Below, in pieces: positions 1 to 64,000 of a stretch of 64,000 nucleotides of DNA. The notes under the pieces were generated by a model. It searched no databases and was not told where the DNA came from. It was given only the letters and a program-made list of their open reading frames with translations. Source of the DNA: Giardia intestinalis. Its lineage: Eukaryota. The stretch lies in NCBI GenBank assembly GCA_000002435.2, contig CM018790.1; one strand, 5' to 3'. The position numbers and the translations under genes were made by a program. Position 1 is the first letter of the stretch, and each line of letters starts with the position of its first letter.

Positions 1-3000
1 TCATCGCACGGGCGGCAATCGGACGGAGCAGAGACAGAGCTCTGCGTCGAGTAGTATCCCTGGCTGCACGCGCTGCATGTAGTGGCAGATGTGCAGCGGA
101 GGCAACCAGGCACGCAGGGGATGCATTCCCTGCCGCTTGTCCAGAAGCCCTCTGCCGGACAGTCGCGGGGGCACAGGAGCATCCCGTCCAGAGTCAGCGC
201 CTTGCGTCCACTCTCGCACGCCAGACAGACGACCGGGCCCACGCGATCAGCGAGGCGGCACCTGCTGGCGCTGGAGTGGGTCGGCCTGACCTCGACGGCG
301 TTCTCGTTGCATCCTGTGCACGCTATGCTTTGCTCCCTACAGAGGCACTGCGGAGGGCAGATCTTAGGGACGCACTCTTCGCCGTTCCAGATGTGCTCTG
401 GGACGCAGCTGGTGCATCTCGTGCTTGTACACGTTGCACAGTTGTCGATCGCACACGGGATGCAGCTGCCGGCGGCCTCGTAGTACGCCACTGGACAGAC
501 TGCATGGCAGGTCACCTCTGTCCCGGTCGAGAGCGCCTTGTAGCCCGGGAGACAGTCCTTGCACAGTGCGGGGCCCGCTACCTTCGGAGCCTCACAGAGC
601 CTGCAGCCACTCACTCCCACCCAGCTGTCCCTGCCAGATGTGTCCGAGCAGGCAAGACAGGTTCCCAGGCCAGGCGTGGCGAACGTGCCAAAGTACCCCT
701 CGGCGCACTCTTTGCACCTATCAGCCCCCATACCATCGCACGTCTTGCACGCCGGGTGGCACGCAATGCAGGACGTACTCTGGAGATAGTATCCGGCCCT
801 GCAAGCGGTGCACGTGTTGGGGTCGTCTACGCACGCGCCGCAGTTGGGATCGGAGCAGCGCACGCAGCCCTTGTCTGTCTTGGAAAAGCCTGCCTCGCAT
901 GCATTGCACCCGGACGTTGACTCCGTGGTGTCTCCACAAATGCTCGTCCCCGGCGCCCTTCCCTTTGTGTAGCAGGCGCCCTCGAAGAGGAACATCCCGT
1001 CTCCGCAGTGCGAGCACACACCCTTGCTGCAGATAAGTCCCTCCTTCGGCTCTGCGCACGTGCCATCCAGGGGAACCTCTCCGTCAATCAGGCAGCGCCC
1101 GCAGACGACCTGGCCGTCGACGACCGCTGCATCGCGCTCATCACAGATGCCCGTGCCGGGGTACTCGCCTGCGGAGTAGCAGCCCCCCTGGTAGAGGAAG
1201 TAGCTCCCTCGGCACGCGGTGCAGCGGCCCTTCTTGGCGTCCTTTACGCATGGACCGGCAAGTGAGCGAGCTTCTCCAGGATAGAGTGTGCAGATGCCGT
1301 CGATCGGCACGTAATCACTCGACGCGCACTGCGAGCACAGAGACCCGTCCATGACTGTGCAGGAGCCCCAACTACAGGCATCCTGCCCCACTCTTTTGCA
1401 GGGCTTCGTGCAGTATGCCCCGGCCCCGACGCCTGTCAGCGTGTAGGGCTGAATGCATTCTGTGCAGTACTTCACGTCTATCTCGCAGCTGGCGCAGTTG
1501 GAGACGGCGCAGGACATGCACGTCAGCGTCTCCTTATTGTGACGGTAGCCGGGTCTGCACCGCCGACAGGTCCCGGCTTCGCGGCCTGTTCCAAGGACCT
1601 CGCAAATCCCACTTCCAGGAGTAGTCGTGATATCATAGCAGCCTCCCTCGTGGAAGAAGTAGTTCTCGGGACATATGACGCATAAACCGCTGGAGCACGA
1701 GACACCATCTGGCACATCCTTTGTACACAGGCCATTTATTGGAAACTCTCCTGCAAGATTGCACTGCTTGCAATATGTGCGCCCTCCGACTGTCAGAAGC
1801 TCCCTACAAATGCCAGACCCGGGAGTCGCGGCAGGGTCATAGCACCCGCCCATGTAGAGCATGTATCCGCGTAGGCACCCTGTGCAGACACCCTTCCCCT
1901 TCTCGCAAACATAGTCTGTGTCATGCCCCGTGCAAGCCCCGTTGATCGGCCACTCGTCATCCAGCGCACACCTGGAACAGTACAGCGAGCCCATCGCCGT
2001 ACAGCTGCCAGCCTTACAGTTACCAGACTCTGATCCACTGTCGTTGCAGCTTTGGATACACCGCGAGCCGTCCTCGCTAGGAATGTGCTTGTCCTTGCAT
2101 CGCGTGCAGATGACCCTCTTTGGTGCCTCGCTTGGATAGCACTCTGTGCAGCCGTCAACGCCCGTGTATCCATTTGTTCCACCTGTATCATTACATAGGA
2201 TGCAGGACTCCTTTGTGGGATCGAGCAGGCCTGTGCTGTAGTACCCGGAGGCACACGATGTGCACACTCCTGCAACCGCTGAGTCGACGGCCACTGCACA
2301 AAGCACCGTTCCAGGCGAGCGTCCTATCTCGTAGCACCCCCCGGCGTGCAGGAAGAACCTTGGTCCGCAGCGTGTGCACGACGTGGGGCTTGGTGTGGCA
2401 GCGACACATTGCGATCTGATTGCCCTAGTGTCGGTCAGTGCAACGCATGAGCCATCGATCGGGACTTCCCCGTCTTGCTTGCATTGCTTGCAGATAGTGT
2501 ACGGGCCCAGCGTAGCTTGATGCTGGCTGTCACATATGGCAGTCCCAGCTGCTGCGCCTTTAGCATAGCAGCCCCCATAGTAGAGGAGGTGCGTGTCCTT
2601 GCAAGCCGCACACGTCCCGCTGGATGGGGTTGTACGGATGCAAGCGTCGTCATTTGCCTTGCACTTTCCGTCGATGATAACGCTGCTTAATAGCGCACAG
2701 CGGCTGCATGCAAGCGTGCCGTTGACATTGCAGTATCCTGCAGCACAGGACGTGGAAAGCAATCCAACGGGGCATTCCTCAATACATATGTTATTCCTCA
2801 GTGCAAATCTATCCTTGCAGACCTTACACCCAGTACTATCGCACTTCTTACACCCGGGTGTGCATGCAACACACGAGTTCCCACTGGCATAATACCCATC
2901 CTGGCAAGAGGCGCAGGTATTTGCCGCATTGCACGTCAAGCAGTGGAGCACGCTGCAAGCAACACACTTTTCGGCCGCAAGATAAAAGCCGTCTGCGCAT

Positions 3001-6000
3001 CCCGTGCATTTTGCTGCACTATCTTGACACGTCTTGCAGCTCTTATCGCACAGCTGACAGAACTCAGCAGACTCATACATCCCATCCGGACACTTAGTAA
3101 AGCATGCAACCGTTGCAGGACTTCCATCCTTGGTTATCTGGAATGACTTAACACCCTGTTTGCACGACTTGCAGATGCCATCCTCCTTGACGGTGCAGTC
3201 ATCCGAGACCTTGCACTCCCCATCAACGGGCACCTCATCCTTCTGCTTACACTTCGCACAAAACGACCCTGCGCCCGATGTCACGACATCCTGGGCGTCG
3301 CAGATGTCCCTCGCCTCGAACGACCCCGCTTCATAGCAGCCACCCTTGTACTTGATGTATCCGTGGGCGCAGTATTTGCAGGTGCCATTAGCTTGTTCAT
3401 ATTGTATGCACACGCCTGCGGCCACTGAAGCACACACGCCGTTGACTGGGCCCTCGGCGTCAGCAGCGCACTGGGAGCAGTAGAACGTGCCCAGGACATC
3501 ACACTTGTCCTTTCTGCACCTGTGCTCCTTGGGGTCTGCCTCTGCCTCAACGCACGTTTGCACGCACTCCGTTCCCCCATTCATTGGTCTGTAGAACTGC
3601 TCGCAGGCAACACAGACCAGGAGTCCGTTGGAAACCTCGCAGCTCTTGCAGTGGGGTATGCCCTTCAGCGTGTCGCTGTTCTCTGTGCACGGAACACACG
3701 AGTCGCTGACACTTGAGCGGTCGGGGGGCGGGTAGTATCCATCCTTGCAGGTGCTGCAAATGCCGTCATGCACTCCAAGGTCTTTGCAAACCGTGTTTCC
3801 AGGAGCCCTTTCTGCCGAGACGCAGCTCCCAAGCATCAGGAAGTAGTCGCTGCTGCAATAGTAGCACGTGCCAGTGGGGACGCGGTGCAGAGTGCACACC
3901 GCAGCCTCTGTGCTGCCGGGCGTAAGGCAGTGTCCATCGACCAGAAGGTCTGTCACGACTCCGCACTGGAAGCAGTATAGCGTGTTGCCTATTAGGTTAT
4001 GCCTAACGCACGCTTTACTCCCGGGAGGCGCAGCTGGATTGTAGCACCCGCCCATGTAGAGGATGTGGGTCGTCGCACACGACGCACACGTATCATTTTG
4101 TTGTGTTTGCGGTGTGCAAACATTACTATTAGTGGAGGTACACCTTCCATCCACGAGATAATCTGACTCTAGCGAACACCTAGAACAATACTTCCCGTTG
4201 AGCACGTTGCAGTAGCCCTTCAAACACTTTCCTGTCGCCTTGCTGCTCTCCTCTACTTCTGGACAGGATTCTTCGCATCGATTCTGCTCGTTCAAGATGT
4301 ACCTATCTGCGCAGTCTGTACAGGTAGCCGGTCCTGCTGCTTTAGGAGGCAGGCATGTATCGCAGTGATCTATTCCAGTATACCCGTTGCTTCCAACTGT
4401 ATCGTTGCACGCAATGCATGAGTCTATCGCCGTGCTAGCCACCGGGTTCTTGAAGTACGATTTGCCGCACTCCTCACAGACCCCGGCCCCGACCCTGGCG
4501 CAGATATCTGAGTGTGATTCCTGCCGCATGCATATTCCCCTGTGCATAAAGTAGCCGGACCCGCATGCAGTGCACTTGCTGCTTGTGCACGTATTTCCGT
4601 CAAGTTCTGCTGTGCATGACCCATCGACAGGGTACTCGCCCGCATCATTACACGCTTTGCAATAGGCAGTGCCCTTTTCTACTATCTGACTATCTTGTTT
4701 GCAGATCTCGATCACTGGCTGGGTAATCTTATAGCACCCGCCGTAGTATAGCAGGTGGGTTGCGGCGCAGCGAAGGCATGTTCCCGAAGAGGCATTCAGA
4801 CATATGCGGGCCCGTTCTCCTCCCAACGAGCAAACTCCATCTATGGGGACCTCGTTTGCCTCGCTGCATCTGCTGCAAAAGGTGTTGTCTCGAACCGTGC
4901 ATCCTCCGTAGATACACTTCCCTGGGCCGATGCCCTCCTCACAGACTTTTTCGCAGACCTTCGACCCCTTTGTGTTGTCCTTGAGGAAGTATCCCGAGTT
5001 GCAGCTGGTGCAGGAGGCTGCATCTCCGGAACAGGCCCGGCAGTTGCTAACCTCGCAGACCTTGCATCCGTTGCCCGATGACATGTATCCATCTTCGCAC
5101 TTGGAACAGGTGCTGGTGCTGTCGTCTTCATCTTTGCAGATAAGCATGCCAGGCATGACACCCTTTCGGTAGCATCCCCCGTTGTATAGAAAGTACCCCG
5201 ATGCGCAGGATGTGCAGGCGCCATCTTGTGCACTGTGCCCATCTAGGGTGGCTGTGCATATGCCGTCAACAGGACATTCTGCAGATGTGGCGCACCTTGA
5301 ACAATAAGTGTTGGAAATGGTATTGCAGTGTCCCGTTTTGCACTGTTCCGCCCCCTCAGCCCCTTCATGACAAACCTGCACACAGCTGTTGCCCTTGAGG
5401 ACATGCCCAGTGGTGCACTTTGTGCAGATAGGCATGGTCCCGCTGGGCTTGGGGCTGCACCTCTCGCAATTTGCGACCCCTACGATTGTGATAGTGGCCA
5501 CCGGATCGTTGCAGGGCTTGCAGTAGCCGCGCCCCCCGCTGAAAACCTCAAAGTAGACATCCTTTTTGCAGGACAGGCAGCTGTCGGCAGCACCGCTACT
5601 GCATGTTTCACAGGACTGGTGGCATGGTGCGCACGTGCTGCCACTGCGGTAGTACTTGTTCCTGCACACTTTGCAGCCACCCGTGCCGTCCAGCTCGTCG
5701 CATATGACGTTCCCGGGCGACGTCTCGTTTGAGTAGCAGCCGCCTTTGTAGAGGAAGGCTTTCGCTCCACAGCTTGCACATGTCGTGTCCGTGGGTGTGA
5801 CCGCAGAGCCCCGGGACGTCACACAGCCCACTGCTGCCACCTCTTGCGCGTCGTACCTCAAACAGACCCCTGAGACAGGCACGAAGCCCGGCTGCGCACA
5901 TCGGACACAGACCGTACGCTCCTGGACCTCGGAGGTCTCTGCGCACACCTCCTGCCCCAGAGGTTCTGCTACGCTATAGCAGCCTCCCTGAAAGAGCAAA

Positions 6001-6929
6001 TGCCCCTTGGCACAGACACTACAGGTGCCGTTGGGGGGATCGAATGGGGTGCAGATCTTCTTGTCATCTGCAGAGACGCATTTCCCATCAATAAGAAGGT
6101 CGCTACTGCTAGCGCACTGAGAGCAGTATCTGTTATTCAGCGCGGTGCACATGCTTGTTTTGCATTTGGTTGCCTGGCTATCGTGCTCATCACATGTCTG
6201 CGTACATCTTTTGGCAGTAAGGTCGTACGAGTACTTGCTCACGCATACACTGCAATCCTCTGGTCTTTCGCCTGTGCATGTGGCACAGTTGTCAGCGCAA
6301 GCGGTGCACTTACCCTCTTTAATGAAGTACTTTTCTTTACATAGAGTGCAAGTGATCTCGTCGGAGTTTTGAGAGCACTGTGCACAAGCTGTTACTCCAC
6401 CATCTGCAGCAGAGCACTCCTTACATTCGTTATTCTTGAGAAACCGATCTGACCGGCAACTGAGGCAGGACTGAGCAGTGTTGCTTGTGCACGTGGCGCA
6501 TGTGGAGTGGCAGGGCTTGCACTGGTGAATGCTGGATGTCGTGTCTAGAAAGAATCCATCTACACACAGCGTGCAGTATCCTGATGTAGCAGTTCTGCAT
6601 ATGCGGTTTCCGGGGCTATAGAGCACGTTATAGCACCCTCCCTCGTGGAGAAAGTAGCTTCCGTCGCGGCAAAGTTCGCACTTCCTGGCAGAGGTACTCA
6701 GCGGAGCCCCTACGCTGCCTCCGCAACCAGATGCTACTGCCCTGGGGTCAGTGAGGGGGATGCACACCCCGTTAATAGGCACCTCTCCGGGGATTGCACA
6801 CTCGGCGCAATATTGCCCGTCCAAAACTTTACAATTGTTTTCTGCACAGATAGCTGTATCTCGATCAGAGCCTGCAGCTTGGATGCATATCGAAAGAGCC
6901 GCGCCTATCAGCTCAAGAAAAAGAATCAT
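1..6929 (-). CDS. Giant cysteine-rich surface protein (VSP / high-cysteine membrane protein-like), 5' portion. ATG at complement(6927..6929); C-terminus lies beyond the window's left edge.
   Basis: Reverse-complement translation from ATG(6929) gives a signal-peptide-like start (MILFLELIGAALSICIQAAGS...). Dense CXXC motifs and repeated GGCY motifs follow (HEGGCYNV, FQGGCYSV, YKGGCYSN), plus PIDG/PVDG-x-C modules. The ORF track lists no minus-strand ORF at all in this frame (start coordinate = 2 mod 3) between 1 and 6929, even though the frame contains many Met codons. The track therefore drops ORFs lacking an in-window stop, so this frame is open for all 2309 codons. The plus-strand ORFs in the same region are antisense artefacts. 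The family call (Giardia VSP/HCMP) is from established motif knowledge. Confidence 0.8.
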   Translation of the reverse strand, partial: MILFLELIGAALSICIQAAGSDRDTAICAENNCKVLDGQYCAECAIPGEVPINGVCIPLTDPRAVASGCGGSVGAPLSTSARKCELCRDGSYFLHEGGCYNVLYSPGNRICRTATSGYCTLCVDGFFLDTTSSIHQCKPCHSTCATCTSNTAQSCLSCRSDRFLKNNECKECSAADGGVTACAQCSQNSDEITCTLCKEKYFIKEGKCTACADNCATCTGERPEDCSVCVSKYSYDLTAKRCTQTCDEHDSQATKCKTSMCTALNNRYCSQCASSSDLLIDGKCVSADDKKICTPFDPPNGTCSVCAKGHLLFQGGCYSVAEPLGQEVCAETSEVQERTVCVRCAQPGFVPVSGVCLRYDAQEVAAVGCVTSRGSAVTPTDTTCASCGAKAFLYKGGCYSNETSPGNVICDELDGTGGCKVCRNKYYRSGSTCAPCHQSCETCSSGAADSCLSCKKDVYFEVFSGGRGYCKPCNDPVATITIVGVANCERCSPKPSGTMPICTKCTTGHVLKGNSCVQVCHEGAEGAEQCKTGHCNTISNTYCSRCATSAECPVDGICTATLDGHSAQDGACTSCASGYFLYNGGCYRKGVMPGMLICKDEDDSTSTCSKCEDGYMSSGNGCKVCEVSNCRACSGDAASCTSCNSGYFLKDNTKGSKVCEKVCEEGIGPGKCIYGGCTVRDNTFCSRCSEANEVPIDGVCSLGGERARICLNASSGTCLRCAATHLLYYGGCYKITQPVIEICKQDSQIVEKGTAYCKACNDAGEYPVDGSCTAELDGNTCTSSKCTACGSGYFMHRGICMRQESHSDICARVGAGVCEECGKSYFKNPVASTAIDSCIACNDTVGSNGYTGIDHCDTCLPPKAAGPATCTDCADRYILNEQNRCEESCPEVEESSKATGKCLKGYCNVLNGKYCSRCSLESDYLVDGRCTSTNSNVCTPQTQQNDTCASCATTHILYMGGCYNPAAPPGSKACVRHNLIGNTLYCFQCGVVTDLLVDGHCLTPGSTEAAVCTLHRVPTGTCYYCSSDYFLMLGSCVSAERAPGNTVCKDLGVHDGICSTCKDGYYPPPDRSSVSDSCVPCTENSDTLKGIPHCKSCEVSNGLLVCVACEQFYRPMNGGTECVQTCVEAEADPKEHRCRKDKCDVLGTFYCSQCAADAEGPVNGVCASVAAGVCIQYEQANGTCKYCAHGYIKYKGGCYEAGSFEARDICDAQDVVTSGAGSFCAKCKQKDEVPVDGECKVSDDCTVKEDGICKSCKQGVKSFQITKDGSPATVACFTKCPDGMYESAEFCQLCDKSCKTCQDSAAKCTGCADGFYLAAEKCVACSVLHCLTCNAANTCASCQDGYYASGNSCVACTPGCKKCDSTGCKVCKDRFALRNNICIEECPVGLLSTSCAAGYCNVNGTLACSRCALLSSVIIDGKCKANDDACIRTTPSSGTCAACKDTHLLYYGGCYAKGAAAGTAICDSQHQATLGPYTICKQCKQDGEVPIDGSCVALTDTRAIRSQCVAATPSPTSCTRCGPRFFLHAGGCYEIGRSPGTVLCAVAVDSAVAGVCTSCASGYYSTGLLDPTKESCILCNDTGGTNGYTGVDGCTECYPSEAPKRVICTRCKDKHIPSEDGSRCIQSCNDSGSESGNCKAGSCTAMGSLYCSRCALDDEWPINGACTGHDTDYVCEKGKGVCTGCLRGYMLYMGGCYDPAATPGSGICRELLTVGGRTYCKQCNLAGEFPINGLCTKDVPDGVSCSSGLCVICPENYFFHEGGCYDITTTPGSGICEVLGTGREAGTCRRCRPGYRHNKETLTCMSCAVSNCASCEIDVKYCTECIQPYTLTGVGAGAYCTKPCKRVGQDACSWGSCTVMDGSLCSQCASSDYVPIDGICTLYPGEARSLAGPCVKDAKKGRCTACRGSYFLYQGGCYSAGEYPGTGICDERDAAVVDGQVVCGRCLIDGEVPLDGTCAEPKEGLICSKGVCSHCGDGMFLFEGACYTKGRAPGTSICGDTTESTSGCNACEAGFSKTDKGCVRCSDPNCGACVDDPNTCTACRAGYYLQSTSCIACHPACKTCDGMGADRCKECAEGYFGTFATPGLGTCLACSDTSGRDSWVGVSGCRLCEAPKVAGPALCKDCLPGYKALSTGTEVTCHAVCPVAYYEAAGSCIPCAIDNCATCTSTRCTSCVPEHIWNGEECVPKICPPQCLCREQSIACTGCNENAVEVRPTHSSASRCRLADRVGPVVCLACESGRKALTLDGMLLCPRDCPAEGFWTSGRECIPCVPGCLRCTSATTCSACSQGYYSTQSSVSAPSDCRPCD

Positions 6930-7140
6930 TGATTCCTTTTAAATTTGCAAATTGCTGGATAATATCACTATTGCAAAAAGCTCTAAGTGATGATCCCAGA
7001 TAAATCTATGTACATTTATCTCACGCATCTGAATTTAAAAAACTGACCTCTTCATTGGACATATTATTTGAAACCTAATTATTATGAAATGAAACAATAT
7101 ATTCCGGTCTTTAGGCAGCTCGAATATACGAGGATTCCCC
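6930..7140. promoter_or_regulatory. AT-rich bidirectional intergenic region between two divergent genes (Cys-rich gene on minus, 1669-aa gene on plus)
   Basis: A 211-bp AT-rich spacer (e.g. ttaaatttgcaaatt, aatttaaaaaac, attattatgaaatgaaacaatatatt) flanked by two divergent ATGs. Giardia promoters are short AT-rich elements close to the ATG. This is inference from composition only. Confidence 0.4.
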
Positions 7141-10100
7141 ATGCCACCGTGCACAGTGGAGCTATCCTTGTACTTTCTTGCCTGGGATAAGGTATATGCG
7201 TATTTGCGCTATAGAGATTTACCAATCTTCAATAAGACTGGCAGGCACGAACCGCTCGGTGTGTTTTTCCCTGCCGGACGTCCGTGTCTCATTAAGTACC
7301 AAAACGTTGAGCTGGCCGGGGAAAAGCTTGATGCAGAGTGGTCTGCTGCCTGCAAACCCACAGCTAGCTCTCCAAAAATGCTTTTTATATCTGATCATGC
7401 AGAGCCAGTCGAGGGCCTGTCTGAGCTTAGCCTTGCTGCGGTCTACTCTGTTGGCGGAGACATCTTTTTTGGTGACAGGAGCTTCCTGATATCTAGATTT
7501 GAAGGCTTTTTTCCCATACCAGAGATGTACGCCACATCGGCTGCTCAACTTAGCGGATTTGAATTTATTGTAAAGGACGTTCACCTATATATCTCCAAGG
7601 CTCTGCTAATTGCTTTGCATTCGGGCGACTCTGCTGCTTTGAACGCTCTTCCAGAACAGGGTGTTTTGCACCAGATGAGAACGTCCATTCGAGGAATTTC
7701 GTCTCTGAGCGCGTCACTTGTGGCATCTGTGGAGCTCCAGGAACAGGAGTACAACGAGAACCTGGAGGCACTTGCTACCCTTATAGTTCCCGAGAGTGTT
7801 CAACGTTCTTCCTCCTGTCCCGATTCTGAGTCTAGCTTGTTTACACAATTGGCTAGTTTGCTTGGAGATGTTTTTATGCCGATCTATCTGTTTGATTTCT
7901 CTAAGGGAAAGCCACCCTCTGTCGATTCGTCAGAACCCACTTTGCAAGCATACCAGGGAGAAAGGTTCTTCATTTCTCTTGTTGCTGATGTCGAGGTATA
8001 TAGTAAGCCCAGCAGCTTGACGTGGATTCACAGGACAACAACGCCGTGCTTTTGCGGCACCACTTTACGCTTTTTTCTCGATGACATGTATAAGATAATT
8101 CAGTTATTTTTTCAAAAAATTGAGCTACAGCCGGTTATTTATTTATACCCTGCGGCCACAATGAATGATTGCAACGCAGAAATAGACCTTGTTCAGTATT
8201 CTTCTAAATCAGGGTTGTTTGGGGCAGTTGTTTTAGTTCCCTTCCTTTGCACGCACGCGTTTCTATCGTCTGCGGAAGCTTGCATTGATGTAGCTGCTAA
8301 TATCTTTACTTATTGCTTTCTGTCCTGGGCGGTTAGCTCTATTCTCTCATATAGTACGACGCATACCAGAATGAAGAGCTCCCTGACGGATTTCTTCATG
8401 CTGTCCCTTTTCTATCAATATAAGTCTTTAATTCTATCGTTTCTAAGCGATTCCGGACTCTGCATGGACGCCTATCATACCTATGACCCACAACTCTTGG
8501 AATACACCGCTATCGACAGGCTGATGAAAGATATACATGCACTACGGCAGATGACGTATTACAGATATGATCGGAGGCTTGATCTGCAAATTTATGAGTT
8601 CATAATCTCTCTCCACAAGAGCGCGTCTCTTGATCTATACAGCTCTCAGACGTCTAGTAAGTATCTCAGTGACATGGCAAAGCTGCTTGCGTTTTCTTTG
8701 AGCCTGGATCTTCCATCCAGTATTCTCACAAACACCTGGGCGCAAGATAACATCATAAAAGAGGTTGAGTGTGCGTTTTTCTCTCCAATCCTGACACGAT
8801 ATGTCGCATTACACGATGGTTCCCATGCACTGCATACCAAGAATCGCACCGCTACGTCCTCTAACTCGCACATGAGCTTCTTGCCGACGGTGATGTTTGT
8901 TTGCGGACCAACCGACAAGACCTATGCAACTTACTTTGAACAGCATGCAGATCCAGTACGTTCCATTTTCTCGCGGCCACCTCAATCTGGTTCATCTCAG
9001 AACTCCGTTTTTTCTTGCTTAAAGACCTTGCTACTGCTTCCTAGTAATGTCATTGGATTATCTTCCTCATGTCCACAGTTAAGATCTATGAAGGACGTCC
9101 TCATGGATACTAAGGACGTCTTTGCGGAGATTGCTACTTACTTGAGTCCGCCGATGACATACACGTTTTCTCTTCTTGAAAATGATCACATCAAGCTTAC
9201 TACGTACTCTAAGCATGTCATTTTGTCCGCCTCTACCATCTATGCGCAGTTCTATTCTAAGCTATATACTCTTCCACAAGTCACCGTGCAATCTGAGCTA
9301 CTAAGATTGGCCGAAAGTCTATCAATTATTAATACAATACCCTCGAAATTATCATGTCTTTTCTGCCCCCATTACACGCGAAATGCATTTTTTCTTCAAA
9401 TCATGACTCCTAAGGCACTTAAATCCCTGCACCAGCAAGAGATGCCTGACGATGGACAAGTCAAGGCCCCAGATGGGATCTTGTGTATTGGCACTGCTGC
9501 CCAAGAATGTTCTCAATCCCTCTCCGCAGCGGTTGAGCTGACGAAGATCATCAGCTCCACACACAACCAGGCTAGAGTGCTGGAGCAACTATACACGGGG
9601 TCTCACCACGAAGACCGTCATCTGTCTATGTTGACTCACTTTGACTCTAATTTCTCAATACCCTTTTCTAGCCTAAGGCTTTTACTCGACAAGAAGGTTC
9701 AAAATGAGCGGCCTATAGTGGTGTTCAAAGCAGAGCTTAACTTAATTTTCAAAAGCATTAGCGCAAGCACCGGTGAGTACTTTTCTACCAGTGGGGCCTC
9801 ATCTCCGGCACCTCTTACTGACGTTATGTTTGTGCACATCCTCCATCCAGGCTCATTTAGAGACCTTGCTAAAGTCTTCTATGCTAGAGACTTCTCTAAT
9901 TTGCAATTGAATTCTGGCATTGTAGTGTCCTATCCTTCTACCAACTGCTTTGTCGCACGGCATGCACGAAGCGGTATTCTTGGCATAGTTGAACCTTTTC
10001 TGCTGTTTGTCTGCCCCCGTGGTAATCCACCCGATCCATTGCGGCTCGTAGAGGCTTTGAATATGTCTGCCAGAAACGCACATCTGCATTTCCTATACAA

Positions 10101-12150
10101 AATTGGGGCGGAGCTCTCCCAGATGGGCACCATCAACGCTGATTTAATAGACATCATCATGTCCACTGTGGAGACGCAAGGAATCTTCAGCCAGCTCAGT
10201 ATCTATTTCCTTGTTATGTCCAAGCTTCTCTTCGTTCTTAGAAGCATTATTTTGAATGAAACCTCATCTGTAACCTCGTCCCTGCGACGGGCAGCAGCCT
10301 CTTATCTTTATCTCATTGGTGACCGCGTCTGGTTGATAGACTACCTGACCACCCTTTTACGGATCATCCGACACTATACAGACCAATCTTCTGCTATTGT
10401 TGCAGCCGGTATAGTCAAGTCACTACTGCCTATCTTTTGCCGGGTGGACGCAGGCCTCTACCTGCTGCTGCAGCTTTGTATTCGAGGTGTCTGTAGCAAG
10501 GAGCGCAAGGCACTGGATACTAATCGTGACGGACTTAGAACTGTGGTATTAACAGACGCAGAGTGCCGCTGCAACTTAGTTTATAATATGGATTTCTGTG
10601 CACAAGTCCTGCGCAATGCGGCCATCTTTTCCTACACTAGAGCCACTGGTCCCACGGTGTCATCATTCGACTTGCAGCGCTCCTGTTCGCCAACCTGCTT
10701 GTGTGATCTAGATGGGCAGAAGTTGTCGTCTGGCTGTGAGGGCAAGCCAAAAACAGCGTGTACCCTCCGGACCATGCTCGGCATTCGGCAAAAGGTGACA
10801 GACCTCATCGATCTGTTGATGAATCCCGCATCGGTACACAGTCTCAGGGTTATAAAGTCTCTCGATGACGTGTCAGAATTGGTACAGTCCGTTTTATTCT
10901 ATGCAGTAACGCGTATCCGTCTATTTTCTGAAATGGAGTGGCTATTGAAGCTCCCATCCATATGCGAGACCATATATATCTATATAGGTAGGTATTCAGA
11001 AGGCACTGATCTCCTGTGCACCCAATCAGATATTGCTAAGTGCCCTGAGCCCATCAGGACGAAGGTCCAAACAATTCACTTTCAAATGCTTGCCAATCTA
11101 TTATCCATACCGGTAAAGCAACATGCGCTCGTGGTTGTTGAACAAGCTGAACGTAGCTCTTCACCCTATTGGACCACCATGCACCAGCTGCTTTCTCACT
11201 TAGTGCATGTCAATGTACCAATTAGCGAGTTCACCCTATCATCTGTGCTGCACCTACTGGTCAAGTTAGGGACAGACCTACACTTAGCTCCACAGTGCCG
11301 ACAAATGGCACTTCAACTGGCGTACATACTGCTATCACGCACTAACGTTGTAACACCTGTAGCACCAGCTCACTTTTTATACATAAACATTATCATAGGC
11401 GCTTTTGGGACTCGCAGGGCGATCCACTCTTTGACGTTTCTGGAATGGACGCTTGAGGTCCAACCCTACATTACGTACTTTATGAATAATTTTGGAGGCT
11501 ACGCGTTCAACCCCCAGCGGCCCTCTATTCCGCGCATTTTCTCATTCATGGAGCCAGCCTGTCCCGATTGTTTCTTCGGCACATGCACATGTTCATTTCT
11601 TTCTGATTCGTTGTACTATAGGAGCGTCAGGGAGATGGCTCATGAACCGTTCCTGAAGAAGATGCTTGCGCTAGGCCAGACGGTCCTTTCTATGATGAAC
11701 ATGCCTATAGCCATTTGCGGGGACATGCGGATATATGAGGACTATGAACAATCATTTACATCACGAATTGAGGAGCTGCGCAAGCCGCGGATTGAAGAGC
11801 GAATGGACTTCATAGCAAAAATTATGCGGAGCCCGGAGGAGCCACAGGATGTGGACAACCCGTCGCAGCAAATGCTGACAAGCACGGAGCTGGCCCGAGA
11901 AGAGATGCGATTAATTCAAGGATACTGTATGCATTCTCAAGACGGAGAGCTCCGCTTGTTGGCACAGCATGTTCTGAAGCTAATCACCTTGATATTGGGG
12001 GACACAATTGCAAAGTATGATGTCCCTGGGACGGGAAAACTTATTCTTCGTGACGCACCCCATAAAAATAAAATGCTGGACAAGTCGGAATTAGTTCTAA
12101 TACACTTCAGAGACAGATGCATCTGTATGAGATCATATTCCAACCCCTAA
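7141..12150 (+). CDS. Large hypothetical protein (1669 aa), predominantly alpha-helical, no recognisable catalytic motif
   Basis: A long uninterrupted ORF starting at a true ATG (7141), with an AT-rich upstream region. Its TAA stop is 5 nt from the stop of the convergent gene. No family recognised by eye. Confidence 0.7.
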   Translation: MPPCTVELSLYFLAWDKVYAYLRYRDLPIFNKTGRHEPLGVFFPAGRPCLIKYQNVELAGEKLDAEWSAACKPTASSPKMLFISDHAEPVEGLSELSLAAVYSVGGDIFFGDRSFLISRFEGFFPIPEMYATSAAQLSGFEFIVKDVHLYISKALLIALHSGDSAALNALPEQGVLHQMRTSIRGISSLSASLVASVELQEQEYNENLEALATLIVPESVQRSSSCPDSESSLFTQLASLLGDVFMPIYLFDFSKGKPPSVDSSEPTLQAYQGERFFISLVADVEVYSKPSSLTWIHRTTTPCFCGTTLRFFLDDMYKIIQLFFQKIELQPVIYLYPAATMNDCNAEIDLVQYSSKSGLFGAVVLVPFLCTHAFLSSAEACIDVAANIFTYCFLSWAVSSILSYSTTHTRMKSSLTDFFMLSLFYQYKSLILSFLSDSGLCMDAYHTYDPQLLEYTAIDRLMKDIHALRQMTYYRYDRRLDLQIYEFIISLHKSASLDLYSSQTSSKYLSDMAKLLAFSLSLDLPSSILTNTWAQDNIIKEVECAFFSPILTRYVALHDGSHALHTKNRTATSSNSHMSFLPTVMFVCGPTDKTYATYFEQHADPVRSIFSRPPQSGSSQNSVFSCLKTLLLLPSNVIGLSSSCPQLRSMKDVLMDTKDVFAEIATYLSPPMTYTFSLLENDHIKLTTYSKHVILSASTIYAQFYSKLYTLPQVTVQSELLRLAESLSIINTIPSKLSCLFCPHYTRNAFFLQIMTPKALKSLHQQEMPDDGQVKAPDGILCIGTAAQECSQSLSAAVELTKIISSTHNQARVLEQLYTGSHHEDRHLSMLTHFDSNFSIPFSSLRLLLDKKVQNERPIVVFKAELNLIFKSISASTGEYFSTSGASSPAPLTDVMFVHILHPGSFRDLAKVFYARDFSNLQLNSGIVVSYPSTNCFVARHARSGILGIVEPFLLFVCPRGNPPDPLRLVEALNMSARNAHLHFLYKIGAELSQMGTINADLIDIIMSTVETQGIFSQLSIYFLVMSKLLFVLRSIILNETSSVTSSLRRAAASYLYLIGDRVWLIDYLTTLLRIIRHYTDQSSAIVAAGIVKSLLPIFCRVDAGLYLLLQLCIRGVCSKERKALDTNRDGLRTVVLTDAECRCNLVYNMDFCAQVLRNAAIFSYTRATGPTVSSFDLQRSCSPTCLCDLDGQKLSSGCEGKPKTACTLRTMLGIRQKVTDLIDLLMNPASVHSLRVIKSLDDVSELVQSVLFYAVTRIRLFSEMEWLLKLPSICETIYIYIGRYSEGTDLLCTQSDIAKCPEPIRTKVQTIHFQMLANLLSIPVKQHALVVVEQAERSSSPYWTTMHQLLSHLVHVNVPISEFTLSSVLHLLVKLGTDLHLAPQCRQMALQLAYILLSRTNVVTPVAPAHFLYINIIIGAFGTRRAIHSLTFLEWTLEVQPYITYFMNNFGGYAFNPQRPSIPRIFSFMEPACPDCFFGTCTCSFLSDSLYYRSVREMAHEPFLKKMLALGQTVLSMMNMPIAICGDMRIYEDYEQSFTSRIEELRKPRIEERMDFIAKIMRSPEEPQDVDNPSQQMLTSTELAREEMRLIQGYCMHSQDGELRLLAQHVLKLITLILGDTIAKYDVPGTGKLILRDAPHKNKMLDKSELVLIHFRDRCICMRSYSNP

Positions 12151-12155
12151 CATGA

Positions 12156-15100
12156 TTACGTGCAGAGCAGCGTGCAGACTTGGTTGAGAGCATCGCAAAT
12201 AGTATCATGGAGGCCTATTTTCTTGGTAGAGCTGTCTAACATTGATACAGACCAAGAGATTCTCTTGAACCTCTCACCAAGTGTACTCTGAATCAGCGAA
12301 ACAGTTCCGTTTATAGTCCTTCTGGTTGGAAGGAACTTTCCAGCGGAGTCCGTCGTGTTCTTGCCCGAGTGATTAGATGTACGTGCTGAGTTTACCACTT
12401 TCATGGCAAAGTTTAAAGCGGTATTTAAAGAGAGAATTAGGCTGTGAACCTCAGTACTCATTTCAGCAGGAACATTGGCTATGCATGCGTTGATAAGGAA
12501 CAATTTCCCGTAAAGTTTGCAGACTCCGGCACGCAAAACAATTTGAGAAGACGCTGTCTCTGATGCTCCCTTCCCTGGCTTACCACTTAGGATTGCCGTA
12601 TCAGGCAGGTACTCCTTCGTTTGATTGAAGACGTTATCAAGATAGGTTTGTAATGTGCCTAAGAGCTCGGTGCAGTATTTTGTAAGCACTTCCTTTGCTT
12701 GGTGAGTATCTGCAAAATGGTATATTATTTTTGCCAACACAAACGACTTAATCATATCTTCAGATATCCTAGAGACGCTAAGAATAAGATTATCTCTGTC
12801 CTTGTTTCCTAGTAAGTCTATCATATCTGTAAGTTCGGTGCTTGTCACTGTCGCAACTATTTTTTTACACTGAGCCATGCTTATCCTTTTAGGCACAACA
12901 CCTTTCGCTAACTTATCAGCTACTCCTTCTAGGGTTAAAGCGGTGGAACGCCCCATGATTTGGGCTAGACTGTTGAACGCTGTACTCTGCAAGAGAATGC
13001 ACAGCACTTCTGGAGCAACTACTATCTGTGCAATGATATCAGCAATGAGCTGGGAGTCGCTGGCGAAAGAAATATGAGCCAAAAGCTGCACTACGTGCAT
13101 AGCAAAGTCTGCTACTCCTGCTGAGACCTTTTTAGGGGTTTTTAGGAAGTTCAGTTCTTTCAGAAGAAACAAAATCTGATGGCATACCGTGGAGGCGAGC
13201 TTGGTTCCTGCCTGCTTATCTGTTGGAGTGCTTGCATGGGTGAGTTGTCGGGTCACGGCTATGGCAGAAGGTTCCATCTGAAGTATGTCCAGCACATCCA
13301 TTGACCCTGCGCCTGCAAGCACTATTAGTGCAATGTGGTCTAAAACGATATTAGGCGATTTGATGCGAGTCCCGTCTGTCAGCTTCTTCAGCTGTAGCTC
13401 GATAATGAACTTTGTTCTCTCCATGAGGATATCCTTAATGGATTGCAAAACCTTCTCGTCTGCCGAGGGGGTTGTCTTAGATTGGCAGTGGGCTAGAATA
13501 GAGTGCGCAAGGGAAATACAGCGAGCCAACGCTAAGAGATAGTCTATTGACATGTACGCACTTATGCTAAACAGAGAGTGCTCATTGGTGGAGGACACTA
13601 CCTTTAGTATTTTGGGTAACTTTAACCCAGTGCTTGTTGCATTCATAGTCATTGTAGACGATGATGCCACTGAAGTCATCTGAGCTGTGAATGCAGTATC
13701 AGCAAGGAAGCCTCCAGGTGCTCCAAACTCAATACCGAACGTTGACCTGGTTAACCTGGTGATTGCAGGAAGTAGCGTCGCGTTGCAATCATTGAGCGTC
13801 TGAGTGGTGAACAAGAGCACAGTGATAAGGTCTATTACATATCTTGATACCAAGGGAGTGGAGCCCACAGCTATTGTTCCCATAGCCTCGGACTGAAATG
13901 CAACCATGAAAAGGTCTAATGCGTCACGACCGTTCATCCCACTAAGAGACACCAGCAACTCGCGTAGTGGTCTATTCACCACCTGGTTAACCTCTGGGTA
14001 AGGGCGTGTTTGGAGGTTGTACATAAGATCCTGCACAGATAAGAACGCCAGAAGAAGGCTCTGGGCAGAGAGTCTAACGGCGCCACAGGAAGGGCTGTCT
14101 GGTGCAGAGAGCGTGTTATCGCATCCTGTATCCAAAAAGGGCTTTATGAGGAAGTAATATATGTAATGAGACTTTTCTTTTCCAGCAATGAGGAGACATC
14201 CAAGAGCGTAGTGATAAGAATTGTAACACAAAAGAGGCTTCAGCACACGGTCGAAGATAGTCTTAGTGTTTGCGCTATTCTTTAGGCACAATCGTAGCGC
14301 CACACGCAGTAGTCGGGGGTATGCATATATGACTTGAAAATCTCCCGAAAATGGCGTTACAACCTCTTTGTTGATGTGCTTGGCCTGAGTCTCAAAGGCT
14401 AGTGCAGAGATTCCCGGTGTTTGTGGGGTCTTTTTATAGCTATAGAACACTAGAATCCGCACCACTGAACTAAGATAAGACAAGAGATTAGAGTCTAGGA
14501 CATAGTCGTTCAATATACCGTACAGGAGGAACCAAGCAAATAAGCACAGCGGCTGGAGGCGACACGGTGCGGGCAAGAATGCACGTTTATCCATTCCTGC
14601 CTTCCTTGTTGATCCGTCAGGGCCATTTGCAAGGATCTCCTTGAAAGACTTATCCCAATCTTTTGTTAGAGTATTAGTGGATTCCTTGATTGTGGAGCAA
14701 AAGGGAGCCACCTCGATAACGTGTTTGTATTCCAACAACAGCTGCTGAAGGGGAGCTCCTGGAATACCTAGTAAGTCTGCGGGCAAGTCAGCGGTTGAGG
14801 ATGTATTTGTGAACTGGCTAGCCTCTGCTGCTGTTATCTGATACAATATGTTGAGTCTCTCAAACGTTGCCAATGTCGCAGAGACCAAGCGAGGGTTCCT
14901 TTGCATAAAGGAAAAGAAGGTCTGTTGCGGAGATGAGAGCACTTGAAAGTAACGTACAAGAAAAAGCGTGGTCCTGGAAGAGGTGCCATAGATCGTCTTT
15001 CCAGAGGCACACAGGTGGGAGAAAACGTCAAAGCTTGCGTTCAAAAGACAAATAAATACGTCTGTAAGAAGGGGCGAAAGAGTGTCTGAATGCCTGATCA

Positions 15101-18100
15101 ACCCAGAAACTTGCTGCCAAAAGACGTAGGAGAGCTTGTTTATCATTCGAACAAGATGGTTATTCAGCTGATGATCAGAAGAAGCACCCTCCAGCATGGC
15201 GCTAATAAGGCAGCTCAAGCACCTTAGAGCAATCATGCGCGCAGGAAGAAGCACATCGCCTTCAGAGGGTGGACGCTGCGTAGCCAGGAACACCCTGTGC
15301 TCCAAAAGAAGAACAATCAACAAGTCTAGCAGTGCCTCTAGGGGGCTACCTGGGCAGTCCACTGATTCATCCGTGCACAAAAAGCTCCGCGTGAGAGAAG
15401 GATTGAGTAGGCAAACGGTTAGTTTTCCTACCGTTAAATTTTCTATGAGTTTGTGCCCAAAAACCAATACTATATGGGTAAAGGATTGCAAAGAAAAAAC
15501 AAGCCTATCGACATCGACCGGAGAGTTGGATTGCATGGATAAATGTGTGAGACCATCTGTCTTTTCCAAATCGACATCTAAATTAAGACGTGTCTCGCTC
15601 AGTCTAAAGGCCGCATGCAACAGGTAGAGAGACCCATCAAGCGAATCAACTAGAAGCGAGATGATCTTAAAGTATGACGACTGGGTATCAACCGCATCCT
15701 GCCTAGCCATTGTACCTACCATTTCATATATCAAAATGTCAAATGCATCAGGTATAGAGTGCATTTCTATGCATCTCTGTAGAACGTCATACATTAGCAC
15801 AAGTGCAGCTCCGCGCGGCTGCCGTAACTCCTCCATAAGATGGACACTATATTCTTCGGCTAAGCCAGGCAATTGTCGACAAAATAGAAGGGAGAAAAGA
15901 AAAGCCAACACATCCTCCATGACAGGAGAGGGCGAATCACTTTGGCTATAGATGCTCTCACATACGTCAAAAAGGAGCTGAGTAGGGCGACACAAGCTCA
16001 ACTGCTTAAACCTGGCTTCTATTGCTGATGAGGTAGACTCAGTATGGTGCACCGACTTGTCTGAACCCGGTGAATCAACAGACCTTGGGTGGGATAGAAG
16101 CAGATACCCAGCAAAATCTAAATATAGTGAAAGAAATGTGCTATTGAATGCATCGACTGTTATCTGTGGCTGTTCCACGCCGTCAGTTGGCGGTGTGGAC
16201 CAAATTGTGCAATTGACGTCTGATGAACCGAAAAATGCACTTCTCAGCAGAAGAAGCTTCTCGTGGTTGTCCTTGGGAAGTGATGTAACGAAGTTAATAA
16301 ATAGTGGGCTGAATCGTTCAAAGCTTTGGAAAAGGCCAAAGAACAGTAGGTGGATGTGAAGAAGAAAGTAAAGCCGATGAGCACTGTTGAAGCCTGAAGT
16401 CGTGAAGGCCGCATTTCCAAACGAGCAGTACGCAGCCAGTATTTCCAAAAGCGTACTCCTATCCTCGGATTCTGCCTCCAGAACTTTGAGGCAGACCACG
16501 TAAAAGAGCAAATAGAGCGTGTCAATTGGTACGGGATCTGCCTCTGTTTGCCAGTTATCCTCTTGAAAGTTCGGTATTATTGCACCGATAGCCTTCTTGA
16601 CGCACTGCAACAGGTCGTTATATTGGTTGAACAAAACATTGTGCTGTTGTGTCCAGTACTGGCTCTCCGTTAACAGGACCCACAAGAGGTGCCGTGTCGC
16701 CGGTTCTGTACAAACGACGAGTAACTTATTAGCTAATACAAATGTATCTTTGGAACAATTGAGCGAAGCTTTTGTTACGAAACTACTTACTAGGAGAGAG
16801 GCTCCGCTAAAAAGAAGGCTAGCGACTAATTCTACGGCAACCATTGCAAGGTTGCTTCCTACATTGTAAATCTTATCTCCTAATGTGTCCAGAACCGAGT
16901 GCGTAAGCTCGAGAGGTGCTTGTACTGACGCTATGAGACGGGGAAGATAGGAGAGGTATACCTCTAATCGCTGAGCAAACCGGAGATCCGTATGCCTACG
17001 TGTAAAGACTATCTGAGCGTACATGGGTCCCACATGATGGAGAATAAGACCATCGGCACCAGATTCATCCGGTTTATCAGTAGTGAATTTGAGCTTAAGT
17101 GATGGCCATCCGTGAGAGCTTGTTACACAGAGGGAGCGATAAAGCATAACGGTAATATTTGAGGTGGCAGTAAAAAGCTCTGTGAACGCGGCTCCAAGTT
17201 TAGAATACGGAGACACAGTCAAGATATATGGAAGAACACACATCAGTGCATCTATGTATATGGTGGATACGACTGTAGCTTCTTGCAATAGGGGAGCTAG
17301 CAGTTGCAGCACCCCTGTTAAGCGAAGAGGAAGAAAAGTGGCCAGTGCGGTAAGCATACCAGGAGACCCGGCATCCATCGCTGTCAAGTACTGTTCGGCA
17401 CAGCAGAAAAATAGAAGTGCGTTATAAGCATAGCAACTCAAAAGACAATCTGGAACCTCGTCGATAAGATATTTATGGCAGCGGGCTCGAACCCCGGCAT
17501 CATCTATACTGAGGTGAGTAGTGCACGCAAAGAAAAATACGTAATTAGTACACAGATCCTCCAACTTGCGGCAGTCGGTGTCACTCATCGCATTGGGATC
17601 TGAAAGATACTCAATGGAATAGGCTGCAGGGTCATATAAAAGGCTATCTATGTGCAGTAACCGGGGAAGGATATCAAATAACGCCTTCACAAGCACCATG
17701 TCACTATTAGCCAATAGTAAGCGTGAAGCAGTAGCTTTCAACCTAAGCAAATCTATAGCGCATTGTGCGGGAGGCTGCAGATTGAGAAGACATGATTGCT
17801 CAGGGATAGAGGAGGACGCATCTTCCTTTGAAAGATATCGTGAAAGGAGCAGAAAGGCGTTGGTGCGCTCAAGAGTGGTCGCCTGTTCAAAAGCAATCAC
17901 GTCAAGGATGGCTGACATGACCGCCTTGCAGCAGAGGGGGTCCTTCATCCACGAAATGACAAGGTCGAACGTACGAGCAGACAGGGGGTCAGTTTCGACC
18001 ATTTGTACAGAGCAAAGCGAGATTATAATGGAAAAGAACATGGAGGAAAATGCCTTCTTATCCATCCTCTCGTACACAGTCTGGATAATGTCTAGAAGGG

Positions 18101-18446
18101 CTTCTCGTGTCTGTATCTTTGAGAGCGGCATAAAGTCCAAGAGAGGTTGCAGCAGTACATGCGCCGTCCGACTCAAGCCATCTGGTGATTGTAACGTAAG
18201 AAGCAGCTGAATTATTTCCATGCAACAGGCGTGCACTCCTGTCTGCAAATGTGGCAGGAGTCCGTAAGACAGCTTCTGGGAAACCGCGACAGGAGAATAC
18301 AATTCGTCAAACTGGTCGGCACGCTGGACAAGCTCAAGAGTTTTCTGGAAAGCTCTGGCACAGTCCGACCAATCCCTTGCTGTATTGTCGACTTGACTGA
18401 GCATATTCAAGATGCTATTGGTCAACCCAATAGCGACCTTAGCCAT
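12156..18446 (-). CDS. Very large protein (2096 aa), probably Dopey (DOP1/Pad-1) family
   Basis: An uninterrupted 6.3-kb ORF with a true ATG at complement(18444..18446). The N-terminus (...WSDCARAFQKTLELVQ...VSQKLSYGLLPHLQTGVHACCMEIIQLL...) resembles the conserved Dopey N-terminal domain pattern (W-ADxI-F-L-K-L ... LP-GVH-KALE-YE-I) as I remember it. The family call is from memory of that pattern and has not been searched. Confidence 0.5.
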   Translation of the reverse strand: MAKVAIGLTNSILNMLSQVDNTARDWSDCARAFQKTLELVQRADQFDELYSPVAVSQKLSYGLLPHLQTGVHACCMEIIQLLLTLQSPDGLSRTAHVLLQPLLDFMPLSKIQTREALLDIIQTVYERMDKKAFSSMFFSIIISLCSVQMVETDPLSARTFDLVISWMKDPLCCKAVMSAILDVIAFEQATTLERTNAFLLLSRYLSKEDASSSIPEQSCLLNLQPPAQCAIDLLRLKATASRLLLANSDMVLVKALFDILPRLLHIDSLLYDPAAYSIEYLSDPNAMSDTDCRKLEDLCTNYVFFFACTTHLSIDDAGVRARCHKYLIDEVPDCLLSCYAYNALLFFCCAEQYLTAMDAGSPGMLTALATFLPLRLTGVLQLLAPLLQEATVVSTIYIDALMCVLPYILTVSPYSKLGAAFTELFTATSNITVMLYRSLCVTSSHGWPSLKLKFTTDKPDESGADGLILHHVGPMYAQIVFTRRHTDLRFAQRLEVYLSYLPRLIASVQAPLELTHSVLDTLGDKIYNVGSNLAMVAVELVASLLFSGASLLVSSFVTKASLNCSKDTFVLANKLLVVCTEPATRHLLWVLLTESQYWTQQHNVLFNQYNDLLQCVKKAIGAIIPNFQEDNWQTEADPVPIDTLYLLFYVVCLKVLEAESEDRSTLLEILAAYCSFGNAAFTTSGFNSAHRLYFLLHIHLLFFGLFQSFERFSPLFINFVTSLPKDNHEKLLLLRSAFFGSSDVNCTIWSTPPTDGVEQPQITVDAFNSTFLSLYLDFAGYLLLSHPRSVDSPGSDKSVHHTESTSSAIEARFKQLSLCRPTQLLFDVCESIYSQSDSPSPVMEDVLAFLFSLLFCRQLPGLAEEYSVHLMEELRQPRGAALVLMYDVLQRCIEMHSIPDAFDILIYEMVGTMARQDAVDTQSSYFKIISLLVDSLDGSLYLLHAAFRLSETRLNLDVDLEKTDGLTHLSMQSNSPVDVDRLVFSLQSFTHIVLVFGHKLIENLTVGKLTVCLLNPSLTRSFLCTDESVDCPGSPLEALLDLLIVLLLEHRVFLATQRPPSEGDVLLPARMIALRCLSCLISAMLEGASSDHQLNNHLVRMINKLSYVFWQQVSGLIRHSDTLSPLLTDVFICLLNASFDVFSHLCASGKTIYGTSSRTTLFLVRYFQVLSSPQQTFFSFMQRNPRLVSATLATFERLNILYQITAAEASQFTNTSSTADLPADLLGIPGAPLQQLLLEYKHVIEVAPFCSTIKESTNTLTKDWDKSFKEILANGPDGSTRKAGMDKRAFLPAPCRLQPLCLFAWFLLYGILNDYVLDSNLLSYLSSVVRILVFYSYKKTPQTPGISALAFETQAKHINKEVVTPFSGDFQVIYAYPRLLRVALRLCLKNSANTKTIFDRVLKPLLCYNSYHYALGCLLIAGKEKSHYIYYFLIKPFLDTGCDNTLSAPDSPSCGAVRLSAQSLLLAFLSVQDLMYNLQTRPYPEVNQVVNRPLRELLVSLSGMNGRDALDLFMVAFQSEAMGTIAVGSTPLVSRYVIDLITVLLFTTQTLNDCNATLLPAITRLTRSTFGIEFGAPGGFLADTAFTAQMTSVASSSTMTMNATSTGLKLPKILKVVSSTNEHSLFSISAYMSIDYLLALARCISLAHSILAHCQSKTTPSADEKVLQSIKDILMERTKFIIELQLKKLTDGTRIKSPNIVLDHIALIVLAGAGSMDVLDILQMEPSAIAVTRQLTHASTPTDKQAGTKLASTVCHQILFLLKELNFLKTPKKVSAGVADFAMHVVQLLAHISFASDSQLIADIIAQIVVAPEVLCILLQSTAFNSLAQIMGRSTALTLEGVADKLAKGVVPKRISMAQCKKIVATVTSTELTDMIDLLGNKDRDNLILSVSRISEDMIKSFVLAKIIYHFADTHQAKEVLTKYCTELLGTLQTYLDNVFNQTKEYLPDTAILSGKPGKGASETASSQIVLRAGVCKLYGKLFLINACIANVPAEMSTEVHSLILSLNTALNFAMKVVNSARTSNHSGKNTTDSAGKFLPTRRTINGTVSLIQSTLGERFKRISWSVSMLDSSTKKIGLHDTICDALNQVCTLLCT

Positions 18447-18519
18447 TGCAAAAACTAAAAAACCTTTCGGTACTCTCTTTCGACACTCTCTCTCGGCGCC
18501 CTTGGTCTAGATATCGAAA

Positions 18520-20004
18520 ATGCCAAATCACAGTGTTGTAAGCACCGAAACTCTATCGGAGCATCAAGTCTTCGTCATGAGTGATGCATCTTGCTGCTCC
18601 ACCATGAGCACAAAGCCACAGGATCGCTCGGACATCGGTCTTTTCGTGGTGAAAAACACAATCAAAGCCATTGAGCCGTCCCATAAAGGCACCACAAGCG
18701 TGACAGTCAATAATATGCCAGTCCTTAGATCCGATGGCCAACACTCTGCAAACCCTAAGCAAAAGAAGAATCAACCGACTCTCCTGACAGTTTATGGGTT
18801 TGCCACTAACGACAGGAAGTTCAACTATCTCCTGAAATTGAGACAGGCCTCTAACGGTGGCGTTGTTGAGCCTGTGCTGGTTTCTGAGCGACTCTCGCTG
18901 CCAGTGGATCAGTGTCTTACGGTCCACGACCAAGTCAAGAAGCTTAAGGTGTCTGTGCTTGGCCTGCTAGAAAGATATGAAAGGGTTATCTACACGGGTA
19001 AAGAGAAGATGGGAAAGCACTTCGATTACACCGTTTTCGTTACTGATCAAAACTCGCGACTTCGTGAGCTCTTCTGGTTGGACTTTACTCGCGAGAGGGT
19101 GCTGACAAGTCATACAATAGAGAGCGTGTTTCTGGAATACGATCGTTGCCAGGAGGAATTCACACGCCTCAACACGAAATACACCAACCTACTGGCTGAG
19201 TATAATAAGGTGGATGCTGAGATTAAGGCCTTTGAAAAGATGAACGATGTCAGCCTGTTGTCATGTTCTCTGGCCAAGTACGTCAATGTGCAGAACCTTG
19301 ACGATTTCTTTACCACTGACTATCTCACGTGTTGTCTTATCGTAGTGCCAAAGACAGGCGTTAATGAATTTCTTGCTGAGTATGCTGCTCTCGGCTGTGA
19401 GGATGCTGATGGGGCGAAGAAGAAAGGAAGGCCTGATCAACCAACAGTAACACCAACCCTTCCACTTGATGGGGACAGTGCAGTGTTGGGCGTTGTTCCA
19501 GGGTCTGCTCGTAGGCTGAAGGATGACTCCACACACGCTCTCTTCTCGGTTATTCTCTTCAAGAAAGACCAGCAACGCTGTCTAGATTACTTCCGAGAGA
19601 AGAAGTGGATTGTTAGGGAGTACATTCCCGAAGAAGCAGACGCTGGTTCGGAAGGAAGATTGGCGACCCTAACGCACGTGAAGGCTGACCGTGAGAAGGC
19701 CTTTCAACAGCACATTGAAAGTACTCTTGCTGCCTGTTTGGCACTTGCCATTGACACCTCTATTCTAGAGCTGTATATAGAGGCCCAGCTTCGCTTTGGC
19801 GCAGACTTCCAAATGCTCATGTTCATGAGCAGCGGAGTAACCAGGAAAGGGCTCAAACAAATTGTCAACTATTCGTTCAATGAGCTGTTGAACGGGTGCG
19901 ACCAGAGGGTCTATGACGTGGATGTTGAAGCTGAGAATCCCTATCTACCGTTTGTGCTCTGCTCTACCAAATTGGCAGATGAAGCAGCCATTAAGGCTAA
20001 GTGA
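18520..20004 (+). CDS. V-type H+-ATPase subunit C (V1 complex)
   Basis: Conserved blocks align to eukaryotic subunit C: SLLSCSLAKYV (cf. SLLTRSLAEIV), TDYLTCCLIVVPK (cf. SEYLVTLLVVVPK), VVPGSA (cf. VVPRSS), SVILFKK (cf. NVTLFRK), EKKWIVREY (cf. ENKFIVRDF). True ATG at 18520. An AGTGAAC motif overlaps the TGA stop. Confidence 0.85.
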   Translation: MPNHSVVSTETLSEHQVFVMSDASCCSTMSTKPQDRSDIGLFVVKNTIKAIEPSHKGTTSVTVNNMPVLRSDGQHSANPKQKKNQPTLLTVYGFATNDRKFNYLLKLRQASNGGVVEPVLVSERLSLPVDQCLTVHDQVKKLKVSVLGLLERYERVIYTGKEKMGKHFDYTVFVTDQNSRLRELFWLDFTRERVLTSHTIESVFLEYDRCQEEFTRLNTKYTNLLAEYNKVDAEIKAFEKMNDVSLLSCSLAKYVNVQNLDDFFTTDYLTCCLIVVPKTGVNEFLAEYAALGCEDADGAKKKGRPDQPTVTPTLPLDGDSAVLGVVPGSARRLKDDSTHALFSVILFKKDQQRCLDYFREKKWIVREYIPEEADAGSEGRLATLTHVKADREKAFQQHIESTLAACLALAIDTSILELYIEAQLRFGADFQMLMFMSSGVTRKGLKQIVNYSFNELLNGCDQRVYDVDVEAENPYLPFVLCSTKLADEAAIKAK

Positions 20005-20006
20005 AC
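20000..20006 (+). promoter_or_regulatory. Putative polyadenylation signal AGTGAAC (AGTRAAY class) overlapping the stop codon of the V-ATPase C gene
   Basis: Sequence aAGTGAAC at 20000..20006, with the TGA stop at 20002..20004. The Giardia poly(A) signal consensus is AGTPuAAPy, usually within about 20 nt of the stop. Confidence 0.4.
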
Positions 20007-20111
20007 GTTTTGATGCCGCCCATCTGTTTGTGATTAGATTTCTGCAGTTTGCTTCTACGGTTCTGGTTGCGGAGTCAACAGAGTGAATTCACCGTAAACT
20101 CAGTATCTGCC

Positions 20112-20555
20112 TCAGTACCTGCCCGCATGCAGGTGTATGAAGTCTGTGAACTGTGCTAAGCTTATCGTGTCTAGACCTCCTGCATATTGGTATAGTCCGA
20201 CTAATAATTCTTCAGTCACATCATCTAAACCTAACATAGTGGCGTTGTGCTGAAATGCTGAAACAAATTCTGAGAGAGTCAAGGTACTCTTCGGGAAGAC
20301 CGTCTGCAGCGCAGAGGCAAGATCTTCAGGTGAAGGAGGTTCATTGTTAACCGTGCGAAGCAGTTCCTTCATCGCATCAGAGAATTCTCTGTATGTAAGC
20401 CCATCCTTGTCTTGAAAGCCCAGTTGTAACAAGAAGTCCTGTATGGGCGGGTGTCCAACAAGGGAAATAACGGCCAAAATGAACCCGTCTTCACTTATGT
20501 ATCCAGTCTTAGCATACTTCCCGAAAAGCTCTCCAATTTGTAAAGCAGAGCTCAT
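20112..20555 (-). CDS. Small acidic protein (147 aa) with degenerate EF-hand-like loops
   Basis: The track start (20570) is a TTG. The first ATG is at complement(20553..20555), giving MSSALQIGELF... It contains DKDGLTYREF and KTGYISEDGF segments resembling EF-hand loops with deletions. The call is weak. Confidence 0.45.
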   Translation of the reverse strand: MSSALQIGELFGKYAKTGYISEDGFILAVISLVGHPPIQDFLLQLGFQDKDGLTYREFSDAMKELLRTVNNEPPSPEDLASALQTVFPKSTLTLSEFVSAFQHNATMLGLDDVTEELLVGLYQYAGGLDTISLAQFTDFIHLHAGRY

Positions 20556-20711
20556 TAAGAAGCCAACCAAGAAAAATTAGTTGCTTGGCTGTTTATTTGT
20601 GGAATTTCGGCTGAGAAGTGCGTGATAGTTCCGTGAATTCACGACACAACTTCATTCAATCAGAGAGTGGGCCGTATTAGAAGATAGGCGATGGATGACT
20701 AAACATCAAAA

Positions 20712-20963
20712 ATGGAAACTTTTCGTGATGATGTTATGAAGGCTAAGAAGGAGCTGACAGAGGCGAGGAATAGGCTGTACTGGCAAAATACTATCTTAGA
20801 TGTTTCCACCATTGTTTTCCAGAAGGTTTTCTCGAAGTCCTCGTTCAACCGGCCTCCAACATCTGCAGAACTTAAACTATGCCGGAACGCAGCCTCCCTT
20901 TATGTAGAGACCTCCAGAATAGTTGCTAGTTCGATTTCTGAGCTGTTCACAGGCCGGAGGTAA
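20712..20963 (+). CDS. Possible small coiled-coil protein (83 aa), hypothetical
   Basis: An ATG-initiated ORF with an A-rich upstream region (aaacatcaaaaATG). It fills an otherwise unusually long 448-bp gap in a very compact locus. No family recognised. Confidence 0.3.
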   Translation: METFRDDVMKAKKELTEARNRLYWQNTILDVSTIVFQKVFSKSSFNRPPTSAELKLCRNAASLYVETSRIVASSISELFTGRR

Positions 20964-21003
20964 GGAGGTAAGGCGAGGAAGTAAATAAGCAGGGTAAGAG
21001 TTA

Positions 21004-22008
21004 ATGCACCTACGGACTTGTCTTACGGCTGGAACCACTGTTCTCGAGAATCTGCGTGGGAAGAATAGTATCCTGCTGAGCACAAGCAATGGAGTGGCTT
21101 TGTTGGGAGACGGCGTATCATTGTTTGAAGCCAGCTGGGATCCAGATGGGCGAAGGGATATTCGTCTCACACGCATGCCTGTAGCAGAGCACTATGGCAT
21201 GTCCAATGGCGTGGCAACACTTGTGCCAACACTACGTGTGGAGGTGGTCTCCATAGAGGACAACAAGTTGTCTCCGCTTCAATTGCTTCAGAACCTTTCG
21301 GAAGCGCCATTAGCAGAGACAGAAACTATCCAGATCATAGATAGCGAGTCTGACGTTGCTGGAGAGAACCGTTTCACTGTGGTGGTCACCGGGCCACCCA
21401 TCCTTCCCGTTCTTGGATGCGTCCTGCAGCACAAGAAGAACTTGTGGATAGCTCTTTACAGAAAAGGCTTTCATTGCCTTCACTTGTTTCGTTATTCCAA
21501 GTGTGAAGCATCCAAGAGTCAGGGTGAGAGTGGACTTGCACTGGTTCCTTTTGACCCTTCTACCTTGACGCTCCCAGCACCTATACACGGCTTGGCGCCA
21601 CTGCACAATTTTGGCGCCTTTATTATTGCTACGTGTGAGAGATCGTCATCAACACTCTATATGAAGCCCAACACATCCTTTGAGGTGAACATTCATAGCT
21701 GTCTTCTCCCAAATGGTGACGCAGACAAGGAATTGGCACCAAAAAAAGTCTCAAGCACAACTCTCTCGACCTGCGAAAGTATCGCTGCTGACCATGCACA
21801 CCAAGCATTCTCACTGATCACACAATTTGCTACGGATCCCAATCTTTCTGCCCAGGAAAAGACCTCTTTAATTACAGCAATGTCTAGTGTTTATGACTCA
21901 GCGTTGAGGGCTGCCTGTGCTGGCAGACAAGTCCTGGACGCCCAGTTAAAATGTTATCCAGAGAACTTTGGTTCAACGCCATTAGAAGGCACGACTATGC
22001 CTTTGTAA
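21004..22008 (+). CDS. Hypothetical protein (334 aa)
   Basis: A long ATG-initiated ORF. Its last 58 nt overlap, in another frame, the start of the downstream ankyrin-repeat gene. Confidence 0.6.
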   Translation: MHLRTCLTAGTTVLENLRGKNSILLSTSNGVALLGDGVSLFEASWDPDGRRDIRLTRMPVAEHYGMSNGVATLVPTLRVEVVSIEDNKLSPLQLLQNLSEAPLAETETIQIIDSESDVAGENRFTVVVTGPPILPVLGCVLQHKKNLWIALYRKGFHCLHLFRYSKCEASKSQGESGLALVPFDPSTLTLPAPIHGLAPLHNFGAFIIATCERSSSTLYMKPNTSFEVNIHSCLLPNGDADKELAPKKVSSTTLSTCESIAADHAHQAFSLITQFATDPNLSAQEKTSLITAMSSVYDSALRAACAGRQVLDAQLKCYPENFGSTPLEGTTMPL

Positions 22009-23654
22009 ACGCTAATTTAGATAAGTTCAAGCGTGTTCGTGATGATCTAGGCTTTACAGGGCTTATGTACGCTGCTTGGACAAATGACATGGAGATGGTG
22101 AGACTGCTTGCAGATGACGAGCTCAACCTTAGCAACGGCCAGGGAAACACTGCTACTATAATTGCAGCCCTTAATGGGAGCGTTGATGCCTGTCAGTATC
22201 TTCTAACGCGAGAAACTATTGGGCTCAATGAGTTTGGGCACACGCCTCTCACATTAGCTGCAGCCGAGGGAGTCACGGCTACGATACCTGTGCTCCTTCC
22301 TTACTACGGAACCATGAAGGATGCAAACGGCTGGACGCCTCTGGATCACGCCGCAAGTAACGGACACATAGATGCAGTCAAGCTTCTCATTGCCGATCTT
22401 TCCCCACGCATTCTCTCCTTGGATTCAGCTATAGAGCATGCCATGCTTTCGGGAAACAAGCATGTTGTGGAGCTTCTAGCGCTTTGCAAAGACACTGTAA
22501 CTAGTTCTCCTTGCATTACATGTAACTACTATCGAACTCTTTGGGTCTCACAACTATCTGCTCCAACCTCTCGTAAAGATGAAGAAAAAGCACCCTTGGG
22601 AGACCAACCGTCTGGTCATGGACCGTTGCATACAGAGTGCCTCGATATATCTCTAGCAAGGATGGAGTGGAGCCACGTTTCTCAGATATGTAGCGAAAGG
22701 TTAGCAAGTGTCCGCAGCACTCGTAAAGGTCTAGCTACCCTCGACCGATACCTCTCTGCTCTACTTGCCCTTTGGGGCTCTTCTGGGCCCGAAGCCCCAC
22801 TCTACCAACCAGACTCTTCCCTTCACGGCATAACGCCCTTGATGGTAGCAGCATCCAGTGGACGTGCAGATCTAGTAGAAACTCTCATTACCGAATATCT
22901 AGGTAAGAGGAATAGCCAAGGGCTGACGGCTCTCATGATAGCTGCCCGGAGAGGGCATCTAGACTGCGTGAAGTTGCTCGTTCCAGAGGCAAAAAAGGTA
23001 GACATTGACGGCTATACCGCTCTCATGCATGCTGTCATGGCAAACGCAATGAGTGTGGTTGACTATCTTGCTGATTATGAATGTGGCATTCGCTGTCCTG
23101 ATGGAAACACGGCATTGCTGCTTGCAGCAAAGTTAGGTCACCCCAGAGTTCCTCCGTCACTGATTAAAGCAGAGGCAAAGATAAAAGATACTGATGGTAA
23201 CGTTGCCCTCATATACGCTGCTTTAGATAGAAACAAGCCGTTGATATCTCTGCTCTGTGAAGCAGAAGCAGGCATCTCTAACTATATGGGGCTCACAGCG
23301 CTCATGGCAGCTGCATATACAAACGATTGCGATACAATATTGTTGACTCTGTCGACTGGGAAGAAAAAAAGGATGCATGGAGGATTTACTGCCCTGATGA
23401 TTGCTGCCTGTCTTAACAACAGAGAGGCAGTCGAAGCCCTCGTAGGCCACGAGGCATTCTGTGTTACGGACACTCACTTTAGCGCTCTATTACTGGCCGT
23501 TGTATGCGGTTCGGTGGACGCGTCCAGGACTCTTGGACTTGTTGAGATGACCATACTGTCTCCTCATGGTCACAACGCGGTGACGCTTAGCGCTAACGGT
23601 CCATGTGGCTCTATAATATCGGATATATGTGATGGGATCAAGAACTCTGCTTAA
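21951..23654 (+). CDS. Ankyrin-repeat protein of the Giardia 'Protein 21.1' type (567 aa)
   Basis: Multiple 33-residue ankyrin repeats (G-TALM-AA--GH---V--L). The N-terminus (MLSRELWFNAIRRHDYAFV) parallels that of the other ankyrin protein in the window (MTSREEWFQAIHSREYSVV). The next in-frame Met would truncate the first repeat, so the 21951 start and the 58-nt overlap with the upstream ORF look real. Confidence 0.85.
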   Translation: MLSRELWFNAIRRHDYAFVNANLDKFKRVRDDLGFTGLMYAAWTNDMEMVRLLADDELNLSNGQGNTATIIAALNGSVDACQYLLTRETIGLNEFGHTPLTLAAAEGVTATIPVLLPYYGTMKDANGWTPLDHAASNGHIDAVKLLIADLSPRILSLDSAIEHAMLSGNKHVVELLALCKDTVTSSPCITCNYYRTLWVSQLSAPTSRKDEEKAPLGDQPSGHGPLHTECLDISLARMEWSHVSQICSERLASVRSTRKGLATLDRYLSALLALWGSSGPEAPLYQPDSSLHGITPLMVAASSGRADLVETLITEYLGKRNSQGLTALMIAARRGHLDCVKLLVPEAKKVDIDGYTALMHAVMANAMSVVDYLADYECGIRCPDGNTALLLAAKLGHPRVPPSLIKAEAKIKDTDGNVALIYAALDRNKPLISLLCEAEAGISNYMGLTALMAAAYTNDCDTILLTLSTGKKKRMHGGFTALMIAACLNNREAVEALVGHEAFCVTDTHFSALLLAVVCGSVDASRTLGLVEMTILSPHGHNAVTLSANGPCGSIISDICDGIKNSA

Positions 23655-24600
23655 AGAGACTGCGAACCAATTTTTTCTTCTCCGCTGGGTCAATTGGGTG
23701 CCTGGCGTCTTCATACCCACCGGGTGGTATGCGACTACTATATTGTGGCGAGTCTCCATGAAAATCGGATCCCATTGAGGCGGTCAGGCCATGCCTGTCA
23801 CAGTACTGCTTCAAGTGGAGGATGTTCTTCTGGGTATGGCTAGGGTGATAAACCTCAAGATGCTTCATTCCGCTTTGAACAGCCTCCTCAAGGACCTTGA
23901 CGGTAGCATCCCAATCATACTTAAGACAAGCATGAGCAAGGACAGGGACTCCTCCCAGCTGAATTGCTCTTGTAATAGCGTACCGAAGAGGAAGCATTTC
24001 CTTTTTAAGTGATTCTATCGGCTCTTTTGCCAGATATTTATCAAATGACTCTCTTACCGTTGTGCAGTAGCCCTTGTGAATTAGGTAATTTGCAATGTGT
24101 GGTCTCCCAATGGTCCCGTCTGCTGTACTGGTCTTTTGGTTTATCCTATTGAGGGTGCAAAACTCGTCCCACGAGAGATCAAGGCCGTAGGTTGATGAGA
24201 GAACTTCGAGGCAAAGCTTTGCTCTTTCAATCCTTTTCTCGCGCAATAGAGATAGTTCTGTTTCTAGTTCCTTGAGGCCTGCAATGTCAGCCATGGTAGG
24301 GGGGTCTTGCTTGGTTAGGGAGAGGCGCTTGAAGGCCCTTTCGGTTCCCATTGCAAATCGCGGGAAATAAACGAGCAAGTGGGACTCTTTGCCGAGGAGG
24401 TTCTCCGTGGTGATCTCGACTCCGGGAAGGAAGACTAGGTCTGGAAGATTGAGGGCCTCGAGGCGGAAGTACGCCTGCAGTGTGTCGTGGTCTGTGAGCG
24501 CGCAAAGGGCCGTATCGTTGGAGTATGCCATCTCGAGAACGGTCTCCGGAGGGTGCTCCCCGTCGGAGAGCTGCGTGTGCATGTGCAGGTCGATATGCAT
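23638..24600 (-). CDS. PHP-domain metal-dependent phosphoesterase, TrpH/YciV-like (320 aa)
   Basis: N-terminal MHIDLHMHTQLSDGEHPPETVLEMAYSNDTALCALTDHDT carries the PHP signature (H-x-H ... D-G ... TDHD). Further His/Asp motifs follow (HLLVYF, RPHIANYL, GGVPVLAH, SDFHG). True ATG at complement(24598..24600). Its 3' end overlaps the ankyrin gene's 3' end by 17 nt. Confidence 0.8.
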   Translation of the reverse strand: MHIDLHMHTQLSDGEHPPETVLEMAYSNDTALCALTDHDTLQAYFRLEALNLPDLVFLPGVEITTENLLGKESHLLVYFPRFAMGTERAFKRLSLTKQDPPTMADIAGLKELETELSLLREKRIERAKLCLEVLSSTYGLDLSWDEFCTLNRINQKTSTADGTIGRPHIANYLIHKGYCTTVRESFDKYLAKEPIESLKKEMLPLRYAITRAIQLGGVPVLAHACLKYDWDATVKVLEEAVQSGMKHLEVYHPSHTQKNILHLKQYCDRHGLTASMGSDFHGDSPQYSSRIPPGGYEDARHPIDPAEKKKLVRSLFKQSS

Positions 24601-24663
24601 TTAAACGCCTGCAGACTATCCATATAAATATAATGCGCATCCTGTAGACTGGCCCGCGTCCAG

Positions 24664-24736
24664 GGTTTCATAGTGTAGTTGGTTAGCACATGGGACTCTG
24701 AATCCCATAACCCCGGTTCGAATCCGGGTGAAACCG
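24664..24736 (+). tRNA. tRNA-Gln(CUG): tRNA-Gln (anticodon CUG), 73 nt, nuclear type, no encoded CCA
   Basis: Cloverleaf read directly from sequence. Acceptor stem GGTTTCA/TGAAACC; D arm with A-box TAGTGTAGTTGGTTAG; anticodon stem TGGGA/TCCCA with loop CTCTGAA (anticodon CTG); T arm CCCGG-TTCGAAT-CCGGG (B-box GGTTCGAATCC); discriminator G. A T4 Pol III terminator follows immediately (24738..24741). Closely similar to eukaryotic tRNA-Gln-CTG. Confidence 0.9.
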
Positions 24737-24752
24737 CTTTTCCCCGGCGAAA

Positions 24753-25139
24753 ATGGGGGGTGCGACGCGCAAGAAGAACAAGACGAACCACCGCGAAGTC
24801 AGCCGCAGGGTGAAGACCAAGCGCCGCACAAAGGACGTCGACGAGATCCTCGAGATGCTCAGCCCGGAGAACGTGGAGAAGATCAAGAACAGGGACCCCG
24901 ACCCCCTGCTCCCCGGGGACGGCATGCACTTCTGCATCATCTGCGACAGGTACTTCATCAGTGCAGAGGCGCTGGAGACACACAAGGCCACCGGGAAGCA
25001 CAAGTTCCAGGTCAAGCGCGTCAGGGAAGGCGGCATCTCCCCCAAGGAGACAGAGCTCTTTGCCCGCCGCGGGCTTCCCGATAACGGGCGGAAGATTGTA
25101 AGAGATGAGAACGGTGAGCTGATAGGATTTACTGATTGA
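24753..25139 (+). CDS. ZNF593: ZNF593/Bud20-family C2H2 zinc-finger protein (pre-60S ribosome biogenesis/export factor), 128 aa
   Basis: Basic N-terminus, then DVDEILEMLSP and DPLLPGDGMHFCIICDRYFISAEALETHKATGKHKFQVKRV. These match the ZNF593/Bud20 blocks ([52 protein letters not shown]). ATG at 24753 is 16 nt after the tRNA. Confidence 0.85.
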   Translation: MGGATRKKNKTNHREVSRRVKTKRRTKDVDEILEMLSPENVEKIKNRDPDPLLPGDGMHFCIICDRYFISAEALETHKATGKHKFQVKRVREGGISPKETELFARRGLPDNGRKIVRDENGELIGFTD

Positions 25140-26031
25140 GCTGTGCCCTCAGCTCTGTCTCGTACTGTTTGTAGTATTTCCTATACCTCTCCACTGTTGT
25201 CGAGTATGGAATTTTCCCACAAGAGCAAGCGTATTCAACAAAGTCGTCCGCGTGCTTCGTAAAGGAGTTCATAATGCACGATGAGTAAATCACGAAAATG
25301 GAGACCTCTGCAGCTGTTATCAGGTAAAGAGGGATGGGAGTGGCGAAGTATGCTGCAAACTCTACGTCGTGAACCGTTTTTATCTGCCTATCGAGGTCGT
25401 CCTGTGAAAAGACAAGGGGGGACTGCTCTTTTTCTAGAAAGTTACAATACGTCTTGAGCATGCAGAGAGACAGCCCAACGGCAATGTCGCGGTAGAGATC
25501 GAGCTTCGTTGCTGCAATGAACTGCCGCTCCATTTGTTGAAACTCGGCATGAACTCGATCCTCCTTCTTGATCTGGAGCGTCAGGCCATAGCACTCTAAA
25601 ACATGACCAACATCTCTGAAGCCAAAGAAGCGCGCCATCAGTGAGGAGTCCTTGAGACGCGCTATGCTATTTGCTTTGTACATCTGATGGAAGGTGGCTA
25701 TACGCGTGTGTATGACTTCTAGACTGTCGATAGTGACGTTGAGGGTCCGCAGCGTGTGGATAGCAACGATGATAGCTACCTGTCCCCTGACCTTCGTATC
25801 ACTGAGGAACTGGTCCCTCATGTGCTTCTTGCTTTCTGAGTTGTGATCGTCAATGTAGAAGAAGCGGCGGAGAAGCGTTGCAGAGCGCATGGTGGACTCT
25901 CGTGTGAGAGTAGTGAAAAGGTGAAAGGGTCCCTCGAAGAGGGCCTTGATTGCATAGCACGTGTTGATAAGAAGCTCGTCATCTTTGATAGTGATAACTG
26001 GCGGTATGCGGTGGTTTATCTGGGAAATCAT
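25129..26031 (-). CDS. Hypothetical protein (301 aa); possible cyclin-like fold (weak)
   Basis: The track ORF extends to 26292, but its first 87 codons read through a GGTAT/GTAGT microsatellite and low-complexity sequence. The first plausible ATG is at complement(26029..26031) (MISQINHRIPP...). Segments such as TMRSATLLRRFFY and MRDQFL...VAIIVAIHTLRTL are reminiscent of a cyclin box, but this is not compelling. The 3' end overlaps the Bud20-like gene by 11 nt. Confidence 0.5.
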   Translation of the reverse strand: MISQINHRIPPVITIKDDELLINTCYAIKALFEGPFHLFTTLTRESTMRSATLLRRFFYIDDHNSESKKHMRDQFLSDTKVRGQVAIIVAIHTLRTLNVTIDSLEVIHTRIATFHQMYKANSIARLKDSSLMARFFGFRDVGHVLECYGLTLQIKKEDRVHAEFQQMERQFIAATKLDLYRDIAVGLSLCMLKTYCNFLEKEQSPLVFSQDDLDRQIKTVHDVEFAAYFATPIPLYLITAAEVSIFVIYSSCIMNSFTKHADDFVEYACSCGKIPYSTTVERYRKYYKQYETELRAQLNQ

Positions 26032-26096
26032 GTTGGACAGGCCGCAAAGGGCAGCGCCAAAAATCTCGTGCTCGGTGATCACCCAATTCTGTTGAT

Positions 26097-26150
26097 GTAT
26101 GGTATGGTATGGTAGGGTAGTGTATAGTAGTGTAGTGTAGTGTATAGTAT
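26097..26150. repeat. Short microsatellite-like tract (GGTAT / GTAGT units) in a divergent intergenic region
   Basis: Direct read: gtatggtatggtatggtagggtagtgtatagtagtgtagtgtagtgtatagtat. Confidence 0.6.
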
Positions 26151-26196
26151 TAATTATGCATCCAATTGTACATCTCTTTTTAAAGACTCTTTGGGG

Positions 26197-29100
26197 ATGG
26201 AAGACCAGTGTGTACAGGACAAGATTTTTCAGTTGATGAGCCTGGGGGCTACCAGCTTGCCAGAGAGCTTTCCTCTGTTTCCATACATTCAAAAGACGCT
26301 TTTGATGATGACGCGGCCTTGCGTGAAATCTTGTGCTTCAGTGACCGGGTGCAACCCTCTGGAAGCTGGAGAAGCTGGATCTCTCATTGCCCTGTGCGTT
26401 GAGATCCTTCTAAGCCGCGACTCATCTCTATCGTTGCTCCAGATTGCAAGTGATGTCCTTTTACTGACCTTTCAAGCCTCACCCAAAGAGGACATGTCAC
26501 GAGGGATTATATCTCTTACTGGAGCAATTCTCAACAGGAGGCTCAAGATTTCTACCACGCGACTTGTTCTCTCTCTATTCCACACCATAATTCGGAACGG
26601 TATGCACAAAAATCTATTTACCAATACAAGCACACAGGGCCTCGCAGACGAATTTTCATTTGAGATGATTAACCTTTGTATATTAGCTAAATTGGCCATG
26701 ACCGACGGACACCTCGATACAGGGATAGTAATCTACAATGAGGATCTTGAAGCCAGCGGAGTACATATGCACACACTTGTCTTCTTTGCTAGCTTTTTAA
26801 TGATCTACCTGATACCTGGCTCTGAGCTTTCGCGTACGCCGTTCTATGTATCCCTGACCAAAGGCTTTCCAGCATGGATTCCGAAGCACTTCTTGGATGG
26901 TTTTGAGTGTGTGTCTGTGTTAGAATTGCTTAGAGCAACCTTGTGCTTCTTTAAACAGCGCCTGTCTGAATTCAAAACATTCTTGACTGAGCAACCAAGG
27001 TTTGTCGGAGAGTTTGTCACTCTAGCCACTTCACTTACTTGCTCCTCTCGTGAAGCATATCAAGTATTGCGTCAAATAGTAGTAGATATCATTATAGTGC
27101 TCATTGAGATCGTCGAAGAAGCAGAAGACTTAACTTCTCTTATCTGTGTTACTCTATTTCATTGTCTCAATTCTCTAATTGTTTTACCACTGTTTTCTAA
27201 GAGTGTTATTTTTGCCAATCTAGACTGTCCCATCATCCCAAAGGCTATTGGCCACCTGGTACTCAGTGACGCTTATAGCTGTTTAGACGAAGACATAGCA
27301 ATGGAGCTCAGAAGACAGAAAGAAAGCCTGGTGAAGGAGATGAGTTCCGGATCATCAAGAGCCGAAAGAGGGAGCAAGATAGCAGTAGAGCGCGCATACT
27401 TTTGTCTTTGGTCCCTTCTGCGTGTTATTACCGGAGAAAAATACCGGCTATACCCTGTGTACTTGATAAAGCTGACGTACTTACCGTCCACATCCTTGCT
27501 TCTCTACTATCTCCTGAACGTACTAACAAATCTTGCCAGTGCTAATAGTCAAGATATATCTGGTCTTGCCCTTAATTGTATGATTAATCTGTATATGCAC
27601 TGTCTTGGCGTGCTCGTGCAGGCCTCCAGCATGACTTGTGCTTCAGCAACTATATTCCGGCCACAGCCACCGAGCTCTATACTGTCTATTCAATCTAACA
27701 TAGTCGAGCGGTTGGATTTTCTTGGAAAGGTGAGAGGAATAGGGTCCTCCATTCTATCTTGTGGCAAGACCATTAGAGATGCCAAGCCCGATGCCATCCT
27801 ATCGGTACTCTCAGAATGCCTAGCTGATAGCTCTACTTCTCCTACTTCCAGGGCCCCAGCTGAACTGATTGCCATCCTCCCTCTTCTTGCTGGAGTTGTG
27901 CATCCATCAGTACCCTTTTTGTTACTCTTCTCCAAGAAAGGATCAGCAGTCCTAGACTCTACAATTTCTCAAGATGACTATTTCTATCACGTTCTTAGTG
28001 GCGAAACGATCCACCCGGATATGGACGAGCTTGATCTATTCCGCCTCTGCTTTAGGAATTTCCTTTTGAGCGGCGAAGGACAGGAGATCGAGCGTGCTAT
28101 GATCTCCATTTCCAATGATGTTGCGCGTGTCATTGGTGAGCTTCCCAGTGACCACAAGATCCGACTCATTGGGCACGCACCATCTTTGCGCATCTTATTG
28201 GGGTCTATAGTGGTGTTGACGACAGAGTGCTTGTCTGAAAAGATAGCTCTCAGTTCTAAAATGACCATGTCAAGATTTGTATCCATTTTGATGGGATCTT
28301 CACAGATCAAGGAGTATCTATCTGGAAACTATCAATTGTCGGAACAAACTAAAGGACAGCCTATCCCCTTACACGAGGATCTCGTTTCTAAGTTCTCTTC
28401 CATGTATCAACGAATTAGAAACGCTCCTCTGGCAGTTGACAGAACTATTTATGATGTACTATCCTTACCAACAGGAATAGCCTTGCCATCGTCAACATGT
28501 ATTAAGCTAGCTGAAAAAGCAAGCACTAGGACGAAAGATGCACTTGGTCCAAATGAGAGCGGGCAGCCAAGATTTGTTAATGTATTCAAAGATTGGTGCA
28601 CATCATCTTCTATGCTTCCTGGGACCATGGACCAATTGATTAGCATGACTGTTCATCAAACCTGCTTGCATATGCGGACTATGGAACAGCTGAAAAGCAT
28701 TCTTGGCCAGCAAAGAAGTAGATTACTGGATGGCGTCGAGACCGATAGTATTTCATTGATGGAATATTACTTTCATATCTATCTCTTGGTGCAGGCCGCA
28801 CTAACGCACTTTGTCTCCGGCGCATTGGCTGGTACAATAGGCTCTGGGGGCCTGGCTCTTTCAGTCGATTACTCATCAGGCCTTTACGCTGCATGTCATG
28901 CTGTCCATACCTACTCTCTCAAGATGCTAGCTCCGCTCTCCAAGTCATCTACATCCAGCAGCGCAGTGATGTCAAGCCTGATAGAACGCGAACTAATCTC
29001 CTCTTCGTATCTCTCTCGGTACTTTGCTGATCAGTGTGAGTACTTGCGTCTTTCTGAGTACATGTCTGCGTCATCTCCAAACGCGTGGATTAAGCTTAGC

Positions 29101-31137
29101 TCTAAGCTGCACAGCGGAGGTGCAAATCACACCTATGCGGCTCTCTACGGGATCAGCATATGCTCCTTCATCCAGTACAGTAATCACGCAACAGAAAAGT
29201 GGCGAGCTAAGAACTTAAACGACGTAGTTATGCACATGGTACGCATTTTAATAAGCTTGCACGCTCTCAATGTGATCTCTACATCCTTACCGGACCTGGC
29301 TGTTGAATTAGATATCTATCCCAGCATTAAAGATGTTATTCTCTCCACTGGACCCTTAGCGAGCCTGCAGTCTATTTGCAGTGTCTTCGCCTACTCTGGC
29401 GATGCCATTGCCAGCAAGGTTTTAATGTGCCCCTTTGAACTATGCAAGGAGGTTGTGGCCGCTTTTGAGACTAAAGCTGACTACTCGGTGATCATTCACG
29501 ACGGAATGATTAAGCTAGTGACCAGAACAGCGGATCTTAAGGGCCTAGACACAGAGGACTCGTCTCTTCTCAAGCACACAGCACAGATAAGCGCCACCTA
29601 TATGGCCTTAATGCTCCTGGGATCCCTTAAGTTCTATGCCAATATTATCTCCCATCTAGCGCCTCATGTTTTGGTCGTTTGCCTTCCAGAGGTAATAGGT
29701 CTAGTTGATTTGGCGTTGAAGACGGCCCAAACACACAGCACTACTATCTCCACTTCTCTACAACCAGTACACTCAAAGCTGAAGCCAGGCCAGGGGAACT
29801 TCAAACTTGAGACGAGTGTGGTGATTCTTTCACTTTGTATCTATCTTCTTCTACTCAAAAAATTGGCAGGAGGCATTAGGACTAGCTCAAGTTGTGTCTC
29901 TGATTTATCTCTCGTCTACAAGCGGTTGGAAGAGGCGGCATATCTAGAGGATACTTCCATCAAATATGTATCCAAGTCTATGATTGCGTTGATGGGAGCA
30001 ATATATGCAGAGTTGAATAGTTTAGACAATAGTGTAACAACTCTGCGGAACATAACCCTGTCATACCCTCAACTTTGTTTGACTATTCTCCGCCGTTATA
30101 CTCCTACCGATATATTCTTGTCCCTTTTGCTAGATTGCATATATGAGCTTTTGTGCTTAAATAGCTGTCAAGATAACATATTGTGCAGTATCTTTTTGCC
30201 ACAGCTGCGCTCGTTCTGCTCTACAAACCTTTTAACCCTGGCATCTCAGCTCCATCAGCTGTTCCGTGGTGAACCAATAAGCTCTGATATCTTAAAATCT
30301 CGACGTTCTGTCACAATCATGCTACCTATAGGGAGTAAGGTGGTAACTTTGCCGCCGCTGGCTTCATTCTTTTTCGGGGATGTGGCGTCCCCTAAAAGCT
30401 CTGAAAAGTCCGATGATGATGCAGTCAAATCTGTTCTATCAAGGATAGCGACTGTCCTATTACCGAAGAAGGCGCGTGACTCCTCTCCAGCTGTCACACA
30501 AGTTTCCATAAATAAAGAGACCATCGAACGGTTGGCAAAATTCTTGGCGACAATTTCATCTGCTGAAATTTCTCAAAGTATAGTGCTCAGATTTCTCTCT
30601 GAACTGGGGACGGAGAGCTTCGAGACCCTAAAGACTTCTACTGCCGTGTCTTGCGATATCCTATGCCTCTATTTTTCAATCTCTGTATATAACTTTTTGA
30701 GGACCACCCACGTCACATTTGACAGCTTTTATCTTTCCCTACCCTTATATTGGCTGGAAGACTCGGATACTGCTGCCTCAAATACTGTGACACAGTTTGC
30801 CATCCCGCTGCTCTTGCCCATCTTTTTGGCCACACGAGCACTTGAAGATACATTTAATCCACCCTTATGGATGCATATCGCTAATACGCTCGCATTCTTC
30901 GCACGTGAGCTGGCATGTTCTGACGATTCGCGGGCCTTCTTCTTCCAACAGGTTCTTCTTCCCATTATTCTTCTGGCCCGAAATACTGTTCCGTTGACCC
31001 AATTCGAGCAGAACCTATCACGGACCCCAGAGTTTATTAACAAAATTGTCAGCATTTCAAAGGAAGTTGTGAAAGATATCGCCAGCACTGAGCTGAGGGT
31101 TGCTCTAGCCCGTCAGTTGTCCGTATTGGGGCTTTGA
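26197..31137 (+). CDS. Large alpha-helical (HEAT/ARM-like solenoid?) hypothetical protein, about 1646 aa
   Basis: The track start 26140 is a GTG inside the microsatellite. The first in-frame ATG is 26197 (MEDQCVQDKIF...), preceded by ctctttttaaag. The long ORF is rich in leucine-rich helical segments. No diagnostic motif seen. Confidence 0.7.
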   Translation: MEDQCVQDKIFQLMSLGATSLPESFPLFPYIQKTLLMMTRPCVKSCASVTGCNPLEAGEAGSLIALCVEILLSRDSSLSLLQIASDVLLLTFQASPKEDMSRGIISLTGAILNRRLKISTTRLVLSLFHTIIRNGMHKNLFTNTSTQGLADEFSFEMINLCILAKLAMTDGHLDTGIVIYNEDLEASGVHMHTLVFFASFLMIYLIPGSELSRTPFYVSLTKGFPAWIPKHFLDGFECVSVLELLRATLCFFKQRLSEFKTFLTEQPRFVGEFVTLATSLTCSSREAYQVLRQIVVDIIIVLIEIVEEAEDLTSLICVTLFHCLNSLIVLPLFSKSVIFANLDCPIIPKAIGHLVLSDAYSCLDEDIAMELRRQKESLVKEMSSGSSRAERGSKIAVERAYFCLWSLLRVITGEKYRLYPVYLIKLTYLPSTSLLLYYLLNVLTNLASANSQDISGLALNCMINLYMHCLGVLVQASSMTCASATIFRPQPPSSILSIQSNIVERLDFLGKVRGIGSSILSCGKTIRDAKPDAILSVLSECLADSSTSPTSRAPAELIAILPLLAGVVHPSVPFLLLFSKKGSAVLDSTISQDDYFYHVLSGETIHPDMDELDLFRLCFRNFLLSGEGQEIERAMISISNDVARVIGELPSDHKIRLIGHAPSLRILLGSIVVLTTECLSEKIALSSKMTMSRFVSILMGSSQIKEYLSGNYQLSEQTKGQPIPLHEDLVSKFSSMYQRIRNAPLAVDRTIYDVLSLPTGIALPSSTCIKLAEKASTRTKDALGPNESGQPRFVNVFKDWCTSSSMLPGTMDQLISMTVHQTCLHMRTMEQLKSILGQQRSRLLDGVETDSISLMEYYFHIYLLVQAALTHFVSGALAGTIGSGGLALSVDYSSGLYAACHAVHTYSLKMLAPLSKSSTSSSAVMSSLIERELISSSYLSRYFADQCEYLRLSEYMSASSPNAWIKLSSKLHSGGANHTYAALYGISICSFIQYSNHATEKWRAKNLNDVVMHMVRILISLHALNVISTSLPDLAVELDIYPSIKDVILSTGPLASLQSICSVFAYSGDAIASKVLMCPFELCKEVVAAFETKADYSVIIHDGMIKLVTRTADLKGLDTEDSSLLKHTAQISATYMALMLLGSLKFYANIISHLAPHVLVVCLPEVIGLVDLALKTAQTHSTTISTSLQPVHSKLKPGQGNFKLETSVVILSLCIYLLLLKKLAGGIRTSSSCVSDLSLVYKRLEEAAYLEDTSIKYVSKSMIALMGAIYAELNSLDNSVTTLRNITLSYPQLCLTILRRYTPTDIFLSLLLDCIYELLCLNSCQDNILCSIFLPQLRSFCSTNLLTLASQLHQLFRGEPISSDILKSRRSVTIMLPIGSKVVTLPPLASFFFGDVASPKSSEKSDDDAVKSVLSRIATVLLPKKARDSSPAVTQVSINKETIERLAKFLATISSAEISQSIVLRFLSELGTESFETLKTSTAVSCDILCLYFSISVYNFLRTTHVTFDSFYLSLPLYWLEDSDTAASNTVTQFAIPLLLPIFLATRALEDTFNPPLWMHIANTLAFFARELACSDDSRAFFFQQVLLPIILLARNTVPLTQFEQNLSRTPEFINKIVSISKEVVKDIASTELRVALARQLSVLGL

Positions 31138-31193
31138 AGGCAAACGAAAGAGTGGTCCTGTTTAATATTATTTAAAAATTGCGAAATTTTGCA

Positions 31194-34070
31194 ATGATTT
31201 CCCTGATCGGGTACGAAGCATTCATCAAAAAGTACAGATTCTGCTCAGAAGTGCCACAGAGTGGATATGACAAGGTATACAGAGTGGAGAGCAAACACGG
31301 AGGCAACTTCTACACCTGCCGAGAGATATCTTACTCAAATATAGTACAGGACTCAATAGCCATTGATCCCGGGATATTTACTGCGCTTCTAGCCATCGAA
31401 CACCCATGCATAGCAAAGATTTATGACATCTACCACGACACAACGACCAAGAAACTGTACATAGTGACGGAACTTCTGGAAGATTCGACGCTGGAAACTC
31501 TAGTTGCAGCGCATCTCCGCACAAATGAATCGATGATAGAGGAGGTGGTATGGCGGGTTGCTGCCTACCTCTCCTCGGCCCTGTATTATTTTCTATTTCA
31601 ATTTCAAAAAAAATCAATCTGCGCCATATTTAAGCGATTCATCACACCACAGGATTGCGTGGTCTGTAGAACTGGACTTGTCAAGTTGCTATTGACAGAC
31701 TTAATTTTCATAGTTAACCCAAACTATGCTAAGCTCATGAGTCACCAAAAGCAGTGCTACTGTGCCCCTGAGATACTTCTCCATCTCCAGTATAGTGATA
31801 AGTCTGAGATGTGGTCCTTAGGGTGTATCTTGTATGAGTTGTGCACCCTGAAGCGGTTTATTGAGGACCCCAATCCAATGTTAGTAAGAAATCAGGCTGA
31901 AGCCGCCGAGAATCGCATCGTTCTACCAGGCTATTCAGAAGATATATGCAACCTTCTTAACGGTCTTTTGCGTTATGAACCAGGCAATCGCTATTCTGCC
32001 GAGTACATTTGCTCTATAAAACAGTGCACACTCGTCCTCGACACGATAAGAGAGCACTTTCTTGCCACACAAAAGTACGAAAGGGATTATATTCCAGCCT
32101 ACAATGGATCATATTCTTGGGCTCACAATTCCACAGCACCTGCAGTGTATAACCAGCTGTCTCCTTCTTCATTTAGGACACACGCCAATGCTTACCGTCC
32201 AGAGCAGCTCACAGTGCATGGATCTGGAACGTATAGCTATGATCCTTCCAAACAGCTGGTGCAGACGTTCACGCCTGCGACCTCCACTGTATACTCCAAC
32301 TCGGTAGCTTCACAGCCACAAACAGATGTTATCCCTACATCTGTTGATTCCAGGACTGAGCGTAGAGATAGAGATCCCGCTGCAATAACATATATAGATG
32401 GTTATGCGGCCAAATATTCTCCGGTGCTTTATGATTCCCATATAATGTCTAATAGATCCGGTGTAGAGAAGCTTATGTCACCGCTACAAGCGATAGATGG
32501 CCCAGTTAAGCCTGATTGGAACGGAGCTTCCACAGCATCAAGGGTATCCCCAGAAGCCAACACCGCTGGTAATATCTTTCAACCACCAACGAGCTATACG
32601 CTGCAGAATATGCTATATGAGCAGTCTCATCATCCCTCTACCCAATCATCATATGGAACATACGCTCCACTCGGTGCTACGGACACTAGCGAACGAGCTA
32701 TCCCTTATGACATGGTGGGACATCCTTCACTGCCTGCAGACTCCGCTGTTGTATCGGTTCAGCCTCCTCATCTTGTCCAAAAGCCCAGGCCCTTAGAGAT
32801 TGAAGATCTAAGGCAATCGCGACCAGTCCCGAACTATCAAGCTGCTAGTCAGGCGGTGATTGTCGCTGACATCGAGTCGAGGCTGTCTCTCATGGACAGA
32901 GTCAAGTCCAGGTCTGCCAACGTTAAAGGTCTAGGCTCTGATGCCACATTATTGATGCTGGCCGTTGTTAATTTTGATAACAATGAAGTGCTCAGACACT
33001 TGGCTCTTGCGGGAAAGCGTACGCATGAAGGAGTCTCAGCACTCATGCTTGCAGCCAGTGTTGGAAACACTTACGCTATTCGGAGCATTCTGGAGCGTGT
33101 CGGAACTGCAGGCCAAAAAGAGACTCGCATGCAGGACTACAGCAATGGAAAGACAGCACTGATGTATGCCGTGGAAGGCCAGCACGAAGAAGCAGTGGAT
33201 GTACTGGCGAAGCACGAAGCAACTATGACTTTGAACGACGGCACAACTGCTCTTATGCTGGCAGCTGTGAGGGAGAATGTGGAAATAGTCAAAAGGCTTG
33301 CAAATTTGGAAGGAGGAATGGTAGATTCTATTGGAAGAACGGCTCTAATGCACGCCATGGGCATCCACAACTATAAGGCTGTTTCCATTCTTGCCAAATG
33401 GGAAGGGGAAAAGCAGGACCATAACGGTCTCACTCCTCTAATGATAGCAGCAAAGGTTGGGGATAATGAGCTGGTGGACATACTCAAGTTGTGCGGTTTA
33501 AACCTCAGAACTCCGGCAGGCGAAACAGCGCTCATGGCTGCTGCAGCTGCTGGACACGTCGCGGTTTGTAGAACATTGGCCCCACAATATGCAGGAGCAG
33601 CCAACATCATTGGGATGACTGCACTGATGTACGCTGCTGAAGCCGGGCACGAAGAGATATGTGAAGCGCTACTTCCATACGAAAAGGGAAAGCGAGATAC
33701 AGCAGGGAGGACTGCGCTCATGTATGCTGCATCCACCGGTCAGGTTGGCTGTGTGCGAAAGCTGCTTCATGCTGAGGAACGAATGCGGGCAACAGACGGA
33801 TCAACGGCTCTCATCATAGCAGCAGAATTGGGCTTTACAGCTGTTGTTGCAGAACTGGTTACGCGGGAAGCAGGGATTGCTCGGTTTTCAGACGAAACAG
33901 CTTTGTCAATGGCCATAATGAACAATAGAAGAGACTGCGTCCAACTTCTTCTTAAGGCTGAGGGTATGCTAAAGTGTCCCGGAGGCATGACACCTGTCGA
34001 ATATGCGACACATTTGAACCGGCCTGAACTCTCAACGATCTTACGTTCTCTTTCGTTTAATGAAGACTAG
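31194..34070 (+). CDS. NEK-family kinase-like protein (predicted pseudokinase) fused to C-terminal ankyrin repeats
   Basis: The track start 31179 is a TTG; the true ATG is 31194, preceded by a strongly AT-rich ttaatattatttaaaaattgcgaaattttgca. The N-terminal domain has a NEK-like kinase fold (HPCIAKIYD, LYIVTELLEDSTL, CYCAPEIL, DKSEMWSLGCILYELCTLKRF). HRD is replaced (FKRFITPQD), DFG is replaced (TDL), and the beta3 lysine is replaced (YTCREI). The C-terminal half has at least 9 ankyrin repeats (TALMLAA...). Confidence 0.85.
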   Translation: MISLIGYEAFIKKYRFCSEVPQSGYDKVYRVESKHGGNFYTCREISYSNIVQDSIAIDPGIFTALLAIEHPCIAKIYDIYHDTTTKKLYIVTELLEDSTLETLVAAHLRTNESMIEEVVWRVAAYLSSALYYFLFQFQKKSICAIFKRFITPQDCVVCRTGLVKLLLTDLIFIVNPNYAKLMSHQKQCYCAPEILLHLQYSDKSEMWSLGCILYELCTLKRFIEDPNPMLVRNQAEAAENRIVLPGYSEDICNLLNGLLRYEPGNRYSAEYICSIKQCTLVLDTIREHFLATQKYERDYIPAYNGSYSWAHNSTAPAVYNQLSPSSFRTHANAYRPEQLTVHGSGTYSYDPSKQLVQTFTPATSTVYSNSVASQPQTDVIPTSVDSRTERRDRDPAAITYIDGYAAKYSPVLYDSHIMSNRSGVEKLMSPLQAIDGPVKPDWNGASTASRVSPEANTAGNIFQPPTSYTLQNMLYEQSHHPSTQSSYGTYAPLGATDTSERAIPYDMVGHPSLPADSAVVSVQPPHLVQKPRPLEIEDLRQSRPVPNYQAASQAVIVADIESRLSLMDRVKSRSANVKGLGSDATLLMLAVVNFDNNEVLRHLALAGKRTHEGVSALMLAASVGNTYAIRSILERVGTAGQKETRMQDYSNGKTALMYAVEGQHEEAVDVLAKHEATMTLNDGTTALMLAAVRENVEIVKRLANLEGGMVDSIGRTALMHAMGIHNYKAVSILAKWEGEKQDHNGLTPLMIAAKVGDNELVDILKLCGLNLRTPAGETALMAAAAAGHVAVCRTLAPQYAGAANIIGMTALMYAAEAGHEEICEALLPYEKGKRDTAGRTALMYAASTGQVGCVRKLLHAEERMRATDGSTALIIAAELGFTAVVAELVTREAGIARFSDETALSMAIMNNRRDCVQLLLKAEGMLKCPGGMTPVEYATHLNRPELSTILRSLSFNED

Positions 34071-34095
34071 ACCTTAAAATTCAGACTTTACTGCC

Positions 34096-34431
34096 ATGTC
34101 TCTGGGTAAGATCACGCACGAAGATTACTGTCTGGAAAAGGAGATGGGGAGGAAGCTTCGATCGGACTACAATCCAATATTGCAGACACTTCATCCCAAT
34201 AGCAACGAAAACCGTGTGGATCACATGAGTGATTTTTTCACGTCAAAGCTCCGTGACCCGCTACCTCATACAGATAAATTTGTGCCTGACCGCACAATAC
34301 TAAATAAGGCCCATTATGCCCAGAAAGAAAAGCGAATGCAAGAGGATGCCCAATTAGTGGCGTCCTTGCCAACCTATGATGAACCTAGTGACGATCTTGC
34401 TTCGCGACCCACAAACAACAAGCACAAATAG
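34096..34431 (+). CDS. Small hypothetical protein (111 aa)
   Basis: An ATG-initiated ORF filling the gap between two large genes. An AGTGAAT motif lies 17 nt after its stop (34448..34454). Confidence 0.4.
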   Translation: MSLGKITHEDYCLEKEMGRKLRSDYNPILQTLHPNSNENRVDHMSDFFTSKLRDPLPHTDKFVPDRTILNKAHYAQKEKRMQEDAQLVASLPTYDEPSDDLASRPTNNKHK

Positions 34432-34447
34432 ACAACGCAAGCAGACG

Positions 34448-34454
34448 AGTGAAT
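34448..34454 (+). promoter_or_regulatory. Putative polyadenylation signal AGTGAAT downstream of the 111-aa ORF
   Basis: Matches the AGTRAAY consensus 17 nt after the TAG stop (34429..34431). Confidence 0.35.
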
Positions 34455-34523
34455 TTTCTCGACCAGATTAGATTATCTGTCAACAAATATTAACTTTTGT
34501 GTTTTCTGCGCCGGTCCTCAAAT

Positions 34524-37500
34524 ATGAGGACACTACCTTCACAGCCTCCAAAGGCAATTGTGATTCCCCAGCAGCTCCAAAGATTAGCGTCAAGAACTTC
34601 TACTGAAACCTCTTCCTCTGGAGCTAGCCCATCGAAAGACCTTATGACAAAATACGCGTCTGTCGTCTATTCCAATTTGGAGGAGCAGCGACACGTTCGA
34701 CAATGTGATGCAGAACTAGTCACTACGGCACACCGTGGCAAGAAAGCTCTCATCTCCTACGATTTCACTAATCCGCTTTTGATCAAACAACATACCATTC
34801 CAGCATTAGAGGCTCTACGCCGTGAGCGCCCTCGAACCGTTGGGCTCAAGAAGTACCAAGATGTTTCTATTCTGGGCAGAGCATATGCACGGATGATAGA
34901 TAAGGTTCAAAGTGCGCTCTTTCAATCGGGTTTTCTACGCATTTATGATGACGCCACAGGGGTGTTGGCTCCTTCAGAAGCTCGTGAGCGCACATTAGCC
35001 CACCAGCGCATGGCTCACTACCGTATCCTCGAACTTGAGTACATGGAGCATGCTCGAAGTCTCCACGAACACCTTTCGCCATTACTAGTCGACTACACAA
35101 ACAGGATGGAGTATCGGCACCATTTACTGCTCCATTCTATCGCTGACTATTCAATCGAGAATCTCTTTGTAAGCGTATCGGCACAAACACTATACAAGTC
35201 CGTCCAGAATTCGTGCGACGATATCCCTGTGATCCTATTTCAGTGCCGGCTTGAGGACATCATCCGGGGATCTGTACCCTTGATAGATCCCGGCTGCAAG
35301 CAAACACGAATTGATGCATTGACCACTAATGACATTGTCAGTATATCTGAGCTTGCACAGGCCATTGCATCTGAGCAAACCGCAGAGCTCCACGATCCTT
35401 CCATGCTACACCCTGCAATCCAGCAATCTTCCCAACCACGTACAGATATACTAACGTTGGGAAAACATCTTAGTACGATGTTGCTCAATGAGGATAGTAC
35501 TTCTCGAGATTCACTGGCGCTCATGGATGGTTCTCATAGCAACACTCTAAACATTTGCAGCGATCCTGGTGTCGATCGGAAGGTAGAAGATACCGATAGA
35601 ACTCATGCTTCTGATGTTATCGTTACTCGCCTACTCTCACCAGATCCTCAACTGTACGCTTCACAGCAAGAACCTCCCTCGCCAGAGTACAGTACTAAAC
35701 AAGAATCTCAAAGATCTCCAAAGAACTTCCAGATTACGACAATAACTACGCAGAAATACACCAAATCAGGTCTTCCATTGCCGCAATCTAGATTATGTAC
35801 ACGAGGAACTAGCAGATTGAAAGCAGAGATTAATTTATCTAATTTAGACCGTGGTCAGTATGAAGCACTCCACGCAACCAATCCTATATTGGCCAAACCA
35901 AACCGTCAACAGCCTGCGAACACCATAGAGCCGCTCATTGGCAGGGCCATACAGTCCCCGCCAGCAAAACCCAGAACTGTATCACGAGTGTCGGTACTCA
36001 GAAGTCCTACCGTACCCACACGTGAGGCCACACTTCCTCCCAAGGATCTGCAGGCTTGTCTTGTTCCCTTCACTAAAGTTACCTTTCAGCCGGGGTCTCC
36101 AAGCCTACACTTCTCAGAACCAAGTGTACACCCTGTGAGAGATCCCTTTTCAGATAGCGAGTCATCCACCTTAGAGGGTTTTGACACTCTTGAAGACCTT
36201 CCTCAATCACAGGGTCTTCACTTAAGAGCCTGGTCTCCTCTAATTGCTCATGCACATTCATCAGCTTACCAAGATCAAGGACGTAATAAGTCTGTGCCTC
36301 ATACCAAGAACTCGTCACCCAGAAGTCCTGTCACCACGTCTCCTACACACCCATATCCTAGGCTTAGAGACAGATTTGGCTCTCCTTTATTGGCTCTCTC
36401 AACCAAGCGGCTTAGCACAGAAGCGACGCAAGTACTAAGATGCAAAGAACACCTACAGCTCTGTATTTCGCATTACTGCAAGCTTGCTTTACATGGAAAC
36501 CCCTCTAACTATTCCACAGGCTTCACATATACTTCTTGGCTGACAGCAGATCCTATTAACGTGGTTGAGGCTATGCGCCACCTGGCTCCTCAGTGGCCCA
36601 ATGAGAAGAGTTGTGAAAGACTGCAGAAAATTAGAAGGGTACCTTCAGAGCTTACCACAAGCTTGCCACGGAAACTTATATGGATGAACCCTGTGTATAG
36701 GGAGCCTTTCAATGACGTTAGAGACTTGTGCTTTTCAATCATGTGGATGCTTACGGGGGAGTGCGCACCGTCATGGTATGTACCGAGCTCCAGAGCTATG
36801 AAGAAGCGCCGTGCAGACATGAATAGGAGGCTTCTGCTCAACCTAGGGGCAATAGACACATATGATGAGCGAGAAATGACCCCAGGAGTATTTGCACAAC
36901 TAGTGTCTCTCAATAGGAGACTAGAAAGAAAGCCTACTATGTCTCGTGACTCCGCACTTCCTTTCTCAAGAGGAAGAACTTCTGCAACTAGTAGATCACA
37001 AGAGCTAGACATTTCAGACAGCACTCATGACCCCAGCAGCACAGCAAATTCGCTCAGGGAGGCAGAATACTGTGACACATACAACGCTGCTCTTCAAGAG
37101 CTCTATTATAGAGAAGTTCCTGCTGTTGAGCGGTTCCACTTTCCCAAGAACCAGATTGTGTATGGAGCCTATCTGGCTTCTTCTATTCCCTATTACCATG
37201 AAGACCTCGATTTCGTTCTTGCTGAGCTGGAGTCCAGAAGTTACAACAATATTATTTCTATAGGACCAGTAATAGAGCGTGCTATGAAGCACGAGAGGAA
37301 CGACAACTATGACCCTTCGTTTACCCTAGAACGTGTAGGGCTTAAACGAAAGCAGCTCGCCACCTTAGCTAGCGGGATAGAAAAGCCATCAGATGCGGAG
37401 CTTTACCTAATGAATGGAGGCGTAACTCCATACGTTAGTCCATGTCTTTCAGAGTTCAGTAGCTTCATTGCTGCTGGATCAGACTCTGGTGCATCGGATA

Positions 37501-40139
37501 GTAGTGAAAGCCCTCAATCTCGTTCTTTACCAGACTCCGAAATAAGCCTGCTGTACGAAGACGGAGATATCAGCATCAAAAGCCGTCCCTCATTACAATC
37601 TGAGCAATGTAATGGCAGCATGTCCATATCTGAGCTTACAGAGTCGCAAGAGAAGACCCCTGCCAAGATTCCCTTTAGTTCTAGAGACACCCTATCTGAT
37701 GATTGGACTGATATGTTTTTGCAGCGCGTAGTTCATAAGCTTAAGACATATTCCAAGGTGCAGTTGCACCTCCTTAGAGACAGCAATCCTAACTATTACA
37801 CAGGGCACTACGCAGCCTTGAACATGCAAGTGGTTAGCGCTGGCAAGTCCATCAACGGGTGCACCCAGTCAACGAACAGAAGCTCTCCACCAACAACCCC
37901 GCATATGCCCCAGACGAAAGTCACCAGAAAGACGCTGGTACGGTCGAGTGACCAGTATGGCACCAGTTCAATTGCACGGATAATTGAACATCCACTGGAT
38001 TTTACTGATGAGCTTTCGGCAAGTGAGCATCCAGCTGCCTCCACTCATCGCGTGAGAGTCCACGAGGGTAAGCAGGCAGAACCAAATGCGCTGGCGACAC
38101 CCTATGATTCACGAAGGCTTCAAGTCATAGATGTTCACTACCCTAACCGTCGGGCACTTAGGAAAGGATGCTATGTGAACCTGCAGCTTCTGGCAGACCT
38201 CTCCTATTTCAAGGAGACAGAGGAGCGTCAGAGAGAGATCTCTAATGCGTACCTCTTAGATCCCGATATATATCTGGCAGACAGCACAATAAGAGCTTAC
38301 TACGATGAACCTCTGCTTCCATATTACCAGTTCCAAAACCCTTCAATCACTGCAGGCATATACATAGTTACAAAAAATTATGCAAAACCTCCTCAATCAG
38401 TGACCTTTATTGATGGATTTTCAGATGACGAAGTTATAAAGATTACGAAAAAGAAAAGGACACAGATGCAGCACTGGAGCAACTCTCCACATTTGTATTT
38501 ACCTTTTGTTCGAACAATTCTCAGGAATGCTGAGTTCCACCTCCTTGAGTCATATCCTTTTGACTTCTTTTCAACCAAGCCGAGTACCGAGCCAAGCAGT
38601 AATGGCATATCTAAAGGAGAGTCGCTCTTTTGTAGACCTTGTGACTTCACTCGTGACATGTTAAGTTCACAAACATCTCAAGGACCTACAACAGCAGTCA
38701 CAGCAATAACGGCAATTGATAACCTGCAGGAAGCGGAACCACAGACCATGCTGACAGACAGGGTATCTGCAGAGATTGTCGGGGCTGATACCCAGGCATT
38801 TGAGTTGAGTGACAACAATCTACTTACGTTGTTTTCGCTACGTGTCTCAAACATAAAGGAAATAATCAACAGGCTATTGCACTGGATAGAAATGGTGTAC
38901 CCTCTACTTATGCTAGATGGACGGGCGCTTTTGTCGTCCGTTTGTGGATCCAGCTATTGGGCAGATGTCACTAACAGTTCACTTGAGTTAGAGAAGCGCT
39001 CGAAGAAAGAGCAGCTTGCTGCAATGTATAGAAGGTATCTGCACTCTCGTGACGTAAGAAATATTCCAGAGATAGCACAGCCCGAAGGAGATCAAGTGCA
39101 TGCAAGAGCCATGGATAATATGCAGTTATTTGAACTGAAGCGTAACGACGCAATCAGGTTTCTGAAACTAGCCAATAGGATGTATGCAGAGTGTGTAGCC
39201 GAAGCCGTTGTCTACATAGTATGTCAGGTCGTTCTTCCAACGATTAAATCGATACTGAGCTTGATAGCTAAAGAAGCCACGGCAATGATGGACTTGGCGC
39301 GCCTTACAGTATTTAAATATATGGTATACCTGAAAAAGGCTGAGCCAGATCACACTATCTTAGTCAAGGCAAACACAGACTACTTCAAAATCCTCGAGTA
39401 CTGTGAAAGAGTGACAAGCCAGATATTCTGGTTGTTCAGGCACATACCGAGCGTAGATAACAGCCTTATTACAATATCTCACACCAGCGAGGCTAGAGAC
39501 CAAGCAAATAACCAGGGCTTTCGAATGGCAAAGGTGATCATTCGCTGTATTCCGTCCATGCGGACAGCCTGGAATGTCTGCAAGTTAATGTTCATTAAAG
39601 TCAGAGCCACCTTAAGCGCAGGAATGCAGTGTCTAGTCAACATGCCCGAGGCCCCAACTCTTCCCAGATACGTTTTCAGATTCACAGGAAATACAGAGGA
39701 GACCGGACACAACCATCAGGAACCAGGCTGCAGCGACCGCAGGACTATAGTTTTTGGCTACCCAACTTCAAATCTATATAGACAGTGCTCTACGCTGCAG
39801 CTAGAGTTTTCTCTAAAGAAGAATACGCGACTCTGCACAATATCAGGGCTGGCACAATTTGAGTATCTTCTACCCAAAGCACCCGAAACAGCCGTTACTG
39901 ACAAGACACACGAGAAACAGTTCTGGCCCTTTCATAAGTATGGATACTACCACCTACTGCACAGCCTATTTGAGCACTTTGATGACAGAGTGGAGCCACT
40001 TAAAGCTCTTGTCAGTACTGGAAGTAAAAGTATTGCACATGACAGCGAGGATTGCGGCTTCAGCAGCAGCGTAAATGGCAGCATATCGTTGATTGATAGC
40101 GAAGAAGATTATGTAGATGAAGAAGAATTTGGAAACTAA
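34524..40139 (+). CDS. Very large hypothetical protein (about 1871 aa) with a Ser/Pro/Thr-rich, probably disordered N-terminal third and a structured C-terminal region
   Basis: The track start 34497 is a TTG; the first ATG is 34524 (MRTLPSQPPK...). A 5.6-kb ORF with no recognisable catalytic motif. Confidence 0.7.
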   Translation: MRTLPSQPPKAIVIPQQLQRLASRTSTETSSSGASPSKDLMTKYASVVYSNLEEQRHVRQCDAELVTTAHRGKKALISYDFTNPLLIKQHTIPALEALRRERPRTVGLKKYQDVSILGRAYARMIDKVQSALFQSGFLRIYDDATGVLAPSEARERTLAHQRMAHYRILELEYMEHARSLHEHLSPLLVDYTNRMEYRHHLLLHSIADYSIENLFVSVSAQTLYKSVQNSCDDIPVILFQCRLEDIIRGSVPLIDPGCKQTRIDALTTNDIVSISELAQAIASEQTAELHDPSMLHPAIQQSSQPRTDILTLGKHLSTMLLNEDSTSRDSLALMDGSHSNTLNICSDPGVDRKVEDTDRTHASDVIVTRLLSPDPQLYASQQEPPSPEYSTKQESQRSPKNFQITTITTQKYTKSGLPLPQSRLCTRGTSRLKAEINLSNLDRGQYEALHATNPILAKPNRQQPANTIEPLIGRAIQSPPAKPRTVSRVSVLRSPTVPTREATLPPKDLQACLVPFTKVTFQPGSPSLHFSEPSVHPVRDPFSDSESSTLEGFDTLEDLPQSQGLHLRAWSPLIAHAHSSAYQDQGRNKSVPHTKNSSPRSPVTTSPTHPYPRLRDRFGSPLLALSTKRLSTEATQVLRCKEHLQLCISHYCKLALHGNPSNYSTGFTYTSWLTADPINVVEAMRHLAPQWPNEKSCERLQKIRRVPSELTTSLPRKLIWMNPVYREPFNDVRDLCFSIMWMLTGECAPSWYVPSSRAMKKRRADMNRRLLLNLGAIDTYDEREMTPGVFAQLVSLNRRLERKPTMSRDSALPFSRGRTSATSRSQELDISDSTHDPSSTANSLREAEYCDTYNAALQELYYREVPAVERFHFPKNQIVYGAYLASSIPYYHEDLDFVLAELESRSYNNIISIGPVIERAMKHERNDNYDPSFTLERVGLKRKQLATLASGIEKPSDAELYLMNGGVTPYVSPCLSEFSSFIAAGSDSGASDSSESPQSRSLPDSEISLLYEDGDISIKSRPSLQSEQCNGSMSISELTESQEKTPAKIPFSSRDTLSDDWTDMFLQRVVHKLKTYSKVQLHLLRDSNPNYYTGHYAALNMQVVSAGKSINGCTQSTNRSSPPTTPHMPQTKVTRKTLVRSSDQYGTSSIARIIEHPLDFTDELSASEHPAASTHRVRVHEGKQAEPNALATPYDSRRLQVIDVHYPNRRALRKGCYVNLQLLADLSYFKETEERQREISNAYLLDPDIYLADSTIRAYYDEPLLPYYQFQNPSITAGIYIVTKNYAKPPQSVTFIDGFSDDEVIKITKKKRTQMQHWSNSPHLYLPFVRTILRNAEFHLLESYPFDFFSTKPSTEPSSNGISKGESLFCRPCDFTRDMLSSQTSQGPTTAVTAITAIDNLQEAEPQTMLTDRVSAEIVGADTQAFELSDNNLLTLFSLRVSNIKEIINRLLHWIEMVYPLLMLDGRALLSSVCGSSYWADVTNSSLELEKRSKKEQLAAMYRRYLHSRDVRNIPEIAQPEGDQVHARAMDNMQLFELKRNDAIRFLKLANRMYAECVAEAVVYIVCQVVLPTIKSILSLIAKEATAMMDLARLTVFKYMVYLKKAEPDHTILVKANTDYFKILEYCERVTSQIFWLFRHIPSVDNSLITISHTSEARDQANNQGFRMAKVIIRCIPSMRTAWNVCKLMFIKVRATLSAGMQCLVNMPEAPTLPRYVFRFTGNTEETGHNHQEPGCSDRRTIVFGYPTSNLYRQCSTLQLEFSLKKNTRLCTISGLAQFEYLLPKAPETAVTDKTHEKQFWPFHKYGYYHLLHSLFEHFDDRVEPLKALVSTGSKSIAHDSEDCGFSSSVNGSISLIDSEEDYVDEEEFGN

Positions 40140-40152
40140 TGCAGATGTGCGA

Positions 40153-40932
40153 CTAGAGATACACGGAATTGTATATTATCGTGACCATACGACGATGACT
40201 GTCTATTATCACGAAACACCTGTTACTGGGATGCAGGTCAAAGTCACGCTGCCTCGGAAATAGATCTGCGGATCCTACTTCAATAATGCGATAGGCGTGT
40301 ATGTGAGAAAGGGTCAGCGAGTCCTCTTCACAGACACGCAAGGGATGCACATGTAGCCTGTACAGATCGGTGCTCAGTTTGATGTAGTTCATTACGTCAA
40401 CTGATTGTTGGTTTAGAGCGCCTCCAGCACGTAAGATCGAGAAGAGTGCACACAGCAACTCACTTCTCCATTCAGGGGTAAATAGTTGGTACAGCTCAGA
40501 GTCCACGTCAAAGAGAGCCTCGTCTATTTCATAGGATACATCCATGTCCAAACGCTGTAATTTGTGGGGAGTGCGGCCCTTGAAGCTGCTTCCAGAAACA
40601 AACCGATGACTAATCGCAGGCAACAGAGCACTTGTGTCAACCTTAGTGACATGCATGACCTCATAGCGTAAGCGATCTGACTCCGGTGAAGGCAAGGGAA
40701 GCGTCTGCATTCCCGAAATATCTGGCAAAAGAAATGCCTCACGAACAGAAGCATCGGCGAAGAAATCACTTAGAAATGTGTCAGCATTGGATGGATGGTA
40801 CTGCTTTGAAAATGCAAATTGAGCAGATTTAAAGCTGTGGTCAAGCCCCCACTGTTGCAACAGGTCGTGTGCATCTCTATCAAGGCCATCAATGCCTCGA
40901 AATGATGAGAGATGCGAAAAGGAAAATGACAT
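40153..40932 (-). CDS. Hypothetical protein (259 aa); possible CFAP300 (C11orf70)-like ciliary protein (weak)
   Basis: True ATG at complement(40930..40932). The N-terminus MSFSFSHLSSFRGIDGLDRDAHDLLQQWGL recalls the FxF...L...LL.KWG(M/L) start of CFAP300 proteins (about 260-270 aa). This is from memory only. Confidence 0.5.
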   Translation of the reverse strand: MSFSFSHLSSFRGIDGLDRDAHDLLQQWGLDHSFKSAQFAFSKQYHPSNADTFLSDFFADASVREAFLLPDISGMQTLPLPSPESDRLRYEVMHVTKVDTSALLPAISHRFVSGSSFKGRTPHKLQRLDMDVSYEIDEALFDVDSELYQLFTPEWRSELLCALFSILRAGGALNQQSVDVMNYIKLSTDLYRLHVHPLRVCEEDSLTLSHIHAYRIIEVGSADLFPRQRDFDLHPSNRCFVIIDSHRRMVTIIYNSVYL

Positions 40933-41240
40933 TTAAATTTTAAAGACGGGCTTCTTCCGATTTCTTTCTTTATTTGCTTAGCTCCCATAGAGGCCAGGCG
41001 ATATTTGGTCTTGATGGATCAGTTGTCGGTAAACTAATTATCTGTATGTCCGTGAGGCTTCATTTCAACTAACGGTATTCAGCGGCTCCTTTTCTCGCCC
41101 ATAACTGCAACGCACTGTAACCTCATGCTTGCCAGGACAGCGTCTCATGTGTGTCATGGGCTAATTGGTGAACAGAGCAAGCAGTTTTCAGAGTTCAGTA
41201 AAGATATGCAAAGAAAAAGCACGTGAGAAAAAATAAGATC

Positions 41241-41819
41241 ATGCATCTCATTAAACTGGGTATCTTTGGGGCTGTGCACTCTGGAAAGTCTACCATAGCC
41301 GAATTTTACACCGAACTAACTAAGCGAGACGACAAAGGGAACCTTCCACAATATGTCCCAACTGTCGGTTTGCGGATTCTAGAGTCTGAGAAGAGATTGA
41401 CAGACGAATCTGGCTCTCAGGTAGATGTCTCGCTTCAAATCTGGGACGCCTCGGGAGACCCGGCGTATGAGTTTGCCTATAATAGGATTGCCGAACAGCT
41501 GGATGGATTAATCATTGTAGTTCCGTCAACTGAGCTCAATATCGATAAATATGTGCGGAGATATTACGATCTGATCACCCCAAATACAAAGTTTTCTAGC
41601 GGCGCAGGCATTGGGTTCATTTTGGTGTTTGTTCATTACAATGGCAAGATAGCTGGACGAGATGTTTTTCTGGAAGATCGAACACTTGCAACAATACCGG
41701 TGATTAAAACGTCCATGGATGCAGAGCCAAGCCGCATCAGCACGGCTATCGATGACTTTGTCCACAAATGCCACTTGGCAAAGGCGAGTGCAGACAACGA
41801 CCTGCTTGTCCTTAATTAG
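41241..41819 (+). CDS. Small Ras/Rab-like GTPase (192 aa) with an atypical G4 motif; possibly a RabL (IFT22/IFT27-like) protein
   Basis: The track start 41223 is a GTG; the first ATG is 41241. G1 is GAVHSGKST, switch I is YVPTVG (Rab/Ras-type PT-G), G3 is WDASGD (DxxG). The canonical NKxD is absent (HYNGK instead). Confidence 0.7.
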   Translation: MHLIKLGIFGAVHSGKSTIAEFYTELTKRDDKGNLPQYVPTVGLRILESEKRLTDESGSQVDVSLQIWDASGDPAYEFAYNRIAEQLDGLIIVVPSTELNIDKYVRRYYDLITPNTKFSSGAGIGFILVFVHYNGKIAGRDVFLEDRTLATIPVIKTSMDAEPSRISTAIDDFVHKCHLAKASADNDLLVLN

Positions 41820-42360
41820 TAGTAGAGCTTTTAGATGTACGTATGTGTTTCCTGTGCGCTAGTGTGACGCGAACACCTGATACGACTTGGAGTGCTCTGC
41901 AACTGTTCGAGAGTTCCGCCACCATATTATACTGTTTGTCTGCATCAGTGCATCTTTCCCAAAGAGGAGTCTCACAGATATCTAGACACCGAAGACTCTT
42001 CAAGCCTTTGATACCGTACTTTAGCTCACTCAGCTCTTCAATGCTGGTTCCACGAAGGGACAGGCCAGTGAGGAGCGGAACTGTGTTCTTGAGCGGTGCA
42101 TCGAAGCGCTGCAGTGAATTGTACGAGAGTATTAAATTTGTAATAGATTGAAATAGTATAGGTTGCATGTCAGTGCTCGGCCACTTTGGCCATGCACTTA
42201 TGTTGTTATGACTAAGGTCAAGGGTGTCACATATAGACGGTAGAATAATGGAAGATGGTGTAGTTAAACACTGATTTCGTACTAGAGCCGTCCTCTGCCC
42301 CGAAGGAAGCTGCAGCATGCGAATCATTGGACCTGCCATACTGTCAGCGGGGTGCTCCAT
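41812..42360 (-). CDS. Leucine-rich repeat protein (182 aa), SDS22-like LRRs with an LRR cap
   Basis: LDLSHNNISAWP, NLILSYNSLQRF, LTGLSLRGTSIEELSEL, LKSLRCLDICETPLWER are typical 22-24-residue LRRs plus a cap. True ATG at complement(42358..42360). The 3' end overlaps the GTPase gene by 8 nt. Confidence 0.7.
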   Translation of the reverse strand: MEHPADSMAGPMIRMLQLPSGQRTALVRNQCLTTPSSIILPSICDTLDLSHNNISAWPKWPSTDMQPILFQSITNLILSYNSLQRFDAPLKNTVPLLTGLSLRGTSIEELSELKYGIKGLKSLRCLDICETPLWERCTDADKQYNMVAELSNSCRALQVVSGVRVTLAHRKHIRTSKSSTTN

Positions 42361-42423
42361 GCCGTGCTTTGCCCAAAGCTAAAATTGCATTTAAGTTCAA
42401 GTTTAACACCTTAGAATTTATTT

Positions 42424-44094
42424 ATGATAGAGAGCGCAGCCTCAGACGCTGACCATTTACTCCATAACGCTGACCCTGAGAGTCTGCCTTCTGAAGACAC
42501 ACCTCAGGACACATGCCAAACTTGCGATCAGATTGAGGTGGTGTCCATTCAGGAGTCTACCGGGGAGGCCCTACCGAAGGAACGGTGCTGTATGCGGTGT
42601 AGGAACAAGTATAAGCCTGGAAAAGCGTCTTTTCTCTCCCAATTTCCGTATCTCATCTCTATATTTGCGTCCATCGGTTATGACCAGCAGGTCATGGCCC
42701 TGGCTCTTCCTCAGCTCAGCTCAGTCTATGGGACTACCTCCAGCCAGATGCAATGGATCATCACATCCTTCTACATCGCAAACGCAGCCACATCCGTCCT
42801 TAATGGCCATGTGGGGAATATGGTTGGCCCCATCATATACACCCGCATACTCTCCATCGCTGCAGTCTGCCTTTACATAGCATCCATCTTCATGCCAAGA
42901 TTGGAACTGATAATACTTCTTAGGATCTTCTCAGGGTACAGTGCATCGGGACTTGTGGCCTGCAAGAACGCCCTCACCAAGTCGCTCAGTCCACCAGACA
43001 AACTTCAGAAGTACCTCATGTGGCAGATGACTGCGGTGAATATTATCGCTGTCATTATCCCGTTCATTGGAGGGGAGCTTGTTGACTATATGGGATGGCA
43101 GAGCATCTTTGTCGTCTGTGCTGTCCTGAACCTGTGCACAGTCATTAATAGCTTCATAATACCAAACCCGTACAAGACAAAGCTCAAGGTTCGCTTCGAC
43201 TATGGTGGCACGATTCTGTTAACTATTGCCGTGACCTCCTTTTGTCTTCTCTTCAGTTTCCTGGCCATGAATGCCTTCATTCTGACCGCTATATTTGCAA
43301 TTATGACTATAGTATTTTCCATATTCTTCTATCTAATCGAACGGAAAGTTCCTTATCCGCTCATACTATTCAAAGCACTGCAGAATCCAATTGGGGCCAT
43401 GTATTTTGTTTACGTTATGCTAAACGTGATATCTTCTGGTTATACTATTCTATTGCCGTATGTCTTTACGAAAAAGTATGGACTCAGCAGCCTTTCCATA
43501 GGAATGATTAGTGGTTCCTCCTGCGTTTTGCGAATAGTAGCGTCTGCAGTCACGCCGCTGATAGATTCTAGGGTTGTCAGGCGCCATATAATTGGATTTG
43601 CATTCCTGGGGTCGTCTGTTGTTACTGCACTGGGTGCATGCTTCTTGGGAGTGCACATTTCGCTGGCAATCATCATGCAAATGATACAAACGTTTCTTCT
43701 GGGGGTTGCCGGCACGCTCCTGTTCCCGATGGTTCTTACTACTGCGCCACAGAAGTACTCTGCTTTGATGAATGGGCTTCCCACCATGTCCAGAACCATG
43801 GGGTCTTCCATCGGGAATTCATTGTTCACTGCAATCCAGAATTTTATTTTGCTGATTGACTATGGTCAGGCAGAGATGTCTGGCCCTGACGACCCGTACT
43901 ATATTAAGTCATATGTGTACGGATGCCAGGTTAGCTTCTTCGTCGTGACTGGATTGGCCATCATGGCAGGTATCATATCTATCCTGAGAATACGTAACTC
44001 TATAGAGGAGAAGAACAAATACCTATTCAAAGCAACTCAAATTCCATTACCGTATGACGAGGACGAAGTAGATGATAAAGAAGATAAAATCTAA
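42424..44094 (+). CDS. Major facilitator superfamily (MFS) transporter, probably 12-14 TM (556 aa)
   Basis: Multiple hydrophobic helices. An MFS motif-A-like LRIFSGYSASGLVACKNAL lies between early TMs, and FIGGELVDYMGWQSIFVV is typical of MFS TM5-6. The acidic C-terminal tail is cytosolic. ATG at 42424 with an AT-rich upstream region. Confidence 0.7.
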   Translation: MIESAASDADHLLHNADPESLPSEDTPQDTCQTCDQIEVVSIQESTGEALPKERCCMRCRNKYKPGKASFLSQFPYLISIFASIGYDQQVMALALPQLSSVYGTTSSQMQWIITSFYIANAATSVLNGHVGNMVGPIIYTRILSIAAVCLYIASIFMPRLELIILLRIFSGYSASGLVACKNALTKSLSPPDKLQKYLMWQMTAVNIIAVIIPFIGGELVDYMGWQSIFVVCAVLNLCTVINSFIIPNPYKTKLKVRFDYGGTILLTIAVTSFCLLFSFLAMNAFILTAIFAIMTIVFSIFFYLIERKVPYPLILFKALQNPIGAMYFVYVMLNVISSGYTILLPYVFTKKYGLSSLSIGMISGSSCVLRIVASAVTPLIDSRVVRRHIIGFAFLGSSVVTALGACFLGVHISLAIIMQMIQTFLLGVAGTLLFPMVLTTAPQKYSALMNGLPTMSRTMGSSIGNSLFTAIQNFILLIDYGQAEMSGPDDPYYIKSYVYGCQVSFFVVTGLAIMAGIISILRIRNSIEEKNKYLFKATQIPLPYDEDEVDDKEDKI

Positions 44095-44113
44095 AGTGTG
44101 GATGCTCTTTCTG

Positions 44114-47100
44114 TTACAAAATCATGTCTAACATGTCCCTGATGTTCTTTGACTTCGCCCAATCCTTAACTGTTTTCCCATTAGCTTGAACAATCTTCCC
44201 TTCTATTGGCAATAACAGCTCTACGATCGGTCCCGAGCCAACATAAGCAGCAGCCATTAATGCAGTAAAGCCAGCACCGTGGACATGGGTCTTATTTGTA
44301 GTCATTCCCGCTTCACCAGTAAGAAGTTCTGCAACTTCAACTTGACCGGCAAATGCCGCCCATATGAGCGCGGTGACACCACTAGTGTCTACACACTTCA
44401 ATTCTGCTTCTCGCAACAACTTAATGGCTTCTAGATGAGACTTTCCCGAGTTATTCTGAACAGCAATCATGAGCGCCGTTTGGCCATTTGAATCCAGAAA
44501 CCTTGCTTCCTTGGGTATGAGATCCTTAATCATGTTAGTGTGTGCATACCTGGAGGCTATCATGAGTGCTGTATGCCCCTCATCATCGGCAAGGCCACCT
44601 TCGTATGGAACAAGGGCTCTTACACAAGAGTCGTGACCTTTTGCAGCTGCTATCATGAGAGCTGTTCCGTTGCTCAACTCATAGAATGTGCGCAAGGAGT
44701 ACTTGGCGAGACGGATCTTCGCCTCTGTTGCTCGGAGAACCATCACCATGTCTTGATTCCCCATCTCAGCAGCATACATAAGAGCAGTCATTCCCAAGTC
44801 GTCAACGAAACCAGAATGCTCTTGAAGATACCGTTTGAGACCTGGGAGGTCCCCCATTTTGACGGCCTCGATCAGTGGGGTTGAATTGGCCATGCCGCGA
44901 GGTCTCATAATGGGCGAATCTGTTGGTGAAATGGTGCACGGTGAAGTATCCGTGTAGCGGGCAGAGGGCTGTTGCACAGGGTGGGTAAAGAGCATCTCAA
45001 CAGTCAGGTCTTGAGTAGAAGTAGTGTTCCTGTGCTGTTTCTGTGTTAATTGCGGGGTTTCATCATTCATAGATGAATTGGTAGACAAAGGTATACCATG
45101 AAAGATAGAGTCGGACTCATCGGCCGGGCCAGGGCATGACGGAGACCCTCTGTCGGTTATCTTAAGGGATAGCTTGCGTTCAGGGCTTCCTTTCTGGAGA
45201 TGCTTTTCGTAGGGACGAATAATTCCGGCCACAGCATAGTTGCTATGGCTCATGGCAATTTCATAAGCGGTCTGGTCGTCATCGTTAACGAGACCTGCTT
45301 CATACTTAACTAAAAGAGTGGCAAAATTTGGCCGATTGAGCTTTGCAGCGTACATCAATGCAGTACATCCGTTTCTATCTCCACGGCCGTGCTGTTGTTC
45401 AATGAGGTTCTTTCCCATTTCAAATTCATCATTCTCCACGCAAATCATGAGCTCCGACTTGCCCGTAGCCAATGGAGAGTGGCTCTTCATGTTCGCAGAG
45501 TTGGAGCGAGATCTACGCGACGCTTTAACTCGTTCTTTGGTCAATCCATCTGTCCTTTTGCTCGAAGACAGGATCTCATCTGAATAAGGTTTGTCTTCTG
45601 GATTTTTCAGCGTGGCAGACACAGATCTAAGCTTCAAATTGCTCCCAGCGCGAACTGGCTGATGGCTTAATGCCTGCGATACATTTTGACTACTGGGATC
45701 AGTGTGGTGATGAGGTGTGGTCGCATTTTCTTTAGTCAGTACTAGAGTAGAAGAGACCCGTTTATACGGAGGCTTGCGTGGACTAGTTGGTATTACCGTA
45801 GCAACAGTGTTTTCAGATTGTGGAACTGTATCGTGATTAGTAACAACTGGCGCTTCTTCCAAGATCTGCTTTGGCTGTGCTGGGATGATAATTGGGTGAG
45901 CTGGTTCAGACTTACCGGGTGACAGTCTTGGGGCTTGTGGAGAAGGAGGTGCATCGTAAACAGAAAGGGATACCGACGGAGGGATTCCTCCATCCTTGTT
46001 ACTCTTGGTCTGAGATAGTAATTGCGTTTTCTCAGAGCTCGCCTTTTGATTGGCCATCTGCTCTGCTTTGTAGAAATTTATTATATCTTGTATCTGTCTC
46101 GATTTTGGTGCAGGCTTAGATCCTAGGCTGTTCTGCGATAAGACAGATACTGTCTCCACTTTGTTGCGTGGAGGGGAGTGCGTTAGCTGATTAGGTCTCA
46201 ATTCAAGCAAATAGGTGAGTACTTTGGTTGCGTTCTTCTGCTTGGCCAAATCTTCAATCGACAGGCCGGAATGCATTTTCAGATCCTTTTCCTGATAATA
46301 TAAAATCTGGAAAGCGTCTAGAGAATCATGTTCAGCTGCATGATGGAGTGCAGTCCGACCCTCATTGTCTTGCATCCTCACCTCTACAGAAGAAAGTAAA
46401 TGTACAAGCTCTCGTGAATTAAACTTTGCTGCAATCATCAGGGCTGTTGTGCCATCTAAAAGACGTGCCTTCGCCTCTGTATGAAGAAATCTCCGTGCAG
46501 TAGCCAGGTTATTTTCTTGCGCTGCTCTCATTAAGTTTGTCTCCCCGGAAACATTCTTTTTCACATCTCTAATGCTGCTACTGGAGTCTTGTTCACCATC
46601 GCTTGGTGGAACATCCAATAGACGTGGTATAGAATCTAGATCCTCTTTCAGATCAGAAAGACTATCATGCCAGTGTCCCATTGGGGTTACTGGAAATACC
46701 CTAGTCTGTGGATCTTCCTCGCGCATCAGTCGATGCTGCTGACTCGGTGTTTTGCGGAGTGGGGATGTCTTAAGAGGAGTTTCAGCTCCTTCGTCAGGCA
46801 ATACAGGCCAAGAAGGAGTGTTGTCTAACTCCATGTAACGTTTCCCGAAGAATCTGTTGCTTTTTGAAGAGGCTCTGCTTACGGATTTGCGCTTGGTACT
46901 CCCCGGAGTCGCAGGAGGCACAGCTGTGCTGTCACCATATTCTGGGTCATCGTTTCCACCCATGACTCCTTTTTCTTTGTGACTGAATACATTATGATTT
47001 ACCGATGAAGGAATAGCAAAGGATTTGCTTCTTGCATTTTGCCGCTCCTTCAATTGATTATATTCTGCACTTAGAAGTTGAAAGTTGGCATTGAGTTCTT

Positions 47101-48097
47101 GAAACTGAGTATACCTGTTAGCCAGAGGTGTAAGGGTGGGGTGCTGATGCGGCTGCGTGAGCGTGGCAGGTGCATAAGACTGGTAATAGGGGTTGAGCGA
47201 CAAATTCAGTTGGGGTGGGCGGGTCAGACTAGAAGATGCACGAGTAGGATCTTCATATTGAATAGTAGGCTGTCCTGTTGGCATGAAGGATTGCTCTGGG
47301 TTCGATTGGAAGCTTGGGGGCTGATGTGTATGCAGTGAGTGACTACCGAGAGCTTGCTGTGAAGAATAAGGCTCAAGGGGTACGTCTATTACAGATGTGG
47401 ACACAGAAGAAAGATTTGGCATGGTTCTTTGAGTCAGACTCTGCGTTTGATAGAACGTGTTCACCAGTCTATTCAAGTAAGCAAGAAGCTCTGTTTGCAT
47501 AGCAAGTTTGGCAGCCAACGCCTTGCAATTGTTGCATGTTTCTGCAGAGGAGTTCCGTGCATACCGTTCTAAGATTTGAATAACGCTAGTATAGGAGTTA
47601 TCTCTTGCAATAGAAAGGGCTATGGATAGATCATGTTCATTGGGGTTCTGCGCATCCAGTAAGAGTTGAAGAAGATCAGTGTCTTGGGTTAAGACAGCCA
47701 AATCAAGAGCAGAGAATCCAGCAACGTCTCTCTCGTTTCCAAAATATGGCAGCAACACGACAACGGTATCGATGTTACCCATCTCGACAGCCACCATCAG
47801 CATAGTCCTGTTCTGCTCCGTGAGAATGTGCCGCTCACGAGAGGCAAGAATGTAGCATAGTTCTGCGTGTCCGGCTGCCACGGCCATATACAAAGCCGTT
47901 CTGCCGGTGGCGGAAACCATACCTGCTTCATAGGATGCAAGCAGCTGTACCATGTGGGGGTCATTCTCAAGTACTGCACACATTAGTCCCGTATTTCCAT
48001 AGTTGTCCCGCATGCCACTGCAACCCTTTGCATAGGTAGCTACCACGCTGTATTCCCGGGAGTGAATGGCCTGAAACCACTCTTCGCGCGAAGTCAT
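44114..48097 (-). CDS. Large ankyrin-repeat protein (1327 aa), 'Protein 21.1'-type, with a central low-complexity and coiled-coil region
   Basis: Ankyrin repeats at both ends (GNTGLMCAV..., TALMYAAEMGN..., TALMIAAAKGH...). The middle is Ser/Pro/Gln-rich and contains a coiled-coil segment (FQELNANFQLLSAEYNQLKERQ). True ATG at complement(48095..48097). Confidence 0.85.
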   Translation of the reverse strand: MTSREEWFQAIHSREYSVVATYAKGCSGMRDNYGNTGLMCAVLENDPHMVQLLASYEAGMVSATGRTALYMAVAAGHAELCYILASRERHILTEQNRTMLMVAVEMGNIDTVVVLLPYFGNERDVAGFSALDLAVLTQDTDLLQLLLDAQNPNEHDLSIALSIARDNSYTSVIQILERYARNSSAETCNNCKALAAKLAMQTELLAYLNRLVNTFYQTQSLTQRTMPNLSSVSTSVIDVPLEPYSSQQALGSHSLHTHQPPSFQSNPEQSFMPTGQPTIQYEDPTRASSSLTRPPQLNLSLNPYYQSYAPATLTQPHQHPTLTPLANRYTQFQELNANFQLLSAEYNQLKERQNARSKSFAIPSSVNHNVFSHKEKGVMGGNDDPEYGDSTAVPPATPGSTKRKSVSRASSKSNRFFGKRYMELDNTPSWPVLPDEGAETPLKTSPLRKTPSQQHRLMREEDPQTRVFPVTPMGHWHDSLSDLKEDLDSIPRLLDVPPSDGEQDSSSSIRDVKKNVSGETNLMRAAQENNLATARRFLHTEAKARLLDGTTALMIAAKFNSRELVHLLSSVEVRMQDNEGRTALHHAAEHDSLDAFQILYYQEKDLKMHSGLSIEDLAKQKNATKVLTYLLELRPNQLTHSPPRNKVETVSVLSQNSLGSKPAPKSRQIQDIINFYKAEQMANQKASSEKTQLLSQTKSNKDGGIPPSVSLSVYDAPPSPQAPRLSPGKSEPAHPIIIPAQPKQILEEAPVVTNHDTVPQSENTVATVIPTSPRKPPYKRVSSTLVLTKENATTPHHHTDPSSQNVSQALSHQPVRAGSNLKLRSVSATLKNPEDKPYSDEILSSSKRTDGLTKERVKASRRSRSNSANMKSHSPLATGKSELMICVENDEFEMGKNLIEQQHGRGDRNGCTALMYAAKLNRPNFATLLVKYEAGLVNDDDQTAYEIAMSHSNYAVAGIIRPYEKHLQKGSPERKLSLKITDRGSPSCPGPADESDSIFHGIPLSTNSSMNDETPQLTQKQHRNTTSTQDLTVEMLFTHPVQQPSARYTDTSPCTISPTDSPIMRPRGMANSTPLIEAVKMGDLPGLKRYLQEHSGFVDDLGMTALMYAAEMGNQDMVMVLRATEAKIRLAKYSLRTFYELSNGTALMIAAAKGHDSCVRALVPYEGGLADDEGHTALMIASRYAHTNMIKDLIPKEARFLDSNGQTALMIAVQNNSGKSHLEAIKLLREAELKCVDTSGVTALIWAAFAGQVEVAELLTGEAGMTTNKTHVHGAGFTALMAAAYVGSGPIVELLLPIEGKIVQANGKTVKDWAKSKNIRDMLDMIL

Positions 48098-48156
48098 GCC
48101 GCCAAGCTCTTGTGCACCTTAAGCTTTTTGCTTTGCAGAACCTTTGGATGGATCAT

Positions 48157-51105
48157 TCACTTTTCAACCCTTGGTGGGCGTGCCAGTAGGGCAGAGATGG
48201 TTTTTCCAGTAAAGTGGGATAGACACGGATTGCTGGCGGGGGTGATTTGATCAATCGTGATGGTTTTTCGTCGACCCTTCTTGTCTAGCGCATTCCGCGG
48301 TGATGATTGCACAGCAGATATCACTTTAGGGACAGGCCTCGGAGGCGTTTGAGGAAGAGCCTCCACAACGTACTTCTCAAGGTCTATGTGATGCGATCTT
48401 GAATGATGTCGAATAGGCATAGGAGCGATAGCATTTTCCACGTATTCAGAGGCTACTTCAGAGAGTACTGTTGTTCTATCAGGCTCTGCATTACAATATT
48501 GAAAGAGATCAATCTGGTTTGCTGACAATAGCTGAGGTACAGGGGAGAACACTTCAATAGTGTCTGCAGCACCCCGTGGTGTGAAGGAGGCCTGGTAGGT
48601 TACCATATCAAGGTAGGCAGGAGCTGGGACAGCTTCTCTATCCGGGAGTAAACCAATGCTAACCGCTTTAGGGTCTTTGTGCTCACCACTTGCTTTTGAG
48701 TTCGCCCCCTTTGCTGATGGTATTGTAGTGAGAGATTCATTTGCTGGATTGGATCCATTTCGGTCAAGTATGGCAGTAACTAGACCGATATTTGTACAAA
48801 TAGACTCGGCCTGTTGCAGTTCCTTATCAGTAATATAATCTAACACAACTTTTCCTGTCAAAAGGTTTTGCTGGGGCAGTATGGTCGTTGAGATTTCAAA
48901 TGCTGGCTTTCCTGGTTCGACCAATTCTCTGGCTGCTTTGGCAGCTTTGTTCTCCGTCCCTTGAACACCTCTGGTACGGCTAGTCCCGACTGGGAGAACG
49001 GGAGTGGATTGTGGCCTTAAGACTGGAGTCAAAGGGGCAGATAAGCATCCGTTCCTTTGTTCTATCTCAGACTTAGCTGCAGACACCACTTGCTTCTCGA
49101 CAGTCTTCTTCTTGCATGAATTAAATTTGCAAGAGTCAGGGTTTAAACTTTCTGCGGACAAATCTGTAATATCAATCGGAGTGAATTTTATACTGGGCTT
49201 TTCTGAAAGAGTTTCGAGATCATAATCCTGCGTGGTACTCTGTAATGTCTTGGCCAATCTCCTGCACCTTTTGCTAAAAGGTTTGAGAGACTCTCCTGAA
49301 CGTTCATTCACGGCACGAATTGTCGAGCCAAGCATAAATCTACTAAGAACGCTTGTGTTCTTAACACGTTCAACCTCCCCATTGTAAATTCCACTGAGGC
49401 CAGTGGAGTACGGAGCACCATTTATTGCTTGCTGAATGGTGTCCCGATGACCCTCAACACATGCCTTCAGGTCGGCCTCATCGATGATCTTGCGTGTCTG
49501 GTATGTCGGCTTGGGATCTCTGCATTCCTGGCAAGTAGAAGCGTGATGGGTCCAAAGGGTATCAAGCGGGGCCATGGCCTGCCCAAGGACGGTATCTGCT
49601 AATGATGTTGCTAGCTCTGCAGGAGAAGGGCAAACATGGAGTCCAGAAAGATCCATGGATCGTATTGGAGCAGTAGAGGCAATGACTGGGCTCTTGGGTA
49701 CGGTGATGTGTTTTGATGCACCGGGGTTCTTTCGGGACTGAACGGCTTCTTGAAATGCCTTCATCAGTGAGTCCTTAGTTTCTGCAACACAGCTATCGAA
49801 GCTATCCTCACTTACCGAACGTGTGTGATGTGTAAGCGCGTGAAGAGCTGCCTCAGAGGCGGGATGGGTATTAATAATAGACCTAACTGCATCCCCAGGC
49901 CCAACCTTCGATATAGTACCAAAGCTTATGTGATGCTTATCGTGATGTTTGCTGGTGAAAAGCGACACTAATTGCAAACCGTACATGTCAGAGACATATT
50001 CCGCCAGACTAGTCTCCTCAATTATCTTCTTCCGTGACAGTGCCTGCATGCCGGCCTCGGCAGCCTTTCGCGATGCCTTTTTATCATACGTTGACAATAA
50101 CGCCCAGACAGTATCGGTAAAAGTGTTCTCCTTCATGAGGCCTGTAAATGAGTGAATAGCTGTCTGTGTGTCCCAGGCCCATGGGAAGGCAAAGGAGTAG
50201 AGATCCAGGAGATACTCAGTGTTTTCCATGCAGACTTTAACTGCATTGGGGCTGCCACCAATAGAAAGATACCTGTCAAGAAGCACCTGGTACAGTCCAG
50301 TTGGATCGAAGATTACATTAGATATGACCAGTTTGTGGAACTCGCCAAGCACGTGGTTTAGAATGCTTCGAATGTCGCAGTTCACCACTATGGGAAGCTT
50401 CACACACCTATCAACGGCAATCTTACAGAGGGACACAAACACCCTCAACAGCAAGTGATACTTCCGAAGTTCTGCTGGTGACATGCTGGTCAAACTAGGG
50501 ATCCTAGTAATGACACGGGGAGGGATACCAGCTCGGAGCTGAGCACAAACCGCGGGGGTGGCTATCTCTGCTGCAGTCTGCGAGTGGTATGACAGGGCCA
50601 GTGAAATAAGATTGATCCCCTCAACTATATTACCGTAGTATGCAATGGTAGCTGCTCGTAAAGCCAATGCCTCTGCTGGGTGTGTGGCGCAACTGTCATT
50701 ACATAAAGTAATCTTATTATAGTTCAAGAGGGGATCAGAGACCAGACAGAGAAGATGGCTTGTTGCGGAATTTGAATCGTTGCGCTGAATTGCCAAGTAG
50801 CTAAGTCTTTGGAGTGATAGGTGTGTAGGGAGTATCCGGATGGACTGTTCTAAAGCAAGGGATGCCGACAACAAATCATTGTTCAGCCAATGATATAATC
50901 CTAAGTCTCCATACAGGCACGCTTTAAGAACGCGATAATATGTCCGAAAATATAGTCGATGCACCTCGGGCTCTGCGTGAAACCACTTGTCCATGAGGGG
51001 CAAGAGCTTATTAAGTGATTCTATTGCGTCAGAATACCGTTTTTCTCGCCCACTCTGCACTACTTTGACCAAGCTATCATTCAATTTAGCCTCCAGAACA
51101 CTCAT
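48157..51105 (-). CDS. Hypothetical protein (about 982 aa): alpha-helical N-terminal half, Ser/Thr/Pro-rich C-terminal half
   Basis: The track start 51132 is a TTG; the first ATG is at complement(51103..51105) (MSVLEAKLND...). Confidence 0.65.
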   Translation of the reverse strand: MSVLEAKLNDSLVKVVQSGREKRYSDAIESLNKLLPLMDKWFHAEPEVHRLYFRTYYRVLKACLYGDLGLYHWLNNDLLSASLALEQSIRILPTHLSLQRLSYLAIQRNDSNSATSHLLCLVSDPLLNYNKITLCNDSCATHPAEALALRAATIAYYGNIVEGINLISLALSYHSQTAAEIATPAVCAQLRAGIPPRVITRIPSLTSMSPAELRKYHLLLRVFVSLCKIAVDRCVKLPIVVNCDIRSILNHVLGEFHKLVISNVIFDPTGLYQVLLDRYLSIGGSPNAVKVCMENTEYLLDLYSFAFPWAWDTQTAIHSFTGLMKENTFTDTVWALLSTYDKKASRKAAEAGMQALSRKKIIEETSLAEYVSDMYGLQLVSLFTSKHHDKHHISFGTISKVGPGDAVRSIINTHPASEAALHALTHHTRSVSEDSFDSCVAETKDSLMKAFQEAVQSRKNPGASKHITVPKSPVIASTAPIRSMDLSGLHVCPSPAELATSLADTVLGQAMAPLDTLWTHHASTCQECRDPKPTYQTRKIIDEADLKACVEGHRDTIQQAINGAPYSTGLSGIYNGEVERVKNTSVLSRFMLGSTIRAVNERSGESLKPFSKRCRRLAKTLQSTTQDYDLETLSEKPSIKFTPIDITDLSAESLNPDSCKFNSCKKKTVEKQVVSAAKSEIEQRNGCLSAPLTPVLRPQSTPVLPVGTSRTRGVQGTENKAAKAARELVEPGKPAFEISTTILPQQNLLTGKVVLDYITDKELQQAESICTNIGLVTAILDRNGSNPANESLTTIPSAKGANSKASGEHKDPKAVSIGLLPDREAVPAPAYLDMVTYQASFTPRGAADTIEVFSPVPQLLSANQIDLFQYCNAEPDRTTVLSEVASEYVENAIAPMPIRHHSRSHHIDLEKYVVEALPQTPPRPVPKVISAVQSSPRNALDKKGRRKTITIDQITPASNPCLSHFTGKTISALLARPPRVEK

Positions 51106-51329
51106 GACATAAGGGTTTAAGTCTATGGACAACAGAACGTTAGACCACGATCAAAACGATAATTCAATTTTTGGTCGTCCCCAAGGAGCCTTTCCTGCGC
51201 GCCAGAAGTTACTGCTTGGCATTTATATAGTAGTATAACATTCATTAGCAAGATAATGTGGTAACAGGGGCAATACTACCGTTAAAAATTCTTAAAACTC
51301 TAAGCCGTAGGTGTGGGGCACACACTTGC

Positions 51330-54300
51330 ATGGCGCCTCTATCACATATATATACTGATATCAGTACGCTATCTAGTACTCCAGCGGTTGTCTTTTTCAA
51401 AGCTAACAGACGAGCAGATGCTGCACCGGTTTTGATTAAACTGTTTCGGACCCAAGAGGACTCCGACAGCTCCGCCAGAATAAAGACAATAGTTTCCTTC
51501 ACTGAACTACTGACAGTTACATCTGTGGCTTTGGGCACGATCTCTGCTATTCGAGAAGTAGACTCTGGTTTGCTGATAGAGTATGCTCTGCCACCACACG
51601 CCACAATCCAAGCTTTGCCTGAATATTTGCTGTCAAAAAGGGCTCTGACAGCTCGTGAAAGTGGGCAAAAAGCGAGTGTCTCAAGGCCATCAAGCAAGTT
51701 GAGCAATCGACCTTCTAGTACCCGTAATCTTGAGCATAGCATGTCTACCCCAAACATTTCAGATTTCCCTGGAACTGAAACTTGGTGCACAACTCCACGA
51801 TTTAGCAGGAGAGCTTATAGGTCAAGGTCCAATAAGTCCCAGAGTAAAGTAACAACAGCAACAGCAGCACCAGAATGGAAAGTAATTGCTGCAACAATCG
51901 ATAGGTGGCAAGAGCGGATTGTTTGGCAGATAGTTGCGCAGCTTGTTCAAGGATTGGCAGACTTTTACAAGGCTCCTGAGTCTCTTAGAGCAGGCCTCAC
52001 ACCAACCATCTGTCCAGAGGCAATCTTTGTTGTTCACGACTCATGCGCACCATTGCGACCAGAGATAGTAATCTTAGCATGCATCTTAGATACGCATACA
52101 CCAGTCTCCAATACAGTATACAAAGCGCCAGAACTGTTTAGAGGCGCAACTAAGGGGCCTGCTGCTGACATTTGGGCGCTTGGGTGTCTTGCATTTGAAG
52201 TTGTGGCACAGCGAAAACCAAGATTTAATTCTGCTAAGCTGGTCAAAGATCCAGTATTGCAGAATATAGACTGCTCGCCTAGTTTACTCGAGTTTATAAC
52301 CTCCTGCTGTCGATTTAGTCCCCACGAAAGACCATCTCTCGTAGAGCTTATGAAGTCCAAGATAATTCATGCAGTCATGACCTATATGTTTGGTATAGCA
52401 CAGACTAAGAGCGAGCTAACTCTGGTCAAGCAGTTAGACCTGACCAAAATCAATATGCGACGTCTATCTAAGAGTAAAGGCTTCAGACCAACACGTTCTG
52501 AAGTTCCAGTGTCACTTACAAATCGGTCAGAGAGCTCCGATAGCCTTTCCATTACTGACATTTTGGATCTCTGTGTACGGTCACCAGACACAGGCATGCA
52601 TCAATTGCCTTTAATATGCTATGATGTTGCGGCAAGATCAGGTGTTCTTGGCCAGCAGTGCGTTACGTGGGAGTATGATAACCCGTGCTTTTCGGCTGAC
52701 ATGAACGAGTGTATTAGCAGACGGAAACTTCTATCATTTCTTCTGCTTCCCAATGCTGCCGATCTCATCGGCAAGGAGGCTCTAAACTTGCTGCCTTTTC
52801 TGACGTCCTTCGAAGCCATAAAGCAGCTGTGTGACTTGTCCTTTGATGGTATTGCAATGGAGTCGGATAAGGAGTTCACCAGACAAGAGGAAGCACAGCT
52901 CTTAAACAATCTAGATACGATCTGGGCCACTATTCTCAATGTGCCATACATCCCTGGTTTCTTACTTCAGGACGACTACTTTGTTGATCGTATTACTAAC
53001 GAGCTCGGTGCCTGTGCAGCCTGGGTCACGGAAAACAATAATTCTATCATCAGCATTAAGACAGAGCTTTGCTGTATTTACACTGTGCTATCTAGTCTTT
53101 ACTTTACTGCCCCTCAAGAGTTCTGTGCATGTTTCCTGACTAATAACAATCGCTTTAATTGTATTTTGAGTACTGCCTTCGATCAACACATCAGTAAGCT
53201 ACTTACATCAATTTTGACTGAGGGACATGTGCCACCCTTTGTTATCACCGAGGCACATCAGCTTTTTAGCCATAGTGTGCTACAGCTGACATCCCGTCTG
53301 GATTCTTCTGACTCAGTTATTCCTAGTGGTCATGTTTTTCTGCTTATTAATCTGAGTGGGGTACTGCTTTCTGCAGCTACTAAACAGACTCGCCCAATCA
53401 TAGATCCCCCTGAGCTGATGCCAATTGTATCAGCGATTAGGTCTCTCATCTCAAGAGGAATCCAGTTCAAGATCCTTGTACAGCACTTTATCACCCAGCT
53501 ATTATTGATTCTATCACTCTCTTTGATGCATGAGCTGAATAATAATGTATATTCGCCAACCAGTCCTGCTGGTGCAACTCTGACAAAGCTGTTTTCATGC
53601 GTCATTAAGTGTTTTGAGGACCTTCCGAAAAGAGAATGTGCATACCACCAACACAGTTCTTCCCATGATACTATACACCTAATCATGGTCCTCAGTTTGA
53701 CTTGCCAAGTCTTTATGCTGCTTACATATATCCAGCGACAACACCTTAAAAGCCTAGGACTAGACGTTTGCTCTGACGTCTTTGCACAAGATAATCTGTT
53801 GAAGAACAGTGCCTCTTCTTCAGAAGAAATGCAGCAACCGTCTATGTCCGATTGCATCACTGAATACATAGGACAGACGGCACACATAGGACTAAGAGCC
53901 CCTGAGTCTTGGAGCCAAGCAAAGATCAACTTTATCAAAGCCTTTGTGCCACTGAAAGAGCAATTTATCCGCTTTGGTCAGGAGCTGGTTCCATACCTTG
54001 CACAACTGACCCTGGACAAAGAGCTTTCCGCAGTAACTATTGTGCAGTTCTTTTTATGCAGATTGAGGAATATTCTTTTAGATTTGGAATCGCGGTCCTC
54101 TTCGTCATTGGGCCGAATCCTCACCGAATCGTCGTTCTTTTCTAAGGTGCAGCATTATCTAATTCTTCTCGCCCAGAAAGACGGCAGAAGGCCTCTCCAT
54201 GTCACTGCATTTCGACAAGAATACCCAGAAGTGGTGTACCTTCTGGCGACAGCCAAGCGGCTCCTTTACCTTGCACTAGGCAAGCGGGATTCTGAGGTTT

Positions 54301-54443
54301 TCAGAGGATGCATTACAAATAATTTACAGGGACAACTACAAGAGTATTTAAAGCACTGCAAACAGGAACTCCTCGACATTGCGACAGAGTCATATATTGT
54401 CAATCTGGATCTCACAAAAACGTTCGTCCAGACACTTACCTAA
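51330..54443 (+). CDS. NEK-like kinase-domain protein (probably catalytically inactive) with a long C-terminal alpha-helical region, about 1037 aa
   Basis: The track start 51258 is a GTG; the first ATG is 51330, preceded by ttaaaaattcttaaaac. An N-lobe-like region (AVVFFKANRR...PVLIKLF...LLIEYA) and a C-lobe-like region (YKAPELFRGATKGPAADIWALGCLAFEV) are separated by a Ser-rich insert. No HRD or DFG motif. The minus-strand ORF 51245..51790 is judged antisense noise. Confidence 0.65.
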   Translation: MAPLSHIYTDISTLSSTPAVVFFKANRRADAAPVLIKLFRTQEDSDSSARIKTIVSFTELLTVTSVALGTISAIREVDSGLLIEYALPPHATIQALPEYLLSKRALTARESGQKASVSRPSSKLSNRPSSTRNLEHSMSTPNISDFPGTETWCTTPRFSRRAYRSRSNKSQSKVTTATAAPEWKVIAATIDRWQERIVWQIVAQLVQGLADFYKAPESLRAGLTPTICPEAIFVVHDSCAPLRPEIVILACILDTHTPVSNTVYKAPELFRGATKGPAADIWALGCLAFEVVAQRKPRFNSAKLVKDPVLQNIDCSPSLLEFITSCCRFSPHERPSLVELMKSKIIHAVMTYMFGIAQTKSELTLVKQLDLTKINMRRLSKSKGFRPTRSEVPVSLTNRSESSDSLSITDILDLCVRSPDTGMHQLPLICYDVAARSGVLGQQCVTWEYDNPCFSADMNECISRRKLLSFLLLPNAADLIGKEALNLLPFLTSFEAIKQLCDLSFDGIAMESDKEFTRQEEAQLLNNLDTIWATILNVPYIPGFLLQDDYFVDRITNELGACAAWVTENNNSIISIKTELCCIYTVLSSLYFTAPQEFCACFLTNNNRFNCILSTAFDQHISKLLTSILTEGHVPPFVITEAHQLFSHSVLQLTSRLDSSDSVIPSGHVFLLINLSGVLLSAATKQTRPIIDPPELMPIVSAIRSLISRGIQFKILVQHFITQLLLILSLSLMHELNNNVYSPTSPAGATLTKLFSCVIKCFEDLPKRECAYHQHSSSHDTIHLIMVLSLTCQVFMLLTYIQRQHLKSLGLDVCSDVFAQDNLLKNSASSSEEMQQPSMSDCITEYIGQTAHIGLRAPESWSQAKINFIKAFVPLKEQFIRFGQELVPYLAQLTLDKELSAVTIVQFFLCRLRNILLDLESRSSSSLGRILTESSFFSKVQHYLILLAQKDGRRPLHVTAFRQEYPEVVYLLATAKRLLYLALGKRDSEVFRGCITNNLQGQLQEYLKHCKQELLDIATESYIVNLDLTKTFVQTLT

Positions 54444-54479
54444 AAGTTGCAAGCAAGCTGCAAGCAGGTTAAATAGAGC

Positions 54480-57400
54480 TCACAATCCGTTACATCTCCT
54501 TCGCCGTATCTTGCACTGGTGACAATACTTTAATAATAATATAATGACAACGATAAGTAAAGCTAGAAGAACAATAGCGATACCAACATATGTGATAAAA
54601 ATCTTCCACTCAAGGGCATTCGGAGAAACGCACACGTCATTGATACATGTGTAGAGACAATTTGCGGGTGTACACATCTGGTCATCAGGGTCGACTGTTG
54701 CATCATCACGCACCTTAAGTGGGATATGGATGCAAGCATCTCCAACGGCGCTTTGCATATCTCCACTGGGACAGCCCTCGCACTGTGACAGGCCTGACAT
54801 AGAAAATTCATCAATGGGGCATCTTTGGACTAACAGCCCCCCGACAGATTCGGGATTTCTGCAAGAGTGACCAGCAGGGCATGGTCTACACCCTCCATTG
54901 GGACCATCCCCGACCATGCTGTGGATTGCTAACGGTAGGTTTGCTGTGTATTCCTGTTCTACAATAGAGTATGGGACATTGGTCTCATTCTTGCTGGCAT
55001 AACATATCAATGTAGAAGCGCTTTTCTTGCAAGTGCCTTGCCCTTCTTCATCTTGATACTCGTTGCCGATGCAGGGGATAGGCATCCCTCTGATGCATCG
55101 GAAACCTCGGGGACAGAGTATCTGTTCCTTTCCCGGAATGCAAAGATACCCTAATAGCAAGCAAGGTACGCAAAAAGCTTTATTCATGAACAGATATGGA
55201 GGGCAATTCGTTGTAAGATACCCAGAACCGTCTGATGTATATTGGACATGGTATATCGGCTCCTGGTAGGCAATCTCCTCAGTTATTGTACTGTAGTTTC
55301 CAGGGTATATTCTATCACATGATTCTGAGTTCTTGCTGGTGAAAAACCCAAAGTCGCATGGCTTCCTGATATTATCCTTACAAATAGAACCGTCCAGGCA
55401 CGGTACACAGTTGAGGCTAGAGTTGAGACCTCTCCACAGATATGTCTTATGTTCGCAACTAACGGGCTCCTCATCTAGGTTATACTGCTCATCCCAATAA
55501 CTGTATGGAATCGTGTACAAACCCCGATGGAATACGTATCCTGTGCTGACTGTATGCATATTACCAGATGATACGGTATATCTTTTCCCGCTGATTATAA
55601 TATCGAAATCCTCATGTGTCCATGTGGTGATATTTGCGTCCATGGGGGCGCAGAGAATCGTTCCAGATGGGATGGTCATAGTGTACTTAGGAAGGTCGCT
55701 ATTCACATCACTGCTAGCATCCTGTGGCATAGCGCCTACTACCCGTGGCTTGATTGAGACGACTCGCATGTTCACCAGAGTAACGTCGTCGCTAAAGGAG
55801 ATAGACACCCCATTTGTCGCATTGTTAGACTGGTGCTTGAAAGATGTGTCACCAATTAAATTCTTGAGCGACATCTTATAGCTAATCATCACCATCTCGC
55901 CGGCTGCGTCTCTCACAGAACGCTGAATTACAGTAAGCATTCGGCAATCTATGGATATAACGTCTCTTACGGTGGAAATAAAGATAACAAGGTACTCTGG
56001 CAAGCTGGTGTGAAAGTCTAGATAGATTTCTACATCGTCATCCGCATTGTATGAATCTATTAGGGCGTACCATCGCTTGGACGAAAAAAGAGTTGGCATA
56101 AACACAGCTGCTGTGCAATCATAATCCATTAGATACGGGAATGGCATTGACGCAGATGTGAATGTATACGATCCAGAAGAATAGTCTAGTTCTGTTATGG
56201 CTATCCTTCGTGTATTAGCCTTGTAATGGGTATACGTATACATACGTGAATAATTGCTAAGGGCTTCCTTCTCTGTATACCCATGGGCATAGTATCTAAA
56301 CGTGCACTGGGTGTCAGTATATGGTAGACTCAATACTCGGTAAGTAAATTCATAGTCTCTCATCAGATCGGTGTCCGAAGTAAGCGCTTCCTTAAACGAT
56401 AGAGACAGGTTCATTGTGCTGCCAATAGATTCTGCGAAAGTCTGATCATACACCCAGGTGAATATGTTCCAGTACATATCTCTTATGGCGACATACCCAC
56501 GTGGCACTGCAGATAGCAAGGCCTTGTACTTTTCGTCAGTAAAGATAAGCAAAGCATTCGCCATTTGCCCATGCCGAGTATTGTAGACGTCCACCACGTC
56601 CGCAATGTCGTCACTAGAGCTGTTCGTCCATCCACAGACATAGTGCACCAAAAGGTCTGCAGGTAGATCCTTCTGTGCGTTAGAATCCTTGCTTAGTTTT
56701 ATTTGAAGTGTTTCAGACGCAAAAAGGCCGGTTGAAAACCAAAGACTAGATTGGTCGGTGTTAGTCCCATCAGAGAACAGAGCGAACGACGATCTAAACG
56801 TGTAGTGAGGCCAACTATACGCTATGTCCTGTACATAGTAGCGCAGAGTGCCGCCACCCTTTTTAAATACTGGACGTATGTTGAAGGCAACAGAACCAGA
56901 TGCAAAAGTATATGAAGAACAATTGATAGTTGCTGCAGGGCTGCTTTCTACATCTGGGACAGAGCTCGTACACACTATCCCAGGAGGGATTGTCAGCTCA
57001 AAGGGGAGAAAGAATAGCTTAGGCGTATCAGTGTCAGATGACGAGGACAGTGAATGGGGTAGGGACCGGTTAAAGCCTGATGCCGGCTGATAGAGATAAG
57101 AGATGATAGCATAGGAAAGCTGCGGAAAGGTGGGAGGTGTCTTGTTGTCCAGCATTTCGGTCAGAGAAGACGTGTAGCAAGGGGCGACTGTCTTCTCAAC
57201 AACAAGATCGAATGAGTTGAGATCACAAATTGGACACTTCCATATGCGTCCAGGAATTGGCTGTGCTATTGCAAGAAAGAATTTTCCTGTTACATCCGCT
57301 TCGCTCTGGACAGAGTAGGCAATAGAGTCGAATCGAGAACCGGGTGTCTGGGGATCTCCGACAATAAGTCTAATAGATAGCCCGCCAAAGCTATACACTG

Positions 57401-58745
57401 AGTTACGCCTATACTCTAAAATAAGCGAGATAGGACGAGAGAGTGCACTAATGAAAGACGAGTCTAACTGCAGCTCTACGGCCATGGTTGTCGTGCTATT
57501 TGGAGGAGTAAATGATCGGGTACGTGGACAATCGCTTGCTAGAAGCATGAACATTTTATACGCCGGGATAGAGTGCTTATCTGACTGTATCTTTAAATGA
57601 TGAGAAGGGGGTACTGTGCCCATTTGGTAAATTTGCCACGCAAGCGACGGAACAGAAAACTCTGTGGCGGCCCCGCTTCCCATAACCTCCATCGGGTCTA
57701 GCTGCGACTTGATCTCCTTGCTCTTACCAAGAAGCGACTCTAGCAGAGTAATCTTTGCTGTGCCAAACTCTGCCAAGCGCCAAAACGATCGCATGAGCTC
57801 TGTAACAGTATCAATTGGAGATGTATCCACCACAAGACAGGAAGGCGCATGGGGAACATAGATCCACGGGCCACCATTCCAGTATGACGCTGCATATGAG
57901 AAAAGGTCTGTTGCATTCAACGTTAACTTGTAGGAGTCGTGATTGGGAAACATGCTTGAAATGAATATGCGGATCGAGGCACGTGCAGGAACATTCTTGA
58001 GCCACTCATAGGCTGATTCTTTAGAATTATTGCCTGGGTTGTGCATGCTCTTGTTGCTTGGTCGTGGGGGGTCGTTGTACAATGAGGCATTCTCTGTGTT
58101 CAGCAGTCTGATAACATCATTATTTGGCGGTTCAGTGTCTTTGTAGGACGAAGGAATACAGATGGGAGAGACAAAAGAGCTGCCTACATTAAGGAAGGCT
58201 TTGTTGTTGGTGAGGAAGCGCATTTTTATTGATACAAAATGCAAGTACGAGCGAACATCCTCCTCGCTGATGCACCTAGATGTATGAATGACCTGGTTCT
58301 GGGTAGAGTATTCCACTCTGAAGGCAGAGACATTGAGCGGTTTTCCTTGCAGCCAAGGCGTTGTAGACTCGGTGTAGTAAGTAGTACGTATGGGCGGACT
58401 ATAAGTACATGTATTTAGATCTATGGCCTGGCTAGACTGCCTCTCAGTCGCAGAAGAGGTAGGAGGGGTGTGATGGTCTGTGGGAAAAGAGTGTGTGTTG
58501 GGCTCAGGGGTGCATATTTTCTCTAGTTGTAGTTTAGAATCATCAGTGTCATCGGAGACAAACCCCACAACCCAACCAGAGATGGCCTGCTTAACAACAC
58601 TTGATGGCTCAGCCCTGAGAAGAGATCCATCAGTGGATGCTAGAACAGTTCCATTGCTCAGAACGCTGAGATAAACGTCTCTTGCTACCGGCTGAAGAGG
58701 CTCGATGGCAAAAAAGAGAGTGGCGAAAACGATCAAGTAATGCAT
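54480..58745 (-). CDS. Large type I membrane protein (about 1421 aa): signal peptide, Cys-poor ectodomain of about 1100 aa, Cys-rich EGF/VSP-like membrane-proximal region, single C-terminal TM and short basic tail
   Basis: The track start 58766 is a GTG; the first ATG is at complement(58743..58745), giving MHYLIVFATLFFAIEPLQPVARD (signal-peptide-like). The C-terminus has about 40 Cys in the last 300 aa (CPPYLF..CVPC..CRPCPAGHSC...), then a TM (ITYVGIAIVLLALLIVVIILLL) and a basic tail (KYCHQCKIRRRRCNGL). Confidence 0.75.
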   Translation of the reverse strand: MHYLIVFATLFFAIEPLQPVARDVYLSVLSNGTVLASTDGSLLRAEPSSVVKQAISGWVVGFVSDDTDDSKLQLEKICTPEPNTHSFPTDHHTPPTSSATERQSSQAIDLNTCTYSPPIRTTYYTESTTPWLQGKPLNVSAFRVEYSTQNQVIHTSRCISEEDVRSYLHFVSIKMRFLTNNKAFLNVGSSFVSPICIPSSYKDTEPPNNDVIRLLNTENASLYNDPPRPSNKSMHNPGNNSKESAYEWLKNVPARASIRIFISSMFPNHDSYKLTLNATDLFSYAASYWNGGPWIYVPHAPSCLVVDTSPIDTVTELMRSFWRLAEFGTAKITLLESLLGKSKEIKSQLDPMEVMGSGAATEFSVPSLAWQIYQMGTVPPSHHLKIQSDKHSIPAYKMFMLLASDCPRTRSFTPPNSTTTMAVELQLDSSFISALSRPISLILEYRRNSVYSFGGLSIRLIVGDPQTPGSRFDSIAYSVQSEADVTGKFFLAIAQPIPGRIWKCPICDLNSFDLVVEKTVAPCYTSSLTEMLDNKTPPTFPQLSYAIISYLYQPASGFNRSLPHSLSSSSDTDTPKLFFLPFELTIPPGIVCTSSVPDVESSPAATINCSSYTFASGSVAFNIRPVFKKGGGTLRYYVQDIAYSWPHYTFRSSFALFSDGTNTDQSSLWFSTGLFASETLQIKLSKDSNAQKDLPADLLVHYVCGWTNSSSDDIADVVDVYNTRHGQMANALLIFTDEKYKALLSAVPRGYVAIRDMYWNIFTWVYDQTFAESIGSTMNLSLSFKEALTSDTDLMRDYEFTYRVLSLPYTDTQCTFRYYAHGYTEKEALSNYSRMYTYTHYKANTRRIAITELDYSSGSYTFTSASMPFPYLMDYDCTAAVFMPTLFSSKRWYALIDSYNADDDVEIYLDFHTSLPEYLVIFISTVRDVISIDCRMLTVIQRSVRDAAGEMVMISYKMSLKNLIGDTSFKHQSNNATNGVSISFSDDVTLVNMRVVSIKPRVVGAMPQDASSDVNSDLPKYTMTIPSGTILCAPMDANITTWTHEDFDIIISGKRYTVSSGNMHTVSTGYVFHRGLYTIPYSYWDEQYNLDEEPVSCEHKTYLWRGLNSSLNCVPCLDGSICKDNIRKPCDFGFFTSKNSESCDRIYPGNYSTITEEIAYQEPIYHVQYTSDGSGYLTTNCPPYLFMNKAFCVPCLLLGYLCIPGKEQILCPRGFRCIRGMPIPCIGNEYQDEEGQGTCKKSASTLICYASKNETNVPYSIVEQEYTANLPLAIHSMVGDGPNGGCRPCPAGHSCRNPESVGGLLVQRCPIDEFSMSGLSQCEGCPSGDMQSAVGDACIHIPLKVRDDATVDPDDQMCTPANCLYTCINDVCVSPNALEWKIFITYVGIAIVLLALLIVVIILLLKYCHQCKIRRRRCNGL

Positions 58746-58872
58746 AAGATTACCAAGGTCAACCACCTTTTTGGAAATTCAGTTGAAATGGCAACGTGGT
58801 TTTTAATAAGTGATAAAACTAAACTCTGTGTTTTGACGCAAAGTTGGTAGTCGGTCCATTTACACAGAAGCC

Positions 58873-59445
58873 TCATAAGAAGTATTCAGAGATAGAGGTA
58901 ATAAGGGTGGGCCTGCTGGTTTTACTACTTCCACTAGTTGTTTCCTTCGCAAGGTTTTCATGGAAAAGGATGCAGTGTCGAGCTGGATGCATGCTATCCT
59001 GAAGAATGTATCGTTCAGTGCAAAGACCTATAGTAAATGTTATGGGGGCCAGATATGGCCCTAGAGAATCCTTGATTGCATGGTCCCGTACCCAGCTAGA
59101 TGCATGGGCCGAGTCGTGCTGCGCAAGCTGGTACTGCACTGGGGTTATGTTTATTTCTGATGGAGCGAAATCTGTCGGCCGCTGCTTGCCGTTTTTGTGG
59201 TCACGATAGCACTCCGTTGGAGCTGTTAGCTTCAAGGTATGGACTAGATCTGCGTTATCCCCCGAAAGGATGAGCGTAGGGGGCATAGCCATATCAATCG
59301 CCATTGTAATAAGTTTAAGAAGCTGATTATATTGGCCGTGCACCGTAGAAACGGATCCGGCTTTAGCAGTATTCGGATCTAGAGAGTCTGTGCCTTGGTC
59401 CTCTGGATCCATCCTTAAGTACTTCTCGAAAAACTGAAGGCTCAT
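58873..59445 (-). CDS. Hypothetical protein (190 aa)
   Basis: An ATG-initiated ORF. Its start is only 12 nt from the divergent ATG of the next gene. No family recognised. Confidence 0.5.
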   Translation of the reverse strand: MSLQFFEKYLRMDPEDQGTDSLDPNTAKAGSVSTVHGQYNQLLKLITMAIDMAMPPTLILSGDNADLVHTLKLTAPTECYRDHKNGKQRPTDFAPSEINITPVQYQLAQHDSAHASSWVRDHAIKDSLGPYLAPITFTIGLCTERYILQDSMHPARHCILFHENLAKETTSGSSKTSRPTLITSISEYFL

Positions 59446-59457
59446 GACGTAAATAAA
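59446..59457. promoter_or_regulatory. 12-nt spacer between divergent start codons (ctcATG-acgtaaataaa-ATGatt)
   Basis: Direct read. The AT-rich acgtaaataaa sits between complement(59443..59445) and 59458..59460. Any promoter for either gene must extend into the other gene's coding sequence. Confidence 0.4.
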
Positions 59458-62067
59458 ATGATTAAACAGAGACTTATTGAGGCTTTACGTGCTCTAGAAC
59501 TGCCGGTAGATGAGATAGAATCTGTCCCCGCTATAGGTTTACTAAACCCGGTAGTCCTTACCGTTTTGATTCTCGAATTTATTGATTTATTGCCCCCAGA
59601 AAAGCAGATCAAAATCCTACACAAACAGCCCGTAGAGTCTCTGTTAAATAACAGAAGGATCATCTCTGCGTTAGACTTCCTCTGCCTGTATGATTGTATG
59701 GCTTCAAGCAAGATTTCCCTGACACCCGTCCCACCAATCACCACGATACAATCTTTCGCGGATTTATATTCTAAAATTAAGGATTTTCTCCGACGAATGT
59801 GTTACCTGGTGGAGGGCATCATTGCCGGGAGTGCTCTTTTTCCCATGCAAAATACCCTGACAGAGACTGACGCGCAAGCAGCCAAGGTTGAGGAAAACCT
59901 ACTTGGATTGTCTCCTCTTGTTTACTGTGTAAAAACTAATAATGCAGCTACGAATCCAGTTATAACTAACGAGTCGTTCTTGGAAGACAGTCCTGCCAGA
60001 ACCAGAATTGGCAAATCGTTTGAATTCATATTTACGGAGCAGGAAATTGAAAACTTTTCGTACAAAGATTATAACAGTCTACCATTCAAACTAGAAAAAT
60101 ATATTTATGAACTCAATCTGGCTGTTCTGCGGCGGGTTGGTGTCTGCACTGCACCTCATGACATACACTTTTCCTTCCATTTGACAACGACTGTATGCCA
60201 GGACAACAATATGAAAGACACTGGCACATACTATGTTCCACTCCACAGTCCTGCACCAATCATATTACAGCCAGAGAGTTTGACATTTGACCAGATAGAG
60301 CCTGAACTGATAGAGATCTCTCGGTTGCGAAACGCTTCAGATGAGGAGGAAGATGAAGAGGATGCTGATGTTACTACGCCCCGCGAGCGCATTCTTATAC
60401 AGGCCAAGCAGATTGAAGAGCAGATAGAGGTACTCAACCCATCATATACAAATGTCGGTTCTGAAAATCCTTTCTTTAACACACATGCAACAAACACCAC
60501 TAGCTCCTCAGGCCAAATGTGGCAGAAAGTTTCTAGTGAGACGGACGGGATCACCCTCAGTCTACTACCCTCCTCAACAGACGCGAAGCCAAGATGGCTT
60601 GTAGATAGCTCGACACAGCTCAATACTATGGGAAATGGAGATAGTCTGCGGCATGATGGGGACCTGTACGAGACTTTTGATAGAGACAAAGATGGAGTGG
60701 GCGCCCAGAACAAGTTTTCTCACCTATCTGTTACAGCATCAGACAAGGTCTATGAGGTATCACCAAGCAGCAGTCAGCACAACTCTTTCAGAGCAAGTCT
60801 AGAGGACAACAAGTCCTGCTCTTATTCTCAGTCTCAGAGTACATCTAACAACAGTGGGCAAAGTCCACACATATATGCCAATGATGAAGATGCTTCCTTG
60901 GCTCCGTCGCGTGTTACCTTTAATGAGGCCGTAGAAGTTGATCCAGGGAGATGCTATAGGTTAAAGCCTTTTGACGAAATGCAAGACGTAATTAACAGCA
61001 TAGCACTAATGAATAATATGTCTGTTCACATCCATGAACTAGAAGAGAAGGTGTCGTCTCTATTGAGTGAAAATGACAAGTTACTGAATAGATATACTCT
61101 TGTGGTCAACGAACACGAGCATGAAAAGGCTGCACTAAACGCGTCATTGAATGAGGCTCTACAGAAGATAAGAACTCTTGAAGCTAAGGTTTTAGAGTTA
61201 GAAATTAAACAGTCTAGTGACGCGTACTTTACCAAGCTCTCTGTTAGTACGCAACCTCTAGCTCAAAAAACTAATCCTGAAACAGCCAGGTCCCTCACAG
61301 CACACCCACAGCGCACGCGACATTTCCCCGAGATCAGCTTTTCCCCTGTGGCAAGTGACGCTGCCGTACAAAACATATCAATAAAGGGACAGCGAGACAT
61401 AACGTGCAATACTGCAGGTGTTTCTGTTACTGCCGTAGTCGCACAGCCCATAGACAATTCCGCAATACATGACACACATGCAATTCAGCACCCAATCTCA
61501 GAAGCAAATCTAGAGCTCCACGACCTGGACCTTGGCTGCAGTCTTGCTTCAACACCAGCACGTCTGCAGACACACCATCCCTCCACTGCACTAGATCCCT
61601 TGGCCCTATCCACTTCAAAGCAGATTGACTTGTTTTCCAGTCATGAGCATACTCTTGCAGCTCAACGTCCAGGTCTCTTCTCAAACATGCAGCGTTTGAA
61701 TGTAACGCCCATGAAGTCGGCTGAAAGGCGAGAGCGCCGTTCAGAAAGTTTTGACGGCAGCAGCCAGCACTTGAAGAAGTCAAGGAAGCCACGTACTGCC
61801 TCACACAGCCGCGAGAAAAAGGATGTATCTACTAATGCAAACTCGGCTTTGGTGAAGGAGATGCTTGAGAAAATACTCAGCAGCAGCTCCATACAAAATA
61901 AGGCATATCTGGCCGGAGCCAATCAAGTCAAGGCAGAGACCCTATCGTCTCAAATTCGGTCATTGTCAATAGAAAGAGAAGCACCCATGAAGCCACCTGG
62001 ATCTCCAACAAGCAGTGTTCGGAGGCTCAGACACGCGTCGGCCATTACTCGTAGTAATAGGCAGTAA
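59458..62067 (+). CDS. Hypothetical coiled-coil protein (869 aa) with Ser-rich low-complexity regions
   Basis: An ATG-initiated long ORF. A predicted coiled coil lies around MSVHIHELEEKVSSLLSENDKLLNRYTLVVNEHEHEKAALNASLNEALQKIRTLEAKVLELEIKQ. An AGTAAAT motif overlaps the TAA stop (62063..62069). Confidence 0.65.
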   Translation: MIKQRLIEALRALELPVDEIESVPAIGLLNPVVLTVLILEFIDLLPPEKQIKILHKQPVESLLNNRRIISALDFLCLYDCMASSKISLTPVPPITTIQSFADLYSKIKDFLRRMCYLVEGIIAGSALFPMQNTLTETDAQAAKVEENLLGLSPLVYCVKTNNAATNPVITNESFLEDSPARTRIGKSFEFIFTEQEIENFSYKDYNSLPFKLEKYIYELNLAVLRRVGVCTAPHDIHFSFHLTTTVCQDNNMKDTGTYYVPLHSPAPIILQPESLTFDQIEPELIEISRLRNASDEEEDEEDADVTTPRERILIQAKQIEEQIEVLNPSYTNVGSENPFFNTHATNTTSSSGQMWQKVSSETDGITLSLLPSSTDAKPRWLVDSSTQLNTMGNGDSLRHDGDLYETFDRDKDGVGAQNKFSHLSVTASDKVYEVSPSSSQHNSFRASLEDNKSCSYSQSQSTSNNSGQSPHIYANDEDASLAPSRVTFNEAVEVDPGRCYRLKPFDEMQDVINSIALMNNMSVHIHELEEKVSSLLSENDKLLNRYTLVVNEHEHEKAALNASLNEALQKIRTLEAKVLELEIKQSSDAYFTKLSVSTQPLAQKTNPETARSLTAHPQRTRHFPEISFSPVASDAAVQNISIKGQRDITCNTAGVSVTAVVAQPIDNSAIHDTHAIQHPISEANLELHDLDLGCSLASTPARLQTHHPSTALDPLALSTSKQIDLFSSHEHTLAAQRPGLFSNMQRLNVTPMKSAERRERRSESFDGSSQHLKKSRKPRTASHSREKKDVSTNANSALVKEMLEKILSSSSIQNKAYLAGANQVKAETLSSQIRSLSIEREAPMKPPGSPTSSVRRLRHASAITRSNRQ

Positions 62068-62069
62068 AT
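62063..62069 (+). promoter_or_regulatory. Putative polyadenylation signal AGTAAAT overlapping the TAA stop of the 869-aa gene
   Basis: gcAGTAAATatgAAGTGAAAtg; a second AGTGAAA lies 9 nt further on. Matches the AGTRAAY consensus. Confidence 0.4.
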
Positions 62070-62108
62070 ATGAAGTGAAATGAATGCCCAAAAATTAATA
62101 CGGGCCCC

Positions 62109-63557
62109 ATGGACAACGATCGCAAGCAACTATGTGAGCGGCTCATTAAAAAGGTATTCCAGTTTGCAGAGCTAAAAGCAAGCCGCATTCAAAGGGCAGA
62201 AAGGCTTGAGCAGAAAATAGCATCTATTAATGCCACCCCAGCAGTCGAGGAAGAGCTCAAGGCAGACCTTAGAAAGCGTGAAAGAGAATATTTGCGTCTC
62301 ATGAGGCGCAAGATCAATGTCAATCTCTTTGAAAAGATCAAGATGCTGGGCAAGGGTGCCTTTGGATCTGTGTGGCTAGTCCGTGAGAAGTCCACCCAGA
62401 AGTACTTCGCTATGAAGCAGCTGTGCAAAGATGAAATGATCAGGAGAGGCCAGGTTGAGCACTGCATTACTGAGAAAGAAATTATGGCTTCTTCTGTTAG
62501 TGATTGGATCATCCGACTATACTACTCCTTTCAGGATGACCTGTATCTCTATCTAGTGATGGAGTTTGCTATTGGTGGGGATCTCATGGGCCTTCTAATT
62601 AGGGTTGACCTGTTTCCAGAACCAGTCGCACGTTTTTATATGTCGCAATGCTGTGCTTGTATTAATGAAATTCATAAGAACAACTCCTTTTATCGGGACG
62701 CCAAGCCAGATAACTTTCTTATTTCGGAAAGCGGACATGTCAAGCTCTCCGATTTCAGTCTAGCCAAGGACTTTAAATCTAGGCCCGGAACAATGGAAGT
62801 AACAACCATGAGTGACGAGCACTTGGGTACCGGATCGATAAACCCGCTTGCAAGCCCTACTCTATCCCCAGGATTGAGCGGCACAGCATCATCCTTGAGG
62901 TCCGAGGCTACCGGATCAATAACTGCTCCCTCCATGACCGTGCCAGACAATGTGGGGATTATGCACAATCGCGCATATTCAACGGTAGGAACTCTTGACT
63001 ACAGCGCCGTGGAGATCGTGCGCAAAGATCCAGGCGGCTATGGTCACAAGGTGGACTGGTGGAGTATGGGCGCCATCTTGTATGAGTGCGTCTTTGGTTA
63101 CCCGCCCTTTGGATCTGACAATCCTCGAGATTCTGTTAAGAAAATAGTCAAATACAAGCAGTACCTCAAATTTCCCGCAGACCCTAAGGTCTCTCCCGAG
63201 TGCATTGATTTAATAAAGCATTTGATATGCGAGCCTGAAGAGCGCTATGACTTCGAGCAGATAAAAGCCCATCCGTGGTTTGCTAACGTTGACTGGAACG
63301 ATCTGCATTCCTACAACCCTCCATTCAAGCCAAATGTTAGCTCTGAAGTCGACCTAAAGTACTTTGATTTCGTGAATGAGGCCAAGGATGGTGGGCCTGT
63401 TGAGGCTCTTCCAGAGTGCAAGGAGCAGGTGAAGTGGTTCTCGCCTCCTACATTTGGAAATTATACATATCGAGCATTTCCTGGCACTGTCGACTTACGC
63501 ACTAACGCAAATAACAGAACCAATGTCAAAGACCTCTTTAAGCCGCCTGGGAATTAA
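62109..63557 (+). CDS. AGC-group NDR/LATS-family protein kinase (482 aa)
   Basis: An NDR-type N-terminal regulatory helix; glycine loop LGKGAFGSV; beta3 YFAMKQL; catalytic loop YRDAKPDN; a long activation-segment insert typical of NDR kinases; activation site AYSTVGTLDYSAVEI; a C-terminal hydrophobic motif FGNYTYRAF (cf. F-x-x-Y-T-Y-K/R-x-F). DFG reads DFS and APE reads AVE. An AGTGAAC signal lies 15 nt after the stop (63572..63578). Confidence 0.85.
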   Translation: MDNDRKQLCERLIKKVFQFAELKASRIQRAERLEQKIASINATPAVEEELKADLRKREREYLRLMRRKINVNLFEKIKMLGKGAFGSVWLVREKSTQKYFAMKQLCKDEMIRRGQVEHCITEKEIMASSVSDWIIRLYYSFQDDLYLYLVMEFAIGGDLMGLLIRVDLFPEPVARFYMSQCCACINEIHKNNSFYRDAKPDNFLISESGHVKLSDFSLAKDFKSRPGTMEVTTMSDEHLGTGSINPLASPTLSPGLSGTASSLRSEATGSITAPSMTVPDNVGIMHNRAYSTVGTLDYSAVEIVRKDPGGYGHKVDWWSMGAILYECVFGYPPFGSDNPRDSVKKIVKYKQYLKFPADPKVSPECIDLIKHLICEPEERYDFEQIKAHPWFANVDWNDLHSYNPPFKPNVSSEVDLKYFDFVNEAKDGGPVEALPECKEQVKWFSPPTFGNYTYRAFPGTVDLRTNANNRTNVKDLFKPPGN

Positions 63558-63725
63558 TATTTGTTGCAGCGAGTGAACCTAACTTAGTAGTGCACATGGA
63601 GCCTAGCTAGAGGACTTATTGTTTCTAGCTCGTTTACATATAAAGTAGAAGCGCTGCCATTTGACCGTTCCGCGTGCCCAACTCCTTTGTTCTGGTCCCT
63701 TTTACTTCCAAACTATTTAGACTAC

Positions 63726-63995
63726 CTAGACCCGCTCACCATAGATGCGTACATACTGAGATAACTGATACCGTGGCCACCGGACGTACCATCTGCTGAA
63801 GAGGGAACAGGTAAGGGCAAATGAAACCAGTCCAAAGAGGAAGATGATTAGATAAGGTACAATCGCGCTTGTGGTCGCATGCTGAGAACACAAGACAAAT
63901 AGAAGAACAGCAAACACGAGCAAAAACACAAGGAGAGAGGCAAAAGACAGATGGAATACCTCGTTGCTCTTTTGAAGGGGATTAGTTATAGACAT
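63726..63995 (-). CDS. Possible small two-TM membrane protein (89 aa), or the 3' part of a gene starting beyond the right window edge
   Basis: The ATG-initiated ORF starts 5 nt from the window end. Two hydrophobic segments (LLVFLLVFAVLLFVL; LIIFLFGLVSFAL). I cannot exclude upstream extension outside the window. Confidence 0.3.
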   Translation of the reverse strand: MSITNPLQKSNEVFHLSFASLLVFLLVFAVLLFVLCSQHATTSAIVPYLIIFLFGLVSFALTCSLFSRWYVRWPRYQLSQYVRIYGERV

Positions 63996-64000
63996 GCGCA

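What the first reader, a model, noticed from the sequence alone, without database searches (positions are those of the whole stretch)
1..6929. Cysteine-rich surface-protein gene of at least 2309 codons (GGCY/CXXC), hidden from the ORF track because it runs off the window
The minus-strand frame beginning at ATG 6929 encodes continuous VSP/HCMP-type modules (CXXC pairs, GGCY, PIDG-x-C) for the whole 6.9 kb, with no stop before the window edge. Canonical VSPs are a few hundred residues. A coding region over 2300 aa places this among the very largest high-cysteine membrane proteins. The ORF track shows only short antisense ORFs here, which would mislead an automated annotation. Its C-terminus is outside the window, so it cannot be seen whether the protein ends in the invariant VSP tail (CRGKA) or a different HCMP-type tail.
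Basis: seen in the sequence. Interest (0 to 1): 0.5.

Follow-up and report, generated by a model that had tools for sequence, protein, structure and literature searches.

The report
Known giant Giardia cysteine-rich membrane protein

Summary
Observation confirmed. Complement(1..6929), read from ATG 6929, gives 2309 codons with no stop. The product is 13.1% Cys, with 97 CxxC and 12 GGCY, and matches Pfam VSP at E=1.8e-161.

The window is Giardia intestinalis WB chromosome 2. The translation is identical to residues 1-2309 of XP_001708230.2/KAE8302064.1, which is GL50803_113416 (2516 aa, 262 kDa). Davids et al. 2006 described this gene as one of three "TMK-like" HCMps, the three largest in their table.

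The 207 residues outside the window contain one transmembrane segment and the tail KRGCAGNGSLQPLTI, not CRGKA. The start context is CAatgAT, not the VSP PyAatgTT. It is therefore an HCMP/CRMP, not a VSP, and it has no kinase domain.

The ectodomain consists of nine diverged supermodules of 142-274 aa, with no DNA tandem repeats. An AlphaFold2 model of one supermodule (pLDDT 84.6) is a beta-hairpin ladder. Its nearest solved folds are R-spondin furin-like repeats, but those matches are weak.

The gene is under purifying selection: dN/dS is 0.14 against the syntenic P15 orthologue, and all 327 Cys are conserved.

Side observations:
- The C-terminal ~1450 aa evolve in concert with paralogues on other chromosomes.
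- This copy has a 21-aa deletion.
- Short-read assemblies break 138 nt into the gene.

Novelty: already known. Interest: low.

The parts
1..6929 (-). Codons 1-2309 (plus 2 bases of codon 2310) of GL50803_113416, HCMP 'TMK-like'. The full CDS is 7551 nt / 2516 aa, and the last 622 nt lie left of the window.
   Evidence: No stop in 2309 codons. Identical to residues 1-2309 of P0025 = KAE8302064.1/XP_001708230.2. Locus tag, chromosome 2 (NC_051857.1) and CDS length come from published tables.
6876..6929 (-). Signal peptide, residues 1-18 (MILFLELIGAALSICIQA).
   Evidence: Hydrophobic N-terminus, Kyte-Doolittle >1.6. The signal peptide is listed for this gene in the supplementary table of bioRxiv 10.1101/2022.03.07.483299.
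6930..7140 (.). A 211-bp AT-rich (32% GC) divergent intergenic region shared with GL50803_87112 (7141-12150, + strand). It contains AAATTTAAAA at 6937-6946 (-8 to -17 from the ATG), the start context CAatgAT, and an in-frame TAA at 6939-6941.
   Evidence: Sequence and GC content. It is 92% identical to the P15 orthologous spacer, whereas synonymous sites of the gene differ at 38%. That this is the promoter is an inference.
6165..6848 (-). Supermodule 1 (aa 28-255).
   Evidence: Head motif CxxxxCxVxxxxYCxxC found by regex. Alignment of the nine modules.
5343..6164 (-). Supermodule 2 (aa 256-529).
4917..5342 (-). Supermodule 3 (aa 530-671), a short form lacking the second PxDGxC/GxC unit.
4227..4916 (-). 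Supermodule 4 (aa 672-901).
3519..4226 (-). Supermodule 5 (aa 902-1137).
2748..3518 (-). Supermodule 6 (aa 1138-1394).
2019..2747 (-). Supermodule 7 (aa 1395-1637), the one modelled with AlphaFold2.
1377..2018 (-). Supermodule 8 (aa 1638-1851).
630..1376 (-). Supermodule 9 (aa 1852-2100).
3..629 (-). Membrane-proximal region made only of CxxC repeats (aa 2101-2309, continuing to aa ~2460 outside the window), with no GGCY or head motifs.
   Evidence: Motif positions and full-length sequence.
255..260 (-). Junction of a 21-codon in-frame deletion specific to this copy, between codons 2224 (258-260) and 2225 (255-257). It removes RCLLCNDAGAGGGWTGVDGCQ, one CxxC-ND-x-G[WY]TG-x-x-CxxC motif.
   Evidence: The segment is present in all six relatives compared, including the DH orthologue. 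Junction coordinates. Both the 2007 and 2020 WB protein versions are 2516 aa.
1..3710 (-). Tract from aa ~1075 to the C-terminus that is ~96% identical in protein to paralogue GL50803_113319 (chr 5), whose N-terminal 1060 aa are only ~46% identical.
   Evidence: Sliding-window and partitioned identities.

Best explanation
The region is the 5' 92% of GL50803_113416 on chromosome 2 of Giardia intestinalis WB. [quoted passage not shown]

Shown here:
- A signal peptide of 18 aa.
- An ectodomain of ~2450 aa built from nine diverged supermodules. Each has a head CxxxxCxVxxxxYCSxCAxxxExP[IV][DN]GxC, one or two GxCxxC...LYxGGCY...PGxxIC units, and then CxxC furin-like repeats. A membrane-proximal stretch made only of CxxC repeats follows.
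- One TM helix and a 15-18-aa cytoplasmic tail with two Cys (the count depends on where the TM helix is taken to end) and no CRGKA.
- No kinase or other enzymatic domain.

Inferred mechanism: the protein enters the secretory pathway and is anchored in the trophozoite plasma membrane. There it displays a long, rigid, protease-resistant rod of stacked beta-hairpins held together by disulfide bonds and/or metal coordination. It belongs to the non-variant cysteine-rich surface coat, which is mildly induced on host-cell contact, and not to the mutually exclusive VSP switching system. Its tail cysteines are candidate palmitoylation sites. It cannot signal as a receptor kinase.
For: Identity:
- The neighbouring ORF 7141-12150 is exactly GL50803_0087112 (KAE8302065.1), and the next accession, KAE8302064.1, is the 2516-aa TMK-like HCMP.
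- The window translation equals its first 2309 residues.
- Mass, %Cys, CxxC/CxC/GGCY counts, TM and tail match ORF 113416 in Davids 2006 Tables 1 and 3.
- The published CDS start string is identical to the window.

Family:
- Pfam VSP is the only domain found, at E=2e-175 over 17 stretches.

Architecture:
-.
- AlphaFold2 model with pLDDT 84.6, all beta-hairpins.
- R-spondin furin-like repeats are the top solved folds.

Functional constraint:
- dN/dS is 0.14 against the P15 orthologue, which is syntenic: Dopey - 87112 orthologue - HCMP.
- 327/327 Cys are conserved while non-Cys identity is 83.5%.

Expression:
- Fold change 1.5-1.6 at 3 and 4.5 h on Caco-2 cells (PMC7461913 supplement).
- Transcripts were detected in clonal RNA-seq, and peptides were detected but are not unique to this copy (bioRxiv 10.1101/2022.03.07.483299 supplements).
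- 113416 is named in a proteomics figure legend (PMC7775365).

Surface location, by analogy:
- Three other HCMPs tagged at the C-terminus localise to the plasma membrane (PMC7461913).
- Paralogue 113319 was found in the co-culture secretome (PMC5739509).
Against: - Nothing has been tested for this protein itself: no localisation, topology, disulfide or metal state, or ligand is known.
- Sense transcripts are low in axenic clones (2-6 TPM), and antisense TPM is far higher (345-524, normalised within the antisense pool).
- Peptides are not unique to this copy, so translation of this paralogue specifically is unproven.
- The figure legend naming 113416 conflicts with that paper's text, which names 115066.
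- The C-terminal 207 residues, stop codon and poly(A) signal are not in the window. They were taken from the deposited protein and, for the 3' signal, from the P15 orthologue.
Confidence: 0.9

Rival explanations
1. It is a giant canonical VSP that takes part in antigenic variation.
For: The Pfam VSP domain scores very strongly. GGCY and CxxC motifs are present. DH-isolate orthologues are named 'Variant-specific surface protein' in GenBank. The TM segment starts like the VSP one (GAI[TA]GI...VGG).
Against: The tail is KRGCAGNGSLQPLTI, not CRGKA. The start context is CAatgAT in WB and TAatgAT in P15, not PyAatgTT; the consensus is taken. The TM lacks the conserved FLCWWF end. The P15 orthologue has only the core AGTAAAT overlapping its stop, not ACTTAGRTAGTRAAYRY. 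The gene is conserved and syntenic between assemblages A and E. It was classified as a CRMP, not a VSP, in the 2022 reclassification.
Confidence: 0.02
2. It is a transmembrane receptor kinase like the Entamoeba TMKs, as the name 'TMK-like' suggests.
For: The ectodomain aligns with an Entamoeba invadens TMK (P0005) over ~1550 columns at 23% identity, E=4e-28. P0005 also matches the supermodule profile at E=3e-50. Davids 2006 grouped the gene by an HMM of the TMK ectodomain.
Against: P0005 carries Pkinase/PK_Tyr_Ser-Thr domains at residues 2233-2490. P0025 has no Pfam hit other than VSP, and only 15-18 residues follow its TM segment. The alignment is dominated by Cys spacing.
Confidence: 0.02
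3. It is a pseudogene or an assembly artefact: a collapsed or chimeric copy of near-identical paralogues.
For: Three paralogues are 95-96% identical over kilobases. Short-read contigs from many runs break 138 nt into the gene. This copy alone lacks 21 aa. Sense expression is low and antisense is high.
Against: The frame is uninterrupted for 2516 codons. dN/dS is 0.14 and all Cys are conserved against the syntenic P15 orthologue. Both WB protein versions are 2516 aa and differ at only 3 residues. The deletion is in frame and removes exactly one motif unit.
Confidence: 0.04
4. The mature product acts mainly as a shed or secreted ectodomain rather than as a membrane-anchored coat protein.
For: Paralogue 113319 and other HCMPs were detected in the secretome during co-culture. 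HCMP 7715 signal was lost from cells after 3 h with host cells.
Against: There are no data for 113416. A TM anchor and a Cys-containing tail are conserved between WB and P15. Secretome detection may reflect vesicles or lysis.
Confidence: 0.15

Closest known systems
GL50803_114180 (chr 3) and GL50803_113319 (chr 5), the other two 'TMK-like' HCMps of Giardia WB (Davids et al. 2006)
   Same: Same length class (2539 and 2529 aa), 13% Cys, 110 CxxC, 11-12 GGCY, and the same TM type. 114180 is 95% identical from residue 35 onward. 113319 is ~96% identical from residue ~1075 onward.
   Different: Each has a different signal peptide and first ~34 residues. 113319 has a 46%-identical N-terminal 1060 aa and a different tail (KHKSQASGLRPLTA). 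113416 lacks the 21-aa motif that both others carry.
EFO64966.1, 'High cysteine membrane TMK-like protein' of Giardia P15 (assemblage E), the syntenic orthologue
   Same: 85.7% aa and 86% nt identity, same neighbours, identical tail CKRGCAGNGSLQPLTI, and all 327 Cys conserved.
   Different: It is 2537 aa because it keeps the 21-aa motif.
HCNCp (GL50803_40376), the founding HCMp
   Same: It is the best non-TMK-like hit of the supermodule profile (E=1.6e-111, 17 stretches). It is also a type I protein, Cys-rich, with GGCY, and without CRGKA.
   Different: It is 1609 aa with 8 CxC and the tail CCRRSKAV, is induced in encystation and localises to the cyst. No such data exist for 113416.
Giardia VSPs (Pfam PF03302)
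   Same: They share the ectodomain repeat chemistry (CxxC, GGCY), a signal peptide, a single C-terminal TM and a very short tail.
   Different: 113416 has no CRGKA, no PyAatgTT and a divergent TM. It is 4-5 times longer than a typical VSP (mean 556 aa without repeats) and is conserved across assemblages instead of variable.
Entamoeba transmembrane kinases (TMKs)
   Same: They have a large CxxC-rich ectodomain of similar length with detectable similarity.
   Different: TMKs carry a cytoplasmic kinase domain; 113416 has none.
Furin-like cysteine-rich repeats (R-spondin Fu1-Fu2; the Cys-rich region of PCSK5/PC6B)
   Same: R-spondin repeats are the top solved-structure matches of the modelled supermodule. 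PCSK5 proteins appear among the sequence hits. Davids 2006 scored one PC6B repeat in each TMK-like HCMp.

Membership tests
Giardia HCMP/HCMp (criteria of Davids et al. 2006) | At least 400 aa | tested here: met
   2309 codons in the window; 2516 aa in full.
Giardia HCMP/HCMp (criteria of Davids et al. 2006) | At least 10% cysteine | tested here: met
   13.1% in the window part; 13.0% in the full protein.
Giardia HCMP/HCMp (criteria of Davids et al. 2006) | At least 20 CxxC and/or CxC motifs | tested here: met
   97 CxxC and 1 CxC in the window; 108 and 1 in the full protein.
Giardia HCMP/HCMp (criteria of Davids et al. 2006) | Type I membrane protein: N-terminal signal peptide plus a single C-terminal TM | tested here: met
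   Hydropathy peaks occur at residues 1-21 and 2471-2502, plus one marginal two-window peak at 1541-1542, inside the Cys-rich ectodomain, which I do not read as a TM segment. The TM lies outside the window and was read from the deposited protein, which is identical over the 2309 shared residues. The published signal-peptide and TM calls agree.
Giardia HCMP/HCMp (criteria of Davids et al. 2006) | Lacks the VSP tail CRGKA | tested here: met
   The tail is ...TVCKRGCAGNGSLQPLTI, and CRGKA occurs nowhere in the protein.
Giardia VSP | C-terminal CRGKA cytoplasmic tail | tested here: not met
Giardia VSP | Inr/Kozak-like PyAatgTT at the start codon | tested here: not met
   WB has CAatgAT and P15 has TAatgAT, with A instead of T at +4. 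The consensus is from PMC2996952 and the 2022 bioRxiv paper.
Giardia VSP | Extended poly(A) signal ACTTAGRTAGTRAAYRY | not testable with these tools
   The 3' end lies outside the window and no DNA for it could be fetched. The syntenic P15 orthologue has ACAATTTAGTAAATTT, which is the core AGTAAAT only.
Giardia VSP | Highly conserved VSP TM ([25 protein letters not shown]) | tested here: not met
   The TM is AITGITLGVAVLVGGAIGLALGL. It shares the GAIxGI...VGG start but lacks FLCWWF.
Giardia VSP | Pfam PF03302 ectodomain | tested here: met
   E=1.8e-161 (window part) and 2e-175 (full protein), against a cut-off of 31.4 bits.
Giardia VSP | Mutually exclusive expression | not testable with these tools
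   Only published bulk or clonal TPM values were seen: 2-6 TPM sense in all seven libraries.
'TMK-like' HCMp group (Davids 2006) | Similarity to the Entamoeba TMK ectodomain; about 110 CxxC, 11-12 GGCY, about 262-266 kDa | tested here: met
   BLASTP against an E. invadens TMK gives E=4e-28. Counts and mass are identical to the table row for ORF 113416.
Entamoeba-type transmembrane kinase | Cytoplasmic protein kinase domain | tested here: not met
   P0025 has no kinase hit even at E<=1 and has a 15-18-aa tail. P0005 has Pkinase at E=1e-45.

The most novel reading that the evidence does not exclude
The three giant TMK-like HCMPs may form a concerted-evolution set. A membrane-proximal 'stalk' of ~1450 aa (window ~1-3710) would be kept 96-98% identical between copies on different chromosomes by ongoing interchromosomal gene conversion, independently in assemblages A and E and with the same boundary near residue 1075. 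Two alternative ~1070-aa membrane-distal 'heads' (type a: 113416/114180; type b: 113319) would stay only 46% identical to each other while being conserved at 85-88% between assemblages. That pattern would point to a fixed scaffold carrying two distinct, selectively maintained outer ends. I did not find this described in the papers I read. The evidence here is at protein level only.
Probability: 0.5. Interest if true: 0.3.

Novelty: already known. Interest (0 to 1): 0.1.

Why it matters
For the genome scan, this is a correct call about a gene that has been annotated since 2007 and described in print since 2006, so it adds no new biology. It does show that ORF lists which drop edge-crossing frames hide the largest genes. 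It also shows that short-read assemblies cannot resolve this paralogue trio, so isolate comparisons and RNA-seq or proteomic assignments for 113416, 114180 and 113319 need long reads or reads that map uniquely to one copy. HCMPs as a family matter because they are the Giardia gene family most strongly regulated during host-cell contact and have no known function. The giant TMK-like members have not been studied experimentally.

Tried and rejected
- **Extending the sequence leftwards.** Looking up the neighbour 87112 returned only Logan contigs that begin at window 6792, 138 nt into the gene. Looking up the full protein P0025 found no record. The C-terminus was therefore taken from the deposited protein, and the 3' signal from the P15 orthologue.
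- **Self-BLASTP of the protein.** It gave no off-diagonal HSPs at E<=1e-5. I split the protein at a head-motif regex and aligned the modules instead.
- **DNA-level repeats.** Tandem Repeats Finder found only one trivial 15-nt, 2-copy hit. The direct-repeat search found only the reverse complement of the LYxGGCY motif. There is no recent tandem amplification.
- **Bacterial promoter and terminator scan of the spacer.** It gave chance-level results and does not apply to Giardia.
- **PDB sequence search.** No hits.
- **Fold searches.** Only weak furin-like, EGF-like and TNFR-like hits. They were used as a description, not as a classification.
- **High antisense signal.** I considered it special to this gene, but the source paper reports that most CRMPs have more antisense than sense reads. 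It is recorded only as a side note.
- **Other cysteine-rich genes in the window.** None: the other large ORFs are 0.8-3.2% Cys.
Full report
**Observation.**
Translating the minus strand of window 1-6929 from ATG 6929 gives 2309 codons without a stop. The other five frames of the same stretch contain 32-100 stops, and their longest open run is 305 codons. An in-frame TAA at 6941-6939 sits four codons upstream, so 6929 is the first possible ATG.

The product is 13.1% Cys, with 97 CxxC, 12 GGCY, 14 [IV][DN]GxC, one CxC and no CC. It matches Pfam VSP (PF03302) at E=1.8e-161 in 14 stretches.

The ORF lister shows only ORFs of 80-214 aa here, because it omits ORFs that run off the source. The gene being 'hidden' is a property of the window, not of the genome annotation.

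**Identity.**
The neighbouring ORF 7141-12150 (+ strand) is, residue for residue, GL50803_0087112 (KAE8302065.1) of Giardia intestinalis WB, on a 1.54-Mb record. [quoted passage not shown] The window translation equals its first 2309 residues exactly.

Published supplementary tables give the locus tag GL50803_(00)113416, chromosome 2 (NC_051857.1), and a CDS of 7551 nt. They also list 327 Cys, 108 CxxC, 1 CxC, the signal peptide MILFLELIGAALSICIQA, one TM segment and the tail KRGCAGNGSLQPLTI. The printed start of the CDS is identical to the window.

The same gene is ORF 113416 in Davids et al. 2006 (PMC1762436). That entry gives 262.0 kDa, 13% Cys, 108 CxxC, 1 CxC, 12 GGCY, and membership of the MEME group 'TMK-like'. 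My own counts on the protein agree. In their Table 1 the three TMK-like ORFs (262.0, 263.8 and 265.7 kDa) are the largest of 61 HCMps, and the next is 220.5 kDa.

**The part outside the window.**
The missing 207 residues continue the CxxC repeats and end in ...GPGAITGITLGVAVLVGGAIGLALGLTVCKRGCAGNGSLQPLTI. Hydropathy peaks above threshold occur at the N-terminus and at residues 2471-2502, apart from one marginal two-window peak at residues 1541-1542, inside the Cys-rich ectodomain, which I do not read as a TM segment. There is no CRGKA.

I could not fetch the DNA itself. The full protein is not on record in the contig index, and all short-read contigs stop inside the gene.

The syntenic P15 orthologue lies in the order Dopey - 87112 orthologue - HCMP. 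It ends ...CAATTTAGTAAATTT, so the ordinary Giardia signal AGTAAAT overlaps the stop codon. It lacks the extended VSP signal ACTTAGRTAGTRAAYRY.

**VSP or HCMP?**
Three defining features of VSPs were tested and not met:
- The tail is not CRGKA.
- The start context is CAatgAT in WB and TAatgAT in P15, against the consensus PyAatgTT.
- The TM segment lacks the conserved FLCWWF end.

All five HCMp criteria of Davids 2006 are met. The gene was also placed among the CRMPs in the 2022 reclassification.

'TMK-like' refers only to the ectodomain. An Entamoeba invadens TMK aligns at 23% identity (E=4e-28) but carries a kinase domain at residues 2233-2490. The Giardia protein has no Pfam hit other than VSP and has 15-18 residues after the TM segment.

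**Anatomy.**
A head motif (CxxxxCxVxxxxYC[SA]xC) recurs at residues 28, 256, 530, 672, 902, 1138, 1395, 1638 and 1852. Cutting the protein at these points gives nine supermodules of 142-274 aa that align with 22 invariant positions, 18 of them Cys. They are 26-42% identical to one another.

Each supermodule has three kinds of unit:
- the head, continuing ...CAxxxExP[IV][DN]GxC;
- one or two units of the form GxCxxC...LYxGGCY...PGxxIC;
- CxxC repeats of the furin-like kind.

From residue ~2100 to the TM segment only CxxC repeats remain. There are no tandem repeats at DNA level, so the duplications are old.

A profile of the supermodule finds 3307 proteins at E<=0.001 among 1.84 billion representatives. 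The best hit outside the TMK-like cluster is HCNCp, followed by unnamed giants from metagenomes and Tetrahymena proteins. This fits the taxonomic picture in Davids 2006.

**Is it functional?**
Against the P15 orthologue, dS is 0.53, dN is 0.072 and dN/dS is 0.14, and the ratio is the same in both halves of the gene. All 327 Cys are conserved while the remaining residues are 83.5% identical. 325 of the 327 Cys are also conserved in the paralogue lineage whose N-terminal half is only 46% identical.

The 211-bp spacer shared with 87112 is 32% GC. It is 92% identical between WB and P15, which is more conserved than synonymous sites. It carries AAATTTAAAA at -8 to -17 from the ATG. Reading this spacer as a constrained divergent promoter is an inference.

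Published expression data show:
- a fold change of 1.5-1.6 after 3-4.5 h on Caco-2 cells;
- sense TPM of 2-6 in axenic clones, with much higher antisense TPM;
- peptides detected, but not unique to this copy.

Other HCMPs tagged at the C-terminus localise to the plasma membrane. Paralogue 113319 was detected in the co-culture secretome.

**Most likely mechanism.**
The protein is most likely a type I plasma-membrane protein. It would present a long, rigid rod of cysteine-stabilised beta-hairpins as part of the non-variant cysteine-rich coat, with mild induction on host contact. The tail Cys residues are possible palmitoylation sites; that idea comes from Davids 2006 and is not tested. It has no kinase signalling.

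The sequence features are shown here. The localisation, the stabilising chemistry and the role are inferred by analogy.

**Rivals.**
The readings as a VSP, a receptor kinase, or a pseudogene/assembly artefact are each contradicted by tests made here. A reading as a shed ectodomain remains possible.

**Side observations.**
1. In the last ~1450 residues, paralogues within one genome are 96-98% identical (WB 113416 vs 113319: 96.4%; P15 a vs b: 97.7%), while orthologues between assemblages are ~86% identical. In the first ~1060 residues the a and b types are 46% identical within a genome and 85-88% identical between assemblages. This is the signature of gene conversion after the split of assemblages A and E, with a shared boundary near residue 1075 (window ~3710).
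2. WB 113416 alone lacks RCLLCNDAGAGGGWTGVDGCQ, with the junction at window 257/258.
3. Five of the six Logan contigs shown start at window 6792, ~33 nt after the point (codon 35) where 113416 becomes identical to 114180. This is a typical de Bruijn graph branch.
4. GC rises from 0.50 at the 5' end to 0.64 at the 3' end of the gene, and GC3 rises from 0.53 to 0.76.

**Verdict.**
The object is an already known, annotated and published gene. Interest for discovery is low.

Noticed in passing
window 1-3710 (codons ~1075-2309 and beyond): Concerted evolution. The C-terminal ~1450 aa are 96-98% identical between paralogues on different chromosomes within WB and within P15, but only ~86% identical between assemblages. 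The N-terminal ~1060 aa of the a-type and b-type copies are 46% identical within a genome and 85-88% between assemblages. This suggests interchromosomal gene conversion with a fixed boundary.
   Followed up: partly
window 255-260 (between codons 2224 and 2225): An in-frame 21-codon deletion (RCLLCNDAGAGGGWTGVDGCQ) is unique to WB 113416 among the seven relatives compared. It removes one motif unit and two CxxC. Both the 2007 and 2020 WB protein versions are 2516 aa.
   Followed up: partly
window 6792 (codon 46); loci L001, L002, L004-L006: Short-read (Logan) contigs from many sequencing runs all end at the same base, ~33 nt after the sequence becomes identical to paralogue 114180. The gene is therefore absent from short-read assemblies, and the exact full-length protein has no contig record.
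   Followed up: yes
window 1-6929, + strand (antisense to the gene): Published strand-specific RNA-seq (bioRxiv 10.1101/2022.03.07.483299, Table S9) gives sense TPM of 2-6 but antisense TPM of 345-524 for 113416. The paralogues 114180 and 113319 show antisense TPM of 5-16. The source paper says an excess of antisense is common among CRMPs. The origin of the + strand transcript is unknown.
   Followed up: partly
window 6930-7140: The divergent 211-bp spacer between the HCMP gene and GL50803_87112 is 92% identical between WB and P15. Synonymous sites of the HCMP gene differ at 38% (dS 0.53), so the spacer appears to be constrained.
   Followed up: partly
window 1-7000: There is a GC gradient along the gene: 0.50 at the 5' end to 0.64 at the 3' end, with GC3 rising from 0.53 to 0.76. 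The highest values fall in the part shared with the paralogues. This is compatible with GC-biased gene conversion, which was not tested.
   Followed up: no
PMC7775365, Figure 4 legend versus text: The proteomics paper names HCMPs 115066 and 25816 in the text but 25816 and 113416 in the figure legend. Its evidence for 113416 protein is therefore ambiguous.
   Followed up: no
window 7141-64000: The rest of the window holds ordinary low-Cys genes (0.8-3.2% Cys), including 87112, a Dopey_N protein, V-ATPase subunit C and ankyrin proteins. The HCMP gene therefore borders a conserved core region that is syntenic with P15 rather than a VSP cluster, at least on this side.
   Followed up: partly

Follow-up and report, generated by a model that had tools for sequence, protein, structure and literature searches.

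The window analysed here, a 64,000-nucleotide stretch of Giardia intestinalis contig CM018790.1, carries on its minus strand an open reading frame of 320 amino acids at 23638..24600, with an ATG start and a TGA stop. The encoded protein is 100% identical to XP_001708223.1 of G. intestinalis isolate WB, and the window represents assemblage A; the gene, GL50803_8929, is thus already public, under the label 'metal-dependent phosphoesterase'. It converges on an ankyrin gene of 567 amino acids on the plus strand (21951-23654), and the 3′ coding ends of the two genes overlap by 17 nt (23638..23654). In the other direction, a divergent spacer of exactly 63 nt (24601..24663) separates its ATG from a nuclear tRNA-Gln(CTG) gene on the plus strand (24664..24737; found by ARAGORN and by Rfam RF00005 at 70.4 bits), which is followed by a TTTT terminator. 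The ATG of a Bud20-like zinc-finger gene (24753-25139, plus strand) lies 15 nt past the 3′ end of the tRNA. Within the spacer we found an AT-rich block (ATTATATTTATATGG), and TTTAA immediately upstream of the ATG; both resemble Giardia initiator-type promoters and may play that role here. Gene order is unchanged in L004, an independent assembly from another G. intestinalis lineage, as is the 17-nt overlap (there at 3114-3130); the counterpart spacer is also 63 nt long and has similar AT-rich elements. Overlapping 3′ ends are common among Giardia genes (PMC3610916), and in a genome this compact, a locus with a 3′ overlap and so short a divergent spacer is nothing unusual. The surrounding genes in the window are of eukaryotic type, with products that include ankyrin, zf-C2H2_jaz (Bud20-like), V-ATPase C, a kinase with ankyrin repeats of the NEK type, and CFAP300. 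The reading frame, the overlap, the spacer and the eukaryotic surroundings are as the original prediction described them.

That prediction had further assigned the protein to the TrpH/YciV subgroup of PHP phosphoesterases and proposed Pfam PF02811 as a check. The PF02811 profile narrowly misses its gathering threshold (24.7 bits, where 26.4 are required), with a match confined to residues 4-44; PF02811 is nonetheless listed in the precomputed Pfam annotation of identical and near-identical database proteins, and the metal ligands and the fold, described below, bear out the family call. The best NCBIfam matches are the pAp phosphatase family NF041577 (1.2e-32, 113.2 bits) and RNase RNM, NF047791 (2.9e-28, 98.9 bits), followed more weakly by cyclic phosphate dihydrolase NF041661 (5.2e-15). 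NF041577 and RNase RNM are the top NCBIfam matches for all nine diplomonad sequences scored, none of which comes near the NF041577 cut-off. The equivalog cut-offs stand at 400 bits for NF041577 (3′,5′-nucleoside bisphosphate phosphatase) and 375 bits for NF047791 (RNase RNM/RNase AM). At 113.2 bits against 400, we therefore do not file GL50803_8929 as an NF041577 equivalog, and since the scores fall far under both cut-offs, an exact substrate cannot be transferred from either curated family.

Sequence matches in the PDB were to 9etk, 2yb1, 3e0f and 7ug9. An AF2 model of the protein (pLDDT 92.6, pTM 0.90) returned the same proteins as its top five Foldseek matches, with TM-scores of 0.72-0.79 normalised to the target, and matched PHP proteins and the PHP domains of Pol III alpha and PolC with a probability of 1.00. 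A helical insertion domain is modelled with helices at residues 103-138, 144-150, 166-176 and 182-190, and the structural alignments to 3e0f, 9etk and 2yb1 span the full length, insertion domain included. Judged by sequence and by predicted structure, GL50803_8929 is a PHP enzyme of the TrpH/YciV subgroup, to which the Cv1693 pAp phosphatase and RNase AM belong.

We then asked where else this enzyme occurs. An exhaustive HMMER ranking placed Giardia first, then G. muris (2.4e-48), the sequences P0147 and P0148, and then Hexamita, among about 8,000 matches of mostly prokaryote length. GL50803_8929 is found in G. intestinalis assemblages A, B, E and others. The eukaryotic matches comprise Giardia species, G. 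muris, Hexamita, P0147 and probably P0148, against prokaryotic matches in the thousands. The nearest bacterial protein is about 35% identical. Labels were assigned to part of the 150 best matches, and all the other close relatives that could be labelled are bacterial or archaeal; the family is mainly bacterial. The sampling of eukaryotes covered diplomonads; a PHP protein is also known from plants (At2g13840). Five candidate eukaryotic members (P0188, P0238, P0267, P0222 and P0163) were rejected as bacterial by context or operon-like gene spacing. P0284, from a mussel assembly, is fused to a response regulator and looks like bacterial contamination. Word-indexed searches omitted G. muris in one listing and missed P0146-P0148 despite their presence in the query profile; with the clade-specific middle region as query they returned zero matches, not even Giardia. 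Because known members were missed, these searches are uninformative on absence from Spironucleus, Trepomonas and Kipferlia. A GTDB genome scan with one narrow peptide pattern gave 35 loci (Treponema, Bathyarchaeia and others), which constitute a biased sample rather than the closest relatives.

In a neighbour-joining distance tree, the diplomonad-type sequences form one clade in 133/200 and 128/200 bootstraps (64-67%), computed with the insertion columns excluded. The clade sits among bacteria, and the sister recovered most often is Gram-negative and bacterial; since the tree is unrooted, with backbone branches near zero, this falls short of proving that the clade is nested in bacteria. The nearest labelled taxa (Bacillota, Methanobacteriota, Nitrospirota and Spirochaetota) stand at near-equal distances, and no donor lineage is identifiable from the distances among labelled taxa. 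The same lack of resolution leaves some room for vertical inheritance within eukaryotes accompanied by massive loss, as does the incomplete sampling of eukaryotes; archaea have the family too, an Asgard MAG and Bathyarchaeia among them. We nevertheless consider this history unlikely. Diplomonad-type sequences are the only eukaryotic ones found near the query among the roughly 8,000 matches, and many independent losses would be needed to leave such a pattern. By distance, the Asgard sequence comes 110th of 171, with Bathyarchaeia and Crenarchaeota at the bottom, and the most frequent sister is, again, bacterial. An ancient lateral transfer retained in diplomonads, one of the two readings originally offered, is the better supported, by a single diplomonad-type clade with shared insertions.

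The catalytic residues were compared with those of RNase AM (ligands as listed in PMC9410882), with conservation judged in a 45-sequence alignment, A2; the PHP motifs lie where the original prediction had put them. At the N-terminus, H6-x-H8...D13 (24562..24585, minus strand, as are all residues below) corresponds to H13/H15/D20 of RNase AM, and T36-D-H38-D39 (24484..24495) contains H38, a predicted third-metal ligand (H45). E62 (24415..24417; E72) is the putative carboxylate bridging the alpha and beta metals, aligned also with the PDB structures, and H74 (24379..24381; H83) is a predicted beta-metal ligand. A further beta-metal ligand, H223 (H198), lies with K227 at 23920..23934, and D279-F-H281 (23758..23766; D255/H257), which aligns with the GSDFH of 9etk, 2yb1 and 3e0f, would supply ligands to the alpha and gamma metals. 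Eight of these residues (H6, H8, D13, H38, E62, H223, D279 and H281) are invariant, as is the TDHD motif, and for H74 conservation is 90% or higher. H6, D13, H38, E62, H74, H223, D279 and H281 thus match their RNase AM counterparts one to one, and the metal ligands also align with those of 9etk, 2yb1 and 3e0f.

The arginine triad and stacking phenylalanine associated with substrate recognition are likewise retained. In the helical insertion domain, R123 and R126 (24223..24234) are invariant and have the same +3 spacing as R107 and R110 of the RNase AM 5′-phosphate pocket. The putative third arginine of the pocket (R141) is R166, in the invariant R166-P-H168 of a GRPH motif (24097..24105), and F186 (24043..24045; F161), also invariant, is predicted to stack on the base. 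R166, F186 and H223 are spaced exactly as R141, F161 and H198 are in RNase AM. RNase AM R201, which lies three residues after the beta-metal histidine and contacts the scissile phosphate, is replaced by lysine: in H223-A-C-L-K227, the lysine aligns, with a one-residue insertion, to the arginine of 9etk and 2yb1, making the change conservative rather than identical.

The same fold could in principle support a different chemistry, acting on a phosphoribosyl cyclic phosphate, histidinol phosphate or a sugar phosphate, or as a DNA-end-processing exonuclease. The failure to reach either equivalog cut-off and the match to NF041661 point that way, and the two clade-specific insertions together with K227 could reshape the substrate groove. 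However, the arginine triad and stacking phenylalanine by which Cv1693 and RNase AM recognise the 5′-phosphate of a nucleotide show no variation, and pAp phosphatase and RNase AM are consistently the best family and structure matches, so we regard a departure from their chemistry as distinctly unlikely. By analogy with these enzymes, the gene probably encodes a pAp phosphatase that also acts as a 5′→3′ nano/diribonuclease.

The two insertions also bear on the number of transfers. The first, at residues 80-93 (24322..24363), directly follows the HLLVYF strand and has a P-x-x-x-x-G motif; it is present in 11/11 diplomonad-type sequences, with an occupancy of about 1% in 171 prokaryotic sequences. 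The second, at residues 150-157 (24130..24153), shows an occupancy of 0.97 among the diplomonad-type sequences and of 0.04 among prokaryotes. Signature residues P80, G85, F147 and T159 are common to the diplomonad-type sequences. When Hexamita paralogues that had been left outside a Giardia-containing profile were scored against it, they reached 345-361 bits; no prokaryote exceeded 208 bits. Were Giardiinae and Hexamitinae to have acquired TrpH-type genes separately, in two or more events, the clade would be a long-branch artefact; its bootstrap support of under 70% would fit such a history, as would the instability of Hex_190 in the tree and the Giardia-Hexamita distance of 1.40, which equals that from Giardia to the nearest bacterium. 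Two insertions at the same positions, the shared signature residues and paralogues that outscore every prokaryote all speak against it, and we judge separate acquisitions very improbable.

The gene behaves as a resident of the Giardia nuclear genome. Its GC3 of 0.561, set against 0.488 ± 0.047 (maximum 0.611), is not anomalous; a compositional anomaly of the kind that marks a recent transfer was looked for and rejected on this basis. Its dN/dS of 0.067 is similar to that of neighbouring genes. In G. muris, the orthologue occupies a chromosomal locus beside CFAP300 and a kinase, and a tRNA-Gln(CTG) gene adjoins it there too. Its upstream neighbour in G. muris, of 366 amino acids, shows no homology to the open reading frame at 25129-26292 of the window. 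In Hexamita inflata, 13 in-frame TAA/TAG codons lie inside the gene, where a variant code reads them as Gln. GL50803_8929 is therefore genuinely resident in the host nuclear genome and under purifying selection. The argument from integration made in the original prediction is now stronger, because conserved synteny and overlap, the G. muris locus, the Hexamita variant-code codons, the GC3 and the dN/dS have been added to it; with a nearest bacterial protein only about 35% identical, a Giardia-type AT-rich upstream region and presence across assemblages, contamination or misassembly, for which the bacterial affinity of the family and nothing else speaks, has a virtually negligible chance of being correct.

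Taken together, we think it likely that GL50803_8929 encodes a functional metal-dependent enzyme of the TrpH/YciV type, probably a pAp phosphatase/nanoRNase, that came from a single ancient prokaryote-to-diplomonad transfer. We infer the direction and timing of the transfer, the substrate and the physiological role as follows. A prokaryote would have passed the gene to the diplomonad stem lineage once, before Giardiinae and Hexamitinae diverged; since then the gene would have been inherited vertically and become fully adapted to its host. It would now be a functional single-copy nuclear gene with a cytosolic product that has no N-terminal extension. The predicted fold is a PHP barrel, of distorted (beta/alpha)7 form, that houses a trinuclear metal centre and carries a helical insertion domain. 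If the enzyme works as Cv1693 and RNase AM do, three divalent cations of the Mn2+ or Fe2+ type would activate water, with H6, H8, E62 and D279 coordinating the alpha metal, E62, H74 and H223 the beta metal, and D13, H38 and H281 the gamma metal. A pocket of R123, R126 and R166, between the barrel and the insertion domain, may clamp the 5′-phosphate of a nucleotide while F186 stacks on its base, and the phosphoester at the 3′-oxygen of the clamped nucleotide would then be hydrolysed. Such a combination of 5′-phosphate clamp and 3′-phosphoester cleavage would be expected to confer activity on pAp and on 5′-monophosphorylated RNAs: conversion of pAp (3′,5′-ADP) to AMP and Pi and, on di- and oligoribonucleotides with a 5′-monophosphate, the release of mononucleotides in the 5′→3′ direction. 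Activities of TrpH/YciV enzymes have been described (PMC9410882, PMC11528712, PMC7261194). Giardia has two XRN genes (PMC3282835), and the enzyme may serve to stop pAp from inhibiting these two exonucleases, to finish RNA turnover, or both.

A literature search returned no mention of GL50803_8929 or of a Giardia 'metal-dependent phosphoesterase', and no enzymatic or expression data. The gene is absent from the Alsmark 2013 supplements, the G. muris lateral gene transfer table and a 2024 diplomonad paper, and also from a metabolic reconstruction of the last diplomonad ancestor and two Spironucleus papers. GL50803_8929 is new as a eukaryotic member of a known family.

Within that family, the Giardia protein shares its barrel and helical insertion domain with Cv1693 of Chromobacterium violaceum (PDB 2yb1), a pAp phosphatase, along with all nine metal ligands, the arginine pocket for the 5′-phosphate and the stacking phenylalanine, at about 26% identity. 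Unlike Cv1693, it resides in a eukaryote and is about 35 residues longer, with a C-terminal helix and both insertions specific to the clade. RNase AM (YciV/TrpH) of E. coli, V. cholerae and P. aeruginosa (7ug9, 9etk) has the same fold and active site; its known roles are as a 5′→3′ exoribonuclease/diribonuclease, as a deFADding enzyme and in trimming rRNA 5′ ends. The Giardia enzyme differs from it in the R201-to-lysine change and in a setting where eukaryotic XRNs are present. In structure, the protein is matched best by BAD_1165 of Bifidobacterium adolescentis (3e0f/3o0f; E 7e-18, with a target-normalised TM-score of 0.79), an uncharacterised PHP phosphoesterase of 23-26% identity, and this match adds nothing on function.

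It is tempting to ask whether the diplomonad enzyme is the sole pAp phosphatase and/or diribonuclease, having displaced Hal2/BPNT1 (of the inositol-monophosphatase family) and REXO2/Orn. Among the rows listed in a G. muris/G. intestinalis orthologue table, we saw no annotated canonical pAp phosphatase, oligoribonuclease or sulfotransferase, a weak hint in this direction, and we hold displacement to be a doubtful, tentative idea. If it were true, the enzyme would be essential for XRN activity and for completing RNA turnover, parasite-specific and without a human counterpart; as the only route for removing pAp or diribonucleotides, it would offer drugs a bacterial-type target that the host does not have. 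Failing that, the gene is a domesticated one of an ordinary kind. The public annotation 'metal-dependent phosphoesterase' can be narrowed to a testable activity of the Cv1693/RNase AM type.

Lateral transfer of this sort is an ordinary and well-known type of event in the diplomonad lineage. Known prokaryote-to-diplomonad transfers in G. muris, G. intestinalis and Spironucleus follow the same pattern, a prokaryote-type enzyme of narrow eukaryotic range that is fully integrated in the genome and is expressed from host-type signals (PMC7641422, PMC4053834, PMC1805757). GL50803_8929 would add an ancient, diplomonad-wide and well-documented case to the catalogue of prokaryote-derived Giardia genes and, being shared by Giardia and Hexamita, would be older than most of the transfers tabulated.

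The PHP open reading frame, of 320 codons, occupies positions 23638–24600 on the minus strand; it starts at an ATG and stops at a TGA. A 63-nt spacer separates it from a divergent tRNA-Gln(CTG) gene on the plus strand (24664–24737; called by ARAGORN and by Rfam as RF00005, 70.4 bits), and at its 3′ end it overlaps by 17 nt a convergent plus-strand ORF for a 567-residue ankyrin-repeat protein (21951–23654). The surrounding genes are eukaryotic, encoding a zf-C2H2_jaz (Bud20-like) protein, V-ATPase subunit C, kinase-plus-ankyrin proteins of NEK type, CFAP300 and an MFS transporter. The ORF, tRNA, ankyrin overlap and eukaryotic neighbours of the original prediction are all where it placed them. 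It is normal for Giardia genes to overlap at their 3′ ends and to have short bidirectional promoter regions (PMC3610916), so the architecture of the locus is not special. The PHP protein matches XP_001708223.1 / KAE8302072.1 of Giardia intestinalis WB (ATCC 50803) at 100% identity; that record carries the public label 'Metal-dependent phosphoesterases, putative'. In the G. muris genome paper (PMC7641422) the orthologue table lists it under the gene ID GL50803_8929, so both the gene and the superfamily to which it is assigned were public before this analysis. Among the papers searched, none discusses GL50803_8929.

Within the PHP superfamily, GL50803_8929 falls in the TrpH/YciV branch. The Pfam model for PHP matched the N-terminal 41 residues only, and the score fell narrowly under the gathering score (24.7 versus 26.4 bits). 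Over the whole protein, the nearest NCBIfam model was 3′,5′-nucleoside bisphosphate phosphatase (NF041577, 1.2e-32), followed by RNase RNM/AM (2.9e-28), a ranking repeated in all nine diplomonad sequences tested. Both scores lie far under the equivalog cut-offs, and the protein is an equivalog of neither. A sequence search of the PDB returned the RNase AM proteins of V. cholerae (9etk) and E. coli (7ug9), the Chromobacterium violaceum pAp phosphatase Cv1693 (2yb1) and BAD_1165 (3e0f). An AlphaFold2 model (pLDDT 92.6, pTM 0.90; input alignment of 45 sequences) had these same RNase AM, Cv1693 and BAD_1165 proteins as its best five Foldseek matches in the PDB, with the PHP domains of Pol III alpha and PolC next. 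Residues H6, H8, D13, H38, E62, H223, D279 and H281 are invariant in the 45-sequence alignment and H74 is nearly so; these nine pair one to one with the residues that bind the three Mn ions of RNase AM (PMC9410882). The TrpH/YciV call of the original prediction is thus borne out by the best NCBIfam, PDB and Foldseek matches and by the conserved metal ligands. Residues R123, R126, R166 and F186 are likewise invariant, with spacing equal to that of RNase AM R107, R110 and R141, which form the 5′-phosphate pocket, and F161, which stacks on the base. The sole difference at this site is RNase AM R201, replaced in Giardia by K227 and shifted by one residue. This uncharacterised eukaryotic member of the branch has a C-terminal helix as well as two insertions specific to its lineage. 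Its N-terminus is the start of the catalytic strand, and the protein therefore lacks a targeting peptide.

By analogy with its family, GL50803_8929 may work as other TrpH/YciV enzymes do. The trinuclear metal centre would activate water, the arginine pocket would hold the 5′-phosphate of a nucleotide, and the bond cleaved would be the ester at the 3′-oxygen of that same nucleotide. Characterised members have pAp phosphatase activity, act as 5′→3′ exonucleases on short 5′-phosphorylated RNAs including diribonucleotides, remove FAD caps and trim rRNA 5′ ends (PMC9410882, PMC11528712, PMC7261194). A role in clearing pAp is plausible, because Giardia has two XRN-family exonucleases (PMC3282835) and pAp is an inhibitor of XRN enzymes (PMC8268124); a role in the terminal step of RNA turnover is equally plausible. 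Among the rows listed in the Giardia/G. muris orthologue table, neither an oligoribonuclease nor an inositol-monophosphatase-type nucleotidase is annotated, which is weak evidence. That the PHP enzyme has taken the place of the canonical eukaryotic pAp phosphatase, oligoribonuclease or both in diplomonads seems unlikely.

HMMER, run exhaustively over 1.84 billion representatives, gave 8,049 matches at E ≤ 0.001. The G. intestinalis cluster ranked first, followed by three full-length, single-stretch matches, P0146, P0147 and P0148. P0146 is the G. muris protein TNJ28199.1 (39% identity, 2.4e-48). The gene for P0147 (locus L005, Logan SRR31929897) adjoins genes for a protein kinase and a papain-family, cathepsin-like protease and contains zero in-frame stop codons, reading in the standard code; the lack of in-frame TAR codons suggests that it may derive from an unsampled standard-code fornicate or Giardiinae relative. 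The gene for P0148 (locus L006, JGI metagenome 3300010163) adjoins one for a long coiled-coil protein. Hexamita inflata has at least four to six PHP paralogues of 297–310 aa (P0151, P0293, P0296, P0297, P0190 and P0391; locus L045 6001–6924), versus one in Giardia species. The remaining matches labelled by name or gene context were all bacterial or archaeal, bar P0284 (KAK3584271.1) from the freshwater mussel Potamilus streckersoni, a response-regulator fusion that most likely reflects bacterial contamination of the assembly. One plant protein, At2g13840, is putatively TrpH-like.

A neighbour-joining analysis covered 182 sequences and 271 columns; any column in which gaps exceeded 30% was dropped, and the clade-specific insertions went with them. 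All 11 diplomonad-type sequences grouped together in 133/200 and 128/200 bootstraps. Evidence that does not depend on the tree points the same way. A first insertion of at least 10 residues straight after the HLLVYF strand occurs in every one of the 11, with P80 in all 11 and G85 in 10, and its column occupancy is about 1% in prokaryotes (n = 171). A second, of 6–8 residues at positions 150–157, has an occupancy of 0.97 in diplomonad-type sequences versus 0.04 in prokaryotes, and residues F147 and T159 are a further signature common to the group. P0147 and P0148 carry both insertions and are members of the clade. With a clade profile, Hexamita paralogues outside the profile scored 345–361 bits, and any prokaryote at most 208 bits. 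The grouping in the tree, the two shared insertions, the signature residues and the profile scores together make a single origin predating the Giardiinae/Hexamitinae split well supported.

The diplomonad clade falls among bacterial sequences in this tree, which is unrooted and has backbone branches of essentially zero length. Its commonest sister was P0222, from a Gram-negative bacterium, where its gene has BamA and OmpH as neighbours. The nearest labelled taxa, all about equally far away, were spread over Bacillota, Methanobacteriota, Nitrospirota and Spirochaetota, and Asgard, Bathyarchaeia and Crenarchaeota sequences were among the most distant. The narrow eukaryotic and broad prokaryotic spread and the lack of archaeal-host affinity favour one ancient prokaryote-to-diplomonad transfer, one of the two readings originally offered, with no single donor lineage picked out; vertical descent with massive loss is less likely on this unsystematic sample of other eukaryotes. 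Such a transfer fits a known pattern, the lateral gain of prokaryotic enzymes by diplomonads being well documented (PMC7641422, PMC4053834, PMC1805757); GL50803_8929 is not named in the searchable published diplomonad LGT lists.

Contamination or misassembly, against which the gene's tight integration had already been argued, is ruled out by the conserved overlap, the chromosomal locus in G. muris, the Hexamita codons, GC3 and dN/dS. Another G. intestinalis lineage (L004) shares with WB the gene order, the 17-nt overlap and a 63-nt spacer in which similar AT-rich elements lie immediately before the ATG. Between WB and L004, dN/dS is 0.067 for the PHP gene (dS about 1.9), 0.075 for the ankyrin gene and 0.045 for the Bud20-like gene. 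GC3 is 0.561, against 0.488 ± 0.047 and a maximum of 0.611 among 18 long ORFs of the window. The G. muris orthologue lies on a 2.4-Mb chromosome, adjoining CFAP300 and near genes for an NDR kinase and a DEAD-box helicase. In the Hexamita copy examined, 13 TAA/TAG codons lie in frame inside the gene and correspond to Gln in the annotated protein; this copy has therefore resided long in a hexamitin variant-code genome. Two automatic gene calls are faulty: P0003 (356 aa; L004 2060–3130 region) has a 36-codon N-terminal extension that crosses the tRNA-Gln gene, and the N-terminal third of P0006 (349 aa) is unrelated, consistent with a frameshift in its assembly.

The adjacency of tRNA-Gln(CTG) and the PHP gene is kept in G. 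intestinalis (window 24600–24753) and G. muris (L044 5907–6003), in different orientations: divergent and 63 nt apart in the former, co-oriented in the latter, where some 20 nt lie between the tRNA end and the ATG of the PHP gene. The remaining immediate neighbours of the pair differ. The adjacency may be left over from microsynteny or may have a function. Each species thus has a co-oriented protein gene (Bud20-like in G. intestinalis, window 24737–24755; PHP in G. muris, L044 5980–6003) whose ATG lies just 15–20 nt past the end of a Pol III tRNA gene, so the Pol II promoter/initiator must overlap either that tRNA gene or the TTTT terminator belonging to it. Further along the window, a 259-aa minus-strand ORF (40153–40932) is a clear homologue of CFAP300 (cilia- and flagella-associated protein 300; 5.8e-59) and, by ORF length and domain match only, is probably GL50803_8942, which the orthologue table, like its G. 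muris orthologue, calls merely 'hypothetical protein' (PMC7641422). The minus-strand ORF at 25129–26292 encodes 387 aa from a TTG start and 300 aa from its first ATG; the shorter version is of the length listed for GL50803_16876, and the ORF has no Pfam domain. Gene order in G. muris is 8929(PHP)-8942(CFAP300)-92739-16879(NEK)-61304-16876-16877(Bud20-like)-16880(MFS) (PMC7641422 supplement file 2), and in the window (23638–44094), with ORF lengths and domains matched, PHP-tRNA-16877-16876-61304-16879-(1871-aa ORF)-8942-16880. The PHP-to-MFS block is reversed in the window relative to G. muris and the orientation of the PHP gene relative to the block is also opposite, which requires at least two rearrangements.
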